A stretch of 63,244 bases of DNA, the filler included, from Collodictyon triciliatum (taxonomy: Eukaryota): NCBI GenBank assembly GCA_043381765.1. It is 5 parts of 5 records of this genome, joined end to end, with 100 filler letters (N's around TTAATTAATTAA, not from the genome) between each part and the next. Parts side by side here need not be neighbours in the genome. Positions count along the whole stretch, not along the records: positions 11,534 to 30,472 come from JBHJMP010001323.1; 4 more parts are not named here. One strand, given 5' to 3'. Below the pieces are notes generated by a model, which did no database searches, had not been told where the DNA came from, and saw only the letters and a list, made by a program, of their open reading frames with translations. Below are positions 1 through 63,244 of the stretch, in pieces (position 1 is the first letter of the stretch; each line of letters begins with the position of its first letter). The translations under genes and the position numbers were made by a program.

Positions 1-1
1 T

Positions 2-78
<77 letters not shown>

Positions 79-80
79 CA

Positions 81-3000
81 GATAATTGCGGGCTAAGCTG
101 CAAAATTCGGAAAATTACGTTTTATTTTTATTGTTTATCTTTCCCATACCGAGTTCGATTTTATGACAAAATTTACGACTAGTAAATCCGAACCATGAGA
201 TTCCTTTTTGCAAAGAAAATCACCCCTCTTCTTCAGAAAAAGGACCTTAAAGCAGCCTTCTTTTTTGTTTCATTTTTCAACAGAATGAAATGGTGCAAAG
301 GAAAGCCTTGATTCCATTAATGCACTTCTGCCAACGAGGACTTGTTGGGGCCCAGCATCAAGGTATGCGGGCTATTGCAAATCTGGCCGAGAATACTGCA
401 AATCAGGTTTATTTTTCATTTTTAAAGTAGTTTTCTTCCATTATTAGTCTCCAATATTCATCTTTCTTCAAGGACGAATTTGAAGCTCATTCTTTCCCTA
501 TCTACAAGGACAGGAATGTCCACGACAATTTTATGATTCATTTCCAAATCTATTTGTAGGTTGAGATGATCGATAAAGGGATATTACCTGTTGTGACAAA
601 GATGCTTTCGATGGATAACATAAAAATTCAGATTGAAGCGGCAAGAGCTATCGTATTTTTCAGCGCGAATAGTACACATCTATTCTCTTTTCTAATGAAA
701 TGTCACAACCTCACTCTATCCCTTATGCACTCTTCTAATGGCTGTGGCATTTAGAATCCAACAAGGCTCGTTTGCTGAAGACCAAAGTATTGAACCAATT
801 GTTAAGTATGGCTAAAACGACTCAGAGTTTGGACTTGAAACAATATCTCGACCTCGGAATTTGCAATCTAACGATGGGAGGTTAATATTGTTTTATTAAA
901 TTGATATAATTTTAAAACACAAACCCGGTTGAATAATCAAGACCTTCTTAATATAAACTGATGATAAGTTACCTTTTTTTTCTTCGGAAAAATTCAATCT
1001 GCAGACGATTTCTCAAATGTCGAGTTCGTGGGCATGCACGCCGATATTTTGATGAGTGGTGTCAATTCGTCTTCAATCGTGCACCAGCGCTGGGCTTTGA
1101 AAGTTCTTGGAGACCTAATGAACAATAGTAGGGGAGTTTTTTTTTTACTGTCTCGTTTTCGTTTTCATTTTTGTTTTCATTTTTGTTTTCATTTTTGTTT
1201 TCATTTTTGTTTTCATTTTTGTTTTCATTTTTGTTTTCATTTTTGTTTTCGTTTTCATTAGACCTGAAAAATCAAGAGAAAATCGTTGCTGCTGTTGGCT
1301 GGCTCAAGATTCTTGATTTTGCAAAGTCTGACGATGTGGAAATTCTTCGTGAAATTGCACGTTGTTTGGAGCATCTGACGACAAATAGTGAGTGTTCGCC
1401 CAAATAACGACATTCCCAAGCAAATCTTTAGAAAATTCATTGTGCGATCTACTCCAAAATGGCGAATTACTCAATACTCATTTACACTTCTCTTAATCCT
1501 AGACAAAGAAAATCAAACCATAATAGTCGAAAAGGGTGGATTAGACTCCATCACCGAAATGGCAAAGTCAAATGATAGGAAAGTGCAACAGAAGGCTGAA
1601 ATCGTACTATGTAACTTAGCTTTTAATGGTAAAGTCATATATATTATGGATTCTAATCGACTTTGTAGATACACGGGAATGCTGTTTAAATTTAAATCGA
1701 GAATACATGATATTTATTCATTATCTGGATGACCTAACTATGAGATATCGGATGTATTATATACCGCAGATGAAAACAGGGCAAGAATTTTGCAGGCTGG
1801 TGGGACAAGAGCTCTTATAGCCATCGCAAGGGTTGCAAAGTCAACTCCTCTTCAATTATGGGCAGCAACATGTCTCTCAGACTTTGCAGACAAAGGTTTC
1901 ATCATTCATCATGATCCAGGAGTATATCCCGATACACATATTTTGTTTTTATGTATATTTTGAAGTTCTTTCTCAATTTAAGCAATTAAGACCCTAACCT
2001 ATCAAATGTCTAGGAGAAACATTCTGCACTGAGATTACATCCCAATCCGGTTTATTTCCACTATTAAAGCTATCATCTCCTCAAATTGACCAATCAGTTC
2101 GCTTTCAAACAACGCGCTGCTTCGCTCGTCTCTCAACAATTAAGGGTAAATCATATGTGAATTCATTTTACTCGATTTAGATGTATAATATCGAATCTTT
2201 TATTTATCAAGGGAATATTCTTAACCTCTTCACCGGAATGTATCATCTTAAATCTGACTCTTTTTATTTATTATTTTCTATGGAAATAAATGTGTTTATT
2301 AATATCCATATATATTTCGTCTCAAACACCCAGAGACGCAAAGACAGATGAAAGAAGAGGAGGTTCTAGTGAGTACCCTGAGCCTGATTGATGAGTGGTT
2401 CTGCTCGCGCTCAACAGATACAGACGCCTCGCTCTTCAATATGATTAAGACGTTCTCTCATTTGTCTGAAAACGGTTGCCTTTTATTCTATTTCTATTTC
2501 TATTTCTATTTCTATTTCTATTTCTATTTCTATTTCTATTTCTATTTCTATTTCTATTTCTATTTCTATTTCTATTTCTATTTCTATTTCTATTTCTATT
2601 TCTATTTCTATTTCTATTTCTACTCTTAATTCATTCTTGGTCTTATTGGTTCATATTTTTTCTTGTATATTGAAATTTGCGGATATAACCCATTAGGTTT
2701 TATACATTAGAATTTATTCGAAAATCCAAAACAACAGTAATCGAGTAAATGAATGAATCTATATAGTTATTCAAGGATTAAGGCTGACTATTATTTCTTA
2801 ATAGACTTAAATAAACTCGATATTGGGGAAGAAAGCTACTTGAGTCTAATACTTCGCTTGCTCAACGGAAGTCTACCGCATGACTCATATCTCGACGTAC
2901 TGAGATGTGTGGTCAATATATCCACCTCATGTCAGTATTAACAATTGCTTTAGGAGCTCTTGTGACATGAATATCTTAACTATAATTATCAAACTAATGA

Positions 3001-6000
3001 TATTTTGAGAACGAGTCTGTAGTGATTTTTAGTTAAAGCATTCTTTCTTTATGGTTTGCCCTGTATTAAAAGAGATCTGATGACATGCAGATGAAAATCT
3101 CCAAAAAATTTGTGCTGCAAAAATCACCAGCTATTTAATCGGAATAATTAGCAGTCCTGATGAAGTTGTCACGGAGTTGGTTAGAATGGCGCTCGGCAAT
3201 ATCGGAGAGGACGGTACAATACATCTATTTCTTAATATTTAATTCTTTTTTATTCTAGTAAATATAGTCATGTAGGAATGTCCAAACAATCAAGTTGAAC
3301 TATCAATGAGTTTTTCTCGGCTACTAATTTATTGCATATGAACAACCATGTCAGTTTCATCTATTAGTATTAATGATAGTATTATTGCGTCACCAGAATC
3401 CAATAGAAAGGAGATGTATGATGAAGGATACATCCCGCTTATGCTATTCCTATCTCCCTTGGAAAGCCCCATCATAAAGAAATGGGTTATATCGATATTC
3501 CTAAACTTAGCAAAGTCACGTAATCCTTATTACATATTCGCTATTTTTAATTTGTTGTTATTGCAACAATTGAGATATTACCAGACGGGCACGTGAGTCA
3601 CATTTTTTTTCTATGGATACAGGGCCGACGCGTCTTTCTGTTTGTAAGAAAAACATTTTTGATGTCGTCATGCAACTTCTACACCATGGTTCGACTGCAT
3701 TTTCATGGAGCATCGAATATATATTTATATGCTATAAGCATCTAATTTTTTATGCTTCAGAATGCTTAAGGGTTTATGATAAATTGTAAAATGGATTAAG
3801 TAGTTCGAAATGGTCATACAAAAAAGACACAATAAAATTTTCTCCTGAAATTTAATTGGTATATAGATCACCTTGACATTGTTCTTCTTTGTGTCGAATT
3901 TTTCACTCAAGTGGCTGAAGAGCCTGTCATTCAAGAGTTTGTTTATTTTCTTATAATTAAGCATGCTTTCAATCTCACACTTGCCCATACAAAAAGTGAG
4001 TTTTCCTTGCACTCAATTGTTGAGTTATCATCCCCACTAGACCTATAAGCGCTATGTGATAAAAAAAACATTAATTTATCTTCTGTCCACATTACTTCAC
4101 CTCCTGTTTTTATGTCTCCAATCAGGTGGGTCGGTGCTGTAGATTTGTTTCCAATGCTTCATAAGCTACTTCTAGAGTCAGATGAGTCTACTAGTACGAA
4201 TATGGCCACGGTGGTCACAAAATTCTGTAAATTCACAAACAATCAGACCTTTTGGATGACCACTGATACAGTCTCATGGTTCTTAGGTTTATATAATAGC
4301 TGCATTTCACTTCAATTATGCTTTCTCTTCTCTTCATCCATCATAAGGAAGGATTTTTTCTCTGAAATTTTCTTCGCCCAACTGAAGTTCAACATTTTGG
4401 TTAAAGTAGCGTGAAATTTCTCCCTAATCTTCATAATCTCCACAATCAAATATATACTGTCACACAGCCAAACTGGTTGAAAATAACAAAACACTCATCG
4501 GGTTTTCCATGGAGATTTTCTACCTTTTTATGTTTGAGGGTAAATTTTAGTGTCATTATTTTAGTAGCATTCTTAAACGGTCCATAAATGCGCCCTCGTT
4601 AACTGTGATATTTATGTTCTGCATTCTAATCGTGAGTATTCTTTTCAGCTCATCATCTACCTTTTATCGCTCGAAGCGGCCTTCTTGATGTCATCAAAAG
4701 CAACCTAGCTCAATACCCAATACACATTCAGCGAGAATTGTGTCGATTTATGCGTATTATATCTACACACGGTAATACCAAACGTCATTTCAATTATTTT
4801 ATTTGAAGTACACTGTACATTCGGCCGGTTGGCTTCGTGGTATGAGGCTAATCCTGCAATGCCCTTCTGAATTATTATTTTATTTTCAATCCTTGGTCTC
4901 TACATAACCCTCAGTCGAAAACCGCCCATTGTTCATGGAGGCAGATATGTTTGAATTATTAGTTGTCCTCTCGAGTCATTCTGGTATGTGGCAGTTTTAC
5001 ATCAACAAAAATATTTAAGGAACTACTTACCATTTGTATTTATATGCATATGTTCATTGTTTGTAGATTTCGTCATCCAAGGAGAATCAAATTTGACGTT
5101 CTTCATCTTGGCTCGGAATGCAGACTTCCAGGAATATTTAAGACAAACAAATTCTTACAGGGCCATTATGTCTGTAATTCGCGGTACTTATATTCAAAAA
5201 CATCGGTTGCCGCTGACTGAGGAGTTTGAAATCAAGTTTGGCCTTTTTACTCACTCAATATTCCTGAATATATATACCTTCTCAAAGACTCCATCTGCTG
5301 GCGATTACTGATCTAATAAATTTAAAAATACATTTTCAGAGAGTACTCGAGCATCCTAGTTGATAAGGTAAGCTTCATCATTTCAAATTTTGTAGTTATG
5401 ATAGTCGAAGAAGAAAAAAAAATCTCGCAATAAAGTAAGTTCTTCCTAATGTGTTTAATAAACATCTACAGGCTGTTGCGACATATTACACCATCAATTC
5501 GACTGAATTCGACATTGCCTACGTACTCGAAGCATCCCTGCTAACAGTGGTTCCAATTCAATATAAATACTTTCCTCTTCTCGCATCCAACCAATACGCT
5601 GACAGTGACTTTATTCAAGTCATGCATTACTGGTCTATAGACCTTCTTGCAGACATGGCCAATTTAGGTAATTCTTAATCGCATTTTCTCAAGCCCATAA
5701 CCGAATGTCTATCTCTTGATCACAAAAAGAAAGGAAAAAATGCATATGGATCAACGGTTTACTCAAATAATATGCCATTTTAGCGCAAAATATGGAGAAA
5801 ACTCTGGAGAGTGGTGATTACGAATATATTCGATGGATTTTTCACGGTAAATGAGTCATTGATTTTTATATGTATTTGCCGTGAATGTTAGGACGAGAAC
5901 CGCTTATCTTACCATTTACGCTTGATAGTTTCTAATAAGAGTTTTTTTTAAAAAAAAAATAATCTAGATTATCCTCAAGATGAAAGAAAAAATGCTGCGT

Positions 6001-8744
6001 TTCGCCTTTTCTCGAATCTGTCGCTAAATGGTAGTTTTTCGTTGTTCTTTTTTAAAAATAATAATAATAATAATTTGCTTTCATTATAATGAGCATTCGA
6101 TTATTTGGACATCTCTTATTGCTTTTCAGTTGAAGGTTTCCCCTTAATTATTGAATTTTAGAAACAAATACCGTGAGCATTCTAGCGGATGACTCCTTTT
6201 CCATCATTGTGAGTCACATGAGAGAAAATTCCCGTGAACATCATAGACGTTCTATACTGCAGGAGCTCCTCACAAGAATAGCCAGTTTTGGTAAATAAAT
6301 TATTAGATCATGCACGTTGTTTTTTGAGCCATTCATATTCTCTTTTTCAAAAGCGTCTCTGGTTAAATTTATTTAATATACATTGTCTTTCGAGGACTTA
6401 TCATTTTTATTGATTATTATTTAACCGACAATAGTGTGCAACAGAGAACAGTTGATTAGAGATGGATGGTTCCCATTACTCCTGTTCCTTTTGGAATCCT
6501 TTTCCCCCTCGATTCAACTCTGGGCCATGTCGTCCATAAATGTTCGCATGGATGAATGTGAGTTGGATTATTCCGTTAAGTGCAAGAATCTTTGCACACC
6601 GCTTTTCTTTTTCCTTTTTTTTTTTCCTTTTTTTTCCTTTTTTTTCCTTTTTTTTCCTTTTTTTTTCTTGCTTTAAAAAAATCCACCTCAGAAAGATTCG
6701 ACCATGGACTTTCCCTATCTAACCGAAAAACTCGTAAAACATTTCCCAGTATTGTATAGAAAGGATATCGTCACACTTAACGGCCTAAAGTCGATAACTG
6801 CGTTGATTGCCCATGATGACAACGACATAGTATTTGAAGTCGTTCATTCTCTTCGAAAAATATCGGACAGAAGTAATTTATCTAATACTATTGATTTTGA
6901 GTGAACATGTAATCTCCTTTCATGGATTCTGAGTTATAATTCAAAAAATATGTAGACGATTCTTTCCAAAGATTTGTTGCAGAGCATGGAATGATACCAC
7001 ATGTTTTACGTTATTGTCAATCATCGAACGAAAACTTACTTTTGCAAGCCAAAGAACTACTTTGCAACCTGTGTGAAAATGGTCTGCTACACATGGAATA
7101 TAATACAAATATGAATATATGCTGTTATGATATTTTTGAGGCGACACTCCTTTAAATCTTGATTTCGCTCACTCACAGAGGCGAATAAATTTGAAGTCAT
7201 CGAACGAGGAGGGACATTAGCCGTTCTTTGGGTTTCTACATTTTCGCCAAAGGCACCTCTTCAGGTATGGGCCACAAACCATTTCCGGCAGGTATCCGAA
7301 TCTATCGATGGAAGAGCACTTCTCAATCAAATACTGTCACTGGAGCATATTATGAGGTCTTTATTACCAAATTTGTATTGAAGCGAATTGCATTTCAAAG
7401 TACACTTTCGATTGCTTATANNNNNNNNNNNNNNNNNNNNNNNNNNNNNNNNNNNNNNNNNNNNNNNNNNNNNNNNNNNNNNNNNNNNNNNNNNNNNNNN
7501 NNNNNNNNNNNNNNNNNNNNNNNNNNNNNNNNNNNNNNNNNNNNNNNNNNNNNNNNNNNNNNNNNNNNNNNNNNNNNNNNNNNNNNNNNNNNNNNNNNNN
7601 NNNNNNNNNNNNNNNNNNNNNNNNNNNNNNNNNNNNNNNNNNNNNNNNNNNNNNNNNNNNNNNNNNNNNNNNNNNNNNNNNNNNNNNNNNNNNNNNNNNN
7701 NNNNNNNNNNNNNNNNNNNNNNNNNNNNNNNNNNNNNNNNNNNNNNNNNNNNNNNNNNNNNNNNNNNNNNNNNNNNNNNNNNNNNNNNNNNNNNNNNNNN
7801 NNNNNNNNNNNNNNNNNNNNNNNNNNNNNNNNNNNNNNNNNNNNNNNNNNNNNNNNNNNNNNNNNNNNNNNNNNNNNNNNNNNNNNNNNNNNNNNNNNNN
7901 NNNNNNNNNNNNNNNNNNNNNNNNNNNNNNNNNNNNNNNNNNNNNNNNNNNNNNNNNNNAACTTGCCTCGTTGGAACCCCATCCACTTCTGCCTATGACC
8001 GATGGCACTGTTCAAGGGCAAGGTGTGTACACCTATTTTTATATTGCACTACTTATACCCAACTTGTAGCTTTCTTGTTCATTTCCCTGCCTCGGAATTG
8101 AGTTTGTTTACCAAAATTGAAATATCACAGGAATATTATATTTATACCTATTAATGCGTGATGAATATGTTGTAGGGTTGGTGCCTTCTGCAATAGGGAT
8201 ATCCAAAGCCATTGAGCTGGAACAAAATCGTCCTGCCTCACCCGTTGATTTGCAGACGAGTCGCAGGTATTTCAATCTTTCATTTTCAACACTGTGCTAT
8301 ACCGAATTATTCAGCGAATCGTGGAAAACAGTCTCCCAGTCGAGCCATCGGCAAAATGGGGAGGAACGCGCCCCCCAAGAAGAAAGTACAGTCTTGAAAG
8401 TGCTCCACAGCCGGAAAGGATGCATTCTGGGTATGTTTAAAAAATGGTGTGTGCTTGTTGAAAATAATTATGGAGGTATGAATTTGTTTTGTCTGCTAAC
8501 GAATGCATATTCCCACCAGGTCGGTTACAAGTGCATCTGACAACGCGGATGAGACTGAATCAATTCAGTATGCTTTGGTGTTACATCCTGTTATACAAAA
8601 TAGAAATTATGTAATGGAACGTGATTGTGTCTAGATTTAAAGCATTTATCTAATTATTTTTCTTATTTTTCTTATCTCTTCCTCTTCAAGCTCCAATGGC
8701 GACCCCGACCAACAATCTGTTCTATAATGTTCATATGTCCATAG
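81..8744 (+). CDS. Multi-exon armadillo (ARM)-repeat protein, Vac8-like; ends approximate, interrupted by an N gap
   Basis: Exon translations such as KALIPLMHFCQRGLVGAQHQGMRAIANLAENTANQ, MIDKGILPVVTKMLSMDNIKIQIEAARAIVFFSAN, NQTIIVEKGGLDSITEMAKSNDRKVQQKAEIVLCNLAFN are repeated ARM units separated by GT-AG introns. Confidence 0.75.
1166..1257. repeat. 12-bp tandem repeat (TTTTTGTTTTCA)n, intronic
   Basis: Seen directly; produces spurious FHFC/FSFL ORFs. Confidence 0.9.
2487..2621. repeat. (TATTTC)n microsatellite, intronic
   Basis: Seen directly. Confidence 0.95.
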
Positions 8745-9134
8745 ACACAAATCGAAAAAAGAAAACGTTATTCAGTTCATGGAACTCTATTTAGATTGGT
8801 TGGTGGTTCTAAAATCTAAGTAGATAAAAAAGATGAAAACTTTAACATCCATCCAACGTGCTGTAATTGACGCTTTAAATTGTTTTTTGTTTTTGTTTTT
8901 GTAAAAATGATATAAACCTCTGATATCCCATCTAGCATATGAAAACTAGCTCTCCCTTTTTTTTTCCAGCAGATTGATTTATAGCCTTTCATTCTCATTC
9001 TGGATGCCTTTTTATTCTCCCAATTCTTCGAGTGATAAGGTGGTGGTGTGTGAATACTTGTAATCACTTTCTAATCTCGTCGACTGTTTCAACCGCCATA
9101 TATGATAGAAGAAATAGGTTGTATTTTGTTTGTT

Positions 9135-10007
9135 CTAAACCATTAAGAATGGGATAGTGAGGAAAATCATCATGGCTGACAAGACTGTCATCGGAGTTGC
9201 AGCTCCACTTGTTTTCGGGACGGATTCTGTGAGGAATTTAATAAAGAGAAACGCGTGGAGCATGATAATATATTAGTTTAGTGGCACTTTGTACGCGACA
9301 GCCTAGTTTAGATATAAATCATGTATAATTCATTGTGTTGTTTATAAATATTCTTGTTGGGCATGGCCCTATTGATATCATTATTGATTTTTTTTTCTTT
9401 TTTATTTTTTTCGAACTGATTCCTCTGCAAATTTTGTTATATTAAAAGAGGAGAAAAAAAAAAGGAAAGAGTCACATACGAAGCTCCTGAAGGTTTCCAG
9501 AGAGTGTGGTGGTGGGGTTGACGCCACTGACGACGGTGACCTTGGCGTTTCCGTTCTTGATGCTGGTTTGGTCAGAACTGGGAAGAGTACCAGCGGAATA
9601 GAAAACACCCTGCATATTTTGGCTAGAAGACATTTGCATTATGGATTGGAAAAAAAAAACGCTTTGCCTTTCCAATCAAATATATATTAATATTTATGTA
9701 TTCGAACTCAAATCTGAAAAAAAAAAACATGGTAAGGGTTACATGGATTGAAGGTAAAAATCAAGAAAATCAACATAATTTGTGTCGTTGATTTGTGCCA
9801 TGAGAAATTATCGTACTTCATCGTAAAGAGAGTTTTGCTGTCGGTTGATGCAGTTGCAGCAGCACTCTTTGTCATATTATGGACAACATAGGATGTATAT
9901 CCACCTGTGGAGTTGAGGGATACAAACGCGATGCCAGTGGAGTACTTTGTGTCGGCAGGAGGATTTGAGACCGTGTTCGTGATGGTTGAGACAAAGTATC
10001 TAATCTG

Positions 10008-10043
<36 letters not shown>

Positions 10044-10044
10044 T

Positions 10045-10095
<51 letters not shown>

Positions 10096-11158
10096 AGAAG
10101 AGTGCATATGATTATGTTTTATGTCCAAATATTTTACAAATAGTGTATGGGAAAAAAAGGTTCACTCGAAGAATATTACTGCCAGTATTCTGATTCGTAA
10201 GAAGAGTACAGATTGGTGTTATTATACTCATTTTCTTTAGAGTGAGGCAGTTTTTTAATTTTTTTTTTTTTTGCACAAACCTGAAGCAGATTGTTGGAGC
10301 AACGGGCCACGAATAGCAAAGTTCTGGTTGCCTGAGCTCTTGCCATTCAGCTGGACGTAGTACTTGCCATTGCGGATGTTGTCCTCGTCGGACGACTTGA
10401 GCTTCAAATCACCACTGACTGGCAGGTTGACATTGCTGTCACTAAACACCACAGGGCCAGTCTTGCCGGCGGAGAGAAATTTTAATTGACCGCACTCACA
10501 GTTCTTTATCTATTTTCCTCTTCTTTCTTGTCTTTCCATTTTCTATCTTGAATGGCGGATGAAAATATTGCTGGTTGTCCCTCTGGCTCGGGGTTGCGCA
10601 AAATATGCCATCAAAAGGGACAGGTGGATAAGGTGATTGCGTTTATGTTTTTTTCCCCCTTTTAATCACTCTTTGTTTTGAGGTTGTGAGGGGAACAAAG
10701 GCTCTATTCAGATTCGACATGGGATTTTGTCTTTCCTTTTCTTCTAAAAAACGAAAATAAAAATACCTGGGTAATGTCGCTGGGGTTTGTCACCGGCCCA
10801 CGGATTTCCATGGATTGGTAAGTGACGTTCACAAAAACTGCATGGACAAGATAACGCAGCTTATCATCGCTTGGGATAAAGTCAAACAAACCAAGCCCAG
10901 TGGATGGTGTATTTTGTGCGCCTAGTTTGATGGCAAGTTGTTTAGGAAAGCTTCATGTCACCACCATGCGTGATATATTAATTTGCAAGTGATGAAGGCG
11001 CGTTCGGTCAAAGAGTAAGTGGTAAGAAAGGGAACACGCATACCGATTATGGACGTGTGAGTCCAAGAGTGATTAGGAACTGACATCGCAGAGGCATAAG
11101 CAACGAGGAGCGAGAGTAGAAAGGCAGAGTTCTTGGCAATGTGAGTTGCTGATTGCAT
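9135..11158 (-). CDS. Secreted, probably GPI-anchored CHRD-like domain protein (multi-exon)
   Basis: N-terminal signal peptide (AFLLSLLVAYASA); CHRD-like segments TPSTGLGLFDF...LRYLV...MEIRGP...GPVVF...DNIRNGKYYVQL...AIRGPL, with a second divergent copy; C-terminus SGAATPMTVLSAMMIFLTIPFLMV* resembles a GPI signal. Confidence 0.6.
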
Positions 11159-11477
11159 GATGGCTCGAATGCTGAGATGGAGGAATGTATCTGGCACAAC
11201 ATAAATATGGTTATATGTATGCTGGAATGGTATCATTTATGTACGTGTGTGGTATCTGGATTCCCCAATCATCATTGGATTTGAAAAGTCATGTCATGAA
11301 TATGTGTGGGTATGACACAAATGCTCTTCACTTGCAATGAGCGTGGGTTCAACCGTTGATTGAGATGATACGCGACAAGCAACAAGATACAATCTTGCTC
11401 CCATGGTTCCCCTTCCTTACACTCTTTTTTTTTNNNNNNNNNNNNNNNNNNNNNNNNNNNNNNNNNNNNNNNNNNNN

Positions 11478-11489
11478 TTAATTAATTAA
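11478..11489. other. Artificial scaffold spacer TTAATTAATTAA flanked by 44 N on each side
   Basis: The identical 100-nt N/linker cassette occurs four times in the window. Confidence 0.95.
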
Positions 11490-11533
11490 NNNNNNNNNNN
11501 NNNNNNNNNNNNNNNNNNNNNNNNNNNNNNNNN

Positions 11534-11708
11534 CCATGCGTCTCTTATCAAGCCTCAAGGACCTCTCTTTTCCCTTTTTTCTTTATTTTTATCCCTGTTT
11601 TTTCTATCTCCCACACATCCCCACCTACTTTGGAACTACTTGCCTGATGGTTGATTGAAAGATTGTTGAGACGGGCTCAACAGCTAAGACTTTTAGAATA
11701 AAAAAAAA
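11534..11708 (+). mobile_element. Probable 3' end of a non-LTR retroelement (A-tailed)
   Basis: Ends ...GCTCAACAGCTAAGACTTTTAGAATAAAAAAAAA; the same 32 nt recur at 18055-18086 inside a 17-bp target-site duplication. Confidence 0.5.
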
Positions 11709-11726
11709 CGTTTTCAATATTTTTAT

Positions 11727-14700
11727 TCATTGTGACGTAAGGTCAGAAGATTTTTTCTTCAGATGTTTCATCTTGACCAATTTCTGTTTGATTTTGCCAC
11801 TTCTGATGAGGGGAATGACAAAAGCAATAAATGCAAAATAAAGCAACCACATTAAGTTCATTCCAATCAGTAAAACTGTAATCCACGATTGAGACTCAAA
11901 AAGAGTAGATATAAGTGATAGAAAGAAAGATAAAAGAATGATGTAGAGGCTGGACAGCTCCATTTGATTTTCAATTATCGAGTTATAAGGCTTGTATTCT
12001 TTTTGCATCCAAATTGAACCCTTAATAAAATTTTAATAATTTACTATGAAATATTTAAAACTTCGATATCACACCAAAATTATATGAATCAATTATACCT
12101 GAATAATTATAACGAGAAGTAGAAAGAAAACTGCCGGACTTGTATATGGAATAACACTCAGCACGAACGAAAAAGCGATGCGTCGGGCAATTATAACAAA
12201 CTCCCAATACTTGAAACTCTAGAAAAATGGATTTAATAAAGAATTTTTTTTGGCTCGCATGGGTATGGAATCGATTTATAAAGTCATTCAAGTACCTCTC
12301 TGTATGGCAAGTAAAGGAATCCATAACGTGCTCCTGGTTCATATCCAGGTTTTTCGACTATGACTCTCATTTTCCACAAAACAAAAGCTGGCAGACCGAC
12401 CAAGAAAAGAACAAAAACAGGGACAGATATTGAAATCATTTTTTGATACTGATCAGAAGCTGGGCTGCATTCAATCCAGGGCTTGAAATTCAAATACCAT
12501 TTATCCACACCTTCGTCATGAACAGTGCATCCAAAAACACCGAATACTTCCCTTGCAACCGAGTAGTATATAAAAAACAGAAGATTCAAGGTGATGAAAA
12601 CGGCCTATAAGAGTAGAATTATATTTTATTTATTTGTATGAAAAAATATAATCACCATTACTTATGTTATCAATACATACACTATCCTTACTTTGTTTTG
12701 TCTGTGACCGTGTCCAAAATAGTAGGTAGCTGAGCCAATGATGATAAATACAGGTATTCTTGCAAAACTAAAAATGAGAGAAACAAACACATCGTCTATT
12801 CCGAGGACACATGACAGGTTTGGATATTGGATTGAACTAATCGAAGATGAAACATCTATAAAGCTGTTTGTTTGTTCTGAATGAACGAGACCAGCAGAAA
12901 TAATCGACAGTGTTTGCATGTGGAACATGATTATCCTAAGTTTTGCTGAAAAATGTATCTATATTAGTACACTAATGATGATAACGAAAAACTTGCATAT
13001 TGAATTTACCTGATTTTGAAGTCTCTGTGTAATAGAGATAGCAAATGAACACGCAAAATCCAGTCGAACCAAGAATTATAGTTGAAAGAGTACCCGCTCC
13101 GTTGCATTTCGCACAGGACCTTCCTTCACTTCCATATCCGTTCTGACATTTAGAGCATGCATATCCTTCGTAACCCTCTTGACAAAGGTCTGTGATTTCG
13201 ACTGTCGCACTTGAATTCGAAATTTTCTTTGGAATCGATGCATCACATGACTCTGGTCGTGAACACGGTATTATTGATTTCACTGCAGTAATGTTTGGTG
13301 AAGCATAGCAGAATCTCAAAGACGTTCCATCAAGACATTCGCATCCGCTTGTACACCGAACACAATTATTTCCGAATCCAAAATAGCCAGGCAAGCATTT
13401 ACAAAATTCAAATTCATAGTATTCTGGATTCAAGTCAACATCCAATTCAATCAAACCAGATTTCGAAATAATCGAAGGACAAAGGTACAGCTTCGTCAAG
13501 TCTTGAAGATTGAAAGATATTGTAAAAGTCATGAAATCAGGAAGAAAATTACCTGCCCCACGATTCATTAATGTGTTTGTCAATCCCAAATACTCAAGCT
13601 TTGAAAACCCAAAATATGATTCAGGAATGCTTCCAACAATCGGATTGCCTGTAAGGTCAAGGGAACTCCATTTCAGTAGGTTTGTGAGTTCATCAAGAGC
13701 TTTGATATGGTTTCTTTTTAAGCTCAACGTTTTAACGTTAAGAACATATTGATATATCCTCCAATTTAGTTCTCCATAGAGCTTATTATCATCAAGCAAA
13801 AGGTTTTCATAGAAATAGTCATAATCTTTTGAAGATGGAACGATGAAAATACCAACATCTCCTGAAAATGTTGTTTCTCAAATCGATCGTAGCTAAATTT
13901 GGCAAATTCCAAAAGTAAATAGGCATAGTTCCAGAAAATTGATTATTTGATAAGACAAGCGATTTTAACTCTGTTAATTCCTGAAAACGTATAGGGACTG
14001 TGTCTTTCAATTTGTTCCAAGACAAATCCATGTATTTAATTGAAGGTAATTTCCAGTATTCAGGTATTGAGCCACTGATTTGGTTTTCGCTCACGTCTAA
14101 TCTAAAAAGATTTTCAAGATTGAACTCTGGCAATGTACCTGTCAGCTTGTTTCGGAACAATACTATTTCTTTGATATTTTCACAATATTCGAAATCTGGG
14201 ATTTCCCCCTCTAACTGATTCTCATAAGCAGAGAAAACCTCTAAATTCCTTATTTTGGAGAAGGTTGGAATTGTGCCTATAGTTTAAATCTAATAAGAGA
14301 GCCTTCGGGAATAACAAGAGAAAAATGTATCAAACTCACCATTTAATTTATTTTTGTCAAGGAAAATTCTTTTAACTTTTGGAATATTATCAAAGCTTGG
14401 AATTGTTCCTGTAATGCAAAGTTATATTCAACTAATGACATATTCAATAATTATAATAATTGCCTGTTTTTTCTTCTATTCGATTCAAAGTACATAATAA
14501 TTGCCTGTTAATTGATTACTCAGAAATGAAATTTTTTCGATATTCAGAATTCCTCTAAAGTTTGGAACTGTTCCTATAGTATGAATATAGTCATGCAATA
14601 ATATGAAAATAGATATGATACAATATGTATATTATAAATATTAAATTAATCCAAATAGTTACCTTTGAGTTGATTGTTATAAATGTCCAGCACTAAAATA

Positions 14701-17368
14701 TTCGGAATGCTGTTGAAATTTGGAATATTTCCTGTGGTACAGAGTTAGTTTTTTCCCTATAAATATTGCGATTACCGAAATAATTACCCTCTAGTTGATT
14801 GTTGTAAAGATAGATCCATCTAATATTTGGTATTTCACTGAAATTCGGTGCTGTGCCTGTAATTTTCAATTCAGTATGCATAAATATATGAATATATGAA
14901 ATTAAATAACACCATTTGTTACCATTTAATTGATTATTAGATAAAGAAATTAGGTCGACATTCGGAACTCCACTAAAGTTTGGAACCGTTCCTGTGATGT
15001 AAAGTTAGTCAGTAATCAATAAAACGACAAAAATTAGAGGACATACCGGTCAATTGATTACTATGAAGAGAAATTTCTTCAACAATCGGTAAAGCGTGGA
15101 ATTTTGGAACTGTTACTGTAATACAAAGTCAGTTTTTTCTCAAATCATTATAAATGATTACAAGAACTTGCGTGTTAATTGATTATTATGAAGATAAATC
15201 CAATCGACGTAGGGTATTCCACTGAAGTCTGGAACCGTTCCTGATCAAAAAAGTTAGTATTTGAAACAAAATCTTTGGATCGAATAAAGGAAAAAAATTA
15301 TTTGAAACAAAATGAGATCAATGAATAATAAAAAAATTACCACTGAATTCATTATTGGAAAAGTCGATCAATTTAATATTCGGAATGTCACTTAAGTTTG
15401 GGACTGTTCCTATGGTATCAAGTCAATTATTGTATTCTAATAACATATAAAAATAGTGAGATTTACCGTTTAGTCGATTAGTTGAAACATCTATTAAAAC
15501 GGCATTACGAACGCCGCTGAAATTCGGAATTGTTCCTGATATATGAAGTTAGTTTTTGGGTCAAAAATGCATTGAGCGGTCCTATCGCATACCAATTAGT
15601 TGATTACTGTGAATTACAATCACTTCCATGTAAGGGATTTCAGAAAAGTTTGGAACCGTTCCTGGGATAGGATATTGGTTTTAACACCGATTATATGTAT
15701 AGAACAATATCTTTGAATCGAATAAAGGGAAAAAAATAAGTATAGAACAATAGGAAAACTTACCATTAAGTTGATTGATGTAGAGATAAATTTTTTTAAC
15801 ATTCAAAATGCCTCTAAAGTTTGGAAACATTCCTATATAATTCAATTAAAACTTGACACTGTTTAAGTCAATTAAATACATACGAACCGTATACTTTGCA
15901 GCTATAAATTCCAAGAATCTGAACATTTGGTAATCCCGAGAAATCAGGTATAGTTCCTTAAAAAAGAAAAAGGGAGATGTTATTAGATTTCAGAATAAAT
16001 GCTGTTTAAAAATAAGTACCTGTGAGCTTGTCACTTATACCAAATCTTAATATCATTATCTTTGGAATTCCAGAAAAATCAGGCATTGTGCCCTCTAATC
16101 CATTTCCATCAACTTGAAGATGCTCAATATTCGGCATCCCTTGAAAATCTGGAATTGTTCCAGTCATCCGATTTACGTAAAGGTTCAAGTACGAAATACT
16201 TGGGAGATTAAAATTTGGGAGATTTCCGAAAATTGAGTTATAACTCAAGTCCAAATAATTCAATAACGGAAGTCTCTCAAAAATCGCTGCTGCAATTCCA
16301 ATATCACCATAAAGATTGTTTTTTGACATTCTGATTTTTAGGACAGGGCATGTGTTTTTCTATGAGAAAATTATTTAGATATAAATCAATAAATTTATAA
16401 TATTTTTGAATAAAGTACCTTATATTCTTCTGGAAGACAGATTTGATGGCAAGATATCCCGTACCACTCGCAAATTGGAATGCTTTGATTCCTCCATCCA
16501 ATGTTCTTCAACTAATCATCTCACCCAGAACATCATAAAGATGAACAAGAAGCTCATATTGAGTCTTATTACCACTCTGCATCAAATTACGATTCTCTTC
16601 GTTTCTCACAAAACTATTTCTACCATCTCCGAATTTTAGTAACTGATTTACTTCATAGAAATCGGCTCCAATAGCGGGGATTTTTCTTTTGTTATTCAAT
16701 TCGGCCTTTATTCTATTTTGATATGAACATTCTTCACTTTTTTGGCTAATATTCATTTCTGAAAAAAAATTTTCATTCCCCTTTAACGATGCACATGTTT
16801 CATCATAATAGCTCAAAAGAATTTGGAATGTATCTTCGACTTTCATCGATAGCAACTCTTCTCTGGAGTACTGGCACCTGCTTTCACTATTTGAAATGAA
16901 CAACTCGAGCTAATTGTAATTGTATTTAAATTACCTTTGATGAGGATGTGAGGAAAATGCTGGTGTTATCATGAAAGTGATAGCAACACATGCAAAAAAA
17001 CAGTTTTGAAAACATAGATAGATATATTAATATAATTCAGATCGCATATGCTCAATTGAATTTGATTTTAAAATTTGAATATGAAACATACATTGTGGCT
17101 TTCTTCAGAGAGCTTTTTTTAGGTTCGAAGGGTTCAACGTGTCGAAAAATGCTTCTATTTTCATCAGGCATGGACATCTCGTTCCTACCAAGATTGTTAC
17201 AATAATTAAAAATCTGTAAATTATGAATTTGATAATTTTTACAAACCAGATGCAATAAGTCTCTGAGGACTTTATTTCATGGAAACCCAACAGCAAGTAA
17301 AATATTGCACACATCGAAATGAACTCTGAGTCTATATCTAAAGTTAACATATTTCCATCAATTTCCAT
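11727..17368 (-). pseudogene. LRR receptor-like gene (LRRNT, many 23-aa LRRs, Cys-rich region, multi-pass TM C-terminus) with disabling lesions
   Basis: LRRNT GWRNQSIPICEWYGISC; repeats GTIPDFSGxPxLxxLxLxxNQL; Cys-rich CKCLPGYFG...CQEGYEGYACSKC; TM region with YGFLYLPYRE|SFKYWEFVIIARR. Frameshift plus in-frame TAG near 16512-16521 and a frameshift near 13870. Confidence 0.8.
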
Positions 17369-18055
17369 GAAATAATAAAATTTTATACTCGAAATATAAA
17401 TTTACTCAGCATCCCTCTTTAAAATAGTAGTCAACTGTTAAAATTGCTTTGGGGCAGAAATGTATCCGTTTGCAATACTTTTTATATTTTTTGGTTATGT
17501 ACTTGAGTTTTATATCTTCATTCGACTATATTATAATTGATTTTACTCCTTAGCCCAATCAGTCTGAATACTCATAATCTGGCTATGTCTTATTTTACTA
17601 AGGCATTATTGATAAATGATGTAACCTTTATTTTTTTTGGTTTTCTGAAATCAATCAATAAACAATAAAAACCCGAGGATTTCATTGGTTCATAGCGTTA
17701 TATTATCAACCATTCATTTGAATTTACAATTAATCATCATTTCTGTTTGCTCAGCTTGATATTAAAGTTTGCTGCAATAACTCACTGAATTATCAATTAT
17801 CAATGTTGTTACATAATGTTAGTTTTTTTTATTGATTTTTCATTTTAAAATTCAAGTAAACCTGATTTCATAAATTACCAAACTCCCCACTATCATTTCA
17901 AAAAATATAGCCGAATATTTTATTCATAAATTGAAAAATCATTTAATAATACGCACTATATCAAATTTTAGCCTTTCCCAAAAAATTCTGAGGAGATCAG
18001 AAATGAAATGACGGTATTCAAATGCCTAAATTACCATTATTATTTACTAGTTCTG

Positions 18056-18089
18056 CTCAACAGCTAAGACTTTTAGAATAAAAAAATAA
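18056..18089 (+). mobile_element. 34-nt A-tailed insertion with a 17-bp target-site duplication
   Basis: ATTATTTACTAGTTCTG at 18039-18055 and 18090-18106 flanks CTCAACAGCTAAGACTTTTAGAATAAAAAAATAA. Confidence 0.7.
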
Positions 18090-21000
18090 ATTATTTACTA
18101 GTTCTGATTGATAGGTTATTTCCCTTTTTCCATAAATATATATCAAGGAAGTAAGATGATATCTTTGGAGATAATAAAAATAATAGAGGAATTATATAAA
18201 GGAACACTTGTTCATGTCTTTGAAACGAAAAAAAATCAAAAATGGTCTTAATGATAAAATTTGGTTTTTAGATATAGTGAATTCAAACTAAATATAGAAA
18301 ACTATTTTGAAAAACGAAAAAAAGTGCTTTTGATTGAATTCATGAACCTTTCATGCACACTTTGTTATCATTTGATCAGCTTTTTCAAAATAAATCTTAA
18401 TATTACATAAAACGTAATAATGGATATGTTCTATCCTGTTATGAATAAGTCCGGTTGTTTCCCATAAAATATCGTATCATTTTGTCAAACACTGGTAGAT
18501 TCAATAAAAAAAGGTAACGGCAAAAACTCAAACAACAAAATAATGAAGTCGATACGAATGTCTAATAGAAAAGTTCAGGTCTATGAACAATATTATGAAA
18601 TGAATAAAGTAAAAAAAAACTCTTAATAATTCTTAGCCTTAATTACAATTCTTTAGATAATTTCGAAGGATTATCATATGATTATCATTATTCATATTTG
18701 AGTGGCATAAAACATACCAATTAAGAAAATTTTACTGCATTACCCACAACATAACAATATTATTACAACAAAAGGCAAGAAAATCAAAATGGTGAAAAGC
18801 AGAAATACAGGCTATTTTTTGTCCTTTGTATATGAAACATTGAATTCAGTAAACATACCATTTCAAAATAATTAGACAAAATAAAGCTGGAAAAATATAT
18901 TAGTAAATTTTTAATACCAGAATTGGTGACATTGAAAATGGGTTGTGGAAATATGGAAAAATCACATCTTCATTGTGGGTGATGAATTAAACAAAAAGAA
19001 GCGAATATGCAGTAATAACCAGCTGATGAATCATAACTAGTTTTCAAAAATCGGTCATTTGCATCTCAAAAAAGTGCTTGGGTAAAATATGAGTTATTGA
19101 AACGGCCATGAGACACCCAGGAGTTAAACATTATACGGTATTTTTCTTAAAAAGTGGTTCAGTTTAGTTGGGTTGGCCCATGTTGACATATGAGTAATTA
19201 AAATGCAGACAAATAAAGCTTGATCTGTCTGTGATTTAAGACTTTTACCTTGCTATCCCAGTGTACACAAAAAAAATTAAAATATATTTTAAATAGGTTT
19301 TTTTCTGTGAATCCGTACCAATAAATATAATTGCACGATCCACTTATGACCTTCTTACCGATACATCCATCACTGTAATTTCATGAATGATTACTGGTTT
19401 ATCATTTCGACATGAAACTGTATGCCAGACACTAAATGTGACCTCGTGGGTAAAATCCTGTCTCAGTGTTGGATAAAAAAATCAGTGTGCAGGTATGAAA
19501 ATTTATCTTTCAAATGCATAGGTGCTATTTGCATTACTATTAAGTTGATTTACTACTGCTGCTCATTTATAGACCAGAGGGAGCGTGTGTGAGATTTGTG
19601 TGGTGAAACAAGCTTCACTTCGCAGTCAAATGGGATTTCAAAAAAATTCAAAAAAAAAACATAGTGAAAAAAAGGATATTCGATTTTATTTATTTTTTAC
19701 TATTGAAAAAGAGGACAAGCTGATATTGTGCGAACCTGTTTCTTAGCAGCGGAATGTCCGATGAATGGCTTCTATAACGTAAATGCAGATCCCTGCCGCA
19801 AGATTTTCTACCAATCTTGAAGCTGATCACCTTTTATTATCGTTTAGGAAATCAGAGGCCCCCTGCATTTGTGTTTTCCATGTAATTGGTAAAATGAAAC
19901 AAAGCAATTCATCTTACTTTATGTAGACGTGGGTAGGAAAAGACGAGATATGATACGTCAGACGTGATTTATGAAGCACAGTATTTTGGAGGGGCAACGA
20001 AAGCCACTATGAGGAAATGCTAGGATTTTTCCAAATGGAATAAGCTACAAGGTACAACTAACAATAGCAGGGTTAAAGTTTACAGTAATTCGGCATTTTG
20101 AATCGAATAATTAGAGAAAACTGAAGTAATTCAGCATTTTCCTTACATGCACCTTTAGTGAAGCATTACCCAAAGAAAAATTTCAAGACAGGATAACAGA
20201 TGTTGTGAGATTCTACTGTTGGAGGGTGATGAGCATCTTGCATCGCCAACTTGTATTTGAGCCTCACCAAAAAAAANNNNNNNNNNNNNNNNNNNNNNNN
20301 NNNNNNNNNNNNNNNNNNNNNNNNNNNNNNNNNNNNNNNNNNNNNNNNNNNNNNNNNNNNNNNNNNNNNNNNNNNNAAAAAAAAAAGGGGCAAAAAACAA
20401 GCACAAAATAAAATATAATTGAATGGCACCAAACCGAAAGGAAATACAGGGAAACAAGAAGACCAGCCTACGCCTTTGAAAGCCAACTGCCACGCAGAAT
20501 AAAACAACCAGGTAGCCAATTGCCATCGCGCCACCTGGTCATCGTCTAAACTGTATTGGAACTGAGGTGTTAGCTGCTGTTTCCTGGGTTTTCATATAAA
20601 AAAGACATGTCGCCTCGAACATGTATGACAGAGTGAGATAAACTAAAAAAAAAAAAAAAAGAGAAAGTGGTACATGCAACTGAAATGCTGGTTAACAACG
20701 CGCTCACAACAAGAAGGTTCTACATCACGAGCAGTGTCGATGCACCTAGCGAGCGTACATTTTTCATTATTCAATTCAAATATCTATCAAGCGAAAATAG
20801 TGAGAAGCGACGCCCAACCAAGTTATCGCACAACTGCAGAACAATAAAATGTTTTTTTTTTCAGTGCTTGGACGTCATCCTTGGAACATTTTTGTTGGCT
20901 TTGGTCGAGCTACCGCACTCCTCGATCAGCTTAATTGGCCTTTGAAAGAGATATGTCCTAATCGCTGACGGAATATGGTTGTCTGTAATGAAGGCTCATT

Positions 21001-23471
21001 GTTTTTCATCATTATTATTTACTTCCTTATTTACGGCGGCGGCTTTTGCTTTGCGCGGTCTTCTTTCTTCTTTTTTTGATCGGTGGGCGCTCCCTTCCAA
21101 AACTGCGGATTTCGCTTTTCCTGTGGGGATGGTGGATAGAATGAGCAGCCTCGCGTGAGTTTCGTTGGGTGGGTTGGGTTGTGTGGAAAAATGTTGGCGA
21201 CATCCACAATGTGTCGAAGGCAGTCTCACACGCAGTTTTCTTTTCTTGCGTGCCAAAAGTGGATTGGACAGAACGAAAGAGTGCGCCAGAGATTGAGCAA
21301 AAAAAAAAATTCGTGAGAAAACGTCTCCAAAATGCGTTAAATAACATATTTGGCATTTTTCACTGAGAATATGGAAAACAGGACGAGTATGGGTTTAATC
21401 CAGAAATGTATTTTATATCTGGAAATTATGAAATAAGTATAATTTTATCTGCATCACCAACACGGTTATTCCAGTCAATGATAATTATATCATGCATTGT
21501 TGCAATGTTTCATTTTGTTTACTATTCCAGTTTACGGTGATTTAGGGTACAGGATTATCACCAAAATCTGGTTCGCACAACAGAAAGGGAAAGCTAACGC
21601 CAGCTCTTTGTCTACCGCAAAAGCTTNNNNNNNNNNNNNNNNNNNNNNNNNNNNNNNNNNNNNNNNNNNNNNNNNNNNNNNNNNNNNNNNNNNNNNNNNN
21701 NNNNNNNNNNNNNNNNNNNNNNNNNNNNNNNNNNNNNNNNNNNNNNNNNNNNNNNNNNNNNNNNNNNNNNNNNNNNNNNNNNNNNNNNNNNNNNNNNNNN
21801 NNNNNNNNNNNNNNNNNNNNNNNNNNNNNNNNNNNNNNNNNNNNNNNNNNNNNNNNNNNNNNNNNNNNNNNNNNNNNNNNNNNNNNNNNNNNNNNNNNNN
21901 NNNNNNNNNNNNNNNNNNNNNNNNNNNNNNNNNNNNNNNNNNNNNNNNNNNNNNNNNNNNNNNNNNNNNNNNNNNNNNNNNNNNNNNNNNNNNNNNNNNN
22001 NNNNNNNNNNNNNNNNNNNNNNNNNNNNNNNNNNNNNNNNNNNNNNNNNNNNNNNNNNNNNNNNNNNNNNNNNNNNNNNNNNNNNNNNNNNNNNNNNNNN
22101 NNNNNNNNNNNNNNNNNNNNNNNNNNNNNNNNNNNNNNNNNNNNNNNNNNNNNNNNNNNNNNNNNNNNNNNNNNNNNNNNNNNNNNNNNNNNNNNNNNNN
22201 NNNNNNNNNNNNNNNNNNNNNNNNNNNNNNNNNNNNNNNNNNNNNNNNNNNNNNNNNNNNNNNNNNNNNNNNNNNNNNNNNNNNNNNNNNNNNNNNNNNN
22301 NNNNNNNNNNNNNNNNNNNNNNNNNNNNNNNNNNNNNNNNNNNNNNNNNNNNNNNNNNNNNNNNNNNNNNNNNNNNNNNNNNNNNNNNNNNNNNNNNNNN
22401 NNNNNNNNNNNNNNNNNNNNNNNNNNNNNNNNNNNNNNNNNNNNNNNNNNNNNNNNNNNNNNNNNNNNNNNNNNNNNNNNNNNNNNNNNNNNNNNNNNNN
22501 NNNNNNNNNNNNNNNNNNNNNNNNNNNNNNNNNNNNNNNNNNNNNNNNNNNNNNNNNNNNNNNNNNNNNNNNNNNNNAAGCATTAGAGAGCGGTGATTTG
22601 GAAGGACTTGCGGGGTTCGTGCTTGTCTCCAGCTCGCGGTGAGCGGGGTGTGGGTGATGCCTAGTGTTTCTCCCCATCGTTGATGTTTTGACTTTTTGTA
22701 GGTGTTGACGGCGATATTTTGTATCGAAAGAATTTGGAGTAGGCCATAGCCATCGAGAACTGCATAGACTGCGCACCGTTAGACGAGCGTTCGTTCTTGA
22801 GGCGGAAAAAGAATGGCGATGGGATGTCGTATGAGATTGGTCTGCGTGAGCGCCATTTTCCTTTGTTATTCAGGACGGCTGTGGTTGGCTGTGCATCTTG
22901 TGTGTGGAATGCGGTGGAGCCTGGCGTTGCGATGTACGAGCCGTCTTCTTTGAATGAGATTTCTCTGATGGTGGCCGCGTTGCCTTCGTGAACCTGTTTG
23001 ATGATGTAGAAGCCTTTCTGGTTGTCCCAGCATATTTGTCCTGCTGCTAATGGCTCGTTCAGGGGTATTGTCATCTCGTAGAGATTAATTCCGGTCAAGG
23101 GATAAGCAGAGAAAGTACGAATACACATTATTTCATGCCAGTTTCACTAATAAATGAAGATACGGAAGGAAGTTATATACGATAAAAGCAGGACACCTAA
23201 GAAAAATGAAATGAAGCTGAAAGAGAATCATTGGGCTCAAAATAGTGGTAATTGAACGTGACTTTATATTAACGCAAACATCAAGTATTACGATAAAATA
23301 AAAAACAAGCAATCGATAGTTTATTTTTGACAACATCGTAAAAATTAACTCAGAGGGCTGCAAAGTATACTCATTCATTTTGATTTATTCAATGGAAGTC
23401 GACAATATGGTGGGATTTCATGGTAAGGTGGATAACTTCCAAGAGGCAGTAAACCGATGCCGTTTCATATC

Positions 23472-24031
23472 TCACTCTTTCGACAAATGAGCGAGGGTAG
23501 ATGCCGAAAGTTCCCAATTTTGGCCATCAAACTTTTCAGTCTTGATAGACCTATCATATATTGGTGGAAAGTTATCGACTGTATTACACCACCATAAGGT
23601 AATCGGAAAATATGTTCAAGGGCGAGTTTGCAAAATGGATATAGTACATGACACAGCGTTTTGGATGTCGCCTCGTCGAATCTCTACCTGATATTTGTTT
23701 TTTCCAAACATCTTACATTCACATCAAATCCATCTGGATTTGATCTTGGGATATAAAACGGGCTAATACCGCAAACGCTACAAAACTTGTGTTGGGCGAC
23801 CCCAGTGTTGAACGTGTAGGTAGAAATTTTTTCCTGGCAAGAGTTCAAGTTGAAAGTAATGAATCAATAATTAGGTGCAAGTAAATGAATAAGCCAGTTT
23901 AAACTACTTCATTTGTTGGTACCTACTTGGCCTTGAACTAGTCGGAATCTCGACTTGGGAACAATCAAATGGAGGAATCTTTCATCATGGGTAATCCAAA
24001 TAATAAATAAATAAATATATAAATAAATATA

Positions 24032-24126
<95 letters not shown>

Positions 24127-24479
24127 ATACATAAATAAATACATAAATAAATACATAAAAACATAAAAACATAAATAAATACAAAAATAAATAAAAATGA
24201 ATTGATTTAATTAGAATATTTTATTTATGATGTAAGCTTACCCCTTCATGTCGCAAATGGAGCAGTTGCAAATTACTACGGATAATTCGCTTGGTGCTTC
24301 AACCTCGATCTGCACGGCGCCGCAGTGGCATCTGAATAAAAAAACACCCAACAAACATTCACTCAAGTGCCGCGCAGCTTTTGCAAGAAAAGAAACATAG
24401 TAAATTATGAAGTCGATGGAGACCTTCCTTTGTGGAGAACAAAATCTGCACTCGGACCGTCCGTTTCGCTGGCAGACAT
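23472..24479 (-). CDS. CENPV: CENP-V / GFA-family zinc-binding protein (5 exons)
   Basis: Spliced translation HKGRCHCGAVQIEV...CNCSICDMKGFLHLIVPKSRFRL...YTFNTGVAQHKFCSVCGISPFYIPRSNPDGFDVNVRCL...FDGQNWE. Confidence 0.88.
24001..24195. repeat. (AAAT)n microsatellite in CENP-V intron
   Basis: Seen directly. Confidence 0.95.
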
Positions 24480-24819
24480 ATCTTACAGACGCTACTCGAG
24501 TTGCGTGAGCCGTAATAACAAGCTAAAAGAAAAAAAAGAATTCAGAAAAAATCGTAGAAAATCTCTACAAAAGCAAAGGCAAATGGATTGCAGAAAAGAC
24601 TAAACACGAAGACGAGAGAGAAGAAAAACAAAGAGAAATAAAAAGAAAACAAAAGGAAGACAAAGTGCCTCCACAAGCCTTTCCACCGGCCCACCCAAGC
24701 GAACGACTGGGCAGTCACTTTGCGCTTTGATTTGTATTCTTTCCTTCGATAAATTTTGATCAGCCGGTGGATTTATTCGTATTCATACTGGAATGGGTAC
24801 ACCAACCTTTCGTTTGGTA

Positions 24820-26470
24820 ATCCTTTTCCGATTATTGGCCTATAATGCTTCATCGGACATTTTCTGCTCCAGTCTCCATACGCCAGTACAATATCCTTGC
24901 CAAATGTCTTCGATTCGCTCCATAAACAATTCTTCACCTCTTTTTGTATTTACATACTGCCTCCATATTATCTTTCGAAAAGTTACTTGTTCATAAAATC
25001 TGGAAAGTTCTATCTGGCATCTTGATTTCATAGATACATATTTTCGAATTTTTTCATAATCGACCGTGCATGAATTATGTTTACTCAGTTATGTCTCTAA
25101 ATCGATTAAAGATACTCTTGATTTCTCAAACCGCTGATTCTCTTCAATAGTAGTGTGACCAAAAGAAATAGCACTTTGTAAACCTGTTGCCATGCATATC
25201 CCAAAATCCTTGTATTTTTTCTTTCTCGCGCAAGAGTATTTTGTGATTTTTAAGAGATTTGCTATCATGTCTTGTTTGGTGTGCCGTGCAACGTAATTTC
25301 TTACCTGTCTCACACACCATGCAAACCAAATTAAACTTGCACGCATCCACTCCGACTATTTATTTTTTTTGTCGCTGATAAAGATAACTGCACTTCGGAA
25401 AATTCATATATATGAACATAATCTTGGGTTGTTTGATTATATTTGGATTTTGAATTTGAAATACCTTTCTTTTCAAACAATAATGACACTGCCAAGCCGT
25501 CTGTTTGTATCATGTATTTAAAATTGTAGTCTCTTTGATGAAAGACCTTCTTCATTTCAAAGAACTCATCCCATAGTGTCTCTTTGCGTCTTGATATATT
25601 CTTCATTAATAATGTTTTTCCAGATAATACTAATAGACCTATCAAACATGCAGTATCTGGAGCAATATGACATAGTATATTGGTAGTTCTTCTAGAGATT
25701 GGTTGAAACAGGTTGGTTCCAATGTCCTCAAAAATGCGACTCATGTAAATCAGAGATGGTATTGTACTTATTTGGATTGACTTTGACGTTATATTCGATA
25801 CCTTTTACAATATCGCTGGTAATGATGTGATGCAAATGTATTTAGTCCATCCTTTATATTGTTCTGGTATTTCGAGGTTTCTTGAAGATGACTTTTTTTT
25901 TATCTTTCTTAACTCTGCCTTTTTAATAGCTTCCGTAACATTCTCATCTTTAGGAATTGTTTGAGTTTATAAAGCGCAGTAACCTCTTTACAAAATGTTC
26001 CTTAATGTTATTATGATAAGCTGTTAGCATTTGCTTCGCCAAGTACGGTAGTACATGAGACAGTCCAACCAACGGAAAGCGTTCTTCTCGGGACGAAAGG
26101 AATTGAAAATCATAGAGATAAAAATCATCATATCATCTCATTTCTGGGTCTTTTAAACGTGCGGGTCTATATTGTGAAACTATTCCGACTGTCTTTAAAG
26201 TGTACAAAAAAAACATTTCATCGATTGTTGGTGGTTTTGATTTCAGTATGTAACATCTTGCAAACAGATAAGTGTCGGTGACCAAATTATGACACAATAA
26301 AACCATACCGTTGATTTTGTTATAGTCATCCGCATTCTTTACAATCGACTTTCGAGATGTTTTCACATTTCGATAGTATGGTTTTACAGACTTTAGATTT
26401 TCAGACTCAAGACGCTTTCTTTTCTTCACCTGAAAGTCTTTGTTTTACTTTTTCCTTTAGAAAACCATCG
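24820..26470 (-). pseudogene. Degraded Fanzor1 (eukaryotic TnpB-like RNA-guided nuclease), C-terminus deleted
   Basis: Joining frames gives VKTSRKSIV...LVTDTYLFARCYIL...YLAKQMLTAYHNNIKEHFVKRLLRFIN...YMIQTDGLAVSLLF...IVGVDACKFNLVCM (RuvC-I, D at 25345-25347)...LSRFYEQVTFRKIIWRQYVNTKRGEE...FGKDIVLAYGDWSRKCPMKHYRPIIGKGL. Several stops and frameshifts; no introns. Confidence 0.8.
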
Positions 26471-27177
26471 AGTTTTCAATTTTGATAAAACTTTAGTCAA
26501 TCAGTCAATTTAATAAAAATAAAAATAACTACATAAAATCGATTTATGTAATATTAAGCATCTACCGAGACTCTCAAAATGTGCGCGTTGTGGCAAACAA
26601 ACACACAAAGTTTTTTATAAGTGATTTGAGACAAAACGCTGAGAGCCGATTCGGCGAGTTCGAGAGGACGGCCGTATAGCCGTTGAAACTGAAAGTCAAC
26701 ATATCGGCTCCAACCAACATGATTACCACCGCAAGTGTGGACAGTATAGCTTTTTTGAAATGCATGTTTGGTGGCAGGTTCATAGGGTGGGTTCTGTATG
26801 GGCCAACGCAAGGGCTTTTTTGCAATTTTTGAATTTGTGAATTAATATTGCATAAATGGAAAATAAAATATAAATTGATTATAGGAATAGAATGAGATTA
26901 ATAAGTATTTTTTAAACCTTATTATACATTATACTAGTATATTATTCAGGTTGCTTCTTGGATTCATCAAAGCTCCTACTTTCGTCAACCCAGATTTAAT
27001 TTGATGGTTGTCATCGCATTAAATTGCATTATATTTATATGAGTACACTCTCGTTGTATAAAAAGTACTGTGTCTTGAAAGGGATAAAACGGAGTTCGTC
27101 ACAACCTTTGTAATGAGGTTTTTTTCCATTTACAGGCTGAATGAGACTTCAGAGAAAGAATGAAAAATGAAAAAGAA

Positions 27178-27331
27178 ACAAAAAAACAAACAACCAAACA
27201 AACAAACAAAAAAGAAACAAAAAAGAAACAAAAAAGAAACAAACAAACAAACAAACAAACAAACAAACAAACAAACAAACAAACAAACAAACAAACAAAC
27301 AAACAAACAAACAAACAAACAAACAAACAAA
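27178..27331. repeat. (AAAC)n microsatellite
   Basis: Seen directly. Confidence 0.95.
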
Positions 27332-27433
27332 CCGTTCACATTCACACTAATATCCATATCCTTTTATTTTGGCCGTATTGAACCAGCAAAAGCTTCAACA
27401 GCCACACTGGCAAGCAACAGGCGGGTGCGTGCT

Positions 27434-28888
27434 TCACTTTGTGAACGGCTCAAGAAAGTGCTTTTCTCTAAACTCTGGGAGACAGTTAAGAAGCGGACAG
27501 AGCCTGACACCTCGGGTCCTGTAGTTATCGTGCAATTTCTGGAGAAGCTCGCCGTTTGTGATGCGCTTGTTCTTTTTCAATATCTACACCCAAACACATG
27601 CGCATCAAAAAGCAATGTTAGGGTATGAAAGGTCGTTGCAATAGCGCAGTATCAAGATGGAAAATAACATAGGTTACCAATCATTTGGTGGATTATTATT
27701 CTTATTATTTTATGTATTACAAAGCTGAACTTATCACGCACAGATAGAAGTGCACTGCTTAATACTCCGTGATATCGCTCGAATTCGCTTACATACAGAT
27801 CTAGAGAACGCTGGTCATCACAACAAGCGCTAAATAAAATTCCTCGATTTGGGCCAAGTGAAGCAGGTCTTTGGATTTGCATGCCCGAATCGTGTGTGAA
27901 TCTAAATGAATAATACAAAGTATGAACCATTAAAAAAATAATAATATCAGAGCCGGCCAATTTGATTCTTTTGAAAGTAGTTTTAATATTATGATTATTC
28001 CATAAAGAATTTTATCAGTGTGATTGGACTATAAAAACACAACTTACCTCTCCAGGAATTTTTCTCCATACTTAAAAATTAAATCTTTTCCTAACGACCT
28101 CTCCTTTGCATCATCTAAGACTTCCTGAGATAAAGAAAATAAATTGTGTTATTTGTGAAAAAAAAAAAAAAGGAACGAAAGGATAGACAAATAAATCGTT
28201 TGTATTTTAGAGAAGCATAAAAAAAAATAAATAATTAAGGACAATATCAAATCGGACATTGGGAGTTTGTGCTTCAGGTTCTGGAGGCAGTGGGTTGGAA
28301 GCCTTGTGATAAACATCAAGGTCCAACATCGTTCCACTACAGATGAATAAAATATTCACTAAACACAATAAAACCATGACATAATATCATGCAATGTGCA
28401 GTACCATTTGAGGATATTTAACAATAGAGAGAAAATGGAAAGAAAATGCAATTAAAGGGAAAATAAGGAGATAGAAAGACAGAATAGTACCTGTGGCAAC
28501 AATCAGCGATGAAAGTAAAATTTACAGACGAAGGGAGCAAAGATACCACATAGTGCAAGTCGTTGTCTCGGATGAGGTTAAAGTCAACACCAACAAGGCA
28601 CTTGACATATGGATGAGCACAATCAGGCAAGCAGAAAAAATGGTCTACAATAACGTATGGCAGTACATACAGTTTCTATATAAAATAACTTGCCTCATCC
28701 AGGCCATCAGCCTCTGAATCGGTTAGACATTCGACCTGAGAAATATATAGTATTATTGAAGTCTCTGGCTGGCTGAGCAAACAAAATTATACATGAAAGT
28801 GTATCTGATTTTGGTAGAACTATTCAATCATTGGATTGTTCCAAACACCATAGATTTTTTTTAAAACAACACCAACAACAAAAACAAC

Positions 28889-28921
<33 letters not shown>

Positions 28922-29357
28922 GATAATGATAATGATAATGATAANNNNNNNNNNNNNNNNNNNNNNNNNNNNNNNNNNNATAATAATAATAACCTGAACT
29001 CCGTGGCCAGAAAAGTGAAATAATACAACATCGCCAGGTTGCGCGGTGCTACACATCTCACACAATTCATTAAAGATGTTTCTTGCTGTAGGTTGGATAG
29101 GTCTTGCAATCAAAGAAAAAAATCAGTTTACATTTTTTTCCCTATTCGTCGTATTTACGGAATAACAATCATTATGTCAACGTAATGTATATTTGTTTAA
29201 CATACGATTCCCTCGTGTCCGTAACAACTCGTATATTCTTGAAACCATATTTATCTGAGAGCAGGCGATGTATACTTCTAGCATCATTGACAGCACCTCT
29301 AAGGTACGCTGATGTTGTTTTCGGATACGAAATTCCAACTATCAAAGCTTCATGCAT
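27434..29357 (-). CDS. Metacaspase (peptidase C14), multi-exon
   Basis: ALIVGISY...LRGAVNDA, PTARNI...AQPGDVVLFHFSGHG (catalytic His), IADCCH|SGTMLD (catalytic Cys), p10 GILFSACCDDQRS...GVLSSAL. Confidence 0.9.
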
Positions 29358-29809
29358 GTCAAGCAGTCAGCAATACAAAATGATAAGAGAAAATGTACAA
29401 TACGTCGATTGCTTCAACGAAATGATGTTATGCACCCACATTCAAACATGGCTATGCCAGTGAATCTAATTTCATGCAATTGGCATCAAGCAGGATATCT
29501 TCCTTTTTTTTATTTTTTAGTTTCCAAAAATCAATTTAATGATTATCACCTCTCTTTTCCGGTTTTCTTTTCACAGGCATGTGAATCACGATGGCATCCT
29601 TATCTATTTAATTTCGATATTAAATTTAAGTTGATTTCCAATTTTTATTTAATTGCAACTTGATCATTATGTTCATTTTCTTGTTGAAATGGGTAGATTA
29701 ATTACATATTGAAATACTTAGATTAGAGAGAGAGAGAGATGACTATCTTTTGATAAAACATCATAGTTGTATAGTTATTAGAAAAGAGGAGGGAAATAAA
29801 AATTCTAAC

Positions 29810-30385
29810 CTATGTCAATAACTTTATTATCCCTTTTTCCGTCTTCCACGCCACGATAGTCCTCTAAAAAGATGGATTCCTGAAAGAAAAATAAATTGCA
29901 TTCGGCTCGTTGATAATACAGAGTTAAGAACATACTAATTATGCTTTGAGATAAAATGGGTTAGAAATGTAAAATATATGTGAGCGCCATTGAAGATATA
30001 ATCATAATTAAAAGGAAAAATGGAAGAAAAGAGTTGGAGCCATCTGTAAAGGAGTACAATACATCTTCTGGCTCATTTTCAAGTTTTTGGAAGGCTTTCC
30101 TGTTTTCAGCAGCACAAAGGCCGAAGACGAGGCGACATATGCACCCGAACCAAACAATTATAAAGGATTTCACACGCATCCACAACCGTACAAAACAGGG
30201 CTTGTTGGGCTTTGCTTCTTTCTCTTCGTCGCTGAGCCCAAGAGATATGGAACTATTTCGAACCCTGTAGTCGGGATCCCCCATCCCACCTTGATTGATA
30301 TATGCAAAGTGATCAGGCGGCCGTATATATTCAAAGACGCCAACGAAGCAAATAACAAAGCCAATAATTATAAAAAGAATAACTT
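29810..30385 (-). CDS. 3' part of a hypothetical membrane protein, truncated by scaffold end
   Basis: Exon-like ORF beginning with a hydrophobic helix ILFIIIGFVICFVGVFEYI; no family recognised; ends approximate. Confidence 0.35.
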
Positions 30386-30433
30386 GATTGAATGAAAAAA
30401 AAAATGGCATGAAGATGACTGGGCAAAAAAAAA

Positions 30434-30465
<32 letters not shown>

Positions 30466-30516
30466 AAAAAAANNNNNNNNNNNNNNNNNNNNNNNNNNNN
30501 NNNNNNNNNNNNNNNN

Positions 30517-30528
30517 TTAATTAATTAA
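30517..30528. other. Artificial scaffold spacer TTAATTAATTAA
   Basis: Same N44-linker-N44 cassette. Confidence 0.95.
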
Positions 30529-31228
30529 NNNNNNNNNNNNNNNNNNNNNNNNNNNNNNNNNNNNNNNNNNNNTCAATTCTTCCAGCTGGTTCCACTAGAA
30601 AAGAAAAAGGGAGAAAAGAAAAAACAAAATGCAAAAAAAAAAAAAAAAAAAAAGAGGAAAAAGAAAAGAAGACGCAGCCCACGCAAAGTTGGATGCCGTG
30701 TGTATCCGATTATTCGGTGCGTGATGCAAATCCCAAAGCGCACCGCCCTTGGCTTATGGCGCAAACACACAGGTGGTTGGTGTTGTGTCGGTTGCGGTCC
30801 CCTGTTTCGCCGAAGGCATTGCGCGCTTCGCCTAAAGTTGTCCCTAATAGGGAATTCGAGGGTGCATCGCGTCCCCCTTTAAAAATTCAATTTCAAAACA
30901 AAAATTCAAAACAAACTAAAAAAAAATAAATAAATCTAAAAACAAACTAAAAAAGAAAAAAAAAGGCGGATTCCAGAGGGCCGCTCAGTTGTCGCTCTTG
31001 AGTTTCGCTTCCAAGCTCACAGAATCGCGTCTGTTGATACTATCGCACGTCCTTTAAACGAGACAATGAAACAAAAACAATAGTAGAATATAAACTAGTA
31101 AACCAAACCACATGTTTTAAGCATGGGTTATATTGAAAACAACAACGATACATGCCTCATCATATTTCTATAATAATCGTCCGTTTCGTACAGGAGATAT
31201 TATACTGTGCTGAGAGCTCTACACACTC

Positions 31229-41047
<9,819 letters not shown>

Positions 41048-41063
41048 CAACACGGACGAAATG

Positions 41064-41111
<48 letters not shown>

Positions 41112-42017
41112 AGCGCGACAAATATTATTGAGACATCCTCTTCTGCATATTGTATTCCCTCTATTTTTCCTATTTTTTTTTTTTTTGTCCAAATGATTTA
41201 AAAAAAAAAAAGGTAGTATCTGCATAGAAACTGTGAGTTTGCCACAAGCTTGCTCCTGAATAAACATATAATTATATGAACAAAGTAGCAAATAAGCAAG
41301 CAAAAGATAAGTTTAATGGCTGTCATGTTTTCCTCGAGTTTTCAAGAGAAAAAGAGTAAGGTGAAGACGCAATCTTTGGGCACCATTAGCAGTGTCGTAA
41401 AGAATAATGTCTTGTTATTCGCTCGAAAAGTATATCAGTCGAGCAACCTAATCACAACAGAATATCTTTGTAATCAAATTTTATTTATTAATTTATTTTT
41501 GTTTGCAATTTACGAATCAACAGGCAATACGTATTCTTTTTTTCTTAAAGAAAATGAAAATATTTTTCTCGCATTTTTTTTTATTATTACCAGTACAGAT
41601 ACTGATGATACCTCTAGAGAGAGAGAGAGGAAGAAAGAACACACAAGGCGATAAAACAGAAAATTACAAGTGACACCAATATCCCTTGAAGAAAAGAATT
41701 CGAGTGTGCAAGGATGAACCATCACAACACAAAGAAAGGAAAGGAACTACTCTCCTCCAATCAGGATGCAAAACAACACAAGTTACATAATCATAATCAT
41801 ATTCATACGAAAATACGACGAATAGGAATCCATCCAGGCGCTATATTCACAAGAGAAGAGACAGTTCTGTTCTGCCCCGGCAGCCTGTGCGCCATGCGAA
41901 GATACACAAAGGACAGACACAGACGAAGCAGAAGAACCCTCCATTGAAACACCCGACCGGCAACAAACACAAACACAAACACAAAACAGCAGCACGACAG
42001 AATCACGCAGACGCAAA

Positions 42018-45000
42018 CTACGACCCGGCAGGATGCATCGCCATCTCGGGACTGACTTCACAACTCCCGCCATCGCTGTGGGCAGACTTTTCTCGGGCGG
42101 CGTTTGGAGAGCGGGGATTCGGAGATGCAGAGCGAGAAAGTGGGGAGGCTGAGTCATCTGCGTTATCGTCCGGCGTGAGAAGTCTGCGACTGGCACTGGC
42201 GAGTCTGGATGCCGCCAATGTGCGGGGCGCCTTTGCAGATGTGTTTTCAGGCAAGGACAGCGGATGCAGGGAGAAGTCGCGCCTGGGGAAGTCACCGCGC
42301 AGCCGCTCGTAGCGCTCCATCTTTGTGCGGATCTCCCGGTCCCTTTGCGCCATGTGCGACTGGATCTCCACCATCCGCTTGCGGTCGGCCTCGCGTTGGG
42401 CGTGAACAAGCTGGATGTCGTGCTGGACAGCGGCAATCTGGTCCAACAGGCTCTGCTCCGCGGCCAGCCGCTGCTCCATCGCGTCCTTGTTGCGGTCGAT
42501 GCGCGTGCGCAGCTCCACAATGACGCCGGACAGGTGCTGTGCCAGCGAGTCCTTCTCCTGCGCCAGCTCCGCCACTTCTTGCTCTGCTCGCTCGGCCCGC
42601 TTTTCATGCAGCCGCAGCTCGCGCGCCTGTGCCACGGCCTCCTGCCATGTTCTGCTCAGGCTGCGGCTCAGGTCCGCCTTCTCGGCCGCCACTCGTTGAA
42701 GCTCCACCGTGGCCACCTCGATTTCTCGCTGGCTGCGGTCTGCTGCCTCCGTCGTTTTTTGTAGTTTCTCGTTGTAGATGGCCAATTGCCGCATCACCCG
42801 TGTAATCTGAGTCTAAAAGTGCGGTCTCGAGGTTTTCAGACTTTTTTCTTTTTCTTTTTCTACATCGAATTATTATGATTATGCTTGTGATTTTTGTTGG
42901 GGAAGTTTCTACCCGATAGTGATCCAGCTCTTTCATAAGCTCGACCGATACGCTGGCTTTCGTGCGGCCGCTCGGAGGTTGGTTCAGGTACTGTTGCGAG
43001 GTGGGTTGGACGAAAGGAGAAAACGAGTAAGAAAATGGATTAGATGAGAGTATCTACTAGCTTTTAGGAAAAAGTAGCCGGTAAGATTTTTTTTATCCAA
43101 GGAATAATTGGTCCTATATATATAGTGTGCTCCTTTTTATAAATTCACTTTTATCTTGGATTAACAATGTAATAAATGTGTACCTGTGGATACCCGGTTA
43201 ATCTTTCATCACTCTCATTTGAGGAAAAAGGAGACTCTCTAAATATCAAATAGGAACCAAAGATTAATTAACAAATTGGCGGTAAGTCAAGAAATAATGT
43301 GTGTATATATATACATATATATATATATATATTCCCATGCATTACTTTTGGTAGCCATTCACTTGCTGGTATAATAAAGGTATGACCACAAATGATGCCC
43401 CATTTTTCTTCGGGTTTCAAATGATTCACATATTCATGTGTAAGTCTTTCATTTCCGTAAAAGTAATCCTTAAAAGAATCCATATATGATTTGTTTAATG
43501 AATCAGTACATGTCAGAGTCTTGTGTGGGCGAATTGGAGTCAAGGGCACTCATTCTAGTTTTCCACGGAATGCTGACTCGTATTTGTGCACTGGGCATTT
43601 TATCGTTCGGGATGCAGACCTGAAGCAGCGAAGAGCCTGGTCTGACTTCCGGCTGGTAGATATTTCAAGTATACAATAAGTTAAAAACACAAGACAATTA
43701 TGTCGCACCATTGCTATTATTATTTATCATAATGAACATTCACAAGTTTAAGCAAATATATTGTTTTTTAATTCGAAGCGAGAAGTTACTGTTGAACCAA
43801 TTATCGTATGGTCCAAGCGAAGAATGCTGAGTAGACATAACTAAACAACAAAGATATTAAGTGATATACTCTCCTTTTTTTTCTTTTTGTGTTTTATGGT
43901 TTAGAATTAAAATGCAGAAAGTTTTCCAAACTTGATTTATAAGGAAAAAAACATAAAATAGGATGCAAAATTACCTTGTCGGAAGGAATCATGATGAATT
44001 CTGCGATGAAATATGCAACACTCTAATGTGATAAAATGTTTAGTGCTAATGTAGATATATATATATATATATACAGACACATACAATATGATTGGATTGT
44101 TAATAAAAGTTTTAATATATTGTAATATATACGCAGATAGGTTTTTTATATATCTCCACTTACAATATGATATGCTTTTTCGAGATAATCAAGAAGACAC
44201 ATTGTTTCGCGTTTAATTTGTGATACAAGCGATGCTACGTCATGAATATTACAGTGGGTTGTAAACCAAATATGAACTGATTACTCGCAAGAATTTCACA
44301 CAAAACACGCCATAGTTTTCTTACCTGAAAGCTTGGGAGACATGATTTGTTCAGAGCCAATCTGGGCATCTTGAGGAGATCTAGTGTTTGCATTTAGGAA
44401 GAATAAGTAAAACGACACATCTCTGCGAGAAATCAAAATCATATTCAAAGGGGAGATCAAGTAGACAGCTCAATCACAGAAGAAGAAGGAGAAAAAAAAG
44501 GAGAGACCATGTGGAAAAGACATGTGATTATCTTAGGTACTTCTGGTGCACTCTGCAGCAAACAATATTGCATCTTAGCTGCCGATGAGAATCTATGAAG
44601 AAGGATACTGTGTACCTTGCGTGAAAAGTTGAAATGTTACTTTATATTCCTATTCGGAACGTGATTCAGGAAAAAGAAACCAGTTTCACTATCTAGGTTT
44701 GTGTGTGTTATTAAATATTTATACATCAAAGTCGTACTTATAGTCCGAAAGGGGACGCACATATGCCTGCAAGAATCGTGGTACATCAACAATGCTGCCT
44801 GCTTTGCTGTCTTCCTCAACACCTTTTAGTTTATCGCAAAGGTCGAAAAAATCATCTCCTCGTAAAAACTTTGACTCAAAACCTGCGTGCACGTGGATGT
44901 TACTTTATGAAAATGAGCTTGCATATAGGTGTCGCACGTTGATATGAATTATATCATGATATGCCAAACTCTGCATAAATTCAGCTTGGCGAAGATAAGG

Positions 45001-45754
45001 CACCTGAGCGTGTGACACAAACAATGCGCTCGATGTTGGTCACGTCTTTAACGGATTCGTCAACAAGGGATTGTTGAACTGCTGGAATGGTCGATTTGAA
45101 GGCTGACTTGCGGAGCAGCAAACCATCCTACATATCCAGCATATTACAATACCATACCCTCATAGTTTTTGTCCTTACATTTACTTATATTATGTCGATT
45201 TTCCAATAAGAGGTGAGAGAAACATAAAATATGTCTTTAGAGAGAAGGAGACATAATTAAAATACAAATATGAATACGAACCTTCGATGTGAATAGCCAT
45301 ATGAGCACACGTCCACGTTTATCTAGTAAAACCGTCTGAGGGATGTGCACAGAGCATTTTTGATTTGTTCCCTGTTTTCATGCATATAATATAATGCAAT
45401 GTTATATAAAAATATAATACAAAGAGATAATAAAATAAAATATAGTATGTCATTTCAGGAGTATCCAATAAAAACAATAGGCATCTGAGAATATAAACCA
45501 ACCGTCCACAAAAGAGCTATCAGCGCTGGGTCATATGTGTCAGACTGCACCGCACCAGAGAAGCGATCGTGAGCACTCTTTGTTGCAGGCGAAGTTCGCG
45601 CGGAGACCGTTCTTGTGTGGCGTGGGCTGTGCAGAACGGCGGTCGAAGTTGTTGAAGGAGGACGTGCTTTCGCAGGAGATGACGGAAGACTCATCACTGA
45701 CACTTTCGACAGAGCGGCGAGTTCAGAACCGAAGACAACAGAGGCTGACATGCA
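42018..45754 (-). CDS. Hypothetical multi-exon protein with a C-terminal coiled coil
   Basis: In-frame spliced exons (...ELMKELDHYR|ITRVMRQLAIYNEKL...); the last exon encodes a long heptad-rich E/Q/R/A helix; start codon tentative. Confidence 0.55.
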
Positions 45755-46037
45755 TAAGGCAAATAACGTGTAAATGAAGCCACGAACGCGCAAATATGTA
45801 CAAGAGGGACGAAAAGTAGAGGAAATATCCAGTGATCGTGAGATGAAAGCTGTTTTTTTTTTGACAGGTGTTTTCTTGAAAGATTTCTATCCCGTGATTT
45901 TTGGGTCTTTTCTGTAATCGCTTCTGCGCTTCGGTTTCCTTTGTCATATCTCTGTATTTTTATTGTATGTCCTCAAGAGCGACTGTCGGTTTGGTGGTGG
46001 TCGGTCTTCTGAAGGCCGCGCATCTTCGTCTCTGCAT

Positions 46038-46370
46038 GTGAGTGAGAGTGAGAGTGAGTGAGTGAGTGAGTGAGTGAGTGAGTGAGTGAGTGAGTGAGTG
46101 AGTGAGTGAGTGAGTGAGTGAGTGAGTGAGTGAGTGAGNNNNNNNNNNNNNNNNNNNNNNNNNNNNNNNNNNNNNNNNNNNNTTAATTAATTAANNNNNN
46201 NNNNNNNNNNNNNNNNNNNNNNNNNNNNNNNNNNNNNNGAGTGAGTGAGTGAGTGAGTGAGTGAGTGAGTGAGTGAGTGAGTGAGTGAGTGAGTGAGTGA
46301 GTGAGTGAGTGAGTGAGTGAGTGAGAGAGAGAGAGAGAGTGAGAGAGTGAGAGTGAGAGTGAGAGAGAAA
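46038..46370. repeat. (GAGT)n/(GA)n microsatellite on both sides of a scaffold spacer (linker at 46183-46194)
   Basis: Seen directly. Confidence 0.9.
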
Positions 46371-46920
46371 GAAAGAAAGAATAAAGAAAAGGTACGACTT
46401 TGTCACAGAGTGGCGATCATTCCCTATGAAGGAAGGAAGGAAAGAAGAAGAAAAGGAATACAACCCAGCGTACAAATAGAGTGGAAGGGGAGAAAAAAGA
46501 GGCTGTGCGGGAAACCCGTCATGCAAGCCGAACCCACACGTCCCACTCCAACACACCAGCCACCGCCCATGACAGATCACAACCCCCCGAGAGGCCGGCT
46601 GCAAAAGGGTACCCGATTGAAAGGACGACATAGAGAAAAAGCAGATCTAATCTCAGATGTCAACTCCACATATGGCACCGCACTCTCATCCGACTTGAGG
46701 GTGAATTGCTCTCGGTTCCAAGCCCCTTGCAGCTGCGTAGGGGAGAATAACGCATGCAGAAAGCGGGCAGAAAGCGGCGGGACGAAAGCGGGAAGAAAGC
46801 GGGAAGAAAGCGGGAAGAAAGCGGGAAGAAAGCGGGCGGAATGCAGGGGGAGATTAAAGCAGAGGGTTTATTGTGGGGAGGGTGGAGCATGCCGGGGCAC
46901 GTGTGAGGCGCGTGGGCCGC

Positions 46921-47673
46921 TTAGCACTTGACCTCCTTGAGGCCGTCCCTCCAGAAGAAGAAGAAGGGGTTTGGGTTCTCGCCCTCATAGAACTGGAGGG
47001 CGACGTGGGCCTCAGCGTCGAAGGACTCGCCGAGGTAGAAGGAGAAGTCGTCAAAGTTTGCAAGGATGTGCTTGACGGCATCGGTGGCGTCCTTCTTGAA
47101 CTGGTCGACGCGGGCGGGCTTCTCCTTGGCCAGGTGGTCGGCGACGCGCTTGATGTAGGCCTTGATGTAGCCCATGAAGGACTTCTTGTCGAAGCTGGTG
47201 GACTGCAGGCGGCCCGAGTACTCGACGTTGTTGACCTTCTGCGCAGAGTCCTCCACGCCTTCCTCGGCCTCCTCGGTCGAGGCGTTGGCTCCCGTGTTGA
47301 CCTCGACGGCTCCGATCGTGATCACCTGCGCAAAGGCGGTTGGGATGGGGGCAAAGGCGGTTGGGATGGGGGCAAAGGTTGGGATGGGGGCAAAGGCAAT
47401 TGGGTTGTAGGCAAGGGCGGGTAAAGGCCCAGGGCGTGAGGCTGTGTTCCTTGTTTAGGGGCGCAGTGGGGATTCGAAGGATCGTGGGCGAGGGCGCGTA
47501 CCTTGGATTCGACCTTCATGAGGACGCCGTTGAAGGCCTCGGTGATGGGGAAGGCGTCGGAGACAAGCTCGTCATCTGCGCGCAGGTGTCAGGGGAGAGG
47601 GGATTAGTCGTCGGGCTAGGCGGTCTGCGGGGTGGGGGCACTCACTGGAGAAGACATCGGTGTAGAGCAGCAT
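46921..47673 (-). CDS. TCTP: Translationally controlled tumour protein (TCTP); exons 47673-47646, 47575-47502, 47325-46921
   Basis: MLLYTDVFSNDELVSDAFPI...GANASTEEAEEGVED...FDKKSFMGYIKAYIK...FYLGES...FFFWRDGLKEVKC; canonical GT-AG introns. Confidence 0.96.
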
Positions 47674-48249
47674 GGCGCAGGCGTGTTGGACGGTGGTTGG
47701 ATCGCACACGGGTGGGGTGGGGTGGGGCTCGGCAGGGCAATCGCGTCGATACCGGTGTGGGTTTGGGGCGAAACGCAACTGCCCGTCTCCGCTATAAGGG
47801 CCAGCCTGGCCGCCTGCCTCGTCTTCTGCGGCCGCTATGTGTGGCTCGAGCGGCGCTTGTATTTATGCCTCCACAATCCACAACCAAACCATGGATTGAG
47901 AGCCCCTCGGTACTGCAGAATTATGCTTGTGGGTCCTTCGCCATCTTTGGCCGAGTTGTCAATTTCTTCTGCACAGGCTCTTTGGAACTTTGGTAGCGTT
48001 GACCACAGGTTGATTCACGGAATCTTTGATCGTGTGGCTGGAAAACGGCGTGTGTATATTACGTATGCATGTATATAAATTATCTTACATAATATATATT
48101 GACAAAATATAATGAATTTATTATAGATAAAATAATTTCCACATTTGAAAAACTGATACTTTTCTGTCGAATAATTTTGGTCGAAAAATCATTCTCCAAC
48201 GGTTTGGTGAGTACAGCACTTCGAAAATACTCGATAATGAATTTGTGTC

Positions 48250-49294
48250 CAGGAATCAACTCCCGGCTAGCACAAGAGACCAGCATATCACCCATCACTG
48301 ACAAACTCATCCAAAGAGCAGATTGGCTTCATGAATGAAAGGAACATCGACACAGACATCTGGATTGTCAAAAACAAGGAGTACATGGAATATCAAGTAA
48401 GCGGGACACCCCGCACTACGATTTTCTACGACCTGGAGAAAGCATACGACTATGTGAACCACAAAGCACTGGAAACCATCCCACACAAAAGACGCTTCTG
48501 CACCGGACTCTCTGGCCTTATCAAGAAGCTGCACGACAATGCGACAGCGAGGGTACTCACGGCACACGGACCTACGGATGCAATTCAAAGACAGAGCGGG
48601 GTGTATCAAGGCTGCCCACTTGCACCACTGCTCTTCAACTTCGTCTCTGACTGCCTTGCAAACCACTTCCGAAACGAAAACAAGGTGCGCAACCAACTGC
48701 TACTCCAATATGCAGACGACACAGCATTCATCTTGCGGTCTCCCGTAGGCGCCACACTCGCCAACAAATACATGCAAGAATACACACGAGCTGTCGGTGG
48801 GAAAATCAACTATGACAAGACAGACGGAATTCTTTTTGGGTTTCAGGATGGACTTATGTTTCCAGGGAGCATTGTGTGGAAGTCACCGTCACATCCACTC
48901 AAGTATCTTGGTATCATATTCGGTCCACAATCGGATAGCAAATGGACAACCCCGGTTGAGGACATCAAGTTGAAAATATCAATGTGAAGCAACTTTCATC
49001 GCTCGGACGTGGGGAAAGTAAGGTTGTGGAACCAAGTGAAGTTCTTCAAGCAATAAAATTTCTTTAACAGCTTGCCGATTCATATCCGCTCTGTTCAGTA
49101 CTCTTACAAAAAGCCAATAGAACTTTCGACAATATTACAGGATACACACCATCACATGCCCAGCCTTGGCCATCCACACAACATATCGACCAGCTGCGCT
49201 TCCTGTCTATTAGACTCGGTGTCATCATGATGGCTGGCAAATCACAGCCAAAACCTCCATCATCTTGCACAAATTAAAAGGAACAATAAAAAAA
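48250..49294 (+). mobile_element. 5'-truncated, decayed non-LTR (L1/Tx1-like) retrotransposon reverse transcriptase
   Basis: EQIGFMNERNI, FYDLEKAYDYVNH, GVYQGCPLAPLLFN, QYADD, GGKINYDKT, KYLGI; in-frame TGA at 48985 where Trp is expected, followed by SDVGKVRLWN; possible A-tail near 49286-49294. Confidence 0.85.
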
Positions 49295-49732
49295 CTCCGC
49301 ATCACCAAAATCTTTCTATTGGTGATACTTTTTGCTAGCCTTTTTTTTTGACCTTGCCCGCAGCCATGTCAAGTTTGCCTGACTTATGTGTGATTCACAT
49401 CTTCTTGATTTTTGGTCCCGAATGGATTTTTTTTTTATCGCTGAAGGTGTTTTTGATGATTTACAATTTTTTTGGAGCAAAAGATTACCCTATATTTCTT
49501 ATGTAACACTCAACAGAATTCATTTTAAATATGTACACGTATGCGCGCATCCATTCATCCATCCATCCATGTTCTTTTATGAATTTTATTCCATTCGGAG
49601 GAGTGGCACAAGAAAAGAGCCAATCAAATGATATTTATTTATTCTATATATATAGAATAAATAAATATCAGTTTATTTCATCCTCAATTGTTTTCTGCGT
49701 TTTTTTACATATTATTATATCTAATTCAATAT

Positions 49733-50920
49733 ATGGATGACGAAATGGATATATTGAACAAGTATTACAATGCACCCAAGCACACCAATTCAGTTGCCGG
49801 ACTCTGGGCGCTCGTAAAAGAATTTGGAATAAAAAAAAAGACTGTCGAGGAATTTCTCAAACAACAGCCCGACTACCAAACTCTGCAAGCAAGAAAGTCA
49901 GAACGCAAACAAGCAACCATGATGCGATTCAAACCAGGGTACATTCAAATAGACACAATTGATGTCGACGGCCTGGAGTCAGAAGACGCAAAATATATCC
50001 TGACTTGTGTTGATGTATTCACGCGAAAGCTGTGGGCCTATCCACTGCTGGCAAATTCCAGCAAAGAAGTTTCAAAGCAATTAGAAAAGTTTATCAAGGA
50101 ATATAAACTAATCACAACCATTCAATCAGACAATGGAAAAGAATTTCAGGGTGAGGTCCCCAAACTTTTAGAAAGTAATAATATCAAGAGTGTGAAAAGT
50201 TCTCCAGGTAATCCAACAACCAACGCCTTTGTCGAAAGAGCCAATGGCACAATCAAGCGCGCACTCTACGGCTATCTGCAAAAGACTGGCAATGACCCAA
50301 TCCCCCATCTCAGAGAATTCACAGACTCTATTAATCTTGTCAAGAATGCAACAACAAATGTTGTGCCTGATGTTGCGGTTCTGCCAAAGTACCAGGAGCA
50401 AATTATCGAGAACCAAAAAAAATATGCAGGCAAAAAGAATCAGAATGCCGGCATGGACAAACCATTCCAACCTGGAGACAAAGTCAGAATACTTCTCGAG
50501 AAGACTGACCTGCCTGTGAATGTAAAACAAAAACTGAAAACTTCAAAGGGGTACTTGCCCCGTTGGAGTAATGAAATATATACAGTCATCAAAGAAAGCA
50601 AACCAACCAGCGAGTGGGCTGTGCCCTATGTCAAAGTCGAATCAACCAATGCCAAGATTGCCAAAACTAATTTCAAGCGCTCTGACTTGCTTCTGATCGA
50701 CGACACAGTCACCAAAGGCAAAACACATAAACCCAAAAAACAACTCGTCAAAGAATTTGCAGAGGAAGACGACTTGAATGAATTTTTAAAAGAAGCACAG
50801 CCTCGAAAAATGAAAGGGGCCTCTGGGTTAGAGGAAAAAGATTTATTCGTCTCTAAGGAGAAGATCGAAAGCCAGAAAAACGCTAGGGCGGCCAGATATG
50901 AGAAGAGACAAAAGAATTAA
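49733..50920 (+). CDS. Retroviral-type (rve, DDE) integrase of Polinton/Maverick type
   Basis: N-terminal ILNKYYNAP...VEEFLKQQPDYQ; catalytic QIDTID, YILTCVDVFTRK, IQSDNGKEF, NAFVERANGTIK; C-terminal FQPGDKVRI...KGYLPRWSNEIYTV. Confidence 0.93.
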   Translation: MDDEMDILNKYYNAPKHTNSVAGLWALVKEFGIKKKTVEEFLKQQPDYQTLQARKSERKQATMMRFKPGYIQIDTIDVDGLESEDAKYILTCVDVFTRKLWAYPLLANSSKEVSKQLEKFIKEYKLITTIQSDNGKEFQGEVPKLLESNNIKSVKSSPGNPTTNAFVERANGTIKRALYGYLQKTGNDPIPHLREFTDSINLVKNATTNVVPDVAVLPKYQEQIIENQKKYAGKKNQNAGMDKPFQPGDKVRILLEKTDLPVNVKQKLKTSKGYLPRWSNEIYTVIKESKPTSEWAVPYVKVESTNAKIAKTNFKRSDLLLIDDTVTKGKTHKPKKQLVKEFAEEDDLNEFLKEAQPRKMKGASGLEEKDLFVSKEKIESQKNARAARYEKRQKN

Positions 50921-61149: not shown

Positions 61150-62702
61150 ATGACCCAAGCATCAACCCCAGAAGGCTGCATCGATCTCGGCCTGGGTCAG
61201 CCGCAGCTGTCTCACTTGCCCACAAAGATCCTGCACGAATCTGCCGGGCAGCTCTTCCGCTTGGTACGAAACGCTGCCACTTCTCATGTCACATACGCAC
61301 AACCTTTTCTTTCTCACAAGAGACCCCTGTGCGATATCAAAGTCGCTGCCTTCACTTTGCCCTGGCCGAATGTTCATTCATGCTCCTCCTTTCCTTGACC
61401 TGCCCAAAGGCCGAGACCGATCCGAATGCCGCCGACTTTCTGACGTACGGCCTCGAGCAAGGAGCAGCCTCGTTCCGCACGCAGCTATGCGAGTATCTGC
61501 ACCGGAACGGACTCGGCTATCGCCCAAACCCAGAAAACATCTTTGTGACCAACGGCGCGTCGCAGGCCATCGAGCTGATTTGCGCCATCTACGGAGAGCC
61601 GGGCGCGGTTGTGCTTGCCGAAGACCCGACCTACTTTCTGGCGAGCGGCATCTTCAGGTCTCTGTGCATATCCCACGCTTCACTGACTCGCAAAGACCAA
61701 AAGCATCTGTTTGAATCTGCAGCATTTCCCTCACATATATATGTGTGTGTTTCATGCTGGTGCTGTATGGCCTTACCCAAGCATCCCCATCGCACACGTA
61801 GAGACCACGGGATGGATGTGATTGGGATGCCGAGCGACGAGAGCGGAATCGACACAGACCGGCTGGCGCAGCTTCTGCACAACTTGGAAGCACAGGGCAA
61901 AGCGCCGCGGATGCTCTACACAATCCCGACCTTCCAAAACCCCACCGGAAAAACACTGCCTCTTGCGCGCCGCAAGGCCTTGTGCAGCCTCAGCATGCAG
62001 CACGGATTCCGCATCGTGGCCGACGAGGTGTATCAGCTGCTACACTTCCCGTTACACCCTCCGCCACCGTCTATTACACAGGTCTTTTGCGCCACAGCCA
62101 CAGCCACAGCCACAGCCACATCAAGTGGCGTCCTCTCCATCGGGTCCTTCAGCAAGATCCTTGCTCCAGGATTGCGTCTCGGCTGGATTGAAGCCCCGGC
62201 CTCGGACATTGCGCGCCTCCACACGCGCGGATTCGTCCTGAGCGGCGGCGGCCTCAACCCGCTTGTGGGCGCCCTTGTGGAGCGCGCTCTCCTCTCCACG
62301 GCTGCTGACACCCACCTTTCTGCGCTCCGGGCGCTCTACAAAGGCCGCTGTGATGCCATGTGCGATGCGCTTGCGCGCCATTTTGCGGCTGTGGATGTGG
62401 ATGCAAATATGGGCAAAGGCCGCTGTGATGCAGTCTGGTTTCATCGCCCACTCGGCGGATACTTTGTCTGGGTCCATTTCCCCGCAGCCTTTGATGGCGC
62501 CCGCTTCCAGGAGTTTGCCCTCAGTTCGCCGTACAATGTAGGAGTTCGGCACGGCGTGCTGTTTGCGCCAGACCGCGCTAGGCCGAGTCCTGCGCTGCGC
62601 TCCTGTGTCCGGCTCTGCTTTGCTCACTATGATATCCCACTCATCGAGGAGGGCGTGGAGCGTCTTGCAGCTGCCTGGGCAGAGTTTGCCAAGGCCGTCT
62701 GA
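61150..62702 (+). CDS. PLP-dependent aminotransferase class I/II (2-aminoadipate transaminase/MocR-like), spliced
   Basis: IDLGLGQP, IFVTNGASQAI, EDPTYFLA, YTIPTFQNPTG, VADEVY, GSFSKILAPGLRLGW (PLP lysine), GGYFVW, VRLCFA. Confidence 0.92.
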
Positions 62703-63166
62703 GGACGGTGTGCTTGTTGGGCGGGTCTGGCTGCTTCGTCTTTTCTTTTTTCTTTCTATCTCTTGTTCTCTCCTTCTTTGTGGGGATGTGAGGATGTGTG
62801 CGATGCTGCTGCTTCCTTCGACAATAAACTGTTTTGGCAAACATGATGTAATAGTTATTTTCTGACTTTTGTCTATTTCTTTCTTTATGGCCAGCTGGTA
62901 TGTTTGACGGAAAATGACGTGCCCACTGGTATTTAGATTCAAGTGGGTGATGAGTCTTTTGCATATCCGTGATGCAGCAGCACTGAGAAGCGGGCGGCCG
63001 TGTCCTGTTGGGTGATGTCTTTGGGACTGCGCTCTGCCGACGAACGTGACAGTCGCGGGGATTTTCACTCTATTTGCGCCCTTTCCTTCGCACGACAAAC
63101 ATTCGCCATACAAAACGTCAATGCCAAACGCAAACATTCTCCGACTCGACTCTTCATTCCCCGTCT

Positions 63167-63244
63167 CAAAAACAAAAAACAAAAAAACAAAAAAACAAAA
63201 AAACAAAAAAACAAAAAAACAAAAAAACAAAAAAACAAAAAAAC
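63167..63244. repeat. (AAAAAAAC)n simple repeat
   Basis: Seen directly. Confidence 0.9.

Follow-up and report, generated by a model that had tools for sequence, protein, structure and literature searches.

A very probable Fanzor1 pseudogene, decayed and cut short at its 3' end, in the Collodictyon triciliatum assembly

We analyzed a 63,244-nucleotide stretch of the Collodictyon triciliatum assembly GCA_043381765.1 (the window), in which parts of five records are joined by filler letters. Between positions 24773 and 26444, the minus strand encodes peptide fragments that are spread over three frames and can be joined collinearly. The segment from 24813 to 26429 (minus strand) is very probably a Fanzor1 pseudogene that is dead and truncated at its C-terminus. 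Its body, delimited by tblastn, frameshift-aware alignment, a family HMM and a breakpoint seen in contigs, corresponds approximately to residues 1-541 of P0002, a 648-aa protein. Fanzor1 proteins are omega-RNA-guided and transposon-borne, according to solved structures and the available portions of PMC10711439, PMC10530073 and PMC11423790.

Several conserved motifs can be read along the minus strand of this segment, and the residue assignments given here refer to P0002 and to A1, an alignment of 30 near-full-length family members. The position of the start codon (26427..26429) is occupied by GTG (Val), and M1 is invariant in A1. NNIKEHF (25992..26012) is a conserved motif that falls in helix 131-161 of the P0002 model, within a helical region (residues 33-237) that may represent the REC domain by analogy with solved Fanzor1 structures. 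Positions 25496..25504, within the sequence QTDGLAVSLLF, encode the TDG motif, of which T312 is invariant and D313 and G314 are nearly invariant in A1; according to the accessible text of PMC10711439, this motif characterizes the WED domain of Fanzor1. The RuvC-I motif GVDAC (25339..25353) keeps its catalytic Asp, which corresponds to D364 and is invariant in A1. Further along, FYEQ..FRK..W..Y begins at 24987-24998, and a YGDWS strand (24866..24880) lies at the canonical RuvC-II site and has Gly instead of the Glu (G521, invariant in A1), in agreement with the replacement of the canonical RuvC-II Glu in Fanzors that is described in the portion of PMC10530073 available to us. Homology to P0002 ends with GKGL (24818..24829), at residue 540. 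All of the motifs quoted in the earlier note, which had read them in several frames, are present here.

Downstream of the relic and on the same strand is a host gene of the GFA/CENP-V type (23684..24479), with short GT-AG introns and an ATG at 24479, ~330 bp past the Fanzor breakpoint. Its first exon encodes MSASETDGPSADFVLHKGR, which is joined to CHCGAVQ... in exon 2, and Pfam GFA matches two exons (E 2.6e-4 and 1.9e-3, each alone below the gathering score), consistent with the CENP-V gene that the earlier note had placed downstream of the relic. Further neighbors are also host-like and include LRR proteins and a POLQ-like helicase. Long microsatellites, (AAAT)n and (CAAA)n, are located on either side of the relic, at 24000-24200 and 27170-27335. 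GC content ranges from ~0.30 to 0.54 across the window, and the regions at 46-48 kb and 60-62 kb are GC-rich. At 49661-57173, 23 kb from the relic in the coordinates of the window (whose parts need not be neighbors in the genome), there is a cluster of intronless ORFs, long and intact, as is typical of an integrated polinton-like virus or virophage-like element; it includes an rve integrase (49661-50920, plus strand), a 775-aa DUF5906 primase-helicase (51623-53950, minus strand) and a Pox_A32-type packaging ATPase (54483-55211, minus strand), and assembly gaps at 55671-56424 and 57074-57173 mark where capsid genes might lie. Just upstream of this cluster, a reverse-transcriptase fragment (48271-48987, plus strand; RVT_1, E 1.3e-18) is probably a retroelement remnant.

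The assignment to Fanzor1 was built up through relatives of the fragments. The longest open fragment (157 aa) served as the query of a first database search, which found three proteins, including the intact P0002; a second search, with the N-terminal fragment as the query, and later protein searches returned no relative nearer than P0002. Over the N-terminal 103 aa, P0002 and the window are 67% identical. P0002 matches the window in linked collinear segments (tblastn, E 2e-90), with nothing else significant in the 63 kb. In a frameshift-aware alignment, its residues 1-540 correspond to window positions 26429-24820; 317 of the 531 aligned positions (60%) are identical, and the 540 residues are spanned by 1610 nt with no intron-sized gaps. 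The fragments do join into a Fanzor1-like protein, as the earlier note had proposed. P0002 alone also matches the solved Fanzor1 chains GtFz1 (Guillardia theta), PpFz1 (Parasitella parasitica) and SpuFz1 (Spizellomyces punctatus) at E 2e-28 to 4e-23. Fanzor1 has reportedly been the subject of work by Bao and Jurka in 2013 and by Saito et al. in 2023.

A HMMER search for the wider family returned 3147 representative clusters at E<=1e-3, 537 of them at E<=1e-30, and the 30 proteins of A1 were hand-picked from the best 150 of the 3147. Searched against the PDB, the A1 profile matches SpuFz1 (E 1e-97), PpFz1 (1e-96) and GtFz1 (7e-69), the only PDB matches at E<=1e-3, and the match to SpuFz1 is nearly full-length (profile positions 3-606 against chain residues 398-1027). 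We also searched A1 against all stop-to-stop ORFs of the 63-kb window. Seven collinear ORFs of the locus matched (E 5e-33 to 2.4e-3) and together span profile positions 2-513 of 616; the best ORF outside the locus reached only E 0.09, such that the matches at the locus are far above chance. Single window fragments (157 aa and 58 aa) found no Fanzor chain in the PDB, the seven window fragments gave only noise against Pfam (E 0.09 or weaker), and P0001-P0003 matched no Pfam family at E<=0.1 in a Pfam copy that may lack the PF26935.1 model. P0001-P0003 carry a precomputed PF26935.1 label in the protein database. Because the single fragments match neither a Fanzor in the PDB nor a Pfam family, and P0002 has no Pfam match, the link between the window and Fanzor1, as judged by sequence comparison, is strong but transitive, running through P0002 and A1.

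The predicted structure of P0002 points in the same direction. In a Foldseek search with the AlphaFold model (pLDDT 83.5, pTM 0.81), the top matches are seven Fanzor1 chains (TM 0.62-0.75 by query length), and the model superposes on SpuFz1 with TM 0.75/0.80 (0.80 by target length). As modeled, P0002, the nearest intact relative of the window copy, would have the Fanzor1 fold, including the WED, expanded REC, RuvC and TNB domains. The profile or structural match to Fanzor on which the earlier note had staked its reading was found at both levels, with the family profile and with the predicted fold of the nearest intact relative.

Aligned with P0002, the window copy is interrupted throughout. 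There are six frameshifts (near 25964, 25840, 25763, 25369, 25224 and 24911) and three in-frame stops, all of them base-substitution stop codons (TGA at 26135, TAA at 25362 and TAA at 25091), and both the TAA at 25362 and the frameshift at 25369 sit just upstream of the RuvC-I motif GVDAC. Since the alignment contains no intron-sized gaps, these breaks represent lesions and not splicing. Assembly error may be responsible for individual frameshifts, but it does not explain the three substitution stops or the missing 107-residue C-terminus. The window copy has no intact open reading frame, and, based on the six frameshifts, the three stops and the GTG at the start position, we file it as a Fanzor1-derived pseudogene and not as a working member of the family.

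Nothing is left of the 3' end of the gene. D364 (RuvC-I), E555 and D604 are invariant in A1, and C565, C587 and C590 are nearly invariant; of these residues, the window copy extends to D364 only. According to the portion of PMC11423790 available, the catalytic Glu of Fanzors is located on a loop that connects the fifth strand to the TNB domain, with the third acidic residue on the helix that follows, and the positions of E555 (VNEFRTS) and D604 (RDFNSANN) in P0002 agree with this placement. The relic breaks off at approximately residue 541, 14 residues short of E555. The alternative RuvC-II Glu, the TNB zinc ribbon (CxxC...CxxC) and the RuvC-III Asp/Asn are all absent from the window copy, the RuvC-III Asp because D604 lies beyond the truncation. 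A1 profile positions 514-616 have no match anywhere in the window (best E 2.6), in line with the earlier note, which had described an abrupt stop with no catalytic Glu, zinc finger or RuvC-III downstream. One zinc-ribbon candidate, CKIC...CKSC at 24362-24541 (minus strand), was rejected: it scored E 5.8 by tblastn and E 2.6 with the profile, its spacing is not collinear, and it overlaps exon 1 and an intron of the GFA/CENP-V-type gene in another frame. The omega-RNA of Fanzor1 is encoded at or past the 3' end of the ORF, up to the right end of the transposon, and this region is absent as well: the relic has lost the 3' portion of the gene, and the window sequence below 24813 does not resemble that of other copies. 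Rfam gave no match in the window at the gathering threshold, and ARAGORN found no tRNAs.

The position of the truncation is defined by other copies. Five contig records from sequencing run X3 match the window down to 24813 and then depart into unlike sequence, which continues in the Fanzor frame: in the frame of the window, the consensus of the five records past 24813 reads KILSKRFETV (agreement 0.79), compared with KILSQRFETV in P0002. These data place the truncation at 24812/24813. On the window side, positions 24773..24812 (minus strand) form a non-homologous read-through tail that is not Fanzor-derived and consists of the last letter of an Asn codon followed by ERLVYPFQYEYE and a stop. With the Glu, the zinc ribbon, the third catalytic residue and the guide-RNA region lost, and nine frame breaks in what is left, the relic can provide no nuclease and no guide RNA, and it cannot move.

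Each of the 10 public sequencing runs listed holds a share of at most 0.09, and there is no RNA holder among them. We compared four of the runs with positions 24700-26500, using contigs only for X3. In X3, 278 contigs fall on this stretch, 19 of which are at least 99% alike, 77 are 95-99% alike, 100 are 90-95% alike and 82 are less than 90% alike, a spread that indicates a multi-copy family. At position 25091, all 17 covering contigs have C, which changes the TAA of the window to GAA. At 25965, one base is absent from one X2 contig and from six X3 contigs, which account for a depth of 89.9 of 116.9; at 25760 and at 25762, two contigs each are short of one base. These positions are frameshift sites in the window, and the state of the window is kept by part of the X3 depth at 25965 (27 of 116.9) and at 25760/25762. 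At least three of the nine lesions, those three that the comparison with other copies covered, as well as the truncation (the departure at 24813), are therefore not shared by those X3 contigs. X3 depth is nil at 24700-24760, indicating that the sequence past the breakpoint lies outside the repeat. Record 13 of X2 and record 22 of X4 are nearly identical to the window, with one mismatch each, and bear out the assembly over the stretches that they cover. The single-copy flanks at 24700-24794 and 26332-26482 are matched by contigs from X4 (a freshwater metagenome) and X2 (a wetland metagenome), each with one mismatch; such samples may therefore contain the source organism or a near relative.

Relatives of the protein are abundant in contigs that resemble giant-virus genomes. 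Scans of viral and metagenome contigs with P0002 alone found no locus. Scans with A3, an alignment of eight full-length proteins, identified at least 449 stretches in metagenome contigs and 287 in IMG/VR, confirmed by tblastn and 35-47% identical to P0002. Many of the IMG/VR contigs have GVMAG in their names, and one contig of 254,533 bases is present in both collections (as L042 and L124). In five long contigs, the neighboring ORFs include those for an RNR small chain, topoisomerase IA, Rpb5, XPG, rhodopsin and a 2-Cys adaptor domain, which we interpret as probable giant-virus gene content. Of 80 metagenome loci, 28 encode a DDE_3+HTH (IS630/Tc1-mariner-like) transposase upstream of Fanzor1, and in 26 of these it lies on the opposite strand. 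In many of the remaining 52 loci, the upstream flank is short. All three loci nearest to P0002 (L001, L012 and L042) have the transposase, for example at 4638-5678 in L042 and at 4645-5676 in L012, and eight of 20 extracted transposase matches contain stops. The L012 contig also carries a second, different TnpB-like ORF of 573 aa (155-1876, plus strand; Cas12f1-like TNB domain, E 2e-9), on the same giant-virus-like contig as the pair formed by Fanzor1 and the transposase.

No such transposase accompanies the relic. We found no DDE_3 remnant in the window (best tblastn E 1.7; best HMM E 0.039, over 26 residues on the unexpected strand) and no transposase domain in ORFs of at least 75 aa between 14.5 and 37.5 kb, and the earlier note was therefore correct that none is adjacent. 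A repeat search of 23.5-28 kb returned microsatellites and short, weak inverted pairs only, with no convincing TIR and no TSD.

Could the locus instead hold a gene that is intact or was recently active, with introns, programmed frameshifts or assembly errors mistaken for lesions and with C-terminal exons located elsewhere? Introns can occur in Fanzor genes, according to the part of PMC10530073 at hand, and the window comes from a draft assembly with 14 N gaps. The collinear alignment leaves no room for introns in the segment that is present, however, three of the lesions are substitution stops, no ORF in the 63-kb window matches the profile segment that would correspond to the C-terminal exons, and the near-identical X2 and X4 records support the assembly where they overlap it; we therefore regard this explanation as extremely unlikely. 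A dead gene could also have been exapted, for example if it now served the GFA/CENP-V-like gene as a promoter or as 5' regulatory DNA, or gave rise to a non-coding transcript. The breakpoint does border on the DNA upstream of a host gene that has the same orientation, but the decay is consistent with an absence of coding constraint and nothing at the locus matches Rfam, and we consider exaptation very unlikely.

The same evidence can be asked whether the relic descends from a different lineage of the TnpB superfamily, such as Fanzor2, an IS607 TnpB or a Cas12-like protein, and not from Fanzor1. The RuvC fold is common to all of these, and Foldseek does list Cas12, TnpB and Fanzor2 chains for the P0002 model, at E 6e-7 and weaker. 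These chains rank below the Fanzor1 chains, with TM <=0.32; the model gives a TM of 0.22 to Fanzor2 (9b0l) and of 0.22-0.23 to TnpB, as opposed to 0.62-0.75 to Fanzor1. Moreover, all three PDB chains found with the family profile at E<=1e-3 are Fanzor1, and no Fanzor2 or IS607 TnpB chain reached that threshold in the A1 search; the TDG motif, a Fanzor1 feature in the accessible text of PMC10711439, is present in the window. We give this possibility next to no probability.

A dead and truncated Fanzor1 copy is thus our preferred reading, and it suggests a history for the locus. The ancestral copy would have encoded an omega-RNA-guided RuvC endonuclease of ~650 aa, and, judged by its relatives, its vehicle was probably a Tc1/mariner-like (DDE_3) transposon. 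We infer that a deletion or rearrangement at 24812/24813 removed everything 3' of residue ~541, i.e., the last RuvC strand and the catalytic Glu, the zinc ribbon (TNB), the helix with the RuvC-III Asp and the omega-RNA/right-end region, and that the remaining 1.6 kb would then have decayed neutrally, acquiring six frameshifts and three stops and changing its ATG to GTG.

Any genome in which Fanzors have been mobile can be expected to contain dead copies. The relic itself, a broken copy of a known family, is an ordinary genomic fossil whose worth lies in what it points to: a Fanzor1 lineage once colonized the source eukaryote, and the wider family of this lineage is very common in freshwater giant-virus genomes, often beside a transposase of the IS630/Tc1-mariner type. 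A more tentative proposal, which we think possible but do not favor, is that the relic marks a Fanzor1 lineage of which multiple copies, perhaps active ones, still exist in the organism or a close relative, and which has perhaps been exchanged with giant viruses. The 278 related X3 contigs, some of which do not have the lesions of the window, are the basis for the first part, and the abundance of the family on DDE_3 transposons in giant-virus MAGs, along with the polinton/virophage-like element 23 kb away, is the basis for the second. The suggestion in the earlier note that intact copies elsewhere in this genome could be new nucleases has indirect support at most, from those X3 contigs and from the occurrence in public data of P0002, an intact relative with ~60% identity. 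If the proposal is true, intact P0002-like copies (~648 aa) would be candidate programmable nucleases, and transposon traffic between viruses and their hosts would have left its footprint at this locus.

Among characterized systems, SpuFz1 (PDB 8gkh, 9ceu-9cez) is the closest point of comparison. It resembles the P0002 family in its near full-length alignment to the profile, in the superposition of the P0002 model and, based on the available part of PMC11423790, in a common D-E-D RuvC triad with the Glu on a loop before the TNB domain, whereas the identity between SpuFz1 and P0002 is only 19-20% in the structural alignment. Unlike SpuFz1, the window copy is a pseudogene; it stops short of the Glu and lacks the TNB domain, RuvC-III and the omega-RNA. 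The nearest intact relatives of the window copy are the 648-aa proteins of the P0002/P0005 cluster, which come from public assemblies. P0002 shares with the window an insertion of ~33 residues after the RuvC-I region that P0007 and P0010 do not have, and it differs from the window copy in being intact, with E555, the CxxC..CxxC pairs and RDFNSANN. Decay appears to be common in this lineage, as P0001, P0003 and P0006 are truncated or frame-broken gene models (291, 331 and 352 aa). The Fanzor1 copies of giant-virus MAGs are full-length and intronless, whereas the relic, devoid of any transposase remnant, lies between intron-bearing host genes, yet both belong to the same protein family.
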